A stretch of DNA of 64,000 nt from an uncultured archaeon (lineage in GTDB: Archaea > Nanobdellota > Nanobdellia > Pacearchaeales > GW2011-AR1). A program made the position numbers and the translations under genes. The stretch is from contig CAWJRC010000002.1 of the NCBI GenBank assembly GCA_963845205.1, positions 13,928-77,927 on the forward strand, read 5' to 3'. The notes beneath the pieces were generated by a model. That model ran no database searches and was not told where the DNA came from. It worked only from the letters and a program-made list of their open reading frames with translations. Below are positions 1 to 64,000 of the stretch, piece after piece. Within the stretch, counting starts at the first letter, position 1. Every line of letters starts with the position of its first letter.

Positions 1-1
1 A

Positions 2-622
2 TTGAAATATCCAAGGGAACTTTCAGGAGAAGGAATTGTTCTGCAATTGATAAACTCAATCGGACATACAGCTCCATTAGCAAAAATAAAATATAACAAT
101 GAAACTTTTTACATGCCTGCATGCAAAGGACTAATAGAAGGACAAAATATAAAATTCGGAGGAAATGAAATTCAGAATGGAAATATCTTACAATTGAAAG
201 ATATTCCAGTTAAAACAATGATCTATGATATTGAAGCGAGGCCAGGAGATGGGGGAGTTTTTATAAAAACGGCTGGAAGTTATGCTGTTGTTAGCAAGGT
301 AATAGGAGAAAGAATCTTTGTTGCAATGCCCTCAAAAAAAGAAAAAGAATTTAATCCAAGATGCAGAGCAGTTATAGGTATGATCGCAGGAGCAGGAAGA
401 TTAGACAAACCGGTCATGAAAGCAGGAAAGAAATTTTTTATTAAGAAAACAAGAAATAAATTATGGCCAAGAACATCTGCAGTTAAGATGAACGCTATAG
501 ATCATCCGTTTGGTTCTGGTAGAGGAAAGAGAATCAAGAGTAAGATTGCTAAGAGAAACGCACCTGCAGGAGCAAGGGTAGGATTAATCAGACCAAGAAG
601 AACAGGGAGGAAGAAAAGATAA
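2..622 (+). CDS. rpl2: 50S ribosomal protein uL2 (5' end cut by window edge)
   Basis: uL2 C-terminal hallmarks (GGVFIKTAGSYA, MNAIDHPFGSGRG, basic tail). Directly upstream of uS19. About 35 N-terminal residues are missing, so the TTG at 2 is not the real start. Confidence 0.93.
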   Translation: MKYPRELSGEGIVLQLINSIGHTAPLAKIKYNNETFYMPACKGLIEGQNIKFGGNEIQNGNILQLKDIPVKTMIYDIEARPGDGGVFIKTAGSYAVVSKVIGERIFVAMPSKKEKEFNPRCRAVIGMIAGAGRLDKPVMKAGKKFFIKKTRNKLWPRTSAVKMNAIDHPFGSGRGKRIKSKIAKRNAPAGARVGLIRPRRTGRKKR

Positions 623-1023
623 TGGCAGAAACATCAACAAAAAAACCAATTACATTCAGAGGAAAAACAATTGAAGAGTTGAAAAACCTAGATGTGAGAG
701 AGTTTGCAAAGTATCTTTCATCAAGAGAAAGAAGAAGTGTTTTAAGACAGTTCCAGGTTATTGAAGATTTTGTCAGCAGAGCAAAAAAGAAAGCTGAAAA
801 AAATAAGACAATCAGAACTCATAAAAGAACGATTATAATTGTTCCACAAATGGTTGGAATGAAAATCTCAACTTATAATGGTAAAGAATTTATGCCTACT
901 GAAATCACAGGACAAATGCTCGGACACAGATTAGGGGAATTTTCTCCGACGAGAAGTAAAGTTAAACATGGTACTGCCGGAATCGGTTCGACAAAGGGTT
1001 CAAAGGCACAAGCTAAGAAATAA
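622..1023 (+). CDS. rps19: 30S ribosomal protein uS19
   Basis: Motifs VGMKISTYNGKEF and GHRLGEFSPTR. 1-nt overlap with the uL2 stop. Conserved L2-S19-L22-S3 order. Confidence 0.95.
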   Translation: MAETSTKKPITFRGKTIEELKNLDVREFAKYLSSRERRSVLRQFQVIEDFVSRAKKKAEKNKTIRTHKRTIIIVPQMVGMKISTYNGKEFMPTEITGQMLGHRLGEFSPTRSKVKHGTAGIGSTKGSKAQAKK

Positions 1024-1025
1024 AC

Positions 1026-1607
1026 ATGACAGAAAAAAATTATAATCCGCAACAGAAAGACAGCAAGACAATGAAGAAACAGCAAAATGTAAATCCGAAA
1101 GTTGAGCAGAAGGCAAATGTTGCTGAAACAAAAAAGAAAGATGAGAAAAAAGAAACAAAAGTTGAAGAGAAAAAAACTGAAAAAAAACAAATTCAAAAAG
1201 TTAAGAAAGATGAAGCTGTTGTCAATGGGATAAGTCTTCCAATTTCAACAAAGGATTCAGTTGCGATTTGCAAGTTCATAAAGGGAAAAACAATAGATAA
1301 GGCAATTTCAGATTTAGAGGAAGTTGAAAAGTTTAGAAAAGTAATTCCAATGACAGGAGAAATCCCCCATAGAAAAGGTAAGGGAATGATGTCAGGAAGA
1401 TATATGACAAAACCTGTTAAAATCTTCATAAAAATATTGAAAGACCTGAAAGCAAATTCAAATGTAAACGGATTAGAAGAACCAATAATTGTCGAGGCTG
1501 TTCCTAACAGAGCTTCACGCCCTTATGGAAGATTCGGTTCAGTGAAAAGGAAAAGAACTCATGTTAAAATTAAAGCAGTTGAAAAGAAAATCAAGGAGAA
1601 AAAATAA
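1026..1607 (+). CDS. rpl22: 50S ribosomal protein uL22 with a ~65-aa K/E-rich N-terminal extension
   Basis: The C-terminal 130 aa match uL22 (SVAICKFIKGKTIDKAI, IPHRKGKGMMSGRY, RTHVKI). Operon position fits. Confidence 0.9.
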   Translation: MTEKNYNPQQKDSKTMKKQQNVNPKVEQKANVAETKKKDEKKETKVEEKKTEKKQIQKVKKDEAVVNGISLPISTKDSVAICKFIKGKTIDKAISDLEEVEKFRKVIPMTGEIPHRKGKGMMSGRYMTKPVKIFIKILKDLKANSNVNGLEEPIIVEAVPNRASRPYGRFGSVKRKRTHVKIKAVEKKIKEKK

Positions 1608-2281
1608 TGGAAGAAAAAAGCGTTGTAAAATTTAAGAAAGATGAATTTACTATTAAGGAATATATCAAAAGCGTTTTAGGTAAAGGAAAGATCAGCAAAG
1701 TAAGAATTGAATATACACCTATAGGTGAAAAAGTAATTGTTTCAACAAACAAGCCCGGATTAGTTATCGGAAAGAGAGGGGAAAAAATTGATGAACTGAC
1801 AAATGTATTAAAAAATAGATTCAAACTTGAAAATCCGAGAATTGAAATTGATGAAATAATGCAGCCTGAATATGATGCGCAGATAATTGCTGATGAAATT
1901 GCACTAAGCCTTGAGAGATTAGGGCCTTTAAAATTCAAAGTAATTGCGTACAAAGAACTTCAGAAAGTTATGCGTGCAGGAGCTCTTGGAGTGGAAATCG
2001 TTCTAGGAGGAAAACTTCCAAGTTCAAGAGCAAAATCATGGAGATTCCAGCAGGGTTACCTTAAAAAAATCGGAGACAGTGCAAAAGTCGTTGATAGAGC
2101 AAAGGCAGTTGCTCAGACAAGACCCGGAACAATAGGAGTTAAAGTAAGCATACTTTCCCCTTATGCTATCCTTAAAGACAAAGTTACTATCAATAAAGAA
2201 CTTGTTGAAAGATTAAAGATGAATGCTGCTCAAATTGAAGAAATTAAAGAAGAAAAGAAAAAAACAAGAAGGAAAAAATAA
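1607..2281 (+). CDS. rps3: 30S ribosomal protein uS3
   Basis: KH-domain pattern (GLVIGKRGEKIDEL) and GALGVEIVLGGKL. Position after uL22. Confidence 0.95.
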   Translation: MEEKSVVKFKKDEFTIKEYIKSVLGKGKISKVRIEYTPIGEKVIVSTNKPGLVIGKRGEKIDELTNVLKNRFKLENPRIEIDEIMQPEYDAQIIADEIALSLERLGPLKFKVIAYKELQKVMRAGALGVEIVLGGKLPSSRAKSWRFQQGYLKKIGDSAKVVDRAKAVAQTRPGTIGVKVSILSPYAILKDKVTINKELVERLKMNAAQIEEIKEEKKKTRRKK

Positions 2282-2284
2282 AAA

Positions 2285-2491
2285 ATGGCTAAATTAAAAA
2301 TTAAAGATATAAGAAATTCAAGCGAAGGAGAAAGAATGAAAAAGATTGAAGAACTGAAATTTGAACTTGTAAAAGCTAAGGCTGGAGCAATGAAATCTGG
2401 AACTTCAAAAGTAAAAGAGATTAAAAAGATGATCGCAAGAATATTAACTCTCAACAACCAAAATAAAAATGTGGAGGTTGAGCATAAGTAA
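2285..2491 (+). CDS. rpl29: 50S ribosomal protein uL29
   Basis: 68-aa helical protein (ELKFELVKAKAG...IARILT). Position after uS3. Confidence 0.85.
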   Translation: MAKLKIKDIRNSSEGERMKKIEELKFELVKAKAGAMKSGTSKVKEIKKMIARILTLNNQNKNVEVEHK

Positions 2492-2494
2492 ACA

Positions 2495-2788
2495 ATGGAA
2501 ATATGTCCAAAATGCGGCTTGCCTAAGCAAGCCTGTGTGTGCGAAAAAATCGCAAAAGGTTCGCAGAATATCAAAGTGACGACGGACAAGAAGAGATACG
2601 GAAAAATCGTCACAATTGTCAGCGGACTTGAAGGAGTAGATGTAAGGGAAATCGCAAAAGCTCTAAAAAACGAGCTTGCATGCGGAGGAACTTATAGAGA
2701 CAGCGAAGTAGAACTTCAAGGAGACCACAGGAAACGAATAAAAGACGTTCTCGTGAAACTTGGGTTCGATGCAGAATCGATTGATTAA
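2495..2788 (+). CDS. sui1: translation initiation factor aSUI1 (eIF1 family)
   Basis: N-terminal CPKCG..CVC zinc knuckle plus the SUI1 core (KRYGKIVTIVSGL, LKNELACGGT, ELQGDHR). Confidence 0.9.
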   Translation: MEICPKCGLPKQACVCEKIAKGSQNIKVTTDKKRYGKIVTIVSGLEGVDVREIAKALKNELACGGTYRDSEVELQGDHRKRIKDVLVKLGFDAESID

Positions 2789-2810
2789 GCACATCAAACA
2801 CAAAGAAAAA

Positions 2811-3173
2811 ATGGAAAAGAAAAAAACAAACGAAAAAATGAAAGAAAAGAAAGAATCAAAAGTAGCTGGAGCTATTTGTAATGATGTCAAATGCCCCACT
2901 CACGGAAGTCTTAAAGTAAGAGGAAGAACTTTTGAAGGAAGAGTGACAAAGAAATTCCCTAAAAGAATTGTAATTGAATTTGAGAGAATGATTTATTCAA
3001 AAAAATATGAAAGATATTTCAAATCAAAAACAAAGATTCACGCAAGGCTTCCCGACTGTATGACAAATGAAATTAATGTAGGAGATCTTATACAGATTGG
3101 AGAATGCCGTCCGTTAAGCAAGATAATCCATTTCGTTGTAATTAAAAAAATAAAATCAGTAGGAGAAAGATAA
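2811..3173 (+). CDS. rps17: 30S ribosomal protein uS17
   Basis: CNDVKCPTHGSLKVRGRTFEGRV and GDLIQIGECRPLSK. The ATG at 2811 is preferred over the ORF-track start at 2760, which overlaps SUI1. Confidence 0.9.
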   Translation: MEKKKTNEKMKEKKESKVAGAICNDVKCPTHGSLKVRGRTFEGRVTKKFPKRIVIEFERMIYSKKYERYFKSKTKIHARLPDCMTNEINVGDLIQIGECRPLSKIIHFVVIKKIKSVGER

Positions 3174-3175
3174 AC

Positions 3176-3577
3176 ATGAAAGCAGTATCCGCAAGAGTAA
3201 CACGAGGGTTGAACATTGGCGCAATGATGGTTGCCGCTGACAATAGCGGAGCAAAGATTGTGAAATTAGTTTCAATCAAGCATGGAAAAAGCAGAAAAGG
3301 CAGACAGGGCTATGCAAAAGTTGCTGACTGGGTAAAGGTCAGCGTCAGAAAAGGCCTTCCAGACATGAAAGGAAAAGTTTTCGATGCTATCGTTGTGAGA
3401 CAAAAAAAATCATACCGAAGATTAAACGGGGAGAGAGTCGCTTTTGAAGACAATGCAGTCGCTCTATTGAAAGATGAAAAGGGAAATCCAAAAGGAACTC
3501 AAATTAAAGGAGTAGTCGCAAGGGAGGTTATGGAGCGATGGCCATCAGTTGCCAAAATCGCCAGCTCAGTATACTAA
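3176..3577 (+). CDS. rpl14: 50S ribosomal protein uL14
   Basis: ADNSGAK motif; 133 aa; canonical position. Confidence 0.95.
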   Translation: MKAVSARVTRGLNIGAMMVAADNSGAKIVKLVSIKHGKSRKGRQGYAKVADWVKVSVRKGLPDMKGKVFDAIVVRQKKSYRRLNGERVAFEDNAVALLKDEKGNPKGTQIKGVVAREVMERWPSVAKIASSVY

Positions 3578-3582
3578 ATAAA

Positions 3583-3996
3583 ATGAAACAAAAATTTTCA
3601 ACACATTGGAAGGCAAGTAAACAACCAAGAAAACAAAGGAAATATGCAGCGAAAGCTCCTATTCATATAAAACAAAGATTGCTAAGCGCAAATCTCTCAA
3701 AAGAATTAAGAAAACAACATAAAATGAGAAATATTATTTTAAGAAAAGGAGATAAGGTTAAGATAATGCGGGGAAAATTCAAGAAGAAACAAGGAAAGAT
3801 AATTGAAGTAAATGTTAAAAGTTCAAAGATTAAAGTAGAAGACGTTATGATAAAGAAAAGTGACGGAAGCAAAGTAAATGTTAAAATACGTCCATCAAAT
3901 GTCCAGATTATAGAATTAAATTTAGATGACAAGAAAAGAATGAAAAATATTAAAACAGAATCAAAGAAAGAAATTAAGGAGGAAAATAAAAAATGA
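3583..3996 (+). CDS. rpl24: 50S ribosomal protein uL24
   Basis: KOW motif (RKGDKVKIMRGKFKKKQGKIIEV). The ATG at 3583 follows the uL14 stop. Confidence 0.9.
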   Translation: MKQKFSTHWKASKQPRKQRKYAAKAPIHIKQRLLSANLSKELRKQHKMRNIILRKGDKVKIMRGKFKKKQGKIIEVNVKSSKIKVEDVMIKKSDGSKVNVKIRPSNVQIIELNLDDKKRMKNIKTESKKEIKEENKK

Positions 3997-4643
3997 GTCA
4001 CTTAAAGAGACAATCAATCCCTAAAAAATGGCCGATTGAAAGAAAGGGCACTACTTATGTAGTGAAATCCAATTTCAATTTTGAAAACGGAGTCCCAATG
4101 CTAATTGTATTGAGGAATATGCTTAAACTAGCACAGACAAGAAGGGAAGCAAAAAGAATAATCCACTTAAGGCAAATTTTACTAAATGGAAGAATTGTAA
4201 CAGATGAGAAAGATAATGTTTCATTATTTGATACATTGAGCATACTCGCAACAAAAAAACATTACAGACTTGAACTTTCTGAAAATGGAAAATTCCAACT
4301 TAATGAAATAAAAGAAAGCGAGGCAGACAAAAAGATTGCAAAAATAATAAATAAGAAGGTCCTTAAGGGAAAGAAAATACAATTAAATCTTAATGACGGA
4401 AGAAATTTTCTTTCAGATATTAAATGCAACACAAATGATTCCATTATTGTGGATCTTAAGGGGAAGAAAATACAAAAATGCCTCCCCCTTAAAGAAAAGG
4501 CGAAGGTAATTATTTTCTCAGGGAAACATCTTGGTAAAAATGGAGAAATAATCCAATTAAATCCTGAAGAAAAAATTGCAAAAGTAAAAGTAGACAACAA
4601 GGAAATTAATATTTTAATTAAACAATTAATGGTAGTTGAATAA
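3993..4643 (+). CDS. rps4e: 30S ribosomal protein eS4
   Basis: N-terminus MSHLKRQSIPKKWPI is typical of S4e. ATGA overlap with uL24. Confidence 0.9.
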   Translation: MSHLKRQSIPKKWPIERKGTTYVVKSNFNFENGVPMLIVLRNMLKLAQTRREAKRIIHLRQILLNGRIVTDEKDNVSLFDTLSILATKKHYRLELSENGKFQLNEIKESEADKKIAKIINKKVLKGKKIQLNLNDGRNFLSDIKCNTNDSIIVDLKGKKIQKCLPLKEKAKVIIFSGKHLGKNGEIIQLNPEEKIAKVKVDNKEINILIKQLMVVE

Positions 4644-4644
4644 A

Positions 4645-5160
4645 ATGAAAAAAGAAAATAAAACAGAAAATCCCACAAGAACAGTAAGAATAGATAAAGT
4701 CGTTCTTAGCACGGGAGGAAGCTCAGAGAAACTTGAAAAGGGAATCAAGCTGCTTAAGTTAATCACCGGAAGAAATCCTGCAAAGATGAAATCGCACAAA
4801 AGAATTCCCGCTTTCGAGGTTCGTCCCAACCTTGAAGTCGGGGCTGTAGTTACAATAAGAAAGGATTTAAATGCAGTTTTGAAAAGAATGTTGACTGCAG
4901 TTGAAAATAAACTAAGGAACAAACAGATTAGTGAAAATAATTTTTCATTCGGAATAAAAGAATACATCGAGATCCCTGGAATGGAATATCAGAGAGATCT
5001 GGGAATTATGGGCCTTGATGTTACTGTCGTCTTCAAAAGAATGGGCAGAAGAGTAAGTTTAAGAAAAATGAAGAAAGGAAAAATTCCTGCAAGGCAAAGA
5101 ATAAGCAAAGAAGAAATAATTAAATTTATGAAGGATAATTTCCAGACGGAGTTTACATAA
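4645..5160 (+). CDS. rpl5: 50S ribosomal protein uL5
   Basis: [36 protein letters not shown] at 4645, just after the eS4 stop. Confidence 0.95.
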
Positions 5161-5390
5161 TGACCGCAAGTAATTATAAAAAAATACTGAAACAACTAAA
5201 AAATAAACCTGCAAAAATGGAAAAGTTCATTAAACATAACAAGCCAAAAGATAGAAAGATTGGAGTCGTATCAAAACAATGCGAAAGATGTGGGAGATTT
5301 GGGGCTCATATAAAATCATATGGATTAAATTTATGCCGACACTGTTTCAGAGAAATCGCAACAGAAATCGGCTTTCAAAAATATAGTTAA
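5160..5390 (+). CDS. rps14: 30S ribosomal protein uS14 (zinc-binding type)
   Basis: CERCGR...CRHCFRE zinc ribbon and C-terminal GFQKYS. Confidence 0.9.
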
Positions 5391-5391
5391 A

Positions 5392-5772
5392 ATGGCACAA
5401 GATATAATCGCTAACGCACTGAACATGATCAAAAATGCAAGAACGTCTGGAAAAGAAGAAGTAGAAGTGAAAAGAATTTCGAATTTGTTAATTGAAATTC
5501 TGAAAATTATGAAGCAGAAAGACATGATAAAAAAATATAAGATTAATCCTACAGAAAAAAGCGTTGAGATTACTATGGGGAACGTTACCGAATGCAAAGC
5601 GATAAAACCAAGATTCACAGTTAAGAAAGAACAAATCGACAAATATATGAGAAGATATCTTCCTGCAAGAGGAATTGGGACAATCGTAATCTCTACAAAC
5701 AAGGGACTGATGACTCATGATGAGGCATTAGAAGAAGGAATAGGAGGAAGCTTAATTGCTTATTTTTACTAA
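5392..5772 (+). CDS. rps8: 30S ribosomal protein uS8
   Basis: DIIANALNMIKNA start and GGSLIAYFY end. Confidence 0.92.
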   Translation: MAQDIIANALNMIKNARTSGKEEVEVKRISNLLIEILKIMKQKDMIKKYKINPTEKSVEITMGNVTECKAIKPRFTVKKEQIDKYMRRYLPARGIGTIVISTNKGLMTHDEALEEGIGGSLIAYFY

Positions 5773-6314
5773 TGAGAAGAGAATTAATGCAGACAATTAA
5801 AATTCCTGAAGGAGTAAATGCTGAAATTAAAGATAATAAGATAATTATTGAAGGAAAAGAAGGAAAAAATGAAAGGGAATTTAATTTTACAGGATTAAAC
5901 CTTGAAAAGAGAGGGAATGAAATAATTTTTGGAAATAAAAAATCGACTAAAAAAGAAAAAAGAAGAATGAACACAATCGCAGCACATATAAAAAATATGA
6001 TTGAAGGTGTTCAGAATAAATTTGAATACAAATTGAAAGCATGTTTCAGCCATTTTCCTATGACAGTTGAAGTTAAAGGGCATGAAGCTATGATAAAAAA
6101 CTTTTTGGGCGAAAAAGTTCCAAGGAAAGTAGGAATTCCTTCTGGAGCTGAAGTTAAAGTTGACAAAGATGTTATAACTGTAACTTCAACAGACATTGAA
6201 ACTGCAGGACAAGCTGCTGCAAATTTTGAAAATGCCACAAGGATCCCAAACAAGGACAGAAGAGTTTTTCAGGACGGGATTTTCATAACAAGTAAATGTG
6301 GGGAGTCGATATAA
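5772..6314 (+). CDS. rpl6: 50S ribosomal protein uL6
   Basis: Two-domain uL6 pattern (IPEGVNAEIKDNKIIIEGKEG, HFPMTVEVKG). Operon position fits. Confidence 0.9.
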   Translation: MRRELMQTIKIPEGVNAEIKDNKIIIEGKEGKNEREFNFTGLNLEKRGNEIIFGNKKSTKKEKRRMNTIAAHIKNMIEGVQNKFEYKLKACFSHFPMTVEVKGHEAMIKNFLGEKVPRKVGIPSGAEVKVDKDVITVTSTDIETAGQAAANFENATRIPNKDRRVFQDGIFITSKCGESI

Positions 6315-6709
6315 TGTCAAAAGAATTCAAAAGAAGAAACTGGACAAGAGCATCGAGACTTGGAAAAAATAGGAAAAATAAACAAACTTGGAGAAGAGCG
6401 AAAGGAAGGCATAACAAAGTAAGAGAAAAGAGAAAGGGTTATCCTATAAAAGTTATGATTGGATTCAAAACAGACAAAAAGGAAAGAGGACTTTTAGAAA
6501 ATAAAAAACCAGTAATAGTAAATAATTTAAGAGAACTTGAAAGAATCCAAAAAGGAGAAATTGCAATCGTAGGAAAAGTTGGAAAAAGAAAAATGATAGA
6601 GATAATAAAGAAAGCAAAAGAAAAAGGTATTACTGTAAATAACTTAAATGTTAATAAAATATTGAAAAAAAATGAAAAAGAAAAAAGTAAAACGGAGACA
6701 AAAAAATGA
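6314..6709 (+). CDS. rpl32e: 50S ribosomal protein eL32
   Basis: FKRRNWTRASRLGKNRKNKQTWRRAKGRHNK. ATG at 6314 overlaps the uL6 stop by 1 nt. Confidence 0.9.
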   Translation: MSKEFKRRNWTRASRLGKNRKNKQTWRRAKGRHNKVREKRKGYPIKVMIGFKTDKKERGLLENKKPVIVNNLRELERIQKGEIAIVGKVGKRKMIEIIKKAKEKGITVNNLNVNKILKKNEKEKSKTETKK

Positions 6710-7107
6710 ACCTTAAAAAGAAAAAATCATTAGCGGCCAGAACATTTGGCGTTGGAGAAAGCAGAATTGAATTTATAAAACCAAGACTTGATGAAATCAA
6801 AGAAGCAATAACAAAACAGGATATCCGAGATTTATACAAAGAAGGCGCTATTAGAATAAAAAATGTAAAGGGAAGAAAAAAGCTCGTAATCAAGAAAAAG
6901 AAAAAAGGGGTAGGAAGTGTAAAGAAAAAGATTAATAAAAGGAAAAGAGAGTACGTCCTATTAACGAGAAAGCTCAGAAAATATCTTTCTGAATCAAGCG
7001 GAAAAATTACAGACAAAGAAAGAATAGATATAAGGAAAAAAATAAGAAACAGATTTTTTAGGAGTAAATTGCAACTCAAAGAATATATTGGAGGAATTGG
7101 AAAATGA
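6706..7107 (+). CDS. rpl19e: 50S ribosomal protein eL19
   Basis: LKKKKSLAARTFGVGESRI start; basic helical tail; ATGA overlap. Confidence 0.9.
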   Translation: MNLKKKKSLAARTFGVGESRIEFIKPRLDEIKEAITKQDIRDLYKEGAIRIKNVKGRKKLVIKKKKKGVGSVKKKINKRKREYVLLTRKLRKYLSESSGKITDKERIDIRKKIRNRFFRSKLQLKEYIGGIGK

Positions 7108-7598
7108 AAATATCAAAACGAAGAAGAACAGAAGGAAGAACAGATTATGCAAATAGAATTAAGCTTTTGAAAAGTGGGGTTCCGAGAATTGTATTCAGAA
7201 AAACGGATAAATACATTATTGCAGAATATGTTACAAGTAAAGAAGCTCAAGATAAGATTGAGATGGGAATAACATCAAAAAGTTTACTTGGATATGGGTG
7301 GCCAAAAGAATTTGAAGGAAGTCTTAAATCAATTCCAGCATCATATTTAACAGGATATTTGATTGGAAAAGAAATAATAAAAAACAAACTGAAAAACCCA
7401 ATTGTTGATTTTGGAATGATAAGGGTCATAAAGAAAAATAAGGCTTTCGCATTTTTGAAAGGACTTGTCGACGCTGGAATAAAAATAAATGTTTTGAAAG
7501 AAGATTTTCCAGAAGAAGAAAGAATAAACGGAAAAAACATGAAAAAAGATTTTTCAAAATTTTTCAAAGAGATTAAATCAAAGATAGAGAAAAAATAA
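7104..7598 (+). CDS. rpl18: 50S ribosomal protein uL18
   Basis: RRRTEGRTDY start, then RIVFRKTDKYIIAEY. Confidence 0.9.
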   Translation: MKISKRRRTEGRTDYANRIKLLKSGVPRIVFRKTDKYIIAEYVTSKEAQDKIEMGITSKSLLGYGWPKEFEGSLKSIPASYLTGYLIGKEIIKNKLKNPIVDFGMIRVIKKNKAFAFLKGLVDAGIKINVLKEDFPEEERINGKNMKKDFSKFFKEIKSKIEKK

Positions 7599-7599
7599 G

Positions 7600-8367
7600 A
7601 TGGCAGAAGAAAAAATAAAGAAAATGGATACAGAAGCTGAAGATATCAGCGAAGAACTTCTCGAAAAAGAGATAGTCAAAGAGATAGTTGACGAAAGAAC
7701 GGATAAAGAAAAGGAAAGGGATGCAGAAATATCTTCATGGGTTCCACATACAAAATTAGGAAAAGAAGTAAAGGAAAGGAAAATAAAAAATATAGATGAT
7801 ATACTTGATTCTGGAAAGAAAATCCTTGAACCCCAAATTGTTGATTCTCTTGTAAATGTAAAGTCAGATTTGCTTTCAATAGGGCAATCAAAGGGAAAAT
7901 TCGGCGGCGGAAAAAGAAGAGCCTGGAAACAAACACAAAGAAAGACTATGGAAGGAAATGTTCCTACTTTCTCAACATTAGCGGTTATCGGAGATGAAAA
8001 CGGACATGTCGGAATCGGTATGGGACATGCTAAAGAAACTTTGCCTGCAAGGGACAAAGCAATAAGAAAAGCCAAATTAAACATTATGAAAGTTGGAAGA
8101 GCTTGTGCTAGTTTTGACTGCGCATGTGACGAACTTCATAGCATCCCGTTTAAAGTTGAAGGAAAATCTGGAAGTGTAAGGGTAACGTTGATTCCAGCAC
8201 CTCAGGGAACAGGGCTTGTCGTAGGAAAAGAATTGAAAAAAGTATTGAAACTTGCAGGAATAAAAGATGTTTATAGCAAGACATTCGGAAGCCAGAGAAC
8301 TACATTTAATCTTGTTAGAGCTTGTGTTAATGCATTAAGCAAAACAAATGTCGGAGGAAGAAAATGA
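7600..8367 (+). CDS. rps5: 30S ribosomal protein uS5 (acidic/K-rich N-terminal extension)
   Basis: GDENGHVGIGMGHAKE and LIPAPQGTGLVVG. Confidence 0.95.
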   Translation: MAEEKIKKMDTEAEDISEELLEKEIVKEIVDERTDKEKERDAEISSWVPHTKLGKEVKERKIKNIDDILDSGKKILEPQIVDSLVNVKSDLLSIGQSKGKFGGGKRRAWKQTQRKTMEGNVPTFSTLAVIGDENGHVGIGMGHAKETLPARDKAIRKAKLNIMKVGRACASFDCACDELHSIPFKVEGKSGSVRVTLIPAPQGTGLVVGKELKKVLKLAGIKDVYSKTFGSQRTTFNLVRACVNALSKTNVGGRK

Positions 8368-8558
8368 AAATAACTATTGAAGAATTAATTGCAGAAGGAT
8401 TTGAAAAGATGAATGAAAAACCTGTAGGCATTGAAGATACAAATAGGATTATATTAAACATCAAAAAAGAATATGATTCGCTTGTGACTAAAAAAGTTAA
8501 AGAAGGAAATAAAATAAATTATTATGACGTTTATGTAAAATATGGAGATGAACAATGA
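8364..8558 (+). CDS. hypothetical 64-aa protein inserted between uS5 and uL30
   Basis: ATG start with ATGA overlaps on both sides (8364-8367 with the uS5 stop, 8555-8558 with the uL30 start). Non-repetitive acidic sequence with no family I recognise. Confidence 0.5.
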   Translation: MKITIEELIAEGFEKMNEKPVGIEDTNRIILNIKKEYDSLVTKKVKEGNKINYYDVYVKYGDEQ

Positions 8559-8902
8559 TAGCAGTAGTAAGAATAACAGGAAATGTTAAAATAAGAAGCA
8601 AAATCGTAGAAACTTTTAACAGAATGAATTTAAAAAAGAAATATTCATGCATTGTTTTTGACAAACCTAAAGCAGAAGAATTGGGAATGATTGAGAAAGT
8701 AAAAGACTTTGTTGCATTTGGGGAAATTGATAAAGATACTTATAAAGAATTAGTCGCGAAGAGAGGAAAACAAGGAACAAAGTTTTTCAGACTTCATCCG
8801 CCAAGAGGAGGAATTGAGAGCAAAAAGCATTTTGGCGTTGATAAAGGAGTTTTAGGAAATAACAAAGAAAAAATAAATGACCTAATAAGGAGAATGTTAT
8901 AA
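8555..8902 (+). CDS. rpl30: 50S ribosomal protein uL30
   Basis: MIAVVRITGNVKI start and a FFRLHPPRGG segment. Confidence 0.9.
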   Translation: MIAVVRITGNVKIRSKIVETFNRMNLKKKYSCIVFDKPKAEELGMIEKVKDFVAFGEIDKDTYKELVAKRGKQGTKFFRLHPPRGGIESKKHFGVDKGVLGNNKEKINDLIRRML

Positions 8903-8903
8903 A

Positions 8904-9347
8904 ATGGCGATAAAAACACACAAACGAAGAAAGTCATCAAGAGAGCATGGAAGAGGAGCTGGAAGCTGTGGCTGGGGCTTTAGGAAAAAACACAAAAAGA
9001 AAGGTCATAAGGGTGGAGTTGGAATGTCAGGAACAGGAAAAAGAGCTGATCAGAAAAAAACACTTGTATTAAAGTTATACGGAAATGGATATTTTGGAAA
9101 ACAAGGAATAACAAGCAAGAGAACAGCAAGAGACAAAAGAAGAAGGATAAATCTTGGAACAATCCAAAGAAATATTGAAAGTTATGGAAAAAAAGAAGGG
9201 GACAAATGGATAATTAACTTAGAAGATTACAAAATTCTCGGAGAAGGAGAAGTTAAGGATAAATTAATTATCAAAGCAAAAGAAGCTTCAGAATCTGCCG
9301 TTGAAAAAGTTAAGAAGGCTGGTGGGGAAATTAAGATAGAGGAATGA
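8904..9347 (+). CDS. rpl15: 50S ribosomal protein uL15
   Basis: Gly/basic N-terminus (GRGAGSCGWGFRKKHKKKGHKGGVG) and a C-terminal KVKKAGGEI segment. Confidence 0.9.
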   Translation: MAIKTHKRRKSSREHGRGAGSCGWGFRKKHKKKGHKGGVGMSGTGKRADQKKTLVLKLYGNGYFGKQGITSKRTARDKRRRINLGTIQRNIESYGKKEGDKWIINLEDYKILGEGEVKDKLIIKAKEASESAVEKVKKAGGEIKIEE

Positions 9348-9418
9348 AATTCCCATAAAACAGCGAGGTGAAATTAGACATATGAAATCTTTAAAAACTA
9401 ATTTTTGTTTAATAAAAA

Positions 9419-10858
9419 ATGGATTTCAGGAAATTATTCCAATTCATTCCAGAGGTTAAACACCCGGAAGAAAAGAAGTTAAGCTTTAATGTAAAGCTTA
9501 AATGGACATTGATAGTTCTTGCATCTTTTTTTGTTCTAGCAAATATTCCTCTTTTTGGACTGACAAATAATGCTCTTGCAAACTTCCAATATCTTGCAAT
9601 TATAATGGGTACGGATTTTGGAAGTATAATCTCTTTGGGTATTGGACCAATCGTAATGGCTTCGGTAATTCTTCAGCTATTAACCGGAAGCGGAATAATA
9701 AATATTGATACTACAAATCCTGAAGGAAGAAAATTCTTTCAGGGAATTCAAAGACTTTTGACTTTCTTCTTCATAATTTTTGAAGCAATGATTTATGTTT
9801 TAATGCAAGGACTTCAAGCTGCTCCGGGATTAGCACCATTATTAATCTTTCAATTAATATTAGGAGGACTTGCAATTTATTATTTAGATGATTTAATGGG
9901 TAAATGGGGATTTGGTTCAGGAGTAAGTTTATTTATCGGAGCAGGTGCTTCATGGCAGTTAGTAACTAGTCTGTTACAATTTATAGACCAACAAGGGAAA
10001 AATTGTCTTTTAAGTTTTGGAACAACTTCATGTTCCGGAAAAATTTTCGTTCTTATACAATCTCTTATTAACCAATATCCAATAGACTTTATTTCTGCTG
10101 CAGGTGCAATTATTGTAACAATACTTATATTCCTACTTATTGTATGGATTCAAGCCCTTAAAGTTGAAGTTCCGTTATCTTACGGAAGATTGAGAGGATA
10201 TTCTGTAAAATGGCCTTTATCATTTTTTTATACTTCAAATATTCCAGTAATATTAACTGCTGCGCTAATTGTAAGCTTCCAAGTTTTTGCAGGAATTTTT
10301 GATAATGCTGCTGCTCCATGTCTTGTTGCAGGAGGAACCTGTACAGGAATTGCAAAGTTTGCATCATCCTTCGGATGGCTTGGACACTTCTCAAATGGGC
10401 AGGCTACTTCAGGGCTTGCATTCTGGTTTGGTTCAACTAATCTTCTTGAACTTATTATTAGAGGAGGATTTTTACCCAAATACATTCTACAAGGATTTAC
10501 AAATATGCTTACCTATGTTACCCTATCTACAGTATTTGCGGTATTCTGGATGAAGACGTCAAATATGGATGCAAAAGCACAGGCACATAAAATTGCTTCT
10601 TCAGGACTTCAAGTTGCAGGATTCAGGCAGGATGAAAGAGTTTTGGAAAGCATTCTTGACCGGTATATAATGCCTTTGACGGTAATGGGCGGAATTACTA
10701 TAGGACTTTTAGCTTCACTTACAAATCTTATGGGAGCATTAATTTCAGGTACTGCAATGCTATTGATGATTATGATTTTCTTCCAGTTCTATCAAAACAT
10801 TGTTCAGCAGCATCAGGAAGATATGAATCCTGCATTCAGGAAATTTATGAAAACGTAG
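9419..10858 (+). CDS. secY: preprotein translocase subunit SecY
   Basis: 479-aa polytopic protein following uL15. SecY/Sec61alpha patterns (LGIGPIVMASVILQLL, SNIPVILTAALI). Confidence 0.95.
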   Translation: MDFRKLFQFIPEVKHPEEKKLSFNVKLKWTLIVLASFFVLANIPLFGLTNNALANFQYLAIIMGTDFGSIISLGIGPIVMASVILQLLTGSGIINIDTTNPEGRKFFQGIQRLLTFFFIIFEAMIYVLMQGLQAAPGLAPLLIFQLILGGLAIYYLDDLMGKWGFGSGVSLFIGAGASWQLVTSLLQFIDQQGKNCLLSFGTTSCSGKIFVLIQSLINQYPIDFISAAGAIIVTILIFLLIVWIQALKVEVPLSYGRLRGYSVKWPLSFFYTSNIPVILTAALIVSFQVFAGIFDNAAAPCLVAGGTCTGIAKFASSFGWLGHFSNGQATSGLAFWFGSTNLLELIIRGGFLPKYILQGFTNMLTYVTLSTVFAVFWMKTSNMDAKAQAHKIASSGLQVAGFRQDERVLESILDRYIMPLTVMGGITIGLLASLTNLMGALISGTAMLLMIMIFFQFYQNIVQQHQEDMNPAFRKFMKT

Positions 10859-10888
10859 GTTTAAAAATAAAATCTAATTACTTTTAAA

Positions 10889-11473
10889 ATGGATGATCAA
10901 ATAGAAAATAAAGAATCTTCAATTCCTGTAAAGAAAGAAGGCAAACAAGGAAGTTATTTACCTTTTTTTTTGATTACAATTATTTCTCTAATTGTAGCAG
11001 TGTACTGGAATCAAGTTCCTCTTTTAAAAAATGCAGTCCATTACGTTTTGGATCCGACAGCAGGTTGGCTTTTAAGATGGAATGTGACAATTGGAGCATT
11101 GATAATTGTTTTTTTGATAACCCTAATAACAACCTTAATACAAAAATATACAACAGATCAAAAAGCCCTGAAAGAACTGAAAGAAGAACAGAAATTATTG
11201 CAACAGGAAATAAAAAAATTTGAGCATCATCCTGAAAAGATGGCCGAATTGTCAAAGAAACAGCTTGAGTTTATCCCGAAAACATTCAAACTTACAAGCA
11301 GAGCTGTCTTGTTTACAGGAATTCCTTTTATATTATTTTACCGATGGTTTTATGATGCATTCACAGTATTAGGAAATCCGGTTTTATTAGGATTTTTAAG
11401 CTGGGTTTGGTTTTATATAATTTTTATGATAATTTTTAGTGGTATTCTTAGAAAATGGTTGAAGGTTTTTTAG
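10889..11473 (+). CDS. DUF106/EMC3-type membrane protein (archaeal YidC-like insertase candidate)
   Basis: TM segments flank a K/E/Q-rich coiled coil. It occupies the position downstream of secY where archaea usually carry adk plus a DUF106 gene. Confidence 0.55.
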   Translation: MDDQIENKESSIPVKKEGKQGSYLPFFLITIISLIVAVYWNQVPLLKNAVHYVLDPTAGWLLRWNVTIGALIIVFLITLITTLIQKYTTDQKALKELKEEQKLLQQEIKKFEHHPEKMAELSKKQLEFIPKTFKLTSRAVLFTGIPFILFYRWFYDAFTVLGNPVLLGFLSWVWFYIIFMIIFSGILRKWLKVF

Positions 11474-11507
11474 AAAGTTTTAAAAGAAGATTAAAAGTTT
11501 AATTCTT

Positions 11508-11909
11508 ATGGCCGAAAATAATGAGCAAGAATTAATTTACAAATTCAGCATGTTTGAAAGACAGATTAACGAATTACAACAACAGATAAGTGCAGTTGAT
11601 AAGGGGATTATTGATTTGAATTCATTAAACTTTGGTCTTGATGAACTTGTTGGAAGCACGGGGAAAGAGATTTTTGCACCAATGGGAAAAGGAATCTTTG
11701 TAAAAACAAAATTAATTTCCGAAGAATTAAATGTTGATATCGGAGATGGGAATCTTGTAAAAAAAAGCATTCCGGAAACAAAAGAGCTTATTGGAGAACA
11801 GATAGGAAAATTAAACCAAGTAAAAGAAGAATTAGAAAAAAATTTGGATGAGCTAAGCAAAGAGATTACAAAAATGATGGGCGATATTCAACAACTAGAA
11901 CATGAATAG
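11508..11909 (+). CDS. pfdA: prefoldin alpha subunit
   Basis: 133 aa. Coiled coil, beta hairpins (IFAPMGKGIFVKTKL..VDIGDGNLVKKS), then coiled coil. Confidence 0.6.
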   Translation: MAENNEQELIYKFSMFERQINELQQQISAVDKGIIDLNSLNFGLDELVGSTGKEIFAPMGKGIFVKTKLISEELNVDIGDGNLVKKSIPETKELIGEQIGKLNQVKEELEKNLDELSKEITKMMGDIQQLEHE

Positions 11910-11922
11910 AATCCACTTAGAA

Positions 11923-12741
11923 TTAATCTTTACCCATTCTCTTAACAAACTCTTCATATTTCATCAAACCTAACTCTGTAACAATTCCTGAAATATATCT
12001 TTTTTGAACAAATTCAAATGCGGGATTTTCTATTTTAATCTTTTTAGGTGCATTGTTCCAAACTTCGTTCAAACTTCGGTTCTCTATCTGAATTTTTTTT
12101 CGAGTGAATTTCCACGAATCAGCGAGGATATAAACAGGGATATTATTTCTGTAAGCAAGTTCTGAAATTAAACCGCTTCCAATTTTGTTTATTATCCCTT
12201 TTTCAAGCAAAGCATCTGCTCCTAAAAAAATTTTACTTACATAATTTTTGCCTTTACTATTCCCTTTTTCAATTGCAACAGCCATTGCAGAATCAACGAA
12301 CATTGTAACCTTTATTCTTGCTTTTATCAATTCCCTAGCAGTTCTTCTTCCTTGAAATAAGGGACGCGTTTCTGTATTATAAACTTCAAATTTCTTCCCC
12401 TTCTTTTTTGCATAAATCAAAGCATTAGAAACATTTGTTGAATGACAATGTGTAAAAATTATATCCTTATCTTTTATTAATCTAAGAACTTGTTTGTTAA
12501 TTTCATTTTGTGCTAAATCAAAATGTTCTAAAATTTCTTTGTATGGCCTTTTGGTTACTAGTGCTAAAACTCTCTGAAGCATTGGCTCTGTAGGGCGAAG
12601 AGAAACTAATTTTTTAATTGAATCTTTTGTTGGAACAAGAGAATAAGCATAAAGTGCGGCACGCGCAATATTTCTTGCACCTTGAATTTTAATCTGTTTT
12701 ATATCCCGAGCTATTTTATCAAACCTCTTCTTATTACTCAT
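11923..12741 (-). CDS. eIF-2B alpha/beta/delta family protein (ribose-1,5-bisphosphate isomerase-like)
   Basis: IQGARNIARAAL, FTHCHS and GADALLEKGIINKIGS are typical of the IF-2B family. Confidence 0.75.
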   Translation of the reverse strand: MSNKKRFDKIARDIKQIKIQGARNIARAALYAYSLVPTKDSIKKLVSLRPTEPMLQRVLALVTKRPYKEILEHFDLAQNEINKQVLRLIKDKDIIFTHCHSTNVSNALIYAKKKGKKFEVYNTETRPLFQGRRTARELIKARIKVTMFVDSAMAVAIEKGNSKGKNYVSKIFLGADALLEKGIINKIGSGLISELAYRNNIPVYILADSWKFTRKKIQIENRSLNEVWNNAPKKIKIENPAFEFVQKRYISGIVTELGLMKYEEFVKRMGKD

Positions 12742-12762
12742 AATACAAAAAAGACATTAAAG

Positions 12763-12771
12763 TTTAAAAAA
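12763..12771. promoter_or_regulatory. single TATA-like box shared by two divergent leaderless genes
   Basis: TTTAAAAAA is centred ~25-26 nt from both the 12741 (minus) and 12792 (plus) start codons in a 50-bp intergenic region. Confidence 0.45.
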
Positions 12772-12791
12772 TCTCTTTTTCTTTGTATTAA

Positions 12792-13658
12792 GTGTTAGAG
12801 TCATTGATCAATCCAAAAAGAGCGGAAAAAGGACCATGGAAAATGTTTTTCATCGGACTTTTGTATGCTTCGCTTTCAGTTTTACTAGTCTATTTTCTTT
12901 TCAAAGATGATTTAGTTATGTCAAATTTTTCGGGTTTGTTAGTTGTTCTGTTTTGTGTTATGTTTTCTCTTCCCTTTGTTTACTATATGATTAAAAATGG
13001 GGAGGTAGAAGATGAAGAGATAGAAGGTGGATTCCGGGGGGTATGGAAAACCCATAGCGAAACGATTTACGCATTCATGTGGCTATTTTTTGGATTTATA
13101 ATTGCATTTTCATTTTGGTATATAATTTTGCAAAATTCAAATTTATTAAATGCACAGATACAAACATACTGTAGCATAAACAGCCCGGGAAGTATTGCAG
13201 GTTGCGTTAGTGAGTATTCATTTACAAGTCAAGCAATATCAACAAACACCATGGAGAGTAATGGTACAATGTTCTTATCAATCTTAGGAAACAACTTTGG
13301 GGTTATGATATTTACGTTAATATTCTCCTTAATTTTCGGGGCAGGAGCAATTTTTGTTCTGGCATGGAATGCAAGTGTAATTTCTGCAGCAATAGTAATC
13401 TTCACAAAGTACAATTTAAGCGAAATCCCCATAGGACTTGTTAGATATATGATCCACGGATTTCCCGAAATTGCTTCATACTTTATAACCGCGCTGGCAG
13501 GAGGGATGCTTGGAGTCGGAATTATAAGACATGGTATAGGTAGCAAAAAATTCATGAAAGTATTGGGAAATGTAACCGTTCTTATTTTTATTGCTTTGGT
13601 CATCTTGGTTATAGCTGCTTTGATTGAAGTTTTCCTTACCCCCCTCTTATTTCAATAA
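12792..13658 (+). CDS. SpoIIM/DUF95-family membrane protein
   Basis: Polytopic, with NNFGVMIFTLIFSLIFGAGAIFVLAWNASV and a GFPEI motif. The GTG start lies ~25 nt from a TATA-like box, which is leaderless geometry. Confidence 0.6.
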   Translation: MLESLINPKRAEKGPWKMFFIGLLYASLSVLLVYFLFKDDLVMSNFSGLLVVLFCVMFSLPFVYYMIKNGEVEDEEIEGGFRGVWKTHSETIYAFMWLFFGFIIAFSFWYIILQNSNLLNAQIQTYCSINSPGSIAGCVSEYSFTSQAISTNTMESNGTMFLSILGNNFGVMIFTLIFSLIFGAGAIFVLAWNASVISAAIVIFTKYNLSEIPIGLVRYMIHGFPEIASYFITALAGGMLGVGIIRHGIGSKKFMKVLGNVTVLIFIALVILVIAALIEVFLTPLLFQ

Positions 13659-13699
13659 TAAAAATATTTAAATACGATTTTTTGTTACCCCTAGATAAT

Positions 13700-16498
13700 A
13701 TGGAAGTGGAAAATTTAGAAAAGGCGACTTCTGTTTCTGAAAAAGAGATAGAAAAAAGAAAAAAAGACCTTATAAAATTCTTTAAAGAAAAAATTAGCTG
13801 GATAGTTTACGGAATTCTTGCTGTTATTATCTTCATGAGTATTTATATAAGAACTTTAAATATTCCGAAACTTAAAGATATTACAACAGGAACCTGGACC
13901 TTGGGACCAGATTTAGACCCTTTTTTATTCCTAAGATGGGCACAATATATTGCAGAGCATGGAAAATTGTTTATTGTTGATACAATGAGATACGTACCTC
14001 TTGCAAATATTTGTTCTGGGGCTTCATGTATCCCTGTAAATACATCTACAGATATGAAATTACTTTCTTATTTGATAGCATGGTTTTACAAATTTTTAGC
14101 AGTATTTGATCAAAATGTTACGGTTAATTACGCTGCGGTTATTTTTCCTGTTGTAATGGCAGTTTTTACAGGAATTGCTTTTTTTCTTTTTGCAAGGAAA
14201 TTATTTTATAAAGAGGATAAAAAAATAGCAAATATAATCGCGTTAGTTGCGACTGTTTTTTTTGTCCTAACCCCTTCCCTTTTGCCAAGAACAATTGCAG
14301 GAATTCCCGGGAAAGAATCAGTAGCCTTCTTTTTTATATTTATAGGCCTTTATTTTTTCCTTGAATCATTCACATCTGAAAAATTGAAAACGGGAATTAT
14401 ATTTGCCCTTCTTTCGGGAATATCAACAGGACTAGCTGATTTAATATGGGGAGGAGGAGAACTTCTTTTAGTAATGATTGTACCTGCAGTTTTTTTTGCT
14501 TTTTTGCTTGGAAAAATTAATAACAAAAGATTCTGGTTTTTTTCCTGTTGGCTGATTGCAACGTTCGCAACAATGATCCCATTTTCAACCAGATATAGCT
14601 TAGGGGGTTTAATCAATTCAGGTTCTTCAGGAATAATGTTTATTGTATTTTTCATTCTTGCTGTTGATTTTTTAATTTTTAAAAAAGATTTATTTAATAC
14701 AGGAAAAAAATTAAAGAAGATCAAATTGCCTGAACCTTTAATCTCTTTTTCAATCGCTTTAGTCTTAGGAATAATCATTTCTGTGATTATTCTTGGACCT
14801 TCTTTTATTATTAATATTGCAAAAGATATAATCTCCAATACAATCCATCCTATTGGTATTAATAGATTCAACATTACTGTAGCTGAAAATGCAGCTCCAT
14901 ATTTTATAAATGATTGGATAAATAGTTTTGGTCCAGTTATATTCAATATCCCACTATACTTCTGGATGCTTATATTTGGGGCTGTAGCTTTGTTCAGCAA
15001 TCTTATAAGTTCTCTGCATAAAAAAGAAAGAAGATTATTGATTTTAAGTTACTTTATTATGCTGATGGGTTTAGTCTTCAGCAAATATTCTTCTTCAAGC
15101 ATTTTGAATGGAGATAGCGTATTAAGTATTATAGTATATTTTGGGGGGGTTATTATACTCCTTGGAAGTTTTGGCTATGTTTATTATAAAAGAAATAAAA
15201 CTGGAGAATTTTTAATATTTAAAGATTTCAATTTTGCATATCTTCTTTATTTCGTTATGCTGACTATGGCTATTATAACTGCAAGAGGAGCAGTAGACCT
15301 AATACTAGTTTTAGGAGCAGTAAGTCCTGTTGCAGTAGCATTTTTAATTGTAAAAAGTTGTCAGAGATATTTTAAAGAAAAAGAGGATATGATGAAGTTA
15401 TTAATTGGGTTATTTGTTATTATTTTATTAATCGCAGCTATATTTACTTTCTGGTCTTATTATTCTTCTGATAAGAATATGGCAGAAAATTATGCTCCGA
15501 GCGTTTATACAATGCAATGGCAGAAAGCAATGGCATGGGTTAGGACCAATACACCTACTGATGCAGTTTTTGCTCATTGGTGGGATTATGGATATTGGGT
15601 ACAGACAATAGGAGAAAGAGCGACTATATTAGACGGGGGGAATGCAATAGGATATTGGGATTATCTAATGGGAAGGGATGTTCTTACAACCCCCAACGAA
15701 AGTGATGCGTTGGACTTTTTATATGCACATAATGGAACAGATTTATTGATAGATTCAACAGATATTGGGAAATACAGCGCATTTTCAAGCATAGGTTCTG
15801 ATGCAAATTATGATAGATATTCATGGATACCTACTATCTTAAAAGATGATACACAGACTATTGAAAAAAGTAATGAAACAGATTATGTATACCCTGTTGG
15901 AACTATCCTCGACAACGATATAATATTAGATCAAAATGGGCAAGAGGTTCTTCTTCCGCAGATGAAAGCAGCAGTTGCTGCAATAGAAACTAGAGAGAGT
16001 ACAAATGGACAACAACTGCAGCCAATAATTTTTTATGTTTATAACAATCAACAATATCAAATGCCGCTTAGATATGTAGACATAAATAACACCTTAGACG
16101 ATTTCGGTTCAGGAATTGATGCAGGAATCTTTATTTTCCCAAGTGTTAATATTAATTCAAACGGACAGATAACAAATATTGATATGGGGGGGGCAGCGTT
16201 CTATTTAAGCGGAAGAACAATTCATTCTGAACTAGTTAGATTATATCTATTCAATCAGCCTTCAAATTATTTCACATTAGCTCACTCAGAAGGGAGTCTT
16301 ATCAATGAGCAACTAAACGCACAAGGATTAAATTTAGGGGATTTTGTCTATTACACAAATGATGCAGGATTTCAAGGGCCAATTAAAATATGGACCATAA
16401 GCTATCCTCCAGGAATGAAAGTTAATCAAACTTATTTAAGCATAAATTATCCTGATTTAAGCGTTACAATAGCTAAACCAGATGAATATTCTTCTTAA
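13700..16498 (+). CDS. aglB: dolichyl-phosphooligosaccharide-protein glycotransferase AglB (STT3 family)
   Basis: ~930 aa. N-terminal polytopic domain, WWDYGYW catalytic motif, DIGK (DK-type) motif and a soluble C-terminal domain. Confidence 0.9.
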   Translation: MEVENLEKATSVSEKEIEKRKKDLIKFFKEKISWIVYGILAVIIFMSIYIRTLNIPKLKDITTGTWTLGPDLDPFLFLRWAQYIAEHGKLFIVDTMRYVPLANICSGASCIPVNTSTDMKLLSYLIAWFYKFLAVFDQNVTVNYAAVIFPVVMAVFTGIAFFLFARKLFYKEDKKIANIIALVATVFFVLTPSLLPRTIAGIPGKESVAFFFIFIGLYFFLESFTSEKLKTGIIFALLSGISTGLADLIWGGGELLLVMIVPAVFFAFLLGKINNKRFWFFSCWLIATFATMIPFSTRYSLGGLINSGSSGIMFIVFFILAVDFLIFKKDLFNTGKKLKKIKLPEPLISFSIALVLGIIISVIILGPSFIINIAKDIISNTIHPIGINRFNITVAENAAPYFINDWINSFGPVIFNIPLYFWMLIFGAVALFSNLISSLHKKERRLLILSYFIMLMGLVFSKYSSSSILNGDSVLSIIVYFGGVIILLGSFGYVYYKRNKTGEFLIFKDFNFAYLLYFVMLTMAIITARGAVDLILVLGAVSPVAVAFLIVKSCQRYFKEKEDMMKLLIGLFVIILLIAAIFTFWSYYSSDKNMAENYAPSVYTMQWQKAMAWVRTNTPTDAVFAHWWDYGYWVQTIGERATILDGGNAIGYWDYLMGRDVLTTPNESDALDFLYAHNGTDLLIDSTDIGKYSAFSSIGSDANYDRYSWIPTILKDDTQTIEKSNETDYVYPVGTILDNDIILDQNGQEVLLPQMKAAVAAIETRESTNGQQLQPIIFYVYNNQQYQMPLRYVDINNTLDDFGSGIDAGIFIFPSVNINSNGQITNIDMGGAAFYLSGRTIHSELVRLYLFNQPSNYFTLAHSEGSLINEQLNAQGLNLGDFVYYTNDAGFQGPIKIWTISYPPGMKVNQTYLSINYPDLSVTIAKPDEYSS

Positions 16499-16499
16499 G

Positions 16500-17498
16500 A
16501 TGGAATTAAATCTTCTTATTCCGATTTTTCTAGGTTTTTTAATTTCTTTCCTTTCTTTGCCAATATGGATAAAAAGAGCTAAGAATGTAGGTTTAGCAGG
16601 AAAAGATATGCATAAGAAAAGTCAAGAGCATATCGCAGAAGCAGGAGGAATCTGTGTAATTATGGGTTTTATTGTAGGAGTTTTAAGTTATATTGCAATA
16701 AAAACTTTTTATTTTAAGACAAATGATAATATCATTGAAATTTTTTCTATGATAAGTACAATTTTAATAATTTCTTTTATAGGCTTTACAGATGACATTC
16801 TTGGTTGGAAAATTGGGTTGACAAAATCTGTGAGGATTCTTCTTTTAATTTTTGCTTCATTGCCTGTGATTGTAATAAATGCAGGAGAATCTGAAATGAT
16901 AGGAATAAATCTGGGGGTAATATATCCCTTATTAATAATCCCCTTGGGGATTGTAGGTGCGTCTGCAACTTTTAATTTTTTAGCAGGATATAACGGACTT
17001 GAAACAAGCCAGGGAATTATAATATTAGCTGCTCTTTCAATTGTAACTTTCTTTACAGGAAATAGCTGGTTAAGCATGATTGGAGCTATTATGGTTGCAT
17101 GTTTATTTGCATTTTACATATTTAATAAATTCCCTGCAAAAGTTTTTCCTGGGAACATTCTTACTTATTCTATAGGGGCACTAATTGCAATAATAGCCAT
17201 TTTAGGAAATGTTGAAGAAATTGCTGTTTTTTTCTTTATACCCTATTTTCTTGAAACAATCCTTAAAGTAAGAGGCAGACTAAAAAAAGAAAGTTTCGCT
17301 AAAGTAAATGAGGATGGAAGTTTGGAAATGCCTTATGAAAAGATTTATGGACTTGAACACTTATCAATTTGGATTCTTAAGAGAATAAAGCCGAGCAAAA
17401 AAGTATATGAAAAAGATGTTGTATATCTTATTAATGCGTTCCAAATATTAATTGTAGTTATAGGTTTTATAATATTCAGCAAAGGAATATTTGTATGA
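16500..17498 (+). CDS. polyprenyl-phosphate HexNAc-1-phosphate transferase (MraY/WecA/GPT family, AglH-like)
   Basis: FTDDILGWKIG and NFLAGYNGLETSQG motifs; ~10 TM segments. ATG lies 2 nt after the aglB stop. Confidence 0.8.
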   Translation: MELNLLIPIFLGFLISFLSLPIWIKRAKNVGLAGKDMHKKSQEHIAEAGGICVIMGFIVGVLSYIAIKTFYFKTNDNIIEIFSMISTILIISFIGFTDDILGWKIGLTKSVRILLLIFASLPVIVINAGESEMIGINLGVIYPLLIIPLGIVGASATFNFLAGYNGLETSQGIIILAALSIVTFFTGNSWLSMIGAIMVACLFAFYIFNKFPAKVFPGNILTYSIGALIAIIAILGNVEEIAVFFFIPYFLETILKVRGRLKKESFAKVNEDGSLEMPYEKIYGLEHLSIWILKRIKPSKKVYEKDVVYLINAFQILIVVIGFIIFSKGIFV

Positions 17499-17905
17499 TA
17501 CAAAAAAAATTCAGGAAATTTATAATTTTTTGCTTTGTAGGAGGAATTGCAACATTGATAGACTTAGGGGTCTTCAATCTATCAGCAATCATTCTGGGAA
17601 AGGGAGTGGTCCTTCTTCAAATTTCAAGGTTGCTTGGTATAATTGTTTCAATGATGTGGAATTTTGTTATTAATCGGAATTTAACATTTGATGCAAAAAA
17701 TGAAAAGGTCAGAAAACAACTTCCAAAATGGATTACTCTTTATTCTGCAACATCATTAATAAATTTTCTTGTATTCAGCTGGGCTGTTTCTGTAATCGGT
17801 GCTAGTTTCTGGGAAAGAAATATAGCCTTTGTATGCGGATATGTTATAAGTGTCCCCCTAAATTTTGTTGGATCTATGTTCTGGGCTTTCCGAAAGAAAG
17901 ATTAA
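17495..17905 (+). CDS. GtrA-like membrane protein
   Basis: 136 aa, 4 TM. FCFVGGIATLIDLGVFN and WNFVINRNLTF motifs. ATGA overlap with the upstream gene. Confidence 0.75.
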   Translation: MIQKKFRKFIIFCFVGGIATLIDLGVFNLSAIILGKGVVLLQISRLLGIIVSMMWNFVINRNLTFDAKNEKVRKQLPKWITLYSATSLINFLVFSWAVSVIGASFWERNIAFVCGYVISVPLNFVGSMFWAFRKKD

Positions 17906-18602
17906 TAGTTTTAAGATAATATTTTATTATTTTAAAAATAGAGTTTATTCCTCCAAAGAAAGTCAATTTAGAGCCTTCTGAATCTGTCCATTGAATGGGG
18001 TATTCTATTATGGTTTTGGAATTTTTTTTGCATAAATATAAAAAATCAACATCAAAAGCCCAACCTTTTTCTGTGCAATTTTCCGCTAAAAATTTAGCGG
18101 TTTCTTTTTTAAAAAGTTTTGCACCACACTGAGTGTCTTTATATTTAAAACCAAAAAGAATCCTTGTAGTCATATTAAAAATAAAACTTGAAACATTCTG
18201 AGAAAATTTTCTGGAGGGGTATACAACTGCACCTTTTATCTTTCTTGATGCAATTATTCCATCAGCATTCTGTATATTTTTATACAATTTAAAAAAATTC
18301 TCCGAATCTGTACTGTTATCAGCGTCAGCGAATCCTATGAGTTGCCCTTCTGCAAGTTCAAAACCTTTTATAACTGCCCCCCCTTTCCCGACATAAAAGG
18401 AGATATTATGAATAATTATATTTTTTTTATCTTTTGCAAATTTTTCTGCAACATTTAAGGTATTATCACTACAGTTATTCGGAATTATAATTATCTCAAA
18501 ATCTTCTTTTAATTCTTTTTTAAAAAAAGAATAATATTCATTAAGCGTAAGCAATATCCTTTTTTCTTCATTATACGCAGGTATGATTATTGAAAGTTTC
18601 AT
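17874..18602 (-). CDS. GT2 polyprenyl-phosphate hexose synthase (ALG5/DPM1/GtrB-like)
   Basis: IIIPAYNEE, DADNS and DTQCGAKLF followed by WAFDVDFLY. Confidence 0.8.
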   Translation of the reverse strand: MKLSIIIPAYNEEKRILLTLNEYYSFFKKELKEDFEIIIIPNNCSDNTLNVAEKFAKDKKNIIIHNISFYVGKGGAVIKGFELAEGQLIGFADADNSTDSENFFKLYKNIQNADGIIASRKIKGAVVYPSRKFSQNVSSFIFNMTTRILFGFKYKDTQCGAKLFKKETAKFLAENCTEKGWAFDVDFLYLCKKNSKTIIEYPIQWTDSEGSKLTFFGGINSIFKIIKYYLKTINLSFGKPRT

Positions 18603-20137
18603 TTAAGGTTATATATAATTACGGCAGGTTGAGTTTGAGCTTGGTCAAAGAAATATGCCATTGCGATAGTAAGATTTTCTTCTTGAGGATAGCTAAATGT
18701 CCAATTAGAGCTTTGTTCATATGCGGAAATAACATAAAATTTTATATTTTTATCTGTTTTAAGCAAAGATTCAAAATCATTTTGACTTGCAGGGAAATTC
18801 AAGGTATCGCGATGAGAATAATAACCTATCTGATACGGGCTACTTGTTATTATTTCATCAGAAACGTTGGAATTTTGTCTTAAAAATAATCCTGCTTCCA
18901 TTACTTCTACATAAGAAGGTAATTTTTGTTTTATTAAGGTATCCGCAGATTCAATTTGTGAAAAGGCAACAAAACCAAGAAGTAAGATAATTAGAATTAC
19001 AGCAATTATTTTCATTTTTTTCTTTATATAATTGAAGCAGAACATAATAGAAAGACCAGAAATTATAAAAATGGAAGGAAAAGAGCAGAAAATATATCTA
19101 TCATCATTGGTCTGGACTGCAAAACTGTTTATTATAAGTGGGATGATTAATAAAAGAATTATAAAAAAATCTCCTCTTAATTTCATTTCTTTTTCTTTCA
19201 TTAGAATATCAAAACCCAAAATCATTCTAGTCAAAAGTAAAAGGCCGAGTATAAAGAAAATTAAAAGTATCCAGGTCAGATATATCGGAAATGAGGTTAT
19301 ATAATACCCTAATACATTTAACCCTCCAGAGATTATGCTTGCACTAGTCCCCTGAGGGGCATTCCAGGCCGCTGCTTGAAGTAGGATAAATCCATGAAAT
19401 TGTAAGTAACCCCATATTAGGTAAGGAGCTAGGATTATTAAGAAGATTAAAGCTGAGATCCAAATTTCTTTTTTTAACAAAAACTTTAACTTTTCTGTGA
19501 ACAATAGGTATATTAAAACTGCAAGAAGCAAAAGTGCAGTTGTTATTCTAAATAAAGTTCCAATTCCTAATACCAAAGAGGCCAGATAGAGATATTTGGG
19601 TTTGTTAGTTTTAAAATATTTGAAAAATAAAAATGCGGAAAAAGTAAAAAATGTCAGAGAGGGAAGATCTACCATAAGCCTGTAAGTATAAAAGAGATTA
19701 AGATAAAAAACCGACATGAAAAATGCGGCTAAAAGACCTATTTTCTTATCATAAACTTCTTTTCCTAGAAGATAAATTGCAGGAACAGAAACTATTGAGA
19801 TTAATAAGATCATTAATCTTGGCAAAATTTCAGATTGAGATATCTTAAAAAATATTGCGGTTATAAAGGACAATAAAACATCTCTTACCGGATTAATCTG
19901 AAAATTTATCCCAAAGGCCCATTTCCTAGCCATTTGCATATATTCTGCTTCATCCCACCAAAGAGGCTGATTGCTGGTCAAAACAAAATAATAGATTCTT
20001 ATGGCTATTGCCAAAAGAATAATAGCCAACAGACTAGAATTATAAGGATTTTTTAGCCAATTTATTATTTTTCCTTTTCTTTTATTAATCTTTTTTTCAG
20101 ATAGAGTTTCTTTTATTTCTCCTTTTATCTCTTCCAT
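18599..20137 (-). CDS. GT-C fold glycosyltransferase (ArnT/PMT family)
   Basis: 512 aa, >10 TM. A PLWWDEAEY motif sits in the first extracytoplasmic loop. 4-nt overlap with the downstream GT2. Confidence 0.7.
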   Translation of the reverse strand: MEEIKGEIKETLSEKKINKRKGKIINWLKNPYNSSLLAIILLAIAIRIYYFVLTSNQPLWWDEAEYMQMARKWAFGINFQINPVRDVLLSFITAIFFKISQSEILPRLMILLISIVSVPAIYLLGKEVYDKKIGLLAAFFMSVFYLNLFYTYRLMVDLPSLTFFTFSAFLFFKYFKTNKPKYLYLASLVLGIGTLFRITTALLLLAVLIYLLFTEKLKFLLKKEIWISALIFLIILAPYLIWGYLQFHGFILLQAAAWNAPQGTSASIISGGLNVLGYYITSFPIYLTWILLIFFILGLLLLTRMILGFDILMKEKEMKLRGDFFIILLLIIPLIINSFAVQTNDDRYIFCSFPSIFIISGLSIMFCFNYIKKKMKIIAVILIILLLGFVAFSQIESADTLIKQKLPSYVEVMEAGLFLRQNSNVSDEIITSSPYQIGYYSHRDTLNFPASQNDFESLLKTDKNIKFYVISAYEQSSNWTFSYPQEENLTIAMAYFFDQAQTQPAVIIYNLK

Positions 20138-20146
20138 GATAAAAAA

Positions 20147-21120
20147 TTAGATGATTATCCGGTTTTTATTTGTTTTGGGGTAAAACCCATTGGTATTTTG
20201 TAGAACAGAAACATATTGTCCTATCCCTTCTTCTAATGAGATAAAATCCCCTTTGAAACCCACTTTCCTTAACTTAGTCAAATCGGCCTTTGTAAATTTT
20301 TGATATTTCCCCTTTAAATCTTCAGGGAAATGAACAAATTCTATTTTGGTCTCTTCACCATATAATCCAGACATAATATTAGCTATTTTAGAAAAACTTT
20401 CTGCTTTACCTGTTCCGCAATTAAAGATTCCATTTATTATTGAATTTTCAAAGAAGAATAAATTAACCTTCACAGCGTCATCAACATGAATGAAATCTCT
20501 AGAAAAATCTTCGCTACCTTCAAATAATTCTATTTTTTTTTCAGATAAATTCTGATTATGAAAATGATAAATTGCTGAAGCCATTTTACCTTTGTGATTT
20601 TCTTGAGGACCATAAACATTAAAATAGCGTATTCCTACAATTTGACTTCCAAGATTTTTTATTTTTCTAACATAATTATCAAACAAAATTTTTGAAAGAG
20701 CATAATTATTCAGTGGATGTTCACAATATCTTTTTTCTTCAAAACCATCCTGCCCATAACCATAAACAGAAGCAGACGATGCATAAATTAAACGAATTTT
20801 ATTCTCTAAGCAGAAATTGAGAATTTTTTTGCTGTAAAGGTAATTATTCTCCATTAAGTAATTTTTGTTATTTTCCATAGTATTTGAGCAGGCACCAAGA
20901 TGGAATATAGTTTCTATATTTTTTTCTTTGAAAGAATTTAATTTGCCTAAGAAATTTTTTTGTCCCAATAATCTAAAAAGTTTAATGATCTCAAATTTTT
21001 TTGTTTTGAAGGATTTCCTTTTATATTGTCAACAATAATTAGGTCTTCTATTCCTTTTTTATTTAAACCTCTAACAAGGTTGCTTCCAATAAACCCTGCT
21101 CCGCCAGTGACTACTATCAT
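20147..21120 (-). pseudogene. hldD: ADP-L-glycero-D-manno-heptose 6-epimerase (HldD/RfaD-like), interrupted by a -1 frameshift in a 7-nt homopolymer
   Basis: The N-terminal 57 codons ([20 protein letters not shown]) stop at 20947. The rest (NFLGK..FHLGACS..YASSASVYG..YALSK..RYFNVYGPQENHKGKMAS) continues in the -1 frame from the T7 run at 20955-20961. The start overlaps the upstream kinase stop (ATGA). Confidence 0.8.
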
Positions 21121-22043
21121 TTTTTATCTTTTATCAATTCCTCTTTTAGTTCATCTAATCTTACCTGATATGTTCCTTTTTTGCCTACAGAGATTCCTGC
21201 TGCATAATTTGCTAGTATTACTGATTCTTCAAGGGGATATCCAGAGGATAAAGCTAAAGATAGAGTCGCAATTGCGGTATCTCCTGCCCCCGTAACATCA
21301 TAAACTTCTTTCGCAACTGTTGGAATCTCTATTTGTTTATCTGAAAATAAAGCCATACCTTTTTCACCCCTAGTTATTAAAATATTACATTTTAACCTAT
21401 TCTGTAGATCTTTTCCTGCAGAATAAATTTCTTTTTTGGGGCTCATTTCCAACGCCTCTTTTTCATTGGGAGTAATTAAAAAAGAATTTGTATAAAGGGC
21501 AATATTTTGGGGTTTTGGATCAATAATTATTTTCTTATTAAAAGGTTTTAAAAAATTAATTAAACTCTCCGTAACACAACCTTTTGCATAATCAGAAATT
21601 ATTATTACATTTGAAGTTACAGATTCCTGTTTTAAAGATTCTAAGGTTTTAGAATTAAAATATTTAGATAAGGTGTCTTCCCAGTCTAATCTAACAATTT
21701 GCTGCTCTCCTCCAATTATTCTTTCTTTTACGGTTGTTTTATGATTAGTATCAAAAAAAGATTTTACGCCTTTTATTTCCGAAAGATTTAAAAGAATTTT
21801 TGCATTTTCATCACTTCCAATAAACCCAAATAAAGAAGCAGAACCTCCAAGAGAAGAGATATTTGCTGCTACATTCGCAGCGCCACCTAATTTGTAAGAT
21901 TCTTCTATTACATTCACTATTGGAACAGGAGCTTCAGGGGAAATTCTTGAGACATTTCCAAAGACATATTTGTCTAACATTATATCCCCAATAACAACAA
22001 TTTTTGCATTGAGAAATTCATCCAATAAATGGTCAAGATTCAT
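21117..22043 (-). CDS. PfkB-family sugar kinase, D-beta-D-heptose 7-phosphate kinase-like (HldE domain I)
   Basis: [45 protein letters not shown] closely mirrors the RfaE/HldE kinase domain. A C-terminal DVTGAGDT motif is present. Confidence 0.8.
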
Positions 22044-22104
22044 TTTTTTTATTATTTAAGGAGATATAAAAAGATTATTAATCTAAGATATAGATTTTGA
22101 CTTA

Positions 22105-22980
22105 TCATTTAGTGCTTTCTACTCTTTCCCAATTATCTTTGTGATGTCTCTTTTTCACATAGACTTCTAAAAATACTATCCCCCACATATATAATCTAGC
22201 AAATATTAACTCAACTGTCCAAAAAAATTCCTTAAGATTTTTGGGATAAAACAAGGCAGATATTATGCCTTTAGACTCTGCAGAGAAAGTTTTAGTCCTA
22301 GGATTTTTTTTTATATCAACATATTTGTTTAATGTTTCATGAGCCCTGCTAGTTCTTACTTTTTGACTTACCCATTCATTCCAACTATCAACATTCTTAA
22401 CAAATACTAAAGCCTTTTCTGCATAATCAATTTTGTATCCTTTTTCGGAGAAAAAATAAGGAACTATCGCATCCTCTGCAACATCTAATGGAAAATTTTT
22501 TACAATACCCTTCCTAAAAGCCCATAAATAACCAGAACATTCCAAAAATTTTCCTTCCAAGTTCAATTTTTTTCTTAATCTATGTGCAGAATCAAAAAGA
22601 AAATTTGCCCAGTAACCATATTTAGTCTTCCTATTCTCTGTCGGAACAGGTCTACCAGTTACACACCCTACTTGAGGGTCTTCAAATTTTTTTAGAATCT
22701 CACTAACTGAATTATTTGAAACATAAACATCACCATCGCTTAATATTAATAAATCCCCTTTAACCTTTTTAAGGATTAAATTAAGGGCATAACTCTTTCC
22801 CTTCCCTGGATCTTTAAACAACTTAACTTTCTTGTATTTTTTAACGATATTCTGAGTTTCTTTATCCGGAGCAGAAACAATTAGTTCATATCGTTCATTA
22901 ATTTTTTGATCTAAGAAGGATTTTACCGCTCTTTCAATCGTTTTAGGTTCGTTAAAAGAGGTTATAATTACTGAGATCAT
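22105..22980 (-). CDS. GT2 family glycosyltransferase
   Basis: ISVIITSFNEP start and an LSDGDV (DxD) motif. Confidence 0.8.
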   Translation of the reverse strand: MISVIITSFNEPKTIERAVKSFLDQKINERYELIVSAPDKETQNIVKKYKKVKLFKDPGKGKSYALNLILKKVKGDLLILSDGDVYVSNNSVSEILKKFEDPQVGCVTGRPVPTENRKTKYGYWANFLFDSAHRLRKKLNLEGKFLECSGYLWAFRKGIVKNFPLDVAEDAIVPYFFSEKGYKIDYAEKALVFVKNVDSWNEWVSQKVRTSRAHETLNKYVDIKKNPRTKTFSAESKGIISALFYPKNLKEFFWTVELIFARLYMWGIVFLEVYVKKRHHKDNWERVESTK

Positions 22981-23001
22981 AGATATTTGTGATACATAAT
23001 C

Positions 23002-23010
23002 TTTTTAAAA
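23002..23010. promoter_or_regulatory. single palindromic TATA-like box shared by two divergent leaderless genes
   Basis: TTTTTAAAA is centred ~25 nt from both the 22980 (minus) and 23031 (plus) start codons in a 50-bp intergenic region. Confidence 0.45.
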
Positions 23011-23030
23011 GTAATTAAAATTAAAGAAAT

Positions 23031-23420
23031 ATGAGATATCCCCTAGATGAACTAATTGATAAATGTTCTATAATAAAACTAAAATTTGAAAGAATTCCTG
23101 ACCTTGAAGATAGGACCAGATGGATTAACGAGGTTTCAGAGTATAGCACCGCTATTGGGGAATATATTGGAAGAAAAGTATGCTCAAAAAAAGAAGCAAA
23201 GGGATGGCAAGAAAGGTTATATGAAGTTAATGGGAAAATATGGGATTTAGAAGCGGATATAAGGAAAGGCAAAGAAAATGAATTAGGCCTGGAAGAAGTT
23301 GGACGAAGAGCTATTGAAATAAGAAAATTAAATGGGGAGAGGATAAAGATAAAATCCGAGATAGTAGATAAGATTGGGCAGGGCTATAAGGATATAAAAA
23401 TTAATCACGCATCAGGATAG
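23031..23420 (+). CDS. hypothetical helical protein (possibly DUF4254-like)
   Basis: The IWDLEADIRKG...RKLNGERIKIKSEI pattern resembles a small family found beside sugar loci. This is recalled from memory only. Confidence 0.35.
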   Translation: MRYPLDELIDKCSIIKLKFERIPDLEDRTRWINEVSEYSTAIGEYIGRKVCSKKEAKGWQERLYEVNGKIWDLEADIRKGKENELGLEEVGRRAIEIRKLNGERIKIKSEIVDKIGQGYKDIKINHASG

Positions 23421-23423
23421 AAA

Positions 23424-24791
23424 TCATAAATCAAATCCATAAAGCCTACGATCTCCTTTTTTTCTCATTTGATCATAAAGATTTTTGTATTTATTTCTAA
23501 CCTTTAGATCCTTACTATCTTCATTAATCATTTTATCAAAATTTTTTGAATAATACACTTTAGGGTATTCTACGGCAATTGCAAAAAGCTTTTGTAGATT
23601 AGATATTTGATTCTTATAGTCTAGTGTAAAGTTAAGGATGCTTGAATCAAAAAAGCTGGAATTTAAATCTTCAAAGTTTCCAGAATAAAAATTATTTTTT
23701 ACACAAAATTCTCCAAGTCTTGTTCCGGGATAAGGCTGAAAAATTGAAGCCCATGCATAATCCGGTTTACATTTTATATTAAGTTCAAGAGTTTCTATAT
23801 CATTTTCTATTGAACCAGTCGGAATACCTAGGATGTTTTGCAACATAAATTTTATATCATATTTTTTTAATAGATTACATGCATCATAAATCTGCTCCTT
23901 ACTCATCTTTCTATTAAGAATTTCATTTCTTAATTGATCATTTGCCGCTTCTGCTGCTAAATGCACACTATAACATCCAGCCTTTTTTAATAAACTTACT
24001 TTCTCTTCTGTAAGTGTATTAGCTCTTACATGACAATGAAAAGGAAAATTTATTTTTTTGGAGTATTCCCTAGAAAAATTTTCAAGCCATTCTTTATTAA
24101 GTGTAAAGGTATCATCTTGAAAATAAATAAATCTAGTAGGAGAATTATTGATTACTTCAGAGATTTCTTCAATAAAAGAATCAACATCTCTATGTCTTAC
24201 TCTTTGGCCTTTCCCCTTGTATAAATCTGAATATAACTCATTAAAACAATAGGAACAATTAAATGGGCAGCCGCGTGAAGAGATAAAATGTTTTATTGGA
24301 TCGTTTTTTATATCAGAATATTTGAAGACCAAATCCCTATCTGGAAAAGCCAAATTGTCCAAATCGGATAAGTTTCTTAATTCATTAGAAATAATTTTAT
24401 TCTCTTTTTTAATTGTTAAACTCGGAATTCTTTCATTATAAGGATCATTTAGAAAATCAACAAAGGCATTTTCTCCTTCACCTCTACAGATGACATCAAC
24501 TCCTTCTTCTTTAATAAACTCAGGGAAAAAGGTTGGATGCGAGCCCCCAAAGATACTAATACTGTTATTAATCTTTTTAATATCCCTATTTAATCCAGAA
24601 TAAAATTTCTGATCTCCTGTAAGTACACTATATGCCAAAATCTCGGGTTTATATTCCAGGATTTTTTTTTCAAGATTTTCAGAAGTTAGAACTATATCTA
24701 CTTCATGATTTTCTTTTTTTGCAGAAGAAGAAAGATACATTATCCCTAAAGGTTCTATTTTAAATGGTTTGGTTACAAACAATACTTTCAT
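23424..24791 (-). CDS. class B (B12-binding domain) radical SAM enzyme
   Basis: N-terminal Rossmann/B12-like domain (ILAYSVLT..IFGGSHPT..CRGEGE), then SSRGCPFNCSYC (CxxxCxxC). Confidence 0.85.
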   Translation of the reverse strand: MKVLFVTKPFKIEPLGIMYLSSSAKKENHEVDIVLTSENLEKKILEYKPEILAYSVLTGDQKFYSGLNRDIKKINNSISIFGGSHPTFFPEFIKEEGVDVICRGEGENAFVDFLNDPYNERIPSLTIKKENKIISNELRNLSDLDNLAFPDRDLVFKYSDIKNDPIKHFISSRGCPFNCSYCFNELYSDLYKGKGQRVRHRDVDSFIEEISEVINNSPTRFIYFQDDTFTLNKEWLENFSREYSKKINFPFHCHVRANTLTEEKVSLLKKAGCYSVHLAAEAANDQLRNEILNRKMSKEQIYDACNLLKKYDIKFMLQNILGIPTGSIENDIETLELNIKCKPDYAWASIFQPYPGTRLGEFCVKNNFYSGNFEDLNSSFFDSSILNFTLDYKNQISNLQKLFAIAVEYPKVYYSKNFDKMINEDSKDLKVRNKYKNLYDQMRKKGDRRLYGFDL

Positions 24792-24914
24792 TTCTTTAAC
24801 TTCCTATTTTGAAGTTATAAATTTTATGTAGGTAAGATTTAACGCATATTTATCCTAATTGAGATATATTATTCATACATAAATCCTTTAAAAGGAGAAT
24901 AAGAAGGCTTTGAT

Positions 24915-26795
24915 ATGAAAGCATTAATTTTAGCCGGCGGAAGGGGCTCTAGGTTAAAGGAAATAACAAAAGAGAAAAATAAGAGTATGATCTCTCTTTT
25001 TGAAAAGCTATTGATAGAATATAACTTAGACCATGCAGTTGAAGCAGAAGTTAGTGAAATAGTTATTGTAATTGGGTATGAAGGAGAAAAAATAAAAAAA
25101 GAAGTTGGAAAAGAATACAAAGGGATCCCGATAAAATATGCTATACAAAAAGAACAGAGAGGGCTCGTAAATGCCATTGAATGTTCAAAAGAAGTTATTG
25201 GGACTTCAGATTTTATTTTAATGCTTGCTGATGAAATAATCCCTAAAGCGGATATAAACGGAATGATAAAAAGGTTTAAGGAAGAAAAGTTATTTGCTCT
25301 TTGTGGAATTGTTTATGAAGAAGATAAGTCCAGTATAGGAAAAACATATTCAGCAATGATTAATGAAGAAGGAAGAATTTTCAGGCTTATTGAAAAGCCC
25401 AAAGTTGCTATAAACAAAATAAAAGGTACAGGACATTGTGTTTTAAGAAATGAAATTTTTGATTATATTGAAAGAACCCCTATAAATGCGAATAGAGGAG
25501 AAAAGGAATTAGTTGATTTAATTCAAGTTTCTATTGATGACGGAAAAAGAGTGTATATTCATAAAATAAGTGAGGGGGGATATGTGAATGTTAATACAAA
25601 AGAGGATTATAATCTGGCAAAAGAATTAATACAAAAAAATAATCCACGAGTTTTACTTGTTCATACCCAAATGAAGTATATTGGGGGGGCAGAGTTATTG
25701 ATTGTTGAATTAGCTAATGAGTTAACCAAAAAAGGGATAAAGAATGATATTCTTGCATTATCAAAATCAAAAGAAGTTCAAGGTAAGCTAATCAATACAG
25801 AGATAATCATCCCTCTGCATAATATAAATCTTGAACCCCCAGGATTCAAGAATAGTAAGGATATTTTGGAATTTATAAAGATATACAGAAAAGAAATAAG
25901 AAAAATGATTGGAGAATATGATGTAATCAATTTTCATAATTTTCCTGCCACTTGGACCTTATTCCCAAAGAAAAAACCATGTGTTTGGATGCTCAATGAA
26001 CCTCCCAATTTGTGGAGTAGACCCAATGCGAGTATTATTTTAAAATTCTTAAATAACTTAAGAAATTACTTAGATAAAAAAATTGTGAAAAATTCTGTTG
26101 ATATAATTTGTGTTGCGGATGAATTTAACAAAGAAAGATGCAGAATAAGATATAAAAAAAATCCGAGAATAATTTACTACGGGGTAAATTACGATTTTTT
26201 CTCAAAAGGAAATGCAAAAAAGGCAATTAAAAAATTTGGTATTAAAGATAAGTTTGTTATTGTTCAGTCGGGGATGATAACAAAACAAAAAAATCAGATG
26301 GGGAGCATAAATTCATTTAATAAAATAAAAGAAAAAATACCTAATGCTGTACTTGTTCTTGCAGGAGAGGCTGCAGATAAAGAGTATAGGACTGAAATTG
26401 AAGATTATTTAAAAAGAAATAATTTACAAAAAAAGGTTCTTTTTACTGGAAATCTTACAAGAGACGATTTGAGGGATTTATACAAAGCTAGTGATGTAGG
26501 AATTTTTCCTGTCGGTAAACAAGGAGGCTGGCTTTCTCCTTTTGAATTATTATGTTCCGGAAATCCTATAATTGTATCGGAAGAAATGGGTGCTGCATCA
26601 ATAATCAAAAAGTTTAATCTTGGGATCACAACAAAAAATTATTCTGAAGCATTACTTGAAGTTTACGAAAAAAACAAAGAATACAAAATTCAGGCAAAAA
26701 AATCTGCAGAATTTATAAAGAAAAGCCTAGGGTGGAATGTGTTTACGGATAAGATGATCCAAGCATACAAAGATGCCTGGAAAATGCACAGTTAA
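24915..26795 (+). CDS. fusion protein: sugar-1-phosphate nucleotidylyltransferase (N-terminal) plus GT4-type glycosyltransferase (C-terminal)
   Basis: MKALILAGGRGSRLKE plus LADEI in the first ~235 aa. A GT-B/GT4 pattern (GGAELLIVELANEL...GWLSPFELLCSGNPIIVS) follows from about aa 245. Confidence 0.8.
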   Translation: MKALILAGGRGSRLKEITKEKNKSMISLFEKLLIEYNLDHAVEAEVSEIVIVIGYEGEKIKKEVGKEYKGIPIKYAIQKEQRGLVNAIECSKEVIGTSDFILMLADEIIPKADINGMIKRFKEEKLFALCGIVYEEDKSSIGKTYSAMINEEGRIFRLIEKPKVAINKIKGTGHCVLRNEIFDYIERTPINANRGEKELVDLIQVSIDDGKRVYIHKISEGGYVNVNTKEDYNLAKELIQKNNPRVLLVHTQMKYIGGAELLIVELANELTKKGIKNDILALSKSKEVQGKLINTEIIIPLHNINLEPPGFKNSKDILEFIKIYRKEIRKMIGEYDVINFHNFPATWTLFPKKKPCVWMLNEPPNLWSRPNASIILKFLNNLRNYLDKKIVKNSVDIICVADEFNKERCRIRYKKNPRIIYYGVNYDFFSKGNAKKAIKKFGIKDKFVIVQSGMITKQKNQMGSINSFNKIKEKIPNAVLVLAGEAADKEYRTEIEDYLKRNNLQKKVLFTGNLTRDDLRDLYKASDVGIFPVGKQGGWLSPFELLCSGNPIIVSEEMGAASIIKKFNLGITTKNYSEALLEVYEKNKEYKIQAKKSAEFIKKSLGWNVFTDKMIQAYKDAWKMHS

Positions 26796-27916
26796 TTCCT
26801 TTTTATCTCATAGGCCGGACATAAGGCGCATTCATTCGGACATTTATTATTTCTTATCATTTTTCTCATTTGTTTATAACGGGGAGAATACCAAATTTCC
26901 CTAAATGGTTTTTCCAATGCATTTCCCAAAGACATTTTTTTCTGCCATTCTCTTGCATTAGCTTCATTTTGGCCACAACAAGGAGTGACGTCTCCTGTAA
27001 CAAAAATAAACGGCATAATATATTCCTTACAATTATTTATTGAAGGTTTTTTTTCCAATCCTTCAGTTTTTTGTTTTGCACACATATTAATAGTGATTGG
27101 AATTTTATACTTTGCAGCTTTTTCTTTTATTTTCTTCACATATTCCCCGTCAATTTCAACAGCATATTTTTCTGCTTCTTTAAATGAATGAAGAAGGGGG
27201 GTTACTAAAACTTCGCCTATATCCGTATTAAGAGAATTAAGAAAGTCCAAGAAATCAAGTAGTTCATCTTTTGATTTACTTGTTATGATGTAATGAAAGT
27301 TAAGTATAGGAAATCTTTTCTTCATTTGTTTTTTTAGGCGGACAAAAGTTCTTAGATTTTTTTCTATTTTTGTATAATCACTTCCAACGCAAACCTTTTC
27401 AAATGAATTTTTTGATGCTCCATATGTAGAGATAAACTGAAAATCAGGACCTATTTTTATAAGTTCTTTAATTTCATCATCATTTTTGAAATGTGCAAAA
27501 TGATCAAAAACTTCTATAATAGTCCCCTTTGATTTTGCATATGCAAGCATTTTATGATAGTCTTTGTTTAAATAAGAAGAACCAATTCCAGTAAGCCCCA
27601 GCCATTTAGGCCTTCCAAAATCATCGAAAATTTTTTTGAATTGCTCGAATGTCATATTTTTTGGAGGTTCTTTCCAATAAGTATGTTCACAACAAATGCA
27701 TTTAAGGTTACAGACAGTCGTTGGTTCTATTTCCAAAAAAGGAGGAAATAAATCAATTCCTAATTTAGGGAATAATTTATTCAAAAGAAATGAAGCAGTT
27801 TTTCTATTCCACCAAAGAGGATAAACCCAGAACATATTACCAATTTCACGGAATCTTCCAGCAAGAATAAAATTAGAAAAGAGCTTTAATTTGTGAGAAA
27901 AAGACATGGTGGGCAT
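26792..27916 (-). CDS. radical SAM / SPASM-domain protein
   Basis: EPTTVCNLKCICC cluster. The C-terminal Cys-rich region (VTPCCGQ...CPNECALCPAY) is typical of SPASM. Confidence 0.8.
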   Translation of the reverse strand: MPTMSFSHKLKLFSNFILAGRFREIGNMFWVYPLWWNRKTASFLLNKLFPKLGIDLFPPFLEIEPTTVCNLKCICCEHTYWKEPPKNMTFEQFKKIFDDFGRPKWLGLTGIGSSYLNKDYHKMLAYAKSKGTIIEVFDHFAHFKNDDEIKELIKIGPDFQFISTYGASKNSFEKVCVGSDYTKIEKNLRTFVRLKKQMKKRFPILNFHYIITSKSKDELLDFLDFLNSLNTDIGEVLVTPLLHSFKEAEKYAVEIDGEYVKKIKEKAAKYKIPITINMCAKQKTEGLEKKPSINNCKEYIMPFIFVTGDVTPCCGQNEANAREWQKKMSLGNALEKPFREIWYSPRYKQMRKMIRNNKCPNECALCPAYEIKRN

Positions 27917-27935
27917 TTATAAGGAAGAAAAAAGG

Positions 27936-27954
27936 GGTTTTTAAGGATTATTAA
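27936..27954 (-). promoter_or_regulatory. conserved 19-nt element (GGTTTTTAAGGATTATTAA on the plus strand) ~25 nt upstream of the minus-strand start at 27916
   Basis: An identical 19-mer recurs at 35339-35357, at the same distance from the minus-strand start at 35319. Confidence 0.45.
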
Positions 27955-27989
27955 TTAATGCTAGATATAGGTAAATAATATATTTTAGA

Positions 27990-28009
27990 TACATAAATCT
28001 ATTTAAATA
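27990..28009 (+). promoter_or_regulatory. TACATAAAT element plus TATA box ~25 nt upstream of the ATG at 28029
   Basis: TACATAAATCTATTTAAATA is nearly identical to 40839-40858 (TACATAAATCTTTTTAAATA). Related copies lie at 24876-24894, 22993-23010 and, on the minus strand, 24830-24814. Confidence 0.45.
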
Positions 28010-28028
28010 GATTTTATTGAACTTTATT

Positions 28029-29099
28029 ATGCCCAAAGTTTTGGTTACTGGAGGATGTGGATTTTTAGGAAGTCATATTTGTGAACTTTTCAAAAACAAA
28101 GGATGGGAAGTTATTGCATACGACAATATGACAAAGAATGAATTCTCTAGAAATACTTATATGAAACCCGAATCAAGGGAACATAATAAAAAATTTCTTG
28201 AATCTCTTGGAGTTAAAATAATTGTTGAGGATATAAGAGATAAAGAAACATTGATGAAATATTGCGAAGGAGCAGATTATATCTGCCACACTGCTGCACA
28301 ACCTACAATGACTATGTCTTGGGAAGACCCAGTTTTGGATTTTACAACAAATGTCGTAGGAACTTTTAATGTTCTGGAGTGTGCGAGAAAATACAATATC
28401 CCCATTGCGTCATGTAACTCTATTCATTGTTATGGACCAGACAAAATAAATTCGGAATTAAAAGAATTCACAACAAAATTATTTGGATGTGACTGTGAAA
28501 TTAACAGGTATGTAAGAGAACCTGTTTCAATAAATGAAAATGAACCGATCTTACAGGGAGTTGTAACTCCCTTGCATGCATCAAAAATGTCTGCTGAAAA
28601 TTATATTCGATGTTATATAGACACTTTTAAGATTAAGGCAGCAAGCTTCAGGCTTACGGGAATTTATGGACCGAATCAATTTGGGGGGGAGGATCATGGG
28701 TGGGTTGCTAATTTTGCCATAAGAAATGTTTTAGATCTACCGTTAACAGTATTTGGAACAGGAAAACAATTAAGGGATATACTTTATGCGACTGATGTTG
28801 CTGAAGCTTTCTGGTGTTTTTATCAAAATCCTGTTCCAGGAATTTACAATATTGGCGGGGGAGAAAAAACAATGATTTCGCTTATTGAATGTATAAAATT
28901 AATCGAAAAAATTACAGGAAAAAAATCAAATTTAAAATTTGACAAGGAAAGGTTTGGTGATTTAAGATATTATGTTTCAGATACAAGTAAAGCAAAAAAA
29001 ATTCTGGGATGGGAACCCAAAGTCCTTCCTGATGAAGGGGTGAGGAGATTAATTGAATGGATTAATAAAAACAGAACCTTATTCTACAATTCTGTATAA
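28029..29099 (+). CDS. SDR-family NAD-dependent sugar epimerase (CDP-paratose 2-epimerase-like)
   Basis: VLVTGGCGFLGSH, a SKMSAE-type catalytic region, and YGPNQFGGEDHGWVANF..GTGKQLRDILY. Confidence 0.75.
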   Translation: MPKVLVTGGCGFLGSHICELFKNKGWEVIAYDNMTKNEFSRNTYMKPESREHNKKFLESLGVKIIVEDIRDKETLMKYCEGADYICHTAAQPTMTMSWEDPVLDFTTNVVGTFNVLECARKYNIPIASCNSIHCYGPDKINSELKEFTTKLFGCDCEINRYVREPVSINENEPILQGVVTPLHASKMSAENYIRCYIDTFKIKAASFRLTGIYGPNQFGGEDHGWVANFAIRNVLDLPLTVFGTGKQLRDILYATDVAEAFWCFYQNPVPGIYNIGGGEKTMISLIECIKLIEKITGKKSNLKFDKERFGDLRYYVSDTSKAKKILGWEPKVLPDEGVRRLIEWINKNRTLFYNSV

Positions 29100-29123
29100 T
29101 TTTATAAACCAATACTAAAAAAC

Positions 29124-30659
29124 ATGGAGAAAAAAATTTTATTTTTGAAAGCGAGAACAGGAATGGACGACCCTTCCCCCCCAATGTCATTCAGTTTTCT
29201 TGGAAGGATAGCTAAAGAAGAAGGATTTAAAGTTCTTGTAGAAAATTTAAATGCACAATACAATCAAAAAACACACAAAGACATTATCGAATTGATTAAA
29301 AAAGAAAATCCGGACATTGTTGGAGTTCATATGTTCACGAATGCTTCAAGAGATTCTTACAGATTAATAGAAGATATTCGTCCAGTTTGCAGATTGATAA
29401 TAGCAGGAGGACCACACCCAACCGCAAGACCAGAAGAAGTCCTTGAAAGAGGCGTTGATATAGCATTTATGGGGGAGGCTGAAATTTCATTCAGGAATTT
29501 CCTTAAGACTTTCCTTAAAAATAAAAATTTTTCAAAAGTCAAGGGTATTGCATACAAAGAAAACGGAAAGGTTATAATAACCAAACCTGAAAGCATAGTA
29601 GAAGACTTGGATGAAATTCCGATGCCCGAAAAAGAAGTACACAGAATAAGCGATTATGCAAGAATAAAAGATGAAATAAACAATTTAGGGCAGATCTTAT
29701 CGACAAGAGGATGCCCGGGAAGATGTGCATATTGTTTCTCTTTATTCAGCAAATGTTACAGATGCGTATCGGCAAAAAATGTTTTCAAAGAAATAAATGT
29801 TCTTCATGATAAATACGGAATAAATTACATAAATTTTATTGATGATGCGTTTACAATTAACAAAAAAAGGCTTTACGAATTATGTGACTTGCTAAAATCC
29901 AGCAATTTAAAGATAGGATGGAGCTGTTGCACTAGAGTTGATTTTCTTGATCAGGAAATGATAAAAAAAATGAAAGAGGCAGGATGCGACATGATTACTT
30001 TTGGAATTGAAAGCGCTCTTTCAAGTACTTTAAAAAAGGTTAAGAAAACAGCAAATCCAAAATGGTATATCCAACATGCAGATGATTTGTTAAACTGGGG
30101 TTATGATGAAGGAATCCGTGTGGGGGTTAATATCCTTACTGGCTTCCCTTGGGAAACTGCAGAGGACATGAAGAAAATGCAGAGATATATTAATCACATA
30201 AAGAAAAAAGTAACGCAAGGTTTTTATGGGGGGATATTACAGCCACAGCCAGGAACAGACATTTACAATGAATATGCAAAGAAATATGGTTTTGAGGATT
30301 GGTGGCTTTATAAAAAACCATTATTCAAAGATGATTACAGACCTTTCTTCATGGCATATTATAACCCTTACTGGGATCATTTACATAATAATTTTTTTAA
30401 GTTTGATAAAAAAAAGTTCAAAGAAATCGATAAACTTTACAAATTGATGGGAAAATGGAATCTATACATTATAACAAAAAGAAGATTCAAAAATGCATTA
30501 GTGGTCAATACTATGTACATATCTATTTTTTTATTGAGCAAGATTTCTGTTTTGCTTTTTGATATCTCCCCTGATTTAGAAAAAAAATTGATGGAAGGCT
30601 TGAAAAAATTCAGCTATAGATTTAAATTCAGAAAAGGTACAGAGAATAAAAAATTGTGA
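29124..30659 (+). CDS. class B (B12-binding domain) radical SAM enzyme
   Basis: IVGVHMFT..IIAGGPHPT..FMGEAE, then STRGCPGRCAYC. Confidence 0.85.
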   Translation: MEKKILFLKARTGMDDPSPPMSFSFLGRIAKEEGFKVLVENLNAQYNQKTHKDIIELIKKENPDIVGVHMFTNASRDSYRLIEDIRPVCRLIIAGGPHPTARPEEVLERGVDIAFMGEAEISFRNFLKTFLKNKNFSKVKGIAYKENGKVIITKPESIVEDLDEIPMPEKEVHRISDYARIKDEINNLGQILSTRGCPGRCAYCFSLFSKCYRCVSAKNVFKEINVLHDKYGINYINFIDDAFTINKKRLYELCDLLKSSNLKIGWSCCTRVDFLDQEMIKKMKEAGCDMITFGIESALSSTLKKVKKTANPKWYIQHADDLLNWGYDEGIRVGVNILTGFPWETAEDMKKMQRYINHIKKKVTQGFYGGILQPQPGTDIYNEYAKKYGFEDWWLYKKPLFKDDYRPFFMAYYNPYWDHLHNNFFKFDKKKFKEIDKLYKLMGKWNLYIITKRRFKNALVVNTMYISIFLLSKISVLLFDISPDLEKKLMEGLKKFSYRFKFRKGTENKKL

Positions 30660-30661
30660 AA

Positions 30662-31834
30662 ATGCAAAAAATAAAAGTTATTCATATTTCTCACGCTTCG
30701 GTTTCTGTTTATATGCATGGGCAAAAGACCTTGAAACAAATGATTTTAGATGATTGGTACTCTCTTACTGCCCAACAGATTAAGAAATATAATCCGGAAA
30801 TAGAAATTGAATGCTGGACCCCTGAAAAAGCATTTAAAACCCAACAAGAATTTTCTTATAACGGAATCAAATATAGACAATTTCCTACTATATTTTCTCC
30901 GGTTTATGGTTTAGATTTATCTACAGAAATGTTGGGTGCTATCCGCCAAGAGATCAATAAAACTGAAAAAGAAGGAGTTAAATTGATACTTCACTTGCAT
31001 GAATATCATAATCTTCATGGACTTTTTATAGCAACCCGATTTAAAGACGCAAACATTATTGCCCAACATCATGGGGGAAGCTGGCCGTTAAAACACGTAA
31101 AACAAACAAAGAGATACAGATTATTTTTTCCATTTTTCTTTTTTGGGCAAATATGGGAAAACCATGTTTTAAGAAATATAAGGGAATTTTATGTATTAAG
31201 CCAGGAAGAGATTAATTATCTAAAGAAGATTGCTCCAAAATCAGTTATTAAATTTCAAACTATGGGAATAGAAGAAGAATTTTTTAAGAAAGAAAATAAG
31301 AAAGATGCAAGAAAAAAAATTAAATGGAACCAAGAAGATAAAATTGTCTTATATCTCGGAAGGCTGATAAATCAAAAGGGTATTGGTTATCTTATTGATG
31401 CGATGCAAAGTCTTCCAGACGTTAAATTAAAAGTTATAGGCTGGGGGGAACTTGATTTTTTTAAGAAATATGCTGATTCTAAAAATCTAAAAAATGTTGA
31501 ATTTCTTGGGCCAATATTCGGAGAGAAAAAATTGGTTTATCTGGCTGCGGCCGATGCATTAGTTCTACCTTCAATGAAAGAAGGGGCTCCGGTTACTGTT
31601 ATGGAATCTTTAGCCAGGAATACTCCTGTTGTAGTAACTGACATTGGAGGAGTTCCGATGATGATAGAAAACGGAAAAGAGGGGATAATAATAAAACAGA
31701 AAAGTTCAGAAGAGATTGTAAGGGGGATAAAAGAAATATTAAAATGGAAAAAGAAAAATGTTCAACAAAGTGCCAATAAGTACAAATGGAAAAAAATTGT
31801 TGAAGATACATTAAATGACTATAAAACTATTTAA
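30662..31834 (+). CDS. GT4 family glycosyltransferase
   Basis: GT-B pattern with a C-terminal LVLPSMKEGAPVTVMESLARNTPVVVTDIGG (EX7E-type region). Confidence 0.8.
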   Translation: MQKIKVIHISHASVSVYMHGQKTLKQMILDDWYSLTAQQIKKYNPEIEIECWTPEKAFKTQQEFSYNGIKYRQFPTIFSPVYGLDLSTEMLGAIRQEINKTEKEGVKLILHLHEYHNLHGLFIATRFKDANIIAQHHGGSWPLKHVKQTKRYRLFFPFFFFGQIWENHVLRNIREFYVLSQEEINYLKKIAPKSVIKFQTMGIEEEFFKKENKKDARKKIKWNQEDKIVLYLGRLINQKGIGYLIDAMQSLPDVKLKVIGWGELDFFKKYADSKNLKNVEFLGPIFGEKKLVYLAAADALVLPSMKEGAPVTVMESLARNTPVVVTDIGGVPMMIENGKEGIIIKQKSSEEIVRGIKEILKWKKKNVQQSANKYKWKKIVEDTLNDYKTI

Positions 31835-31858
31835 ATATTAGAAGTTTTAATCAAAAAA

Positions 31859-32596
31859 ATGAAAAGTGTAAATCAAAATAGATGGGATATAGCACAGAAA
31901 TCTGAAGTAGAGTATTGGGATACAGAATGGGACAGTGCCTCATTAAAAAGCAAAATGGAAGGATACTACAAAGAAAAGTTAGACAGATTATTAAAAATAT
32001 GGGATAGATATATCAAATTAAAGAGCAGCAGCAAAATTTTACAAATAGGCTGTGGCCCGCTAGATTTAATAAATTATTTTAAAATAGGCAAAAGATATTC
32101 AATAGACCCTCTTGCAGATATGTACAAGAAAAAGTTTGATATTGATTATAAATCAACAAATTTAAAAAAAGCAAGCGGGGAAAATATCCCCTTCCCAGAT
32201 AATTATTTTGATTTAGTCATCATTAACAATGTAATTGATCATACCCATCTTCCAGAGAAAGTAATGGAAGAAATACATAGAGTTCTCAAAAAGGACGGGA
32301 TTTTAAGCTTAGATGTACAAACTTACCAGAAATCATTTCTAATTTTGGCAAAAATTTATGGTTTTTTTAAAAAAATTTTCAAAAAAGAAATGTTCAACAT
32401 TCATCACCCTTATATGTTCCAAGTATCGGATGTAAACAAACTAGTTGGGAAAGATTTTAATATTGTTTACAGAGAATTTGAAGATAAAAAACAATTAAAG
32501 GAGGATAGGAAAAAACAGAAATTTGCGTTAAGACTCTTATCCAGATTTGGAATTTTGGGAAATATATTTTATACGGTAATAGGAACTAAAAAATAA
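31859..32596 (+). CDS. class I SAM-dependent methyltransferase
   Basis: ILQIGCGPLD motif I and DLVIINNVIDH..VLKKDGIL. Confidence 0.75.
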   Translation: MKSVNQNRWDIAQKSEVEYWDTEWDSASLKSKMEGYYKEKLDRLLKIWDRYIKLKSSSKILQIGCGPLDLINYFKIGKRYSIDPLADMYKKKFDIDYKSTNLKKASGENIPFPDNYFDLVIINNVIDHTHLPEKVMEEIHRVLKKDGILSLDVQTYQKSFLILAKIYGFFKKIFKKEMFNIHHPYMFQVSDVNKLVGKDFNIVYREFEDKKQLKEDRKKQKFALRLLSRFGILGNIFYTVIGTKK

Positions 32597-32642
32597 AGGA
32601 ATTCTTAGGAAAATTTATATATAGATTATTATCAAATGGAAT

Positions 32643-33710
32643 ATGGCATATAAAAAAATGCGCTTAAGGAAGTATTATGATGTTATAAAAAGCAACAATT
32701 CTTTTTTCAAAGCAAATTTTAGTCAGCAGCTAAAGATAATTTCAAATATCTTAAAATTTATGAAGACAAATTCCACAAAACCTCTTATTATCTCTAATAA
32801 ACCAGTTATAGCACAAATAGAACCTACTTCTTTATGCAACCTGAAATGTGAAATGTGCATACGGGAGAAGACAGGAGTCCCGATAGGAACAATGACTTTT
32901 GAGAATTTTAAGAAAATATTAGATAAACTCGATTCTTTATTTAAAATTCATCTATCAGGGCAGGGTGAACCATTCCTTAACCCTGAAATTTTTAAAATGA
33001 TTGATTATGCTAATAAAAGGGGCATAACTGTTTTTTTCACTACAAATGCAACTGTCTTAACAAAAGAAGTTATAGAAAAAATGTGCGAAGTAGAAATCGG
33101 GGAGATAGGAATTTCAATAGACTCAACAAAAAAAGAAGTATATGAAAAAATAAGGAGGGGAGCTAATTTTGAGAAAGTAAAGAATAATGTTAAAAATCTA
33201 GCATTTGAATTTAAAAAAAGAAAAAAGAAAACTATACTCAGCACCACTGCAGTGATAATGAAGAGCAATATCGACGAAGTGGAAGAATTTGTTCTTTTTG
33301 CTAATGAACTAGGAATTAAAAAAGTAGGTTTTCAAACTATGCAGGAAAAAGAAGATTATATCACAATGTACGATTCCCCTGTAAAAAAGCAAACAGTAAG
33401 CAATTTCAATTCTAAACTAAAAGAGAAGATAAGAAAAGCTAGAGTATTAGCTGATAAATACCACATATCATTAATTTTTGATGAAGAAAAAAGCCCAGGT
33501 TGTGTGTGGCCTTGGAGAAGTATTTACATAACCTGGAACGGGTATGTCACTCCTTGCTGCAAAATATTAAATTACAACAAACCCTATTTTGGAAATATTT
33601 TAAATGAGGATTTTTGGAAGATATGGAACGGGAAAAATTACCAAGAATACAGAAGGCTATTAAAGAATAGAAATGCTCCTGCAAATTGCGTTGGATGTTC
33701 AATGATCTAA
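32643..33710 (+). CDS. radical SAM / SPASM-domain protein
   Basis: IEPTSLCNLKCEMC, GQGEPFLNP, and a C-terminal GCVWPW..GYVTPCC..CVGC. Confidence 0.85.
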   Translation: MAYKKMRLRKYYDVIKSNNSFFKANFSQQLKIISNILKFMKTNSTKPLIISNKPVIAQIEPTSLCNLKCEMCIREKTGVPIGTMTFENFKKILDKLDSLFKIHLSGQGEPFLNPEIFKMIDYANKRGITVFFTTNATVLTKEVIEKMCEVEIGEIGISIDSTKKEVYEKIRRGANFEKVKNNVKNLAFEFKKRKKKTILSTTAVIMKSNIDEVEEFVLFANELGIKKVGFQTMQEKEDYITMYDSPVKKQTVSNFNSKLKEKIRKARVLADKYHISLIFDEEKSPGCVWPWRSIYITWNGYVTPCCKILNYNKPYFGNILNEDFWKIWNGKNYQEYRRLLKNRNAPANCVGCSMI

Positions 33711-34322
33711 TTCAAGAACATACAAAGTATCTCTTGAGAAACTCTGAGGAAAAATATTTCCTAAAATATTTTTTATACTCTGCGGCACCAAAGCAGGTTT
33801 TATTGGGGGGATAGGTATTTTTTTGACTATTTTAAATCCATTATTTGCTAAAAAATTTTCTCCGTATTTTATAGAAAAAAAATGCAAATGGCCATAAGGG
33901 TCAAATGGATTTTCGGTCAGAGGTTTATTAAAAATGAATCTTATTTTATTTAATATATGATAATCATTTGGAAGGGTAATGATCAACTTACCAGTTTCAT
34001 TCAAGCGGTTTTTAGATTCTTTTAATAATTTTTCCGGATCTGAAAGATGTTCAAGTATGTCCAAAAGGAGAACATAATCAAATTTCTCTTCTTTAAATGG
34101 GAGGGAGTCTTTGTTGAGGTCTACTGCTTTTGCATTTATTCCCTGTTTAGTTAGCTGATTTATCATATTTTTATCTACATCAACAGCATAGTAAACCGGA
34201 TTGTCCAAGAAATCTTTTAACTTTCCATCATTGCAACCGATGTCCAATATTTTTGAATTTGCAGGAATAAATTTCTTTACTTCACTAAACTTGTTTTTTA
34301 AAAATAGTTCGTTGTCGCTCAT
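33699..34322 (-). CDS. class I SAM-dependent methyltransferase
   Basis: ILDIGCNDGK motif I and YVLLLDILEHL. Confidence 0.75.
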   Translation of the reverse strand: MSDNELFLKNKFSEVKKFIPANSKILDIGCNDGKLKDFLDNPVYYAVDVDKNMINQLTKQGINAKAVDLNKDSLPFKEEKFDYVLLLDILEHLSDPEKLLKESKNRLNETGKLIITLPNDYHILNKIRFIFNKPLTENPFDPYGHLHFFSIKYGENFLANNGFKIVKKIPIPPIKPALVPQSIKNILGNIFPQSFSRDTLYVLELDH

Positions 34323-34329
34323 GTTAATT

Positions 34330-35319
34330 TTATTCTTTATGAATATATTCTGTAGGAAGATTTTTTATAGTTTCCCAATTATTCTCTACCCAATCTATAC
34401 ATCCCTGTATTCCTTCTTCAATTTCAATCTTTGGTTTCCAATTAAAAATTTTTCTTGCTTTTTCAGAATTTAATATATATTCTTTATCCTGGCCCTTTCT
34501 ATCCCCAACAATATCTACTGCATCTTCAAAATTTTTGTTCATCTTTTTACAGATAATTTTTACGATAGATTCTATAGAATATCCTTTTTCAGGAGATAAA
34601 TGATACACTTCACCTATTTCTCCCTGTTCCATTATGCTCAAAGTCCCGTTACAATTATCGCCGATATGCATATAAGATTTTATTGCCTTCCCTCCACCCT
34701 GTAATTTTATCTTTTCATCTTTTTTTATTTTTATTGCAGATATGGGAATTATTCGGTATAATTGTTGTCCTGGGCCATAAACATTTGTAGATCTCACAAA
34801 TACTGCAGGAAAATTAAAATTTTTTGAAATTGTCTGAATGAACATATCTCCTGCAGCCTTTGATGCAGCGTATGGCGTGCTTGGGTTGTAAGAGGTTTGT
34901 TCTTCTCGAAGATTACTTACTGACCCATATACCTCTGGAGAAGAAATTTGTACATATTTTTTTAAGAACGGCAATTTTCTCAGCCTGTCGGTAAGATTCA
35001 CGATTGAAAGGCAATTAGTTTTAAACCAATGAGAGGGATTCTCCCAGCTTTGACCAACCATGCCCTGAGCAGCATAGTTTACAACATAATCTACTTTTTC
35101 TTTATCGAATAAATCAATAAATTTGTCTAAATCTTTATTCAGATCCATTTGATAAAACTTAAATCTTGAATCCCCATGTCTTTTATATGGAAGGAATACA
35201 GGATTATATTCTGGCGATCTGCTTATCCCTATAACTTCATAATCGCGATTTTCTAAGAGGTAATCTACTAGATTACTTCCTGAAAAAGAATTGCTACCGA
35301 TAACAGCTACTTTTTCCAT
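34330..35319 (-). CDS. SDR-family NAD-dependent sugar 4,6-dehydratase/epimerase
   Basis: VAVIGSNSFSGSN, the YAASK catalytic dyad and NVYGPGQ. Confidence 0.8.
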   Translation of the reverse strand: MEKVAVIGSNSFSGSNLVDYLLENRDYEVIGISRSPEYNPVFLPYKRHGDSRFKFYQMDLNKDLDKFIDLFDKEKVDYVVNYAAQGMVGQSWENPSHWFKTNCLSIVNLTDRLRKLPFLKKYVQISSPEVYGSVSNLREEQTSYNPSTPYAASKAAGDMFIQTISKNFNFPAVFVRSTNVYGPGQQLYRIIPISAIKIKKDEKIKLQGGGKAIKSYMHIGDNCNGTLSIMEQGEIGEVYHLSPEKGYSIESIVKIICKKMNKNFEDAVDIVGDRKGQDKEYILNSEKARKIFNWKPKIEIEEGIQGCIDWVENNWETIKNLPTEYIHKE

Positions 35320-35338
35320 TTTCTACTCAAGAAATAAT

Positions 35339-35357
35339 GGTTTTTAAGGATTATTAA
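35339..35357 (-). promoter_or_regulatory. second copy of the conserved 19-nt element
   Basis: Identical to 27936-27954. Confidence 0.45.
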
Positions 35358-35423
35358 GCAAAGATACTTTTACATAAATAACAACTACAGAAAATTTATA
35401 AAATCAGCTTAGTAGGGGGAATT

Positions 35424-36683
35424 ATGATCGAAAGGAAAAAGCAAATTGTTTTCGTAGAACCTTTTCCAACAGTAATGATCTACAAGATAGCCAGACTACT
35501 AAAAAAGAAAGGATACGAAACAGTATTAATCAAGCTTATGAAATCCGGAGCTTCTGAAGATTTCCATCTTGGGGGATTTGATAAAGTAATCTCTTTTAAT
35601 ATAGAATATAATCAAGTGAACATAAAAAATATTCCAAAAATTTTAAAATCTTTTTTAAAAACTTCTAATGATAATCTAAAAGCCTTTTTGGAAGTAATAA
35701 AATTAAGGCCCTATGTTGTTTTCGCAAGATCATGCCCAAGCTGGCCATGCGCAATTACAAGAGTTTTTACAAGAAAAGCAGCTTTTATTTATTTTCCCTA
35801 TGATATACGATGCCAATATTATGATAGCATAAAAAAAGCTAGAAAAAGCGGGATTCCGAGCTTTGAAATCAAAGCTGAAAGATTTTGTTTTGAAAATGCA
35901 GAGGGAGTAATGCATAAGGGAAGTCCAGAAGAATTAAAATTGTTAAATGGGAGAATGTTGGGAGATAATGTAAAGCTTCCAAGATATCAATTAAACTTTT
36001 TGCCATACTGTTTAAAGGAGTTTATTTTGCCGATAAACAAAAACAAACTTTCAAAAAAAGATAAAGAAATACATATCGCATTTGTGAACTCTATAGGTAC
36101 AGCGGGCCCTATGAGCGGCTTACCTGTTTTTGAAAATATCAAACTATTTATATCAATGGGAATACATGTTCATGTTTATTCAAGGCCAAATTCAATTTCT
36201 CAAGAACAACTAAGGCAATTTTTTATAGAAGATTCTGAATTTACAAGAAGGTACAGCGATGTTTTGAAATCTAAATTTTTTCACCTCCATAATCCTGTTG
36301 AACCCGATAAATTAAGTGAGGAACTATCCCAATATGATTTCGGCATGTGGACTGCGGATGAAAATCTTGATGAGGGAGATATAAATTTAGATAACGCAAT
36401 TGGCAACAAATTAGCCAGTTATCTTGAAGCTGGAATAGGTTTAGTCTCTCACAGATATAACAAGTTCATTAATCAAGTAAGCAAAAAATATGGCATTTTG
36501 ATAGAATATGATTTGGGGGATAAAAAAATTAAAGAACTCAAGAAATCTTTTTCTAAATTAAACTTAAAAAAATTGGAAAAGAATGTGATTAAAGCAAGAG
36601 AAGATTTTCTGATGGATAAGCATATAGGGGAATTAGAACAGTTTATGATTAAAGTTGCTGAATCAAAAAGAATTTCTAGATAG
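35424..36683 (+). CDS. hypothetical protein, possibly a divergent GT-B-fold glycosyltransferase
   Basis: 419 aa with two Rossmann-like halves (IVFVEPFP..; IHIAFVNSIG..GNKLASYLEAGIGLVS). No canonical motifs I can name. Confidence 0.35.
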   Translation: MIERKKQIVFVEPFPTVMIYKIARLLKKKGYETVLIKLMKSGASEDFHLGGFDKVISFNIEYNQVNIKNIPKILKSFLKTSNDNLKAFLEVIKLRPYVVFARSCPSWPCAITRVFTRKAAFIYFPYDIRCQYYDSIKKARKSGIPSFEIKAERFCFENAEGVMHKGSPEELKLLNGRMLGDNVKLPRYQLNFLPYCLKEFILPINKNKLSKKDKEIHIAFVNSIGTAGPMSGLPVFENIKLFISMGIHVHVYSRPNSISQEQLRQFFIEDSEFTRRYSDVLKSKFFHLHNPVEPDKLSEELSQYDFGMWTADENLDEGDINLDNAIGNKLASYLEAGIGLVSHRYNKFINQVSKKYGILIEYDLGDKKIKELKKSFSKLNLKKLEKNVIKAREDFLMDKHIGELEQFMIKVAESKRISR

Positions 36684-36733
36684 ATTAAATCAGGGATATA
36701 AAAATTTAAATAAGGGGATAATAAAAAGTTACT

Positions 36734-38353
36734 ATGGAAATTTTACTGATAATCCCTCGATATTTATATTCAAGTAAAGATACCAAACCCAATTATAATT
36801 ATTATTTTCCTATTGGTATCCCCTATATTTATTCCGTAATGAAAGAGAAAGGTTATAACGTTGAACCATACAATCTAAATCATGAAGAAGGGAAGATTAA
36901 TGAATTAGTAAAGAAAAAATTAGATAGTAAACAATACGACTTAGTCTGTACAGGAGGAATTGCTATAGATTATTTATCAATAGAAAAAATCATAGACACT
37001 TGTAAATCTCATAAGAGCAATCCAAAAGTAATATTGGGTGGCGCGTTGCTTACAAGTAATAAAGAGATTGTATCAAAAAATCTAAATTTTGACATTGGAG
37101 TGATAGGGGAGGGAGAAGTCACTATAATAGAAATATTAGATCATTTGAAAAACGGAAAAAGCATAAAAGAGGTAAAGGGGATTTGTTATAAAGATGAAGA
37201 TAAGGGAATAGTTTTTACCTTGCCAAGAGAGCAAATTGAAGATTTAGATTCCCTGCCTTTTCCTGATTATGGGGCATTTGGATTCGAAAAATTTTTGGAT
37301 AACATGGATTCTTTATTGACAAGTTTTGGATTGATGGATTACCCCCGGACTTATCCAATTTTAGGAAGCAGAGGTTGTCCTTTTCAATGCACCTTCTGCC
37401 ACCATTCAATCGGATCAAAATACAGAAAGAGGTCCATAAAGAATATAATTAAAGAAATAGAATTTGCAATAAATAAATATGATATAAATTCTTTTAATTT
37501 AAATGATGATTTATTCTCTGCGGATAAAGAAAGACTTTATGAATTTTGCAAAGAGATTAAAAAGTTGGATAAAAAATATTCAAAAAAATTATTATGGTGG
37601 TGCCAGCTATGGGTGGGGGCAGTTGATGAAAAAATGCTGAATACTCTAAAAGATTCGGGCTGTCTTTATGTTTCATTCGGTTTTGAAAGTTATAACAAAG
37701 AGGTTCTTAAAAGTATGAAAAAGCCGATTACTCCCGAGCAAATAGATGCGGCCATAAAATTATGCATAAAGACCAAAATGCCAATACTGGGAAATTTTAT
37801 ATTTGGAGACCTTGCTGAAACAAAAGAAACCTCAAAAGAAACGCTGGATTATTGGAAGGAAAATTGCAGAGGACAGGTAAAATTATTTTTTATACATCCA
37901 TATCCCGGAAGTGAAATTTACGCAAGTTGCATAAAAAGGGGGATAATTAAGGACGAATTAAATTTCATAAAAAATGAAATGCATCATACTTATATCAGAA
38001 ATATGACTTTAAAGATGGATAACAAAGACTTTGAAGAGTTAAAGAATGAAGTATACAACTTAACAAGGATAGATATTCCCTACAAAGTTCCTTTTAAAAT
38101 TAAAAATGAAGGAAGAAGCAGGTATGAATTATCTATAAAATGTCCTTTTTGTAAAGAGAAAGTAACCATAAAAAATTGTCTCATAAAAAATAAAAGATAT
38201 TTCACTTCCTTGTTTATATGCCGGAATTGCAACTTGAAGTATAATATATGCAGCAGGCTATACAAATTTACTATGGACCATTATTTAGAATTAGATCTGT
38301 TTAGAAGGAATTATTTAATCTTTAGAGACAAATTTTTAAAAAATAGACTTTAA
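36734..38353 (+). CDS. class B (B12-binding domain) radical SAM enzyme with a C-terminal Cys4 zinc-ribbon-like tail
   Basis: LVCTGGIA..ILGGALLT..VIGEGE, then GSRGCPFQCTFC. The tail reads CPFCKE..CRNC. Confidence 0.85.
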   Translation: MEILLIIPRYLYSSKDTKPNYNYYFPIGIPYIYSVMKEKGYNVEPYNLNHEEGKINELVKKKLDSKQYDLVCTGGIAIDYLSIEKIIDTCKSHKSNPKVILGGALLTSNKEIVSKNLNFDIGVIGEGEVTIIEILDHLKNGKSIKEVKGICYKDEDKGIVFTLPREQIEDLDSLPFPDYGAFGFEKFLDNMDSLLTSFGLMDYPRTYPILGSRGCPFQCTFCHHSIGSKYRKRSIKNIIKEIEFAINKYDINSFNLNDDLFSADKERLYEFCKEIKKLDKKYSKKLLWWCQLWVGAVDEKMLNTLKDSGCLYVSFGFESYNKEVLKSMKKPITPEQIDAAIKLCIKTKMPILGNFIFGDLAETKETSKETLDYWKENCRGQVKLFFIHPYPGSEIYASCIKRGIIKDELNFIKNEMHHTYIRNMTLKMDNKDFEELKNEVYNLTRIDIPYKVPFKIKNEGRSRYELSIKCPFCKEKVTIKNCLIKNKRYFTSLFICRNCNLKYNICSRLYKFTMDHYLELDLFRRNYLIFRDKFLKNRL

Positions 38354-38407
38354 TTTTTATAGAAATTAACAATAATCTTTATAAATTGTTATTTATTCCG
38401 AAAAAGA

Positions 38408-39835
38408 ATGGAAAAAAAGGATAAAGTAATGTTAATGTATCCTAATTTTGACTGGACAGATTCAATGGCTAGAACAAAATGGCATATTCATCCATATAAT
38501 CTTGGACTTTTGGCGTCAATGATCAGAGACGAATATGATGTAAGCATAATTGATGCTGGAATGGAAAATTTTTCTAAAGATGAATTTGCAAAAATGATTA
38601 GAGAAACTAAACCCAATGTTTTAGGAATTTCAATATGCACTAATGAATACATTAACTCCGGGTTAATAGCGGCAGAAGTAGCAAAAGAAAATAATCCAGA
38701 AACGAAAATCTTTGCGGGGGGAGTAGGTGTTACAACAAATCCTAACTCATTGATGAAAAGTAATTATATTGACGGTGTAATTATAGGAGAAGGGGAACAT
38801 GTTTTTAAGGGACTTTGCGACTTTTTAAGAAAAGATGGCTCTTTTCCAGATAAGGGCGCATTATATAAAAAAGATAATAGAATAATTGGTTCTGAAAAAT
38901 TTGATTTTTTACAAGATCTAGATTCGCTTCCATTACCTGCTTATGATCTTGTTGATTTTATGGGATATGCAACAACAATTCAAAGAGAAAGTGTAGACAG
39001 GCCAAGAAAAATGCCTTATGCACGGACTATTACTTCAAGGGGATGTCCGTATAACTGCTGTTTCTGTGAAGTCGCTTCTATATCGGGGAGAAAAGTAAGA
39101 TTTAGGAGTTTGGAAAAGGTTACTGAAGAAATTGAATGGTTAATAAAAAATTACGGGATAAAAGCTCTTTCATTTGATGATGATAATTTAACAGTCAATA
39201 AAGACAGAGCAAAGAAATTGTTTAAAACAATGATTGAAAGAAAATATGATCTTAAATGGAATAATCCTTCAACTGCAATATTTACTCTTGATGACGAAAT
39301 GCTGGATTTAATGAAAGAAAGCGGATGTAGTTTTTTGGGGACTGCAATTGAAAGTGGAGTTCAGAGAGTATTAACAGATATTATTCATAAGCCATTAAAT
39401 TTAGAAGATGTTAAAGGAACAATGAAAAAGATAAAAGAAAGAGGAATAGACGTCTCTTCTAATTTTATTGTGGGATTCCCTGGAGAAACATGGGAAGAGA
39501 TAAGACAGACTTTTAGATATGCAGAAGAATTAGATCCAGATTATTGCAAATTTTTTATTGCTACTCCTCTTCCAAATACAGAGCTTTCCAGAATTGCAAA
39601 AGAAAAAAATATTTTTAAAAATGATTTCGATTTTAATAAACATCTTTGGACTGATGGACAGATAGATACTTCTGAATTTAGGCATCAGGATTTGAAGATT
39701 TTAAGAGCTTACGAATGGGACAGAATAAATTTCTCAAGCGAAAACAAAAGAAAAAAAATAGCGCAAATGATGGACATAAGTGAAGATAGATTAAATGAAA
39801 TTAGAAAAGAAACATTAAAAATTGCCAATCCATAA
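38408..39835 (+). CDS. class B (B12-binding domain) radical SAM enzyme
   Basis: VLGISICT..FAGGVGVT..IIGEGE, then TSRGCPYNCCFC. Confidence 0.85.
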   Translation: MEKKDKVMLMYPNFDWTDSMARTKWHIHPYNLGLLASMIRDEYDVSIIDAGMENFSKDEFAKMIRETKPNVLGISICTNEYINSGLIAAEVAKENNPETKIFAGGVGVTTNPNSLMKSNYIDGVIIGEGEHVFKGLCDFLRKDGSFPDKGALYKKDNRIIGSEKFDFLQDLDSLPLPAYDLVDFMGYATTIQRESVDRPRKMPYARTITSRGCPYNCCFCEVASISGRKVRFRSLEKVTEEIEWLIKNYGIKALSFDDDNLTVNKDRAKKLFKTMIERKYDLKWNNPSTAIFTLDDEMLDLMKESGCSFLGTAIESGVQRVLTDIIHKPLNLEDVKGTMKKIKERGIDVSSNFIVGFPGETWEEIRQTFRYAEELDPDYCKFFIATPLPNTELSRIAKEKNIFKNDFDFNKHLWTDGQIDTSEFRHQDLKILRAYEWDRINFSSENKRKKIAQMMDISEDRLNEIRKETLKIANP

Positions 39836-39837
39836 AA

Positions 39838-40797
39838 ATGAAAAACGAAAAGGTATTAATAATAAAAACGGGATACTCTGAAATTCTTGATGACAGGAAT
39901 AATTCAAGATGGGTTAGTTTGGGGGATGTATTAAGAACAACTCCCCTACTTAATCTTTACAAAGATAAATTAGTAACTTGGGTAAGTGATATTGAAGCTT
40001 TTCCTTTACTTGAAGGAAATCCATACATACACCGACTTCTACCTTATGATTTCACAACTGCGTTGCAATTAGAATCTGAAGAATTTGATACGGTCATAAA
40101 TCTGGAAAAAGTTCCAGGAATCTGCGCCCTTTCTGATAAAATAAAAGCAAGAAGGAGCAGATATGGATTTAGATTTAATAGTCAAACAGGGGAAGCAGAG
40201 GCATATGATAAAGCAATTGATATCTTAACAGTCAGCTCTGATCCAAAGGAGAAAAAAGAGAACAAAAGGACGATACAAGAGCTGCTTTTTGAGATGGTCG
40301 GAGAAAAATGGAACGGGGAAGAGTATATATTAGGATATAAACCAAAAAAAGGAACGAGATATGATATTGGACTTAATACTAAAACTGGCCAGAAATGGCC
40401 CACAAAAGCATGGTCTAATGAAAAGTGGAATTCTTTGGAAGAACGATTAAAAAAAGAAGGATTCAATGTTTCCAGACAAGATAAACAAAAAAAAGGAATT
40501 TTAACAGATATAAAAAAATATATTGACTGGCTTAATTCCTGTGATGTTATAGTCAGCAATGACAGTTTAGGATTACACTTGGGAATAGCGTTGAAAAAAA
40601 AAGTCATAGGCTTGTTCGGACCAACTCCTTACAAAGAAATTTTTTTTTATGGATTAGGAAAAGCTGTTTATCCCGAACCATCTCCAGAATGCATGCCCTG
40701 TTTTAAAGGAGAATGTGAAAGAGGAAAGAATTGCATGGAAGATATTCAAATAGAAAAAGTTTATGAAGAAATTATAAAACAAAAAAGCATTAAATAA
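39838..40797 (+). CDS. GT9 family glycosyltransferase (heptosyltransferase-like)
   Basis: KVLIIKTG..LGDVLRTTPLL N-domain and a CDVIVSNDSLGLHLGIALKKKVIGLFGPT C-domain, as in RfaC/RfaF-type enzymes. Confidence 0.75.
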   Translation: MKNEKVLIIKTGYSEILDDRNNSRWVSLGDVLRTTPLLNLYKDKLVTWVSDIEAFPLLEGNPYIHRLLPYDFTTALQLESEEFDTVINLEKVPGICALSDKIKARRSRYGFRFNSQTGEAEAYDKAIDILTVSSDPKEKKENKRTIQELLFEMVGEKWNGEEYILGYKPKKGTRYDIGLNTKTGQKWPTKAWSNEKWNSLEERLKKEGFNVSRQDKQKKGILTDIKKYIDWLNSCDVIVSNDSLGLHLGIALKKKVIGLFGPTPYKEIFFYGLGKAVYPEPSPECMPCFKGECERGKNCMEDIQIEKVYEEIIKQKSIK

Positions 40798-40838
40798 AAA
40801 GTTAGTAGAAGAGAGATAGGATTTTTAAGTATCTTTGT

Positions 40839-40858
40839 TACATAAATCTTTTTAAATA
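40839..40858 (+). promoter_or_regulatory. TACATAAAT element plus TATA box ~24 nt upstream of the ATG at 40878
   Basis: See 27990-28009. Confidence 0.45.
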
Positions 40859-40877
40859 GGTCCTTTTATGTTTGAAT

Positions 40878-41933
40878 ATGAACGGAACAGAGATAGATAA
40901 TCACAAATTGATGTATCATCCAAAAAGAGTTGAAGAATGGCTGGAAAAAAAAGATTGTTATCCAGTTTATGTTGAAATTGGCCCTACAAACAGATGCAAC
41001 CACCAATGTATTTTCTGTGCATTAGACTGGATTAAACATGGAACCCATGATATTGAAAAAAATGTGATGCTTTCCTCATTAAAGGATATGTCAGAACACG
41101 GAGTAAAATCAGTAATGTTTGCGGGAGACGGAGAACCATTGTTGCATAAGGATATAAATGAATTCGTAAGCAAATCTAAACAGTATGGATTAGATGTTTC
41201 TGTCACAACTAATGGTGTTCTTTTCACTGAAAAAAAAATAGAGGAATGTCTTCCTTGCCTTTCATGGATAAGGTTCAGTGTAGATGCAGGAAGTCCTGAA
41301 AAATATTCTTTAATACACAAAACAAATCCCGCAGACTTTAATCGGGTAATAACAAATATAGAAAACGCAGTCAATTTCAAGAAGTCAAACAAATTGGAAA
41401 CTACAATCGGAATTCAATTTTTAATGATACCCCAAAATGTTCCTGAACTAGAAAAACTTGTTCATATTTCAAAAGATATTGGCGCCGATAATTTGCAGAT
41501 AAAACCTTATTCACATCATCCCGGAAGTTCAAATGATTTAGTTATTGATACAAAAGAGTATAACAAATTTGAAAAGCAGCTAAAAGATTTAGGCTCAAAA
41601 GATTTTGAAATTTTATTCAGGAAAAAAACTATTGAAAGGATGGAAGAAGGAATAAATTATCCAAAATGTTACGGGCTTCCTTTTTTTGCGCTGATAGATG
41701 CAAGGGCGAATGTGATTCCATGCAATTTATTTTATAATAATGATGAATTTGTATATGGTAATTTATATGATCAAACTTTCAGTGAAATTTGGGAAGGAGA
41801 AAAAAGGAAAGGAGTTTTAAAAAAAATAGAAGAAAGGGGAATTTCAGAATGTAGAGAAGGCTGCAGACTTGATCCTATAAATAGATATCTCCACAGACTA
41901 GAAAATCCCCACCCCCATGACAATTTTATATAA
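40878..41933 (+). CDS. radical SAM enzyme (paralog of 43085..44200)
   Basis: GPTNRCNHQCIFC cluster and GDGEPLL. N-terminal HKLMYHPKRVEEW and C-terminal HDNFI are shared with the paralog. Confidence 0.8.
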   Translation: MNGTEIDNHKLMYHPKRVEEWLEKKDCYPVYVEIGPTNRCNHQCIFCALDWIKHGTHDIEKNVMLSSLKDMSEHGVKSVMFAGDGEPLLHKDINEFVSKSKQYGLDVSVTTNGVLFTEKKIEECLPCLSWIRFSVDAGSPEKYSLIHKTNPADFNRVITNIENAVNFKKSNKLETTIGIQFLMIPQNVPELEKLVHISKDIGADNLQIKPYSHHPGSSNDLVIDTKEYNKFEKQLKDLGSKDFEILFRKKTIERMEEGINYPKCYGLPFFALIDARANVIPCNLFYNNDEFVYGNLYDQTFSEIWEGEKRKGVLKKIEERGISECREGCRLDPINRYLHRLENPHPHDNFI

Positions 41934-41934
41934 A

Positions 41935-42564
41935 ATGGAAACAAAAAAATCAAAAGAAGAATTAATTGAATTTGAAAGCAGAATTGCAAAGTTATGGGAA
42001 GCTGCAAAAATACCTTATCCGGTTCATCTATGTGGGGGTAATGAAGAACAACTTATTGAAATTTTCAAAGACGTTAAGGAAGGAGATTATATCTTATCAA
42101 CACACCGTTCGCATTATCATTACCTTCTTGCAGGAGGAAATGAAGAAAATTTAGAGAAGATGATACTTGAAGGAAACAGTATGCATGTTTTTGATAAAAA
42201 ATTAAATTTTCTCACCTCTGCCATCGTTGCTGGAGTTCCCACAATAGCTGCAGGAATTGCCCTTGCATTAAAAAGAAAGGAAAGTGATAGGAAAGTGTGG
42301 TGTTTTGTTGGAGACGGCGCAGAGGATGAAGGACATTTTTATGAAGCAGTAAGATATGTCGACGGATTTGATTTGCCCTGCACATTTATTATAGAAGATA
42401 ATAATCGTTCTGTTGAGACCCCAAAAGCTGAGAGATATGGAAAATCTGAAATGATTTGGCCAAAATGCGTGAGAAGATATAATTATATTCCAAAATATCC
42501 CCATTCTGGGACAGGAAGTTTTGTAGATTTCAATGGAAAAAAGGCAGGAGGAAATAGTTTTTAA
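41935..42564 (+). CDS. TPP-dependent dehydrogenase E1 alpha-like subunit, short form (~209 aa)
   Basis: STHRSHYHYLLAGG plus a GDGAEDEG-x-IIEDNN thiamine-diphosphate motif. An alternative ATG at 41917 overlaps the upstream gene. Confidence 0.7.
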   Translation: METKKSKEELIEFESRIAKLWEAAKIPYPVHLCGGNEEQLIEIFKDVKEGDYILSTHRSHYHYLLAGGNEENLEKMILEGNSMHVFDKKLNFLTSAIVAGVPTIAAGIALALKRKESDRKVWCFVGDGAEDEGHFYEAVRYVDGFDLPCTFIIEDNNRSVETPKAERYGKSEMIWPKCVRRYNYIPKYPHSGTGSFVDFNGKKAGGNSF

Positions 42565-43088
42565 TGAAATACAAAGATGCTATTAAGCTGTCAATGGAAT
42601 ATCTTGCCAAAGATGAAAAAACTATTTTTATTGGATATAATGTAGGCTTCGGATCTCAAGGATACGGAACATTAAAAGGTATCCCAAAAGAGAAGAAAAT
42701 TGAAACTCCTTTAGCAGAAAATTTGATGATGGGGCTTGCTATGGGAATGGCTCTTGAAGGATATAGGCCAATAGTTTTTTTTGAGAGACATGATTTTATG
42801 TTAAATGCGTCTGACGGCATTGTTAATCATTTAAGTAAATTAGAAAAGATGTCAAAGGGGCAATTTAATCTTCCAGTTATTATAAGAGCAGTTATAGGCT
42901 CAAAAAGTCCTCTTTATCCCGGAGTTCAGCACATTCAAGATTTTACTGAAGCTTTTGAAAAGATGATAAATTTTCCAATTTACAGACCTGCAAATTCCGC
43001 AGAAATTGAAAAAATTTATAAAGAAGTAAAGGGGTTAAAAAAACCTGTAATGATAATAGAAGAAAAAGATTTATATGAACAAGAATGA
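42564..43088 (+). CDS. E1 beta-like (pyrimidine-binding domain only) subunit, short form (174 aa)
   Basis: KIETPLAENLMMGLAMGMALEGYRPIVFFERHDFMLNASDGIVNH matches the E1 beta / transketolase Pyr domain. No C-terminal domain. Overlapping start and stop codons on both sides. Confidence 0.7.
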   Translation: MKYKDAIKLSMEYLAKDEKTIFIGYNVGFGSQGYGTLKGIPKEKKIETPLAENLMMGLAMGMALEGYRPIVFFERHDFMLNASDGIVNHLSKLEKMSKGQFNLPVIIRAVIGSKSPLYPGVQHIQDFTEAFEKMINFPIYRPANSAEIEKIYKEVKGLKKPVMIIEEKDLYEQE

Positions 43089-44200
43089 CAAATGAATTAA
43101 TACTTGACGGACATAAACTTCTTTGGCATAAGGAAAGAGTTGAAGCTTGGCTTAGGGGGGAGAGAATCGCTCCTATAACCATAGACTGCGCTCTTACCAG
43201 AAGATGCAATTACAATTGTGTTTATTGTTATGGAAAATTACAGGCAAATGATGAAAAAAAGATGACAAAGGAGGTTATCTTCAGACTTCTTGATGACGCT
43301 GCAGAAATTGGAGTAAAGGGAATAAGCTTTGTAAGTGACGGAGAAAGTACGTGCTCTCCTTATTTGTACGAGGCAGTTGATCATGGAAAAAAGAACGGGC
43401 TTGATCTTGCTTTAGCAACAAATGGTTCATTGTTAAAAAAAGAAAATTTGGAAGGAATGTTAAAAGATCTTACATATATAAGATTTAATTTCTCAGCCGG
43501 AGAATCAAAAAGATACTCAGAAATTATGGGATGCAAAGAAGAGAATTTTTACAAGGTTATTGATACAATAAAAGAGAGCGTAAAAATAAAAAAAGAAAAA
43601 GGTTTGGATGTGACAATAGGTATGCAGATGGTACTGATGCCGCAATTTAAAGATCAGATTGTTCCTTTAGCAGAATTGGGTAAAAGATTAGGAGTGGATT
43701 ATCTAGTAATAAAACATTGCAGTGATGATGAAGAAGGCAAATTAGGAGTTAACTATGAAGGATATTTTCAGCCAGACTTAATTGAAAAAATAAAGATTGC
43801 AGAATCATTATCCGAACCAGACAAATATCTTGTAAAAGCCAAATGGTCAAAAATATTAAGCGGAGGAAAAAGAAAATATTCACAATGTTATGGCCCTCCT
43901 TTTATAATACAACTTTCAGGATCAGGATTAGTCGCACCTTGCGGAATGTTATTTAATGACCAATATAAAAAATTTCATATCGGAAATATAGCAGAAACTT
44001 CTTTTAAAGAGATATGGAAAAGTGATAAATATTGGGAAGTCATGGATTATATAGCTTCAGATAAATTTGACGCAAAGAAAGATTGCGGAACTTTATGCCT
44101 GCAGCATAAGGTCAATGAATTTTTATGGGACTTAAAAAACGGCGATGTTAGGTTGGAAAAATTAAATGGAGTTCCTCCACAACATATTAATTTTATTTAA
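43085..44200 (+). CDS. radical SAM enzyme (paralog of 40878..41933)
   Basis: ALTRRCNYNCVYC cluster, SDGEST, a C-terminal Cys-containing auxiliary-like region, and a QHINFI ending. Confidence 0.8.
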   Translation: MTNELILDGHKLLWHKERVEAWLRGERIAPITIDCALTRRCNYNCVYCYGKLQANDEKKMTKEVIFRLLDDAAEIGVKGISFVSDGESTCSPYLYEAVDHGKKNGLDLALATNGSLLKKENLEGMLKDLTYIRFNFSAGESKRYSEIMGCKEENFYKVIDTIKESVKIKKEKGLDVTIGMQMVLMPQFKDQIVPLAELGKRLGVDYLVIKHCSDDEEGKLGVNYEGYFQPDLIEKIKIAESLSEPDKYLVKAKWSKILSGGKRKYSQCYGPPFIIQLSGSGLVAPCGMLFNDQYKKFHIGNIAETSFKEIWKSDKYWEVMDYIASDKFDAKKDCGTLCLQHKVNEFLWDLKNGDVRLEKLNGVPPQHINFI

Positions 44201-44201
44201 A

Positions 44202-44624
44202 ATGAAAGTTAAAGAGGCATCAAAGATTATAATACTAAACGAAGAAAAAGAAATTCTGTTACAATTACGAGATGAAAAAAAAGATATCCCTTTCCCAGGA
44301 TATTGGGATTTTTTTGGTGGAAAAATCGAAAGAGGCGAAAACCCTCTTGAAACGATAAAGAGAGAAGCATATGAAGAAATTAATGTTGTACCCAGGAATA
44401 TAATCTTTTTAGGAAAAATTTATGTCCCAAAAAATAATCTTTCTCAAGAAAGCTGCAATAATTTCATGTTTAGAGGATATATCAATCAAACAGCTGAAAA
44501 TATAGATTTTTCCGAAGGACAGGGGGTTAGATACTTTGGGTTAAAGGAACTTAAAGGAATAAAATTTGTACATTTTTGGCTTGATTTTATAATAGAAAAT
44601 AAAGAGAAGATTTTTGGAGATTAA
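44202..44624 (+). CDS. Nudix hydrolase
   Basis: Nudix box GGKIERGENPLETIKREAYEEINV. ATG at 44202 immediately follows the upstream stop. Confidence 0.85.
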   Translation: MKVKEASKIIILNEEKEILLQLRDEKKDIPFPGYWDFFGGKIERGENPLETIKREAYEEINVVPRNIIFLGKIYVPKNNLSQESCNNFMFRGYINQTAENIDFSEGQGVRYFGLKELKGIKFVHFWLDFIIENKEKIFGD

Positions 44625-45521
44625 ATGAAACCTATTAAAATTAATCCAACATGCGAATATATTTCAGCATTTTTGACAATGAGATGCAACCTAAACTGCA
44701 GCTTTTGCCTTAATAGATTAAACAATTCAATCAATCGAAGCGGATTTAAGGAAATATCAGGAGAAGAATGGGTTAATGCACTTAACAGAATAGAATCAAG
44801 AAAAGATCTGCCGATAACATTCAGCGGAGGAGAACCTTTCCTTCATAATGACTTTATTTATATAATCAATAATTTAAAGCCAGAATTAAACATTGATATC
44901 TTGACTAATCTTTATCCTAATTCATTAGCACATAAAAACCGGCTTGAAAAATTTTTGAATGAAGTAAATCCTGAAAGAATTAAGAGAAAATCTCCTTATG
45001 CTTCAATTAGAGTTTCATATCATCCTGAACAGATGGAGGCAGAGGTTCTTATTGATAGTGTTAAAAAATTTAAGGAAAAGGGGTTTAGTATAGGGATATG
45101 GTCTGTTCTTTATCCAAGCCCAGAACAATTATCTGCAATAAATCAAATGCAGTTCAGATGCAGAGATGCAGGAATCGATTTTAGGCTTAAGGAATTTACC
45201 GGAGACTTTAACGGAACTCTTTATGGAGATTATTCAAAATACCCCAATTCTGTCCTGCAAAAAGAAACTAAAAAATGTTTATGCAAAACAGCGGAATTGT
45301 TAATAGGCCCAAATGCAGATGTTTACAAATGCCATAGAGATCTGTATGCTACAGAATTTCCCTTGGGGAATATTTCCAACCCAGAATTCCAAACAGAAAA
45401 TATTTTCAGAGAATGCTATAAATTTGGACAATGCCATCCATGCGACGTTAAAGTCAAAACAAATTACAAACAGCAACTTGGGCATACAAGTGTTGAAATA
45501 AAAGATATAGATAAAGATTAA
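44625..45521 (+). CDS. radical SAM enzyme (small, 298 aa)
   Basis: LTMRCNLNCSFC cluster and FSGGEPFLH. Confidence 0.8.
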   Translation: MKPIKINPTCEYISAFLTMRCNLNCSFCLNRLNNSINRSGFKEISGEEWVNALNRIESRKDLPITFSGGEPFLHNDFIYIINNLKPELNIDILTNLYPNSLAHKNRLEKFLNEVNPERIKRKSPYASIRVSYHPEQMEAEVLIDSVKKFKEKGFSIGIWSVLYPSPEQLSAINQMQFRCRDAGIDFRLKEFTGDFNGTLYGDYSKYPNSVLQKETKKCLCKTAELLIGPNADVYKCHRDLYATEFPLGNISNPEFQTENIFRECYKFGQCHPCDVKVKTNYKQQLGHTSVEIKDIDKD

Positions 45522-47074
45522 ATTTCCTTAATTTCTTCTATGGGTTTCTTTCTGGAAAAATTAAATATTTTTTTTAAAATGAACAAATCATTTTTATCTA
45601 AACCCTTTGATAAGAGAATTGTAAGGATATAAATCAAAAAGAAGAAGATTCCAAGAAAGATCATACTTAATGTATTTATTTCAACCAATGCTCTCAAAGC
45701 TAATAATAATAAAAGGGGTATAATTGAAACCAAAAGAATTGTTATCATCTTTTTTCTTAAAGGAACAAAATGCAGATAATGCTTTATTTCAAATAATAGG
45801 AAAACACATAAAATAACCCAGACTATTGTAGTTGCCCATGCAGCGCCGTCAATTCCGTATTTCTTGATAAGTATCACATTTAATATTATGTTTAACATCA
45901 AAGTTAGAATCGTATTTATCAAAACTATTTTTGATTTTCCTACAATATAAATTAAATCACTAAATAAAAGAGTGAATGACGAAAAAAATCCTCCGACTGC
46001 CAGGATCTTTAATGCAGACTGAGCAGACAGATATTCTTGGCCGAAGAAAAAGTTAATAATTGCTCCAGGAAATAAGAAGATTATTACAAAGATAGGTACT
46101 ATTAAGATGAATACCCACTTCCCTACTTGTTTAGTAATTTCAGTAAGTGCAAGATTTTTTTTCTGAGAAAAATATCTTGTTATTAACGGGAAAAAAAGTT
46201 GTTCAAACATTGAAGGTATAATTGCTATAATGCCAACAATAGGAGTTGCTACATTGTAGAATCCAACAGCAGTAGGATTCATGAAAAAACCTATTAAAAG
46301 AGAATCTGTCCAATAGTAAATATTATTTATCAGACTAAGAAAGATGATGGGCAAGGAATAAATAAAAATTTCTTTTAATATTTTAGATTTTTGTTTTTTA
46401 TTTAATGAATGACTTCCGAAAAGGAATGGAAGGCTGTATTTGCATACTATATAAGAGATTACAAGCATTGACAAAAGGCCGAAAGTGTATGAGAAGGTTA
46501 TTGAATTTTCTCCGATTCCTATAAAGATCAAAACTCCTAACATCAATAATTTTGTAAGACTCTGAACTACATTTGATATAAAAGAATACCAACCTATCTT
46601 TTCATAAGACCTTATAACAATTAAGAAAGCACTTGAAAGGAGAGTTAATGGAATACATATGCTCAAAATTTGAAGGAAAATTGTCATTTTTCCTGTATGA
46701 AAAAGATTAATTGAAATAAATGGGGCTAAAAGGAAAAGAGCAACTGCTGAAACAATACCGGAAATAGAAAGAATTATTACAGTTCTTTTTATGAGATATC
46801 TTATTTTATTGATCTGTTTTTTTCCTCGATAAAAAGGAATGAATCTTAATAGTCCGTCAATTAATCCAAAAGATGAAATTGAGACAAAAATTCCCAAAAC
46901 AATCAAAGATAAAGAAAAAATCCCGTATATTTCTGGCCCAAATTGTCTTGCTATTACTACCCTGTAAATATAATTAAACAAGTTAGATAAGATTATCACA
47001 ACAAAAACAAAAATAGAAGATTTTGCAATTGTTTCCAGCCCTGTGTTAGTTTCGTTATCTGAAGTAGATTTCAT
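45518..47074 (-). CDS. Wzx-like oligosaccharide flippase (MOP superfamily)
   Basis: 518 aa, ~14 TM, the typical polysaccharide-biosynthesis-protein layout. Sits at the island border. Confidence 0.7.
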   Translation of the reverse strand: MKSTSDNETNTGLETIAKSSIFVFVVIILSNLFNYIYRVVIARQFGPEIYGIFSLSLIVLGIFVSISSFGLIDGLLRFIPFYRGKKQINKIRYLIKRTVIILSISGIVSAVALFLLAPFISINLFHTGKMTIFLQILSICIPLTLLSSAFLIVIRSYEKIGWYSFISNVVQSLTKLLMLGVLIFIGIGENSITFSYTFGLLSMLVISYIVCKYSLPFLFGSHSLNKKQKSKILKEIFIYSLPIIFLSLINNIYYWTDSLLIGFFMNPTAVGFYNVATPIVGIIAIIPSMFEQLFFPLITRYFSQKKNLALTEITKQVGKWVFILIVPIFVIIFLFPGAIINFFFGQEYLSAQSALKILAVGGFFSSFTLLFSDLIYIVGKSKIVLINTILTLMLNIILNVILIKKYGIDGAAWATTIVWVILCVFLLFEIKHYLHFVPLRKKMITILLVSIIPLLLLLALRALVEINTLSMIFLGIFFFLIYILTILLSKGLDKNDLFILKKIFNFSRKKPIEEIKEI

Positions 47075-47130
47075 ACAAAAACGAGAAATCCTCCATTTTT
47101 ATTCCTTATGTAAGAGTTGTATATAAAAAA

Positions 47131-47595
47131 TTAATCTTTTTGCCTCTTTGTTAAACTTCTATATCGGAAATAATTGTAAATAAGCGAACTCTTGTCAAAT
47201 GCTCCTGTGTCATAAACTTCAAAGATTAAATCCACAAAAAGATGGAAAGAAAAACCAATGAAAACGAAAAATAAAACAGGAATGTAATAACTTAATAAAA
47301 GAAGAATTGCCAATACTTCTACACCATGAAATAGATAAAAACCAGGATAAAGATCAAGTTTTTTTTTCTGTTCTCTTGATAAATTATGATCTTTTTTCCA
47401 TCTTTCCATATACCAATCATAAGCCCTTACAAAATGGACATTCTTTTTTTTAAAAAAATAATAAATAAAATGATCGACATCGATTAATACACTTGAAAGA
47501 AGGATAATTGCAAGATCCAGAAGGTTCAGATTAAAAAGAAAATAAAGAATTGCCACGAAAAAAATTCCTAAAACTGAATGATATTTGGGCAACAT
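47131..47595 (-). CDS. small membrane protein (possibly YdjM/DUF457-like metal-dependent hydrolase)
   Basis: 4 TM, with a conserved-looking H..DxDH and an H...D pattern. Weak assignment. Confidence 0.3.
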   Translation of the reverse strand: MLPKYHSVLGIFFVAILYFLFNLNLLDLAIILLSSVLIDVDHFIYYFFKKKNVHFVRAYDWYMERWKKDHNLSREQKKKLDLYPGFYLFHGVEVLAILLLLSYYIPVLFFVFIGFSFHLFVDLIFEVYDTGAFDKSSLIYNYFRYRSLTKRQKD

Positions 47596-47596
47596 T

Positions 47597-49129
47597 TTAT
47601 TTCTCGATAATTTTTACAATATCTGCAAATGCGGGGCGGGTTATGAATACACCAATACTCATTCCAATTATTGTAGTTACTGCAAATCCCTTTAGAAGTC
47701 CTGCTCCTGCCCATAAAAGAGGAAGCAAAGATACGAAAGCAGTAAAATATGCCCCCAAGATTATTACAAATGCCCTTTTAATCTTCTGTTTGATATTCAA
47801 TGATTCTTCTTTATGCTTTGCCTCATCTAATATTACTATCTGAGCATCAACTCCTGTTCCAATCGCAGCAAGAATTCCGGCTATGCTCGGCAAATCTAAA
47901 TCCCATTTTATTAATGCTGCAATTCCCAAAATGATAATTATTTCAGAAGCACAAACAATCAAAGTCAGAACTGAAGACTTCCCCCTGTATCTCAAAAATA
48001 TAATTATTGCAATCAGGAGAATAGAAATAAATGCTGCTAATAAAATGTATTTAGTAAAATTTTCCCCTAATGTAGGCGAGATTGTATCAAGTTCCACAAC
48101 TTCTAATTTAAACGGAAGACTTCCGGTGATTAGAATAGTCTGCAATTTATTCATATTTTCCTGCGCTGCATTATATGCATCGTCATTTGTTGTGCCTGTT
48201 CCTGTTCCCTGAATAGAAACTTCTGTAGTAACTAATCCCCTAAGATCTGTGCTAATGGATAAACTTTCTACTAGATTATTATCCAAATACAAATCAAGAG
48301 GCTCAGACAACTCATCTCCTGAAGATGTTGAATTTACTGTTAAATTACTGGTTGCACTTGCTTGCCTCTCTGCAGCAGCCTGACTTAAATACACTGTAAA
48401 TCTAAAATTACAATAGTAGCCGCCTCCGTTAGGATTCTGGGCACAGGAATATATCCCGGCATCTGATCCTGAACGAGAGACCGAGGTTATATCCTGCTCT
48501 CCTCCGACAAAAATAGTTTGATTTCCTATTTTTGCTTCAAATTTTCCCTGCTGTGAAATCAGGTCTTCTAAATTACTGGGGGTTACTCCTGCAATTTCAA
48601 TGAGAACGAAATTATTTCCTGCCAGATCAGAAACAGGGCTTACAACAATATCAGAAATCCCATAAACATTAAATCTATTACTTATTATGCTAACCAGATC
48701 AGTAGCTTCAGAGGAAGTAAGCTTGTGATCCTGCGCCTGAACTAATGCTCTTGCTCCCCCGCTTAAATCTAAGCCTGTTTTTAGATTTGTTACAGGAAGA
48801 TCTGAAACTGTTATGTTTGGAGCGGTATCTGAATAAATTACATATTCTGCGGAGGTAGTTGTTATCGTCGTTTTAACTTTTCCAGGGGATGAATTGAATA
48901 TTCCCTGAATTATATTTGAATAATCTGCAGTATTAGAGACAGACTGTCCATTTACAGCGGTTATAACCTGTCCTTGTGCTAATCCCTGTTCAGAGGCAGA
49001 TGAATTTTGGCCAACACCTGTTATCAAAACTCCTTTTTGCATAAAATAAGGAGTTACAAAAATAGAGATTAAAGAAAGAATTATAAGAATTATCCAAAGC
49101 CAAATTTTCCACGTTAATTTAATCTTCAT
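47597..49129 (-). CDS. secD: protein-export membrane protein SecD (with a PDZ-like segment in the extracytoplasmic domain)
   Basis: C-terminal 6-TM SecD pattern (LGENFTKY..IAGILAAIGTGVDAQIVILDE). Overlaps secF by 4 nt. Confidence 0.85.
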   Translation of the reverse strand: MKIKLTWKIWLWIILIILSLISIFVTPYFMQKGVLITGVGQNSSASEQGLAQGQVITAVNGQSVSNTADYSNIIQGIFNSSPGKVKTTITTTSAEYVIYSDTAPNITVSDLPVTNLKTGLDLSGGARALVQAQDHKLTSSEATDLVSIISNRFNVYGISDIVVSPVSDLAGNNFVLIEIAGVTPSNLEDLISQQGKFEAKIGNQTIFVGGEQDITSVSRSGSDAGIYSCAQNPNGGGYYCNFRFTVYLSQAAAERQASATSNLTVNSTSSGDELSEPLDLYLDNNLVESLSISTDLRGLVTTEVSIQGTGTGTTNDDAYNAAQENMNKLQTILITGSLPFKLEVVELDTISPTLGENFTKYILLAAFISILLIAIIIFLRYRGKSSVLTLIVCASEIIIILGIAALIKWDLDLPSIAGILAAIGTGVDAQIVILDEAKHKEESLNIKQKIKRAFVIILGAYFTAFVSLLPLLWAGAGLLKGFAVTTIIGMSIGVFITRPAFADIVKIIEK

Positions 49130-50025
49130 TTTTTATGTTCTTTTTTCAAAGCATACCATTTAATTATTGAAACATTTGTCAGCCATGTATTGAAGATATC
49201 AAAGCCCAACCCTATTGCCATTATAAAAAAGATTTGGTAAAGTACAGAAGAGAAAGAGCCTATGATCAACAAAGACGCAACTACAGAAGCTATTGCAGTC
49301 AGAGTCATTGTTATCCCTGTTTTGAAAGCATCGAAAATTTTCTTGTTTACAGATTTTCCTTCCCTTCTTAAAACTCTATTTGTAAGAAGGATATCTGTAT
49401 CAACCGAATAACCAATCAACATCAAAAATGCAACAATTCCTGCACTTGAAATTCTTATTCCCAGAATATCAACAAGAACCAAGGGCATGAAAATATCCGC
49501 AAATGCGGAAAGTATAACTGCAATTGAAGGGACAAATGTCTTGAACTGAATGAAAACAACTATAGACATAAGAAAGAATGCTACTAATAATGCAATCAAA
49601 AGCTGCTCATAAAAATCACCGCCTAATGTCGAACCGGTAAATTCAAAACTGCTATTGCTATTATCAAGGGTATAACCCAGATAAGTTTCAAGAACATTTT
49701 TTGTTGTTTGCTCGTCGCTTGTTGTTTCTACTACTACAGCTACCTGCATCTGAGTTACCAAATCAGAAATTTCACTTACTTCTACATTACCAAGCTTGCC
49801 GGAAATTGCATTCTGCAACGTTATTGGGTCAATTTTTCCATTTATTGTTACAGAGGTCCCTCCTGTAAGGGAAACATCTTTGTAAAAAATGTCATGATTA
49901 GCGTTGTAAAAAAATCCCATATAGATAAAACAGCATAAAATCAATGCTGCGGGGATCAGCAACAAAATTTTGTAATGCTTATCATGGAATTCTGCAAATT
50001 TTTTCGTGAAATTTTCTTTATTCAT
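49126..50025 (-). CDS. secF: protein-export membrane protein SecF
   Basis: SecF TM pattern (IGYSVDTDILLTNRVL). The ATG at 50025 was chosen because the longer ORF-track start runs into tRNA-Gly. Confidence 0.85.
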   Translation of the reverse strand: MNKENFTKKFAEFHDKHYKILLLIPAALILCCFIYMGFFYNANHDIFYKDVSLTGGTSVTINGKIDPITLQNAISGKLGNVEVSEISDLVTQMQVAVVVETTSDEQTTKNVLETYLGYTLDNSNSSFEFTGSTLGGDFYEQLLIALLVAFFLMSIVVFIQFKTFVPSIAVILSAFADIFMPLVLVDILGIRISSAGIVAFLMLIGYSVDTDILLTNRVLRREGKSVNKKIFDAFKTGITMTLTAIASVVASLLIIGSFSSVLYQIFFIMAIGLGFDIFNTWLTNVSIIKWYALKKEHKK

Positions 50026-50034
50026 TGTTAAAAA

Positions 50035-50105
50035 TGCGCCGGTCGGGATTCGAACCCGAGTCATCTGCTTGGAAGGCAGAGATTCTGCCACTGAACTACC
50101 AGCGC
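50035..50105 (-). tRNA. tRNA-Gly (anticodon UCC)
   Basis: Hand-folded cloverleaf. Acceptor GCGCTGG/CCGGCGC; anticodon arm TCTGC-CTTCCAA-GCAGA; T arm TCGGG-TTCGAAT-CCCGA. No encoded CCA. Confidence 0.85.
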
Positions 50106-50159
50106 GATGATATTATCTCTTTATTTTGTTTAATAAATCTTACTCTTTAAATTATTCTA

Positions 50160-50235
50160 CGCGCCCGATAGGATTTGAACCTACGACCCTCTCCTTAGGA
50201 CGGAGATGCTCTAATCCAGGCTGAGCTACGGGCGC
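50160..50235 (-). tRNA. tRNA-Arg (anticodon CCU)
   Basis: Acceptor GCGCCCG/CGGGCGC; D arm GCTC..GAGC; anticodon arm TCTCC-GTCCTAA-GGAGA; T arm GTAGG-TTCAAAT-CCTAT. Confidence 0.85.
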
Positions 50236-50237
50236 AA

Positions 50238-50321
50238 TGCGGAAGACAGGATTTGAACCTGCGCAGGCACTAAGCCACGAGAGCCTTAATCTCGCCCATT
50301 TGACCACTCTGGCACTCCCGC
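50238..50321 (-). tRNA. tRNA-Leu (long variable arm; anticodon register ambiguous, AAG with a perfect stem or UAA with one mismatch)
   Basis: 84 nt. Acceptor GCGGGAG/CTTCCGC; anticodon region CGAGA-TTAAGGC-TCTCG; variable arm GGCTTAGTGCC; T arm GCAGG-TTCAAAT-CCTGT. Confidence 0.8.
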
Positions 50322-50384
50322 ATATGAATAAGGATAAAAGAACCATATAAAAAGTTTTATAAATGGTGTTGTTTAAAGAATTTT
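50322..50384. promoter_or_regulatory. divergent promoter region (tRNA-Leu on the minus strand, 5S rRNA on the plus strand)
   Basis: TTTATAAA at 50356-50363 is centred ~26 nt before the 5S 5' end. On the minus strand TTATATGG (50342-50349) is centred ~24 nt before the tRNA 5' end. Confidence 0.5.
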
Positions 50385-50498
<114 letters not shown>

Positions 50499-50510
50499 TT
50501 TGATTTTTTT
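50499..50510 (+). terminator. oligo-T tract after 5S rRNA
   Basis: TTTGATTTTTTT directly after the 5S closing helix. Archaeal RNAP terminates at T runs. Confidence 0.45.
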
Positions 50511-50979
50511 AAGGACAACACAAACATTCTACATTAGAACCAGAGTCTGATATTTCTATAGGATTTAGCAATTTTTCTTTTAATTCATTAAATAAGTTTG
50601 GATTATAATATTCTTTAACAAATGAATTCAAGTTTTGTCCATGATCAAATTTTAATTTCTTTAATTCTCTTCTAGAAAATGCACCTTTTTGAATTGCATA
50701 TGCAAGACATTCAGGAAAATATACATGGTCGGCATAATTGCTGTAACGACCCAGTCTTATAATGAGAGAAAAATCTTTTTTTGCGGTATTTATTGCCATG
50801 CTCCCAAAAGCTAAGTCAAGATTATTATTTTCTTTAATTACTCCATTTTCGTAGAGTAGATTTAATATTTCATGATTTTTTCTTGCGTAATGCCACAAAT
50901 AAGACATATCTAGCCCCTTTATTTCTTCTAAAGTTGTTCTTTCAAGGTTATCTATTAGAGACATAAAAAAAATTAACAT
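50509..50979 (-). CDS. hypothetical protein
   Basis: ORF of ~156 aa with no recognisable motif. Start uncertain (ATG at 50979 or 50964). Confidence 0.4.
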   Translation of the reverse strand: MLIFFMSLIDNLERTTLEEIKGLDMSYLWHYARKNHEILNLLYENGVIKENNNLDLAFGSMAINTAKKDFSLIIRLGRYSNYADHVYFPECLAYAIQKGAFSRRELKKLKFDHGQNLNSFVKEYYNPNLFNELKEKLLNPIEISDSGSNVECLCCP

Positions 50980-50989
50980 CAAGAAGTAT

Positions 50990-51226
50990 TTAAGATTTCT
51001 TGTCTTTAAGAATAGAACTCAATGTTTTCGGAAATTTCATGGGCACTGCAGATCCGCACATACGATTGTCCATTTCTTCGTCTATTACAACAGCGCCGCA
51101 TTCAGGACACCAGCGAACAACATAATTTTCGTGATCCTCATTTCCAAAACGATAAATTTCTTCTAAATAATCTCCGTTATGAGTTTTAGGATTTTTTTCG
51201 TCATAACATTTTGGGAATTCGGTCAT
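50990..51226 (-). CDS. hypothetical small Cys-containing (zinc-ribbon-like) protein
   Basis: 78 aa with a CPECG...C pattern. Confidence 0.4.
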   Translation of the reverse strand: MTEFPKCYDEKNPKTHNGDYLEEIYRFGNEDHENYVVRWCPECGAVVIDEEMDNRMCGSAVPMKFPKTLSSILKDKKS

Positions 51227-51276
51227 GTCAAATGAATTATCAAGAGATATTTAAAGATTTATTCATTACAAGTATT

Positions 51277-51543
51277 ATGAAAAAAATTTCTAAAACAAAA
51301 TCAAAGGAAAAAATTGATGAGCTCTTTTCTGACATCAAAAACAAAACTCCAAAGGAAATCAAGAAAATAAAAAAATTGGCAATGAATCGAAACATTCCCC
51401 TGAAAGAAAAAAGGAAATCGTTTTGCAAATATTGCTTAGCTCCTTATTCCGGAAAAGAAAAGATCAGAGTAAAAAAAGGATTCAAAAACACCGAATGTTT
51501 AAACTGCAAAAAAATATCGCGATGGAAAATTAACTCTTCTTGA
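51277..51543 (+). CDS. rnp4: RNase P protein component 4 (Rpp21/Rpr2 family)
   Basis: Basic helical N-terminus, then KRKSFCKYCLAPYSGKEKIRVKKG..ECLNCKKISRW, the Rpr2 zinc-ribbon pattern. Confidence 0.7.
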   Translation: MKKISKTKSKEKIDELFSDIKNKTPKEIKKIKKLAMNRNIPLKEKRKSFCKYCLAPYSGKEKIRVKKGFKNTECLNCKKISRWKINSS

Positions 51544-51727
51544 ATCTTCCCACTAATTCAATCAAATCTGTTTGCCCCAAGAACATTGCCCTGCAACAAG
51601 CTCTTTCTAAGCCTAATTCATCCATTACTTTCTTTGGATTTTCTCCGTTTGCTATTCTTTTTTTGTATTCTTCCCAAAGGTGACCTATTGGTTTACCGCA
51701 AGAAAAACATCTAACTGGAATTATCAT
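51530..51727 (-). CDS. rpoN: DNA-directed RNA polymerase subunit N (Rpb10)
   Basis: MIIPVRCFSCGKPIGHLWEEY..LGLERACCRAMF is a near-canonical RpoN. ATG at 51727. Confidence 0.92.
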   Translation of the reverse strand: MIIPVRCFSCGKPIGHLWEEYKKRIANGENPKKVMDELGLERACCRAMFLGQTDLIELVGRFKKS

Positions 51728-51865
51728 AATAATATCCCTAATTCTTGGTTTATAAAACTTATCCTGCAGCAAGACATGCCCCGAAATATCTAAAACAAAA
51801 TCTAATAAAATTTATACAAATGTTTAAAAACTAATTTTTATTTTCCAAGATATTAAGGTGAAAAA

Positions 51866-52057
51866 ATGAGGAAATGCGTTTATTGCTCATCGGAAATTCT
51901 TGATGAAAGAACTATGCAAATCTGCGACAGATGCGGAGAAAAAGTCTGGGGCAGAAAGATGTTTGATGCTATCAAGAAGGTAACTGACGAGGCAAAAGAT
52001 AAAGGAGACCTGGAATTTAACTCATGCGAGCTCCCAAAAGAGAAAAAGTTTTCTTAA
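51866..52057 (+). CDS. hypothetical zinc-ribbon protein
   Basis: 63 aa with CVYC..CDRC. An AGGTGA Shine-Dalgarno-like element lies 5 nt upstream. Confidence 0.4.
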   Translation: MRKCVYCSSEILDERTMQICDRCGEKVWGRKMFDAIKKVTDEAKDKGDLEFNSCELPKEKKFS

Positions 52058-52095
52058 GCAGATAGTTTTTTAAATGGAATAATTTTGGGTAATCT

Positions 52096-52362
52096 ATGGG
52101 AAATAAGAAATCAATAAGAACCAGAGGAAAACTGCAGCTTAGCAGATACTTTCAAGAACTTAGCAAGGGAGATTTCGTATCAATTTCACGGGAACCTGCT
52201 GTCCAGTCAAGTTTTCCTACAAGATTTCAAGGACTTACAGGAGTTGTAGAAGGAAGAAAAGGAAAAACTTACATAGTAAAACTCAAAGACGGGAACCAGT
52301 CAAAGGAAATTCTTATTGAGCCAATACATTTAAAAAAAATAAAACAAATTAAAATAAAATGA
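52096..52362 (+). CDS. rpl21e: 50S ribosomal protein eL21
   Basis: SIRTRGKL..FQELSKGDFVSI..FQGLTGVVEGRKGKTYIVKL pattern. Confidence 0.85.
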   Translation: MGNKKSIRTRGKLQLSRYFQELSKGDFVSISREPAVQSSFPTRFQGLTGVVEGRKGKTYIVKLKDGNQSKEILIEPIHLKKIKQIKIK

Positions 52363-52661
52363 TAAGAAACAGCGAATCACTAAGCATGTCTGAAGCAATC
52401 GAGTACATAAAGAAAGATGAAAATGAAACCGAAGTAGTCGGCTTCATGAAGAAGTTCATAAAATTAAAAGCAAAAGACGCTAAAGAGCTAAGACAAGAAA
52501 TAGAAGGTTTGGATCTTGTAAAGGTCAAGCCAGATTATACTGCAAAGATAATTGATATTTTACCGGAAACTCCGGAAGAATTAAATAAGATTTTTATCGA
52601 CGTAAGTTTAGACGAAGATGAATCTAAGAAAATACTCGATGCAATTAAAAAATTTAAATAA
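52359..52661 (+). CDS. rpoF: DNA-directed RNA polymerase subunit F (Rpb4-like)
   Basis: 100 aa in the conserved eL21-RpoF-DUF655 order. Contains the KIIDILPETPEEL segment. Confidence 0.7.
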   Translation: MIRNSESLSMSEAIEYIKKDENETEVVGFMKKFIKLKAKDAKELRQEIEGLDLVKVKPDYTAKIIDILPETPEELNKIFIDVSLDEDESKKILDAIKKFK

Positions 52662-52666
52662 TAAAA

Positions 52667-53203
52667 ATGGACAAAGAAGAACTTGCAATCATATTAGATT
52701 ATCTACCAAACGGATATCCTTTGGAAAGGAAAATGATGCCAATAGCACAAGCTATCGGTAAAAAAAATCTAGTATTGCTGGAATTAGTTCCAAGGCGGGG
52801 AATATCTTTAAACCCCGGAGAAGAAGTTTATATCGGAGAAGGCAAGAGAGACAAGATATATTATATTCTTGGAAGGTTGCAGAAGGAGAAACTTACAGAG
52901 TCGGCAAAAAACCAACTGGAAGAATTCATAGCAAAGATAGTCAAAGAACGCGAAAAAGAATTTGTTGAGTTCTTCAACAAATCAGAAGCAATAAACAAAA
53001 GACTGCATCAGATAGAATTGCTTCCAGGATTCGGAAAAAGGCACATGCAGGAAATATTGGCTCAAAGAAAAGAAAAAGAATTTGAGTCATTCGAGGACAT
53101 GAAGAATAGAATACAGAATCTTCCTGATCCGGAAAAAGCAATAGAGAAAAGAATATTAACTGAGCTTATGAATGAAGAAAGACAGAATTTGTTTGTAAAA
53201 TAA
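52667..53203 (+). CDS. DUF655-family protein (HhH-containing, conserved archaeal)
   Basis: AIILDYLPNGYP start and an ELLPGFGKRHMQEIL helix-hairpin-helix. Confidence 0.72.
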   Translation: MDKEELAIILDYLPNGYPLERKMMPIAQAIGKKNLVLLELVPRRGISLNPGEEVYIGEGKRDKIYYILGRLQKEKLTESAKNQLEEFIAKIVKEREKEFVEFFNKSEAINKRLHQIELLPGFGKRHMQEILAQRKEKEFESFEDMKNRIQNLPDPEKAIEKRILTELMNEERQNLFVK

Positions 53204-53204
53204 A

Positions 53205-53684
53205 ATGGAACAAAAAAACGACCAAAACAAGTATGAAGAAAAACTAATCAGGATTCTCTCAAAAGATATAGAAGGCGGACTAAATGTTTACGTCGGACTT
53301 ACAAAAATAAAGGGGATTTCATGGGCTATGGCAAATGCAATCTGCAGAACATTAAAACTCGACAAAAAACGAAAAATCGGTTCATTAACAAAAGAGGAAA
53401 TTGACAAGATAAATGATTTTATCAGAAATCCAAAAATGCCACAATATATGCTAAACAGAAAAACAGATGTTGAAACAGGAGAAAACAAACATATGATTGG
53501 AACAGATTTGGAACTTCAGGAAGAATTTGATATTTCAAGATTGAAAAAAATAAGAAGTTACAGAGGACAGAGACACGCACTTGGACTTCCGGTAAGAGGA
53601 CAGAGAACAAAGAGCCACTTCAGAAAGAACAAAAAGAAAGGAGTAGGAATTAAAAAGAAAGCTAAACCTGAGGTAAAGAAATGA
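53205..53684 (+). CDS. rps13: 30S ribosomal protein uS13
   Basis: LTKIKGISWAMANAIC and SYRGQRHALGLPVRGQRTK. Confidence 0.95.
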   Translation: MEQKNDQNKYEEKLIRILSKDIEGGLNVYVGLTKIKGISWAMANAICRTLKLDKKRKIGSLTKEEIDKINDFIRNPKMPQYMLNRKTDVETGENKHMIGTDLELQEEFDISRLKKIRSYRGQRHALGLPVRGQRTKSHFRKNKKKGVGIKKKAKPEVKK

Positions 53685-54160
53685 AAAGAAAACACAAAAC
53701 ATATTCAAGGCCAAAGAGACCTTTTGATAAAGTAAGAATAGATGAAGAAGCAGGAATCAAAAAAGAATTCGGCCTGAAAAATAAAAAAGAAATCTGGAAG
53801 GCAGATGCAAGAGTAAAAGAAATAAGAGAAAAAGCAAAGAAATTAATTTCTGCAAGTGAAGAAGACAAGCAGGCCTTTTTCAACAGGCTCAAAAAAATAG
53901 GATTTAATGTCAACTCAATAAGCGATGTTCTTTCTTTGGATAAAAAAGATTATTTAAGAAGAAGACTTCAAAGCATTCTTGTCGAGAAAAAATTTGCAAC
54001 AACATCTAAAAGTGCAAGACAATTAATAACACACAAGAAAGTTTTAATTGAAGGAGAAAGCAACAATTCACCTTCCTATATTGTTCCTGTCAGCCTTGAG
54101 AATAAAATTCAACTTAAACCAATGAAACATAAAATTAAATCAAAGGAAGCAGAAGAATGA
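53681..54160 (+). CDS. rps4: 30S ribosomal protein uS4
   Basis: KTYSRPKRPFDK start and a C-terminal S4 RNA-binding domain. Confidence 0.9.
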   Translation: MKRKHKTYSRPKRPFDKVRIDEEAGIKKEFGLKNKKEIWKADARVKEIREKAKKLISASEEDKQAFFNRLKKIGFNVNSISDVLSLDKKDYLRRRLQSILVEKKFATTSKSARQLITHKKVLIEGESNNSPSYIVPVSLENKIQLKPMKHKIKSKEAEE

Positions 54161-54618
54161 GCAAAGCAAAAGAATTAGAAGAGCTTAAAGGGAAAATAGA
54201 AGAGAAGAAAGAAGAAACAAAAGTAGACAAGAAAGAAAAGGGAAGAGATCTGGAAGCAGTCATTAATATTTACACTTCATTCAACAATACAATTGCGCAT
54301 GTTACTGATATGTCTGGAAGAACAATCGCAAAGATCACAGGGGGAATGATTACAAAACACGGAAGACTTAAAGCAAATCCAACTATCGCTATTTTTATTG
54401 CAAAAAGAATTGCAGAGACATTAAACGAGCAGGGGATAAGATCTTTGTATATCAGAATAAGGGCAAAGACAAGAAGTCCGGCTTTGGGGCCAGGAGCTCA
54501 TGCAATTGTTAAGAGTCTGACAAGAGATGGATTTAAGATATTGAATATTTTGGATACTACTAGATTCCCACGCGGAGGGCCAAAGAAGAAAGGCGGAAGA
54601 CGTGGAAGAAGAGTTTAA
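54157..54618 (+). CDS. rps11: 30S ribosomal protein uS11
   Basis: TSFNNTIAHVTD and GPGAHAIVKSL. Confidence 0.95.
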   Translation: MSKAKELEELKGKIEEKKEETKVDKKEKGRDLEAVINIYTSFNNTIAHVTDMSGRTIAKITGGMITKHGRLKANPTIAIFIAKRIAETLNEQGIRSLYIRIRAKTRSPALGPGAHAIVKSLTRDGFKILNILDTTRFPRGGPKKKGGRRGRRV

Positions 54619-54642
54619 AAACGAAGTTTGTAAAATAATAAA

Positions 54643-55365
54643 ATGAAAACAATAAATAAGAAAGAAAATCAGATAACATTCAGCGCTGAAATAGAAGACA
54701 GTCTGGCAAATGCGATAAGAAGATATGTAGATCAGGTGCCTATTCTTGCAATTGATGAAGTTGAGATTTCAAAAAATGATTCTGCTTTATATGATGAAAC
54801 AGTAGCTCACAGAATCGGGCTTATTCCTTTGAAAATGGAGAAGGGAGTTAATGAGAAAACAGAAGAGCAGCTTAGCTTAATTTCAAAAAAGGAAGGATAT
54901 GTTTATTCTGGAGAATTGAAAGGGAAAGCCAAGCCAGTTTATGAACAGATTCCAATAACTCTTTTGAAGAAAGGACAGGAAATGGAAATTCTTACAACTG
55001 CAAGAGTTGGAAGAGGAAACAAACATGTCAAGTTTTCTCCAGGATTAATGTTCTACAGAAACGGCGTCAAAGTCAAGATAGACAAAGACTGCCCTAAAGA
55101 AGTCATTAATGCCTGCCCATCAAAAATATTGAAAGCAGACGGAAACAAAGTTGTTGTAATTGATGAAGACAAATGCGACATGTGCGAGGCATGCATTGAC
55201 TATTGCAAAAAGAACGGCAAAAAGGGGATAGAATTAATTCCGACAAATGACTTAATAATAACAATAGAATCTTTCGGACAGATCAGCGAGGAAGAAATTT
55301 TCAAAAGGGCTATTGAAGAATTGAAAAGCGATCTAGAAGAAGTTGCAAAAAAGATTTCTAAATAA
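54643..55365 (+). CDS. rpoD: DNA-directed RNA polymerase subunit D (Rpb3-like, with Cys-rich insert)
   Basis: LANAIRRY..DEVEI..YDETVAHRIGLIPL and a ferredoxin-like CPKEVINACP..CDMCEACIDYC. Confidence 0.9.
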   Translation: MKTINKKENQITFSAEIEDSLANAIRRYVDQVPILAIDEVEISKNDSALYDETVAHRIGLIPLKMEKGVNEKTEEQLSLISKKEGYVYSGELKGKAKPVYEQIPITLLKKGQEMEILTTARVGRGNKHVKFSPGLMFYRNGVKVKIDKDCPKEVINACPSKILKADGNKVVVIDEDKCDMCEACIDYCKKNGKKGIELIPTNDLIITIESFGQISEEEIFKRAIEELKSDLEEVAKKISK

Positions 55366-55366
55366 A

Positions 55367-55450
55367 TGCGGGTAAAAGGATTCGAACCTTCGTAGGCACT
55401 AAGCCAACAGATTTTGAGTCTGTCCCATTTGACCGCTCTGGCATACCCGC
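55367..55450 (-). tRNA. tRNA-Leu (anticodon CAA)
   Basis: 84 nt. Acceptor GCGGGTA/TTACCCGC region; anticodon arm ACAGA-CTCAAAA-TCTGT; long variable arm; T arm with TTCGAAT. Confidence 0.85.
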
Positions 55451-55565
55451 ATATGAATATTTATCAAATAAAGGATATAAAAACTTTTATAAACCCGTTT
55501 TCTCTTCAATTTTTATCTGCGAGCGAAAGCGATAGTAGAATTTTATTCTATTAGCAGTTATTCAA

Positions 55566-55934
55566 ATGAAGACAAAAAATCAGATAGAAAAACAGTTAGA
55601 AAAGAAAACAAATCCTGAATTAGTAAAAACTATAATCGGAGCAAAGAAAAAAAAGAAATGGAATGAAATTGCTGCAGTTCTTTCAAGCCCGAGAATAAAC
55701 AAAATTGATGTTAATCTTGACAGAATAAACAAGGAAGCAAAAGAAGGAGAAACAATTGTTGTTCCCGGAAAGGTTTTGTCTGAAGGCGAAGTAACCAAAA
55801 AAATAAAGGTTGCTGCTTTTGGCTTTTCTGAGAAAGCAAAAGAAAAGATATTAAAGGCAAAAGGAGAAGTTCTAACTATACTAGAGGAAATTAAAAAGAA
55901 TCCGGATGCTAAAAACGTGAGGATAATCAAATGA
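55566..55934 (+). CDS. rpl18e: 50S ribosomal protein eL18
   Basis: 122 aa with the VVPGKVLSEGEV..KIKVAAFGFSEKAKEKI pattern. Position before uL13. Confidence 0.85.
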   Translation: MKTKNQIEKQLEKKTNPELVKTIIGAKKKKKWNEIAAVLSSPRINKIDVNLDRINKEAKEGETIVVPGKVLSEGEVTKKIKVAAFGFSEKAKEKILKAKGEVLTILEEIKKNPDAKNVRIIK

Positions 55935-56329
55935 AAATAATCGACGGAAAAAACGCAATTTTGGGTAGGCTCGCAAGCTATTCTGCAAAAGAAGCACTTA
56001 AAGGAGAAGATATTATTATTGTAAACTGCGAACAAGCTATAATAACCGGAAGCAGAAAAAATATCCAAAGCGAATTTGAAGCTACAAGAAACAGAGTAGG
56101 AAGCACGCAGAACGGGCCGAAAATCTCAAGATCAAGCGAGAAGATAGTTAAGAAAACAATAAGAGGAATGCTTCCAAATTACAGGACTGGAAGAGGAAGA
56201 GTTGCGTTCAAAAGAATAAAATGTTATGTCGGTGTTCCAAAGGAATTTGAAGCAAGCAAAAAAATTGCTTCTGGAATGCATTCAGAAAGAAAAGATAAAA
56301 TAATGAGAGTAAAGGAGATTAAAAAATGA
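55931..56329 (+). CDS. rpl13: 50S ribosomal protein uL13
   Basis: IIDGKNAILGRLAS..IIIVNCEQAIITG. Confidence 0.9.
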   Translation: MKIIDGKNAILGRLASYSAKEALKGEDIIIVNCEQAIITGSRKNIQSEFEATRNRVGSTQNGPKISRSSEKIVKKTIRGMLPNYRTGRGRVAFKRIKCYVGVPKEFEASKKIASGMHSERKDKIMRVKEIKK

Positions 56330-56724
56330 AAGTAATAAGTTCAGGCAAGAGAAAAAGGGCAGTCGCAAGAGCTGTTCTTGAGGAAGGAAACGGACAAATA
56401 TCAATCAACGGAAGAGATTACAAAACACTAGGCTTTTTTGATAAATTGAAAATAGAAGAGCCGATAAGAATTGCTGAACATGTTTTAGGGAAAATTAATT
56501 TTAATGTTGAAATAACTGTCAAGGGCGGTGGAGAAAAAGGACAGATTGAAGCTGCAAGAGTTGCTTTGTCAAAGGCAATTGTTGATTTTTCTAAATCAGA
56601 AGAGCTGGAAAATACATTCTTTGATTACGATAGAAACTTGCTTGTCGCAGATGTCAGAAGAAAAGAAGCATACAAGCCAGGAGATTCTAAAGCTAGAAGT
56701 AGAAGACAGAAGAGTTATAGATAA
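56326..56724 (+). CDS. rps9: 30S ribosomal protein uS9
   Basis: GKRKRAVARAVL..GGGEKGQIEAARVALSKA..RRQKSYR. Confidence 0.95.
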   Translation: MKVISSGKRKRAVARAVLEEGNGQISINGRDYKTLGFFDKLKIEEPIRIAEHVLGKINFNVEITVKGGGEKGQIEAARVALSKAIVDFSKSEELENTFFDYDRNLLVADVRRKEAYKPGDSKARSRRQKSYR

Positions 56725-56781
56725 TTGTTATGAAGTTTTGAATAAAAAGGAATTATTAATAAAAATAAATTTAATGGAAAA

Positions 56782-57066
56782 ATGATTAAATATTTTTTTA
56801 AGGAAAATGAAAATTTTGAGGTTAGTATAACTAATCAAAAACACAGAAGAAAGTTAGAAGAGATATCAAATGAAGAATTTCTAGATTTTAAAGAAATAGA
56901 AAAAGGGATAACAAATTCTCATTCATATATTGAGAAGAGACTTAGTAAAATTTCACTTCCTCTTTATATTGATACTCTTCCTTTTGTTATTAAAGAATTG
57001 CCAGTTTATTATGAAGACTCTAACAGAGATTTATTGATTGGACATATCGTTGCAAGAGAAGAATGA
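56782..57066 (+). CDS. hypothetical protein
   Basis: 94-aa ORF with no recognisable motif. Confidence 0.35.
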   Translation: MIKYFFKENENFEVSITNQKHRRKLEEISNEEFLDFKEIEKGITNSHSYIEKRLSKISLPLYIDTLPFVIKELPVYYEDSNRDLLIGHIVAREE

Positions 57067-57486
57067 TTATTTTACACCCAATCTTTCTAACTTATTTTGA
57101 ACATGATTAAACAGCGTCGATGAAACAATTGACTGATGAGTTCCTTCGTGAATCTGGTTGTTGAATTTTATTTTTCCAATATATGTAAAATTTTTAAGAA
57201 TTTTTTTTAATCCATTCACTGAAAGTTTATGTTTTTCTGCAAGCTGTCTTAAACTTATTTTATTGTTTAAGAATTCTTCAAAAATTTCTTCTATTTCCCT
57301 GAAATTCTGTGCAGGAACAAGTTTTCCATTAAGAATATCATATCCGAATGGGGCTCGAGACATTAAATTTCCCTGAGATGCTTTTTTTGACATTGAATTT
57401 TTCCTGTTTATCCCTGCAGACTTTAGAATTTCTATTTCTTTTTTCAATTCTTCATTCTCTTTTTTTAGTCGTTCTAATTCTTCCAT
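57067..57486 (-). CDS. serine-recombinase 'recombinase domain' remnant lacking the catalytic resolvase domain
   Basis: Residues ~43-139 align with the C-terminal half of the 59087..59839 recombinase (PFGYDI/PLGYKL, IFEEFLNNKISLRQLA/IFEEFLNSNISLTQLA, YIGKIKF/YLGKVKF). The N-terminus is only a coiled coil. Confidence 0.65.
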   Translation of the reverse strand: MEELERLKKENEELKKEIEILKSAGINRKNSMSKKASQGNLMSRAPFGYDILNGKLVPAQNFREIEEIFEEFLNNKISLRQLAEKHKLSVNGLKKILKNFTYIGKIKFNNQIHEGTHQSIVSSTLFNHVQNKLERLGVK

Positions 57487-57744
57487 ATTTAATTTTAGTA
57501 AGAAGAATTTTTAAATTCAGTGTTTAAATCAGATTTCTTTTTTTCTATTCTAAAATTAAGGGAGTTGTCCGGGTCGGGTAATATTTTAATCGTCTCCTTT
57601 TTTATCTTCAAGCCAACGTACTTCTTCAAATTTAATTTTAATCATTTCCTTTTCCGTCCATTTTATCCTCGAGCTTCTTGACCCATTTTATTATATATTG
57701 GAATCCTCATTTATATAAATATTAAACAAAGGAGTTATCTAAAT

Positions 57745-58008
57745 TTATCTCGCTTTCTTTAATTCTTCAAGAATTTTTTCTGCTTCTTTGACTGAAAGTT
57801 TGCCGAATGCTATTGATGCGGTTTTATTAACTGCTTTTGATATTTTTTCATTTAATAGAACATCTGTTGCATTACCAAATTCATTATCAATGTCTACTGC
57901 AGCATTTTGTATAAACTCGTCAGAAGGGTCTTCTATATATTTAGAATAAAGTTCTATTAATTTTATTTTAGCTTTTTGATTAAGTCCTTCTAATTTTTTG
58001 TCTACCAT
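57745..58008 (-). CDS. hypothetical helical protein
   Basis: 87 aa. Its start overlaps the stop of the upstream 156-aa ORF (ATGGTAG). Confidence 0.35.
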   Translation of the reverse strand: MVDKKLEGLNQKAKIKLIELYSKYIEDPSDEFIQNAAVDIDNEFGNATDVLLNEKISKAVNKTASIAFGKLSVKEAEKILEELKKAR

Positions 58009-58472
58009 TCTCCCAATCCTTTCTTTTTTATTGCATTTCCAGAAAGTAAATCTAACATAGCAGATTCATAATTTGAAATTTTAGTTTCCCCTTCTTCATT
58101 GAATAATTTTGCCCCAGTTATCAATCCATCTTCAGTGTGATGTACATGAAGGGAACCAATTGGAGTATCTTTAATATACAACTCGGTTGGTTCAAAACTT
58201 TTGCCCCATGAACTTCCTTCCCAAGCATTATACAGGGAAAATTCTGGCAACTTGGAGGGAGAAGATTCTTGAGATGGAAATTGGATGGGAGAGAATAGAG
58301 GTTCTGAAGGTTTTATCAGTTTGGATTTTATATGTTCTATAGGTCTTATACCCCCGCAACCAAACATAGGCTTGTCCCAAGGATCATGATAGATATTACA
58401 AATATTTCTTTTCTGACTTTCCCTGCCAAATCTTCTTTCAGGATTGTATAAAGATTCTTCTAGTCTATTCAT
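58002..58472 (-). CDS. hypothetical protein
   Basis: 156 aa with complex composition and no family recognised. Confidence 0.4.
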   Translation of the reverse strand: MNRLEESLYNPERRFGRESQKRNICNIYHDPWDKPMFGCGGIRPIEHIKSKLIKPSEPLFSPIQFPSQESSPSKLPEFSLYNAWEGSSWGKSFEPTELYIKDTPIGSLHVHHTEDGLITGAKLFNEEGETKISNYESAMLDLLSGNAIKKKGLGEW

Positions 58473-58597
58473 GCTTATTATTCAGAAACCCTATTTTTAA
58501 ACTTTGGGGTATCAGAAATCTTATTGAAATAAAAAACATCTCATTTTCAAATTTTGGCGGGCATAAAAGATATAAACTTCTTTTGGTTAATTAAGAT

Positions 58598-59026
58598 ATG
58601 AATGAAAAAAAGAGGTATGGAGATATTTCGGATTTAAATTTGTCAAAACAAAAACAGATAAAATTACCAAAGATAAAGATAGAGAGAATTCATATTACAA
58701 AAGTAGGAGATAGAACCCTAACGTCTACTCAAAAGAGGAAATTAAAAGAAGAGGTTGGTTTTAGATGTCAAAAATGTCATAAAAAATTTGAGCCGAGATT
58801 GTTAGAGATACATCATAAAAAATCTGTTGCAAGTCATAAGGATAATCTTCTTAGAATAAATGTACCAACTTATTCTATTGGGAAAAAAATCAAGCCTATC
58901 TATGATAAAAGAAGTAATTTACAAGTTATCTGTTATAAATGTCATGATAAAACAAAGAAACATAAAAAAATAAAGAAACAAGATTCCATAATTGCTGAAA
59001 TAAACTGGAAACCTACAGGTTTTTAA
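58598..59026 (+). CDS. HNH endonuclease-domain protein
   Basis: CQKCHKKF..EIHHKKS..N...ICYKCHDK is an HNH/zinc-finger pattern. Confidence 0.7.
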   Translation: MNEKKRYGDISDLNLSKQKQIKLPKIKIERIHITKVGDRTLTSTQKRKLKEEVGFRCQKCHKKFEPRLLEIHHKKSVASHKDNLLRINVPTYSIGKKIKPIYDKRSNLQVICYKCHDKTKKHKKIKKQDSIIAEINWKPTGF

Positions 59027-59086
59027 GATATTCTAAATAATTGAAATACTTACAAAAAAAATATTTTTGTTAAATAGGTTTATTAT

Positions 59087-59839
59087 TTATTTTAACTTTT
59101 CTTGAACTTGTTCAAACAGCTGTTTGTCTATTAAAGGTTCATGCTGCCCGTTACTTTCATGATTTGCGAATTTGACTTTTCCTAAATAGGTTGTGTTTGA
59201 AAGCAATTTTATTATACCGGAAGTAGTCATATTATTTTTCTTGGCTAGTTGAGTTAAGGAAATGTTAGAATTTAAAAATTCTTCAAAAATTCCTTTAATT
59301 TTATCAGTTTGCTCTGGGTCAATAAGAAGCTTTTTATTTACTAATTTATATCCAAGAGGAGCTTTAGTTATGAATCCTCCTTCTTTTGCTTTCTTTTCCA
59401 TCCCAAAAGTTGTTCTGTCCCCAATAATATTTCTCTCAAATTCAGCAAATGCCCCAATTATCTGAAACATCAACTTTCCACTCGCGCTTGCCGTTTCTAT
59501 TTTATCTTGTAATGAAACAAAGTCAATACCCCATTCTTTTAGTTTATCAATAGTTAATATCAAATCCTTTAAGCTTCTTGAAAATCGGTCTAGTTTGTAA
59601 ATAAAAATTGCCTGAAACTTTCTTGCTTCTGCATCTTTTAGAAGGTTTATCATTTCTGGCCTGTTTAGATTTTTTGCGGATTTTCCTTCATCTTTGTAAA
59701 TCTTGAGAATCTCATATCCTAATGCTTTTGCATAATTAACTAAACTTTCTTCTTGGGCATCTAAAGAAAAGCCATGCTCGGCTTGGTCTTGAGTTGAAAC
59801 TCGAATGTAGATTGCTGCAAGGGGTTTATTTGAGCTCAT
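59087..59839 (-). CDS. serine recombinase (resolvase/invertase catalytic domain plus recombinase domain)
   Basis: AAIYIRVSTQDQ (catalytic Ser), YKLDRFSRS and GAFAEFERNIIGDRT. Confidence 0.9.
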   Translation of the reverse strand: MSSNKPLAAIYIRVSTQDQAEHGFSLDAQEESLVNYAKALGYEILKIYKDEGKSAKNLNRPEMINLLKDAEARKFQAIFIYKLDRFSRSLKDLILTIDKLKEWGIDFVSLQDKIETASASGKLMFQIIGAFAEFERNIIGDRTTFGMEKKAKEGGFITKAPLGYKLVNKKLLIDPEQTDKIKGIFEEFLNSNISLTQLAKKNNMTTSGIIKLLSNTTYLGKVKFANHESNGQHEPLIDKQLFEQVQEKLK

Positions 59840-60201
59840 TTTGGCCCTGTAATTAATATTATTATTTGAATAATTCCAATTATACTAAGCAAAATTGTTA
59901 AAATTAAAAGAAAGGTATTTGTTCTTTTTTGTCTAAGCCCATTTAAGAATTCTACACCTTTAGAAGTTATCATTGTAGCTCTTGTTTTATTTGATTTTCC
60001 TTTTGGCATTCCCACCATGGAATAATATACGTGTTTAATCAGTTCTTCTTTTTCAAGAATTTTAAATGTTTTTTCATCAAAATTATTTATGTATTTTAAA
60101 ATTTTATTAAACTTATCAACATTTTCTAAGGGGGTACTAATAATAGTTTGGGGGAATATTTCTTCTAAATATTTTAATAATTTTTTTGTAGATTTTTCCA
60201 T
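59836..60201 (-). CDS. hypothetical protein with a C-terminal TM anchor
   Basis: 121 aa. ATGA overlap with the recombinase start implies co-transcription. Confidence 0.4.
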   Translation of the reverse strand: MEKSTKKLLKYLEEIFPQTIISTPLENVDKFNKILKYINNFDEKTFKILEKEELIKHVYYSMVGMPKGKSNKTRATMITSKGVEFLNGLRQKRTNTFLLILTILLSIIGIIQIIILITGPK

Positions 60202-60488
60202 TTTCCTCTTTTGTTTGTGAACTTAGGGTATTTCTAAGCTTGTTTCTGTCTATTTAGGGTCCCCTAAGTATATAAATCTTGTTAAAAATGGTTCGTACAA
60301 AGGGGATTGTTAGAACTTTTCTCTTTATTTATGAAAAAAATTTGATTTATCATTCATTTATCTCTTTTTGATAAGTTCGTACAATATAGGTTGTACGTAC
60401 TTTTATGAAGGAAAACTTCTTTTAATCAGTATTAGACGAATTTCTTATGTATAAAAATTGTTTTAATGAAAAAGATGAGAAAATTGAA

Positions 60489-60550
60489 AAATTTCGGCAT
60501 TAATTTTTAGTGTTTGGCGCAGGTTGTGCACTAAGGTTGGCTTTGTGCAA
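60489..60550. repeat. ~60-bp repeat, copy A
   Basis: Hand alignment with 61509-61570 gives 51 of 60 identical positions. Contains the inverted repeat TTAGTG..CACTAA and the core GTGCACTAAGGT. Confidence 0.8.
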
Positions 60551-60848
60551 TGATATCTTCCAAATTAACTGCCTCATTTGGAAAATTTTCTAAAAATTTG
60601 TCAATTAATTCCTTTCTGGAATATTCCGGACTATGAATCAAAAAATAATCTATAGCTTCCTTAGGGGTGTTGAAACTGTCTGTCCAATCTTTATCCCAAG
60701 ATTGTGGTGGAAACGTTTGATCTTCAAAGAATTGGATATTATAACTATTTTTAGATTCTTCAACAATCTTACCTATTCCCCATGGACCAGAATCTCTATT
60801 ATAGATCACCCAAGGTTTTTTTATTTCTTCTGAATTTTCGTCTGTCAT
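60531..60848 (-). CDS. hypothetical protein
   Basis: 105-aa acidic/Trp-rich ORF. Its 3' end lies inside repeat copy A. Confidence 0.4.
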   Translation of the reverse strand: MTDENSEEIKKPWVIYNRDSGPWGIGKIVEESKNSYNIQFFEDQTFPPQSWDKDWTDSFNTPKEAIDYFLIHSPEYSRKELIDKFLENFPNEAVNLEDIIAQSQP

Positions 60849-60852
60849 TTTA

Positions 60853-60867
60853 TGTGCACTAAGGTTA
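60853..60867. repeat. partial repeat copy (core TGTGCACTAAGGTTA)
   Basis: Same GTGCACTAAGGT core as copies A and B. Sits in the 33-bp gap between the two cassette genes. Confidence 0.6.
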
Positions 60868-60881
60868 CCTTCATGTATATT

Positions 60882-61451
60882 TTATATTTCTAATTTTTTT
60901 GTAATATATCCCCAATCTTTTACTCTTGTAATTAAACTGTCTCTTAAATTTAAATTTTTATTCCATGGTTGAGTAAATAAAAAGACAGGAATTTTGGAAG
61001 AATTGCATTCAAATGCGTATTTAGGGCAATCTTCTATTAACAAAGAAACTTCTTGTTCTTTACAGATCTCTGCTTTTGTTTTTCTCTCATTCTTAATGTA
61101 AAAAATTTTAGAGTAAAGATTAGGAAAATATTTTTCTAAAGAGAAATCTGTTTTTTGTTTTCGTTCAATCGAACGTGAGGTTATCATGAAAATCCTATAA
61201 TCTTTATTAAGGATTTCTAATGAGTTTCTTGCTCCTTCAATAGGAGGTATTTCATTAAAAAATTGAGAATTAACAAATTCATCAAGTTTCGTCTCCATTT
61301 GTTTAGGGGTTTCCTTAAAAGATTCCCAAAGATTATAAGAGAAAATATCTTCTTTCTTTAATGAAGTATTATACGTAAAATTGTGAAATTTAACAAAGGT
61401 TGATACATAATCTAATAAAACATCATCAATATCAATTGCTATCCTCTTCAT
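60882..61451 (-). CDS. HAD-superfamily 5'(3')-deoxyribonucleotidase-like protein
   Basis: MKRIAIDIDDVLLDY (DxDxV nucleophile motif at the N-terminus), about 190 aa. The ATG at 61451 is preferred over the TTG at 61469. Confidence 0.55.
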   Translation of the reverse strand: MKRIAIDIDDVLLDYVSTFVKFHNFTYNTSLKKEDIFSYNLWESFKETPKQMETKLDEFVNSQFFNEIPPIEGARNSLEILNKDYRIFMITSRSIERKQKTDFSLEKYFPNLYSKIFYIKNERKTKAEICKEQEVSLLIEDCPKYAFECNSSKIPVFLFTQPWNKNLNLRDSLITRVKDWGYITKKLEI

Positions 61452-61508
61452 AAAAAAAAGATTATTCAATACTTTTTAAAAATTTATGTTCAATAGTACA
61501 TTCGCGCA

Positions 61509-61570
61509 AATTTTCGACATTAATCTTTAGTGCTTGGCGCAAGTTGTGCACTAAGGTAAGCTTTGTTCAT
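61509..61570. repeat. ~60-bp repeat, copy B
   Basis: See copy A. Direct orientation, 1020 bp away. Confidence 0.8.
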
Positions 61571-61680
61571 AGCTGTTTAAACAGTTGTTTAAGAGTATGC
61601 CCTGGCTGTTTAAAAAACAAACAGCTGTTTAAGGCTGTTTTAAACAGCTGTTTTGCTATTTTTTTATTATTAAACAGCCT
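61571..61680. promoter_or_regulatory. array of AAACAG/CTGTTT half-sites (iteron- or operator-like)
   Basis: I counted 9 perfect hexamer half-sites in ~105 bp. They form the palindromes CTGTTTAAACAG (61573-61584) and AAACAGCTGTTT (61619-61630, 61642-61653). Confidence 0.6.
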
Positions 61681-61778
61681 TCTTTTTATCCTATTTTTAT
61701 GACATAAAACAAAGAAAAGTTAAAGAAATTATCGTCGAAAACAAAACATTTTTAAATATATTTTAACAAAGAGATTAT

Positions 61779-62378
61779 ATGTTTTGGATATTCCATGCAA
61801 AAAAAGAAGTTGAGAAAATTAATGAAGAAACTAAAAATAGTTTCGATTCTGTAAAAAAGGATATTATGGCAGTTAGCGGATGGATTAAACACCTTGATTC
61901 TGAAAAAAATTTGCAAAAAAAAGAGATTGAGGATATAAATGAGATTTTGTCGTCGATAAAAAATGATGTTGAAGGAATAAAAAATGTGATCTCTGTGATG
62001 AATGAATTAAAAACAAACAGGCTGTTTAAAACACCCAAACAGATGTTTAACAAACAAACAGCTGTTTATACTGTTCAAACAGGTGTTCAAACAGGTGTTC
62101 AAACACCAAATTTAAACCAATTTTCTGTAACAGAAAGGGCAATTTTATGGGTATTGTTGAATAGTGAAGTAAAATTAAGTTTTGATGATCTGGCCGCTAT
62201 GTTAGGAAAAGAGAGATCTACTATAAGAGGACAGATTAATGCCATAAGACAGAAAAGTGAAGGTTTAATAGAAGAAGAAATGGAGAAAAATGGGAAAAAG
62301 AGGGTCTTTATACCTGAAGAAATAAAGGAAAAGATGCTGAAAAAGACAAAAGTGAGAGTTAATAAGGGTAAAAAATAA
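61779..62378 (+). CDS. coiled-coil / Q,T-rich linker / C-terminal wHTH protein
   Basis: N-terminal heptad-like region, linker KQTAVYTVQTGVQTGVQT, and a C-terminal FSVTERAILWVLL..LAAMLGKERSTIRGQINAIRQK, which looks like a winged helix. Confidence 0.5.
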   Translation: MFWIFHAKKEVEKINEETKNSFDSVKKDIMAVSGWIKHLDSEKNLQKKEIEDINEILSSIKNDVEGIKNVISVMNELKTNRLFKTPKQMFNKQTAVYTVQTGVQTGVQTPNLNQFSVTERAILWVLLNSEVKLSFDDLAAMLGKERSTIRGQINAIRQKSEGLIEEEMEKNGKKRVFIPEEIKEKMLKKTKVRVNKGKK

Positions 62379-62618
62379 GGGAAATTAAAGGAATTAGTTA
62401 AGATTTGACAAAATGTGAGTGTTAAAGGAAGCGAAGATAAATAAAAGACAGGAATAAAGGCCATAAAAAGATCAAAGTGAGGATTAAATTTGGAGTAAAA
62501 ATAATAAAAAAAGAAATATAATCAAAAATAGATAAACAAGAAAATAAAAAATATATGAAACTCGGAAATAGAGAGTTTTAGTTATTCGTTTAGACGGGAA
62601 AGTATTATTTTAAAATAT

Positions 62619-63296
62619 TTACAGATCCCTAAGCTGAAAAATCACAGATAAAGGTGCAATTTTTGTGAGTTTTTCTGAAATAGAGAGCTGGATTAATTTA
62701 TTGTTTATTCTCCTTTTTTCGACGGGAATTCCCTTTTTTATTAACCGGCCAACATAATCCCGGATGGAGGTCTCAGTTAGATTGAGTTTTTTAGAAATTG
62801 ATTTATAATCTGCATCTCCTTCTTCGGCCATTTGACAAATTGTAGAAAAGACCAAAAATTCTTGTTCTGTAAGTCTTTTGAATTTATTCCTTATTTCTTT
62901 TTTTATATTATCGAGAGAGTTTAATACCTCTAAAGCCTTGTTAAAAGAAGCTTTTTCTATCTGTTGGTCTGTTTGTTGGTTTGTTTGTTTGTTTGTTGGA
63001 ACCCCTTCATTTCCAGTGGAAAAACCTATTTTTTGAGGATTTAAAGGCTTAAAAGGAGAATCATCTGTTAGAATATCTGTTGGAAATGTTGAATTTTTTT
63101 GTTTATCTGTTGGATTAATTTTCTTCTGATCTTCTATAAAATTTAGTAATTTTATGGATAATTCTTTCATTGTTAAGTCTAATTCAGATAACTTTTGTCT
63201 GTTTTCATATAAGAATTGCTTTAAAAGAAAAATCTCCTCTCTCATTAAATCCATATCTTGTTTAACTTTTTGGAAGGCATCTTTAATCTGATCCAT
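62619..63296 (-). CDS. coiled-coil / Q,T-rich linker / C-terminal wHTH protein (same architecture as 61779..62378)
   Basis: Linker NKQTNQQTDQQ and a C-terminal LTEQEFLVFSTI..ISKKLNLTETSIRDYVGRLIKKG. Confidence 0.5.
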   Translation of the reverse strand: MDQIKDAFQKVKQDMDLMREEIFLLKQFLYENRQKLSELDLTMKELSIKLLNFIEDQKKINPTDKQKNSTFPTDILTDDSPFKPLNPQKIGFSTGNEGVPTNKQTNQQTDQQIEKASFNKALEVLNSLDNIKKEIRNKFKRLTEQEFLVFSTICQMAEEGDADYKSISKKLNLTETSIRDYVGRLIKKGIPVEKRRINNKLIQLSISEKLTKIAPLSVIFQLRDL

Positions 63297-63334
63297 AGGT
63301 TATAAAAAAATAAAGGGGTATAAAAGATTAAGTA

Positions 63335-63643
63335 TTATTTATCAATATGTTCGATAATCGTTGATGCTTCCTGTTGTTTCTGATGTTCTTTATATGCCTG
63401 GTAAGCACTATCACTTAATTTCCATCTTGAACGTTTAAGATAAGAAATTCCTTTAGGATTCTTTTTGATTTCTATAACTAATTCTTTTTTCTTTAGGTCA
63501 AGTAAAAGGGTTTTGATAAATTCCTCGTCCCGAGCAAGTTCTTCGGCAATATTAAAGGTAAATAAGGGTTTTGGGGAAACAGAATAAAGAAAGGCAAGAA
63601 TCTGCTCATATATCTTATCTCTTTTTTCTTTAGAAATTTTCAT
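63335..63643 (-). CDS. small winged-helix DNA-binding protein
   Basis: 102 aa with the IYEQILAFLYS..FNIAEELARDEEFIKTLLLDLKKKELV pattern. Confidence 0.45.
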   Translation of the reverse strand: MKISKEKRDKIYEQILAFLYSVSPKPLFTFNIAEELARDEEFIKTLLLDLKKKELVIEIKKNPKGISYLKRSRWKLSDSAYQAYKEHQKQQEASTIIEHIDK

Positions 63644-63682
63644 AGAAGAAGGAAAGATGCTATTTTTTTAAATCTAGCGGGA

Positions 63683-64000
63683 TTATTTCTTATCCTCTTT
63701 ATTTTCAGCAGCTTTGTTTAAGACAGGCATAGGAAGATGAGTTGGGACTCCAATTTCTTCCTCTAACTGTAATGATCTTATATTTGACTTTCTAAGAATT
63801 GCGTTAAAGATAAAGATCTTGAAATCTTCAGATGTAAGTTTATCCTTCCACCCCTTTAAAATTTCTTTTGATGTTTTTGATTCAGCAGAAATTATAATGT
63901 CTCCATTAATCTCAATTTTAGCAAACCCCGGTTCATAAGATATAATATAAATAAAGCCTATTTTAAGAATATCTTCTTTAATCCTTAAAAAATCAGATTT
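63683..64000 (-). CDS. hypothetical protein, 5' end beyond the window (C-terminal 105 aa seen)
   Basis: My own translation of the minus strand is open from 64000 to the TAA at 63685-63683 (..IEINGDIIISAE..IFIFNAILRKSNIRSLQLEEEIGVPTHLPMPVL..). It is absent from the ORF track because no start lies inside the window. Confidence 0.45.
   Translation of the reverse strand, partial: KSDFLRIKEDILKIGFIYIISYEPGFAKIEINGDIIISAESKTSKEILKGWKDKLTSEDFKIFIFNAILRKSNIRSLQLEEEIGVPTHLPMPVLNKAAENKEDKK

What the first reader, a model, noticed from the sequence alone, without database searches (positions are those of the whole stretch)
61571..62106. Dense AAACAG/CTGTTT half-site array spanning an intergenic region and continuing inside the adjacent coding sequence
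Between 61571 and 61680 I count nine perfect AAACAG or CTGTTT hexamers. They are arranged head-to-head and tail-to-tail, giving the 12-bp palindromes CTGTTTAAACAG and AAACAGCTGTTT (the latter twice). That is far more than expected by chance for a hexamer.

The motif resumes inside the downstream gene at 62014-62106:
- AAACAGGCTGTTTAAA
- AAACAGATGTTTAA
- AAACAGCTGTTTAT
- a tandem CAAACAGGTGTT x2, where it encodes the Q/T-rich linker (KQTAVYTVQTGVQTGVQT).

Another exact AAACAGCTGTTT lies at 59114-59125, within the last codons of the serine recombinase gene. The candidates are a replication origin with iterons of an integrated plasmid or virus, an operator array for the flanking wHTH proteins, or recombination sites.
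Basis: seen in the sequence. Interest (0 to 1): 0.65.

Follow-up and report, generated by a model that had tools for sequence, protein, structure and literature searches.

The report
Binding sites written into regulator gene
A tiny (DPANN/Nanoarchaeota) archaeon keeps two clusters of one short palindromic DNA site next to its replication origin, one upstream of and one inside the gene for an uncharacterised DNA-binding protein, and the inner cluster is conserved as DNA rather than as protein, so it is most likely that protein's own docking array.

Summary
There are nine perfect AAACAG/CTGTTT hexamers at 61573-61677 and seven at 62015-62094. These are the two densest clusters in the 695-kb genome. 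All four AAACAGCTGTTT 12-mers in the genome lie in this region.

The region is not an integrated plasmid or virus. The 199-aa gene (long helix, disordered linker, winged helix) is single-copy. It sits in a conserved block: uS9 / serine recombinase / three wHTH genes / oriC / cdc6 / PolD.

The upstream array recurs in 63 of 77 other species. The intragenic array maps onto the disordered linker and is selected as DNA:
- Synonymous positions are nearly invariant (CAA-ACA-SST-GTY).
- The central dinucleotide is free.
- The same word is read in all three frames.

A sister subfamily with a different recognition helix carries a different palindrome (CGTTCATGAACG) at the same place. Genomes that lack both neighbouring wHTH genes still keep the array.

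My best reading (0.55) is that these are the gene product's own sites, bridged by coiled-coil oligomers for autoregulation. The main rival is an origin-organising or centromere-like role, because the neighbouring gene embeds a canonical ORB. I judge recombination sites and a stand-alone origin to be unlikely.

Novelty: a new variant of a known kind, comparable to lambda ori inside the O gene or parS inside spo0J.

The parts
61571..61680 (.). Upstream array. It holds nine AAACAG/CTGTTT half-sites, arranged as CTGTTTAAACAGTTGTTT, AAACAGCTGTTT (twice) and CTGTTT-T-AAACAG. It lies 206 to 107 nt before the ATG of the 199-aa gene, upstream of the inferred TATA box.
   Evidence: The array is conserved in relatives. 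8-mers such as TAAACAGC and AACAGCTG are 100-200x enriched at -350..-40 in 40 orthologues. In an independent set, 63 of 77 species have at least 4 hexamers there, against 0.43 expected.
61750..61759 (+). Inferred TATA box (TTTTAAATAT), preceded by a conserved TCGTCG/CGACGG word. The ATG lies about 25 nt downstream, which suggests a leaderless or near-leaderless mRNA.
   Evidence: Read directly from the sequence. The conserved block CGTCGAAAACAAAACATTTTTAAA appears in relatives. CGTCGR lies within -120..0 in 49 of 76 loci. The promoter function is inferred, not shown.
61779..62378 (+). Gene for a 199-aa protein with helix 2-78 (coiled-coil-like), a disordered linker 79-111 and a winged helix-turn-helix 117-177. 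It belongs to an uncharacterised Nanoarchaeota family.
   Evidence: The AF2 model is and the Foldseek hits (AbfR2, MepR, MarR, ORC2 WH). The gene is single-copy in 51 of 61 relatives. The large database holds 2591 unnamed homologues. A profile search finds it in 199 of 401 genomes of the class.
62015..62100 (.). Intragenic array, made of AAACAG-G-CTGTTT, AAACAGATGTTT, AAACAGCTGTTT and two copies of AAACAGGTGTTC. It encodes residues 79-108, the disordered linker (KTNRLFKTPKQMFNKQTAVYTVQTGVQTGVQT).
   Evidence: DNA-level selection is shown (synonymous sites), and (the same word read in three frames).
59114..59125 (.). Isolated AAACAGCTGTTT in the last codons (KQLF) of the serine recombinase gene 59087-59839 (-). 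It is probably incidental.
   Evidence: Equivalent copies lie 2.4-2.8 kb upstream of the gene only in genomes of the same genus, not in other genera that also have the recombinase next door.
61508..61569 (+). 62-nt element containing TTAGTGC-N14-GCACTAAGG that abuts the array. A second copy lies at 60488-60549 and a partial copy at 60853-60871. The copies bracket a two-gene insertion (a 105-aa ORF plus an NT5C nucleotidase).
   Evidence: the core GTGCACTAAGGT occurs three times in the genome, all here. The same element lies directly upstream of the array, always in + orientation, in 18 of 76 other species. No Rfam match was found.
62349..62487 (+). Three AAAGTGAG(A/G)(G/A)TTAA-type repeats about 63 nt apart. 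The copies are at 62349-62362, 62412-62425 (variant) and 62474-62487. The first encodes the conserved C-terminal KVRV; the other two lie in the gap between the convergent genes.
   Evidence: AGTGAGAG and AAAGTGAG are 120-220x enriched in this gap in 36-47 of about 59 other species.
62619..63296 (-). Convergent neighbour gene encoding a 225-aa protein with the same build (helix, linker, wHTH of HTH_36/HTH_24 type).
   Evidence: HTH_36 28.2 bits against a cutoff of 25. It is a conserved partner of the 199-aa gene in all 20 distant loci examined.
62998..63023 (-). Canonical archaeal ORB (TTTCCACTGGAAAT-GAA-GGGGTTCC) embedded in the linker codons (FSTGNEGVP) of the 225-aa gene.
   Evidence: Ser=TCC, Gly=GGA, Asn=AAT and Gly=GGG are invariant across the orthologue set; four of the six TTTCCANNNGAAAT words in the genome lie in the origin block; an ORB is present in at least 59 of 80 other species. 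An ORB cluster inside a coding gene has a precedent in PMC1904270.
62959..62999 (-). (ACAR)n tetranucleotide run directly after the ORB. Here it encodes PTNKQTNQQTDQQ, and in relatives (TDRQ)n.
   Evidence: ACAGACAGACAG... in most orthologues.

Best explanation
The hexamers are half-sites of a palindromic recognition element. Its core is AACA-NN-TGTT and its full consensus is about TTAAACA-SS-TGTTTAA.

The element is most likely recognised by the winged-helix domain of the 199-aa protein whose gene carries it. Two clusters of about five dyads each lie 440 bp apart. One is 75-175 bp upstream of the core promoter. The other is at +236..+322, written into the codons of the protein's own disordered linker.

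Proposed mechanism: the long N-terminal helix makes dimers or higher oligomers. Oligomers bound at both clusters bridge them. This loops out the promoter and the 5' half of the gene, or blocks elongation, so that the protein sets its own level.

The same complex forms a fixed nucleoprotein landmark 0.9 kb from an Orc1/Cdc6 box in the neighbouring gene and 2.9 kb from oriC.

What is shown:
- The arrays exist, are unique to this locus, and are conserved.
- The intragenic array is under selection as nucleic acid.
- The site sequence and the recognition helix change together.
- The neighbouring wHTH genes are dispensable for keeping the array.

What is inferred: binding by the gene's own product, oligomer bridging, and the regulatory outcome.
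For: (1) Locus specificity. The two clusters are the densest in the genome, and all four 12-mers in the genome lie here. In 61 related genomes, 51 of 66 perfect 12-mers lie in this gene or within 300 bp upstream of it. The reversed-sequence control gave 2.

(2) Conservation. Upstream arrays are present in 63 of 77 independent species, with hexamer density peaking at -300..-100 and +200..+350. Motif 8-mers are enriched up to 200x.

(3) Selection on the DNA rather than the peptide. In 28 genus-level genes:
- Gln is CAA in 81/85 linker positions against 137/224 elsewhere in the same genes.
- Thr is ACA in 80/85 against 104/195.
- The next residue varies (Ala, Gly, Pro, Arg, Ser, Thr), but its third base is T in 74/79 against 204/512 (p = 3e-21).
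- Val is GTY in 81/85 against 168/327.
Together these give an invariant AAACA-SS-TGTTY with a free central dinucleotide. AAACAG in the linker is read in frame 1 (332 times), frame 0 (137) and frame 2 (52), and 118 of 133 genes use at least two frames. CTGTCCAAACAG is read as LSKQ in some lineages and as AVQT in others.

(4) The array coincides with the segment predicted to be disordered, residues 79-111, pLDDT below 50. There the peptide is free to follow the DNA.

(5) Covariation. Subfamily B has the recognition helix VTVRRHINDIKR instead of STIRGQINAIRQK. At the same +244..+347 position it carries CGTTCATGAACG / TGAACGTTCA dyads. It also has TTGAAC(A/G)TTCAA next to its TATA box. In G252 all four GTTCATGAAC words of an 800-kb genome lie in that linker.

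(6) Genomes G252 (97% complete) and G337 have no detectable homologue of the 225-aa neighbour. For the 102-aa neighbour there is only a borderline hit in G252 (E 9.8e-4, at a distant location) and none in G337. Both genomes keep the array.

(7) The C-terminal domain folds as a MarR/Lrs14-like winged helix.
Against: - No binding data exist, and no RNA runs were found.
- The covariation amounts to essentially one evolutionary split, so it counts as one event.
- In this genome the upstream array does not overlap the TATA box, so simple steric repression does not apply.
- The intragenic cluster is conserved more strongly and more widely than the promoter-side one. Several families lack any upstream array. 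That is the reverse of what a plain autoregulatory operator predicts, and it hints at another primary role.
- A regulator conserved class-wide whose only strong sites are at its own gene needs some further output.
- The neighbouring gene's embedded ORB and the proximity of oriC point towards replication.
Confidence: 0.55

Rival explanations
1. Origin-organising or centromere-like module. On this reading the arrays are iteron- or parS-like loading sites for the 199-aa protein. Their main job is to build an origin-proximal nucleoprotein complex together with the ORB embedded in the convergent gene. That complex would control Orc1/Cdc6 action or origin firing, or mark the origin region for segregation. 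Autoregulation would be a by-product.
For: - The gene pair lies 3-8 kb from cdc6/oriC in many genomes of the order, and 2.9 kb away here.
- The convergent partner carries a canonical ORB that is invariant at synonymous sites, and it is retained in subfamily B as well.
- The gap between the two genes holds further conserved repeats.
- The intragenic array is the universally conserved part, and only one locus per genome carries the sites. That pattern is typical of cis-acting chromosome sites such as parS in spo0J or lambda ori in the O gene (my own knowledge).
- Cdc6-bound ORB clusters inside a coding gene next to oriC are documented in Pyrococcus (PMC1904270), and regulatory ORB clusters in Haloarcula (PMC4010727).
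- The 225-aa neighbour matches HTH_36, with a weak DnaD_N hit.
Against: - There is no unwinding element at the arrays: 68% AT, the contig average.
- A complete canonical origin already lies beside cdc6.
- No partner NTPase was seen in the neighbourhood (by eye only).
- Distance to cdc6 is variable, and no cdc6 was found within the 8 kb examined on either side in several families.
- GC skew is uninformative.
- No replication or segregation data exist.
Confidence: 0.27
2. The sites are bound by a different factor rather than by the gene's own product. Candidates are one of the other two wHTH proteins (225 aa or 102 aa), Orc1/Cdc6, or an unlinked regulator.
For: - Three wHTH genes are clustered here.
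- The recognition helix of the 225-aa family also differs between subfamily-A and subfamily-B genomes, so the covariation does not by itself single out the 199-aa protein.
Against: - Family f69 genomes keep a linker array unique in their genome without a detectable 225-aa homologue, and with at most a borderline 102-aa hit.
- The sites track the 199-aa gene itself, both upstream and inside it, in every lineage examined.
- The motif is unlike the ORB.
Confidence: 0.1
3. Recombination sites for the neighbouring serine recombinase. Recombination between the inverted copy at 59114 and the arrays would invert or excise the intervening segment.
For: - A 20/22-nt inverted match links 59114-59135 with 61609-61630 and 62046-62067.
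- A serine recombinase is a recurrent upstream neighbour, seen in 6 of 20 distant loci and in the window's own genus.
Against: - The copy in the recombinase gene is found only in the window's own genus. It falls on the recombinase-domain peptide KQLF, which a paralogue fragment shares in part (D4).
- Arrays are conserved in 14 of 20 distant loci with no recombinase within 8 kb.
- Multiple tandem dyads, a free and often palindromic central dinucleotide, and covariation with a wHTH helix do not resemble crossover sites.
Confidence: 0.03
4. RNA-level or peptide-level cause. On this reading the intragenic repeat is kept for an mRNA structure or translational control, or for a functional Q/T-rich peptide, and the upstream similarity is incidental.
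For: - The palindromes could form hairpins in mRNA.
- The linker peptide KQTxVYxVQTGVQT is well conserved within the order.
Against: - The same word recurs upstream of the inferred promoter, outside the mRNA, in most species.
- It is read in three frames, giving unrelated peptides.
- The variable residue ranges over Ala, Gly, Pro and Arg with an invariant third base.
- The segment is predicted to be disordered.
Confidence: 0.03

Closest known systems
Phage lambda ori inside the O gene (iterons in the initiator's own coding sequence; from my own knowledge)
   Same: An array of about four or five dyad-symmetric sites for a winged-helix-type DNA-binding protein lies inside that protein's own gene. 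It sits in the stretch that encodes a flexible inter-domain linker, so cis site and trans factor are inherited together.
   Different: - Lambda ori has an adjacent AT-rich unwinding region and is a proven origin. Here the array has average AT content, and a complete ORB/DUE origin lies 2.9 kb away.
- Here there is a second array upstream of the promoter.
- The DNA-binding domain is C-terminal, and no initiator activity is known.
- No sequence homology was detected.
parS inside spo0J/parB of Bacillus subtilis, and origin-proximal ParB-parS systems (from my own knowledge)
   Same: A palindromic site for an origin-proximal DNA-binding protein is embedded in that protein's own gene. Sites are restricted to the origin region of the chromosome.
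   Different: - ParB is a CTPase with a different fold and spreads from single 16-bp sites.
- No ParA/SegA-type partner was seen nearby.
- Here the sites form dense arrays of 10-12-bp dyads at 12-23-bp spacing.
Auxiliary intragenic operators with DNA looping (lac O2 in lacZ, gal OI in galE; from my own knowledge)
   Same: Promoter-side plus intragenic sites for one oligomeric regulator, a few hundred bp apart. This fits loop-mediated control.
   Different: - Those are single operators in target genes, not arrays in the regulator's own gene.
- They are not conserved across a class at synonymous positions.
ORB clusters inside coding sequence next to oriC (dp1 gene of Pyrococcus/Thermococcus, bound by Cdc6 in vivo; PMC1904270) and regulatory downstream ORB clusters in Haloarcula (PMC4010727, PMC3936714)
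   Same: This concerns the neighbouring element at 62998-63023. It is a canonical ORB embedded in a protein-coding gene of the origin neighbourhood and conserved across genera.
   Different: - Here there is a single ORB with a G-string, not a cluster.
- It lies in a wHTH regulator's linker rather than in a polymerase gene.
- It stays conserved even where cdc6 is not found within the 8 kb examined.
- The AAACAG dyads themselves are not ORBs.
Archaeal Lrs14 / Sta1 / AbfR and bacterial MarR winged-helix regulators
   Same: - The fold of the C-terminal domain is similar: Foldseek top hits are AbfR2 6cmv and MepR/MarR, E 6e-4 to 5e-3.
- There are weak NCBIfam hits to Sta1 and Lrs14.
- The targets are palindromic.
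   Different: - Scores are far below the family cut-offs (Sta1 23 bits against 80; Lrs14 16 against 90).
- The protein has an added 77-residue N-terminal helix and a disordered linker.
- It is not a member by sequence.

Membership tests
Winged helix-turn-helix DNA-binding domain (MarR/Lrs14-like fold) | Three-helix bundle plus a beta-hairpin wing, with structural similarity to solved wHTH regulators | tested here: met
   The AF2 model has H117-128, H135-142, H146-159, E165-168 and E174-177, with pLDDT 79-90 in this part. Foldseek hits to AbfR2, MepR, MarR and the ORC2 WH domain have probability 1.00 and E 6e-4 to 5e-3.
Named sequence families (Pfam HTH_11, NCBIfam Sta1/Lrs14) | Score above the curated cut-off | tested here: not met
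   HTH_11 scores 18.5 bits against a cutoff of 25. Sta1 scores 23.2 against 80 and Lrs14 16 against 90. No PDB sequence relatives were found.
Archaeal chromosomal origin (oriC) | ORB elements (Orc1/Cdc6 boxes) within the element | tested here: not met
   There is no ORB in 61571-62106. The ORB-type words lie at window 63009 (inside the neighbouring gene) and at window-equivalent 64632, 64772 and 64871, beside cdc6.
Archaeal chromosomal origin (oriC) | AT-rich duplex-unwinding element adjacent to the repeats | tested here: not met
   The array is 68% AT, against a contig mean of 68%. The real DUE at window-equivalent 64650-64770 is 88% AT, near the contig maximum.
Archaeal chromosomal origin (oriC) | Adjacency to the initiator gene | tested here: inconclusive
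   cdc6 starts 2.9 kb downstream of the array. In relatives it is 3-8 kb away or not found within the 8 kb examined.
Iteron-type replicon origin (plasmid or lambda type) | Array of repeated sites for a replicon-encoded initiator, located on a mobile or integrated replicon | tested here: not met
   A repeat array is present. However, the locus is a conserved single-copy chromosomal block across the order, and the gene is present in half of the class. Initiator activity cannot be tested with these tools.
Autoregulatory operator array | Sites for the gene's own product at or near its promoter | tested here: inconclusive
   In this genome the sites lie 75-175 bp upstream of the inferred TATA box and at +236..+322. 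In subfamily B the dyads abut the TATA box. Several families have no upstream array. Binding cannot be tested here.
Autoregulatory operator array | Site sequence co-varies with the regulator's recognition helix | tested here: met
   Subfamily A has STIRGQIN.IKQK with AAACA-SS-TGTTY. Subfamily B has VTVRRHINDIKR with CGTTCATGAACG / TGAACGTTCA. This is essentially one evolutionary split.
Serine-recombinase crossover sites | Sites co-occur with the recombinase, and the partner site is conserved | tested here: not met
   A recombinase lies within 8 kb in 6 of 20 distant loci, while the intragenic array is detectable in most of them. The 12-mer in the recombinase gene occurs only in the window's own genus.
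Centromere-like (parS/ParB, SegB-type) system | Origin-proximal palindromic sites restricted to one locus | tested here: met
   locus-restricted; origin-proximal.
Centromere-like (parS/ParB, SegB-type) system | Partner partition NTPase encoded alongside | not tested
   No obvious ParA/SegA-like ORF appears among the ORFs listed for 19 kb. No dedicated profile search was run.

The most novel reading that the evidence does not exclude
Two convergent coiled-coil/wHTH genes next to oriC form a Nanoarchaeota-wide origin-organising module. On this reading their disordered-linker codons have been taken over as cis-acting DNA. One gene carries an array of its own product's dyads. The other carries a canonical Orc1/Cdc6 box plus an (ACAG)n run, and further conserved repeats lie in the gap between the genes. 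The resulting nucleoprotein complex would control origin licensing or firing, or act as the chromosome's centromere, in organisms whose replication and segregation control is unknown.
Probability: 0.27. Interest if true: 0.82.

Novelty: new variant of a known kind. Interest (0 to 1): 0.62.

Why it matters
- The locus gives a clean, statistically strong natural case of overlapping codes. A protein-binding DNA array shapes the amino-acid sequence of a disordered linker, is read in three frames, and has been held across a whole class of archaea.
- It assigns a testable target sequence to a widespread protein family: 2591 homologues, none named, none in Pfam, in DPANN archaea that cannot yet be grown alone.
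- It links that family physically to the replication origin. The neighbouring gene embeds an Orc1/Cdc6 box in the same way.
- If the origin or segregation reading holds, this would be a first handle on how these reduced archaea organise their origin region.
- The prediction can be tested in vitro with two recombinant proteins and a few oligonucleotides.

Tried and rejected
- Integrated plasmid or virus. I rejected this: the gene is single-copy and the gene order is conserved across the order. Only a small local insertion (a 105-aa ORF plus NT5C between 62-nt repeats) and some orphan genes upstream are variable.
- Stand-alone origin at the array. I rejected this: there is no ORB and no AT-rich element there.
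- GC skew to locate the origin. This was uninformative, because the cumulative skew is dominated by gene orientation.
- Rfam scan of 56000-64000 for an RNA explanation of the arrays or of the 62-nt element. It found nothing relevant.
- Sequence search of the PDB with the protein and with a profile. It found nothing.
- Literature search for the 12-mer and for ORBs in DPANN. It found nothing relevant.
- Public sequencing runs. Only DNA contig sets turned up and no RNA, so transcript ends and marker frequency could not be examined.
- Using covariation to separate the 199-aa protein from the 225-aa protein as binder. This failed, because both helices differ between the subfamilies. I replaced it with the presence/absence test in family f69.
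- Tandem-repeat homogenisation as the cause of the identical codons. I rejected this: it explains identity within a genome, not the same codons in genomes whose proteins are only 35-45% identical.
- A small ORF over the upstream array (61544-61702, 52 aa). I set this aside because site spacings in relatives are not multiples of three.
Full report
**1. The observation**

- AAACAG or CTGTTT starts at 61573, 61579, 61606, 61619, 61625, 61635, 61642, 61648 and 61672.
- It starts again at 62015, 62022, 62037, 62056, 62062, 62077 and 62089.
- The perfect 12-mer AAACAGCTGTTT lies at 59114, 61619, 61642 and 62056. One-mismatch copies lie at 61579 and 62037.

The window is contig C2:13928-77927 of a 695-kb, 32%-GC genome. 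Across that genome the hexamer occurs 1.2 times per kb. The two clusters (9 and 7 per 110 nt) are the two densest places in the genome, and the next best has 3. The 12-mer occurs four times in the genome, all here.

**2. The setting is not an integrated element**

Downstream of the window's end lie an Orc1/Cdc6 gene (NCBIfam E 3e-123) and then both PolD subunits. The 450-bp gap before cdc6 has the classic archaeal origin layout:
- one inverted ORB with a G-string;
- an AT-rich stretch (88% AT, near the contig maximum);
- two forward ORBs.

The array lies 2.9 kb from this origin. Its own AT content is 68%, the contig average, and it contains no ORB.

The 199-aa gene that follows the array (61779-62378) is single-copy. 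It is present in 51 of 61 related genomes, including all 11 of high quality. It has 2591 unnamed homologues in the large protein collection. With a profile it is found in 199 of 401 genomes of the class. Named records are Nanoarchaeota, Candidatus Pacearchaeota and Woesearchaeota MAGs.

The gene order is conserved across the order: uL13-uS9 ... serine recombinase(-) ... 199-aa gene(+), 225-aa gene(-), 102-aa gene(-) ... 146-aa gene(-), PRC-barrel gene(-), oriC, cdc6(+), PolD. What is variable here is small. It comprises a two-gene insertion between 62-nt direct repeats (60488-61569) and some orphan genes after uS9.

**3. Both arrays are conserved**

In 40 orthologous loci, 8-mers such as TAAACAGC, AACAGCTG and TTAAACAG are 100-200 times enriched at -350..-40 relative to the flanks. 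They occur in 21-30 of the loci.

In an independent set of 77 species from another collection, 63 have at least four perfect hexamers in the 350 nt upstream, against 0.43 expected. The positional profile has two sharp peaks, at -300..-100 and +200..+350.

Of the 66 perfect 12-mers in 61 related genomes:
- 51 lie in this gene or within 300 bp upstream of it;
- 6 lie 2.4-2.8 kb upstream, in the window's own genus only (the recombinase 3' end);
- 9 are elsewhere or unplaced.

The reversed-sequence control gave 2.

In more distant families of the order the upstream array is displaced towards the promoter or is absent. The intragenic one persists in most.

**4. The intragenic array is kept as DNA, not as peptide**

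The AF2 model (31-sequence alignment, mean pLDDT 71) shows one long helix (residues 2-78), a disordered segment (79-111, pLDDT below 50) and a winged helix (117-177). Foldseek matches the last part to AbfR2, MepR, MarR and ORC2 winged helices. The array (+236..+322) encodes residues 79-108, which is the disordered segment.

Within that segment the codons are almost fixed. In 28 genus-level genes:
- Gln is CAA in 81/85 positions, against 137/224 elsewhere in the same genes.
- Thr is ACA in 80/85, against 104/195, and is never ACT or ACC.
- Val is GTY in 81/85, against 168/327.
- The residue between them varies over Ala, Gly, Pro, Arg, Ser and Thr. Its third base is nevertheless T in 74/79, against 204/512 (p = 3e-21).

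Read as DNA, this is an invariant AAACA-SS-TGTTY with a free central dinucleotide. That is the signature of a dyad bound by a dimer.

The hexamer is read in all three frames: QT[AG] 332 times, KQx 137 times and TNR-type 52 times. Of 133 genes, 118 use at least two frames. In other families the same 12-mer, CTGTCCAAACAG, is translated as LSKQ in some positions and as AVQT in others.

Repeat homogenisation cannot explain identical codons in genomes whose proteins are only 35-45% identical.

**5. Which protein binds the sites**

A sister subfamily is found in several other families of the class. Its recognition helix is VTVRRHINDIKR instead of STIRGQINAIRQK. At the same position (+244..+347) its linker encodes a different dyad set: CGTTCATGAACG, TGAACGTTCA and TTGAACGCGTTCAA. 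Degenerate copies, TTGAAC(A/G)TTCAA, abut its TATA box. In one such genome all four GTTCATGAAC words of 800 kb lie in that linker.

So the site and the helix change together, and the upstream and internal sites change together. This amounts to one evolutionary split. The 225-aa neighbour's helix also differs between the two groups, so the covariation alone does not identify the binder.

A presence/absence test helps. Two genomes of family f69 (97% and 93% complete) have no detectable 225-aa homologue. For the 102-aa neighbour they show only a borderline hit (E 9.8e-4, at a distant location) in one genome and none in the other. Both keep the array. The simplest reading is that the gene's own product binds. 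I put this at about 0.65-0.7.

**6. Mechanism**

The inferred TATA box is at 61750-61759, and the ATG about 25 nt downstream implies a leaderless mRNA. This is read from the sequence and is not shown experimentally.

The upstream cluster therefore lies 75-175 bp before the core promoter, and the internal one at +236..+322. Dyad spacings are 12, 19 and 21 bp inside the gene and 23, 30 and 41 bp upstream.

Coiled-coil oligomers bound at both clusters could bridge them across about 440 bp and enclose the promoter, or could block elongation. This is my committed model for what the arrays do to this gene.

It does not explain everything. It does not account for why the internal cluster is the most conserved part, or why a class-wide protein has strong sites only at its own gene.

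**7. The origin connection**

The convergent 225-aa gene shows the same trick with a different element. Its conserved linker peptide (F/I)S(T/I)GNEGVP is encoded by ATTTCCA-NN-GGAAAT-NNN-GGGGTTCC in every orthologue in which the motif was located (35 loci). Ser is always TCC, Gly GGA, Asn AAT and Gly GGG.

This is a canonical ORB: a dyad plus a G-string. It aligns without gaps, 19 of 24 positions identical, with the inverted ORB beside cdc6. Four of the six TTTCCANNNGAAAT words in the genome lie in this block. An (ACAR)n run follows the ORB.

The gap between the convergent genes holds three AAAGTGAGAGTTAA-type repeats and an ACCGAATAA word. Both are conserved in other species.

ORB clusters inside a coding gene beside oriC that are bound by Cdc6 in vivo are documented in Pyrococcus (PMC1904270). 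Regulatory ORB clusters are documented in Haloarcula (PMC4010727).

The arrays therefore belong to a 2-kb block dense in conserved cis elements near the origin. An origin-organising or centromere-like role is a serious rival, which I put at 0.27.

**8. Other rivals**

- Recombination sites. The inverted 20/22 match to the recombinase 3' end is confined to one genus. Arrays persist without a nearby recombinase.
- RNA- or peptide-level causes. These are contradicted by the copies upstream of the promoter and by the frame independence.

**9. Comparison and novelty**

The closest analogues are lambda ori in the linker-coding part of the O gene, parS inside spo0J, and looping auxiliary operators such as lac O2.

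The protein is a winged-helix protein by fold but belongs to no named family.

No paper in the searchable library mentions the motif in this context or ORBs in DPANN archaea. Earlier notes of this scan had flagged the same arrays in other genomes, and one follow-up reached a similar reading. I treated these as leads and re-derived the evidence here.

I rate the finding as a new variant of a known kind, with interest 0.62.

Noticed in passing
window 62998-63023 (- strand), inside ORF 62619-63296: A canonical archaeal ORB (TTTCCACTGGAAAT-GAA-GGGGTTCC) is embedded in the linker codons FSTGNEGVP of the 225-aa wHTH gene. It is invariant at synonymous sites across the orthologues in which the motif was located. 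It is present in at least 59 of 80 other species, and also in subfamily-B genomes.
   Followed up: yes
window 62959-62999 (- strand): An (ACAR)n tetranucleotide run follows the ORB directly. Relatives have up to nine ACAG units, read as (TDRQ)n. Such a run could change length by slippage. I did not examine whether its length varies within populations.
   Followed up: partly
window 62349-62362, 62412-62425 and 62474-62487: Three AAAGTGAG(R)(R)TTAA-type repeats lie about 63 nt apart. The first encodes the conserved C-terminal KVRV of the 199-aa protein, and the others lie in the gap between the convergent genes. The repeats are strongly enriched in the same gap in other species, together with an ACCGAATAA(C) word after the 225-aa gene's stop codon. 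What binds them is unknown.
   Followed up: partly
window 60488-60549, 60853-60871 and 61508-61569: A 62-nt direct repeat (87% identical) with the internal inverted repeat TTAGTGC..GCACTAA brackets a 105-aa ORF and an NT5C nucleotidase, with a partial third copy between the two genes. The core GTGCACTAAGGT occurs only here in the genome. A single copy sits directly upstream of the array, always in the same orientation, in 18 of 76 other species. This looks like a cassette-insertion site or a further binding site. There is no Rfam match.
   Followed up: partly
L005 3390-3839 (= window-equivalent 64463-64912, just beyond the window end): This is the canonical oriC. It has an inverted ORB with a G-string (ATTTCCACACGAAATAAAGGAGGGAGGG on the - strand), an 88%-AT unwinding stretch, and two forward ORB-like words (ATTTCCATAAGAAATCTAGGTG and ATTTCCATGCGAAATCTACGTG). 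Then comes the single cdc6, followed by PolD DP1 and DP2. Relatives show the same layout.
   Followed up: yes
window 61730-61745: A TCGTCG / CGACGG word, sometimes palindromic (CGTCGG..CCGACG), lies directly upstream of the inferred BRE/TATA of the 199-aa gene. It is present within -120..0 in 49 of 76 other species. It may be a second operator for another factor.
   Followed up: partly
window 59087-59839 (-) and 57067-57486 (-): A 250-aa serine recombinase (Resolvase plus Recombinase domains) is a recurrent, highly conserved upstream neighbour of the wHTH block in several families (tblastn E down to 1e-131 where the wHTH protein is only 45% identical). A catalytic-domain-less paralogue fragment lies 2 kb away. 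Its role next to the origin is unexplained.
   Followed up: partly
L005 3129-3389 (-), beyond the window: An 86-aa PRC-barrel protein (weak YlmC/YmxH and RimM-type hits) and a 146-aa protein of unknown function are conserved between the wHTH genes and oriC across the order.
   Followed up: no
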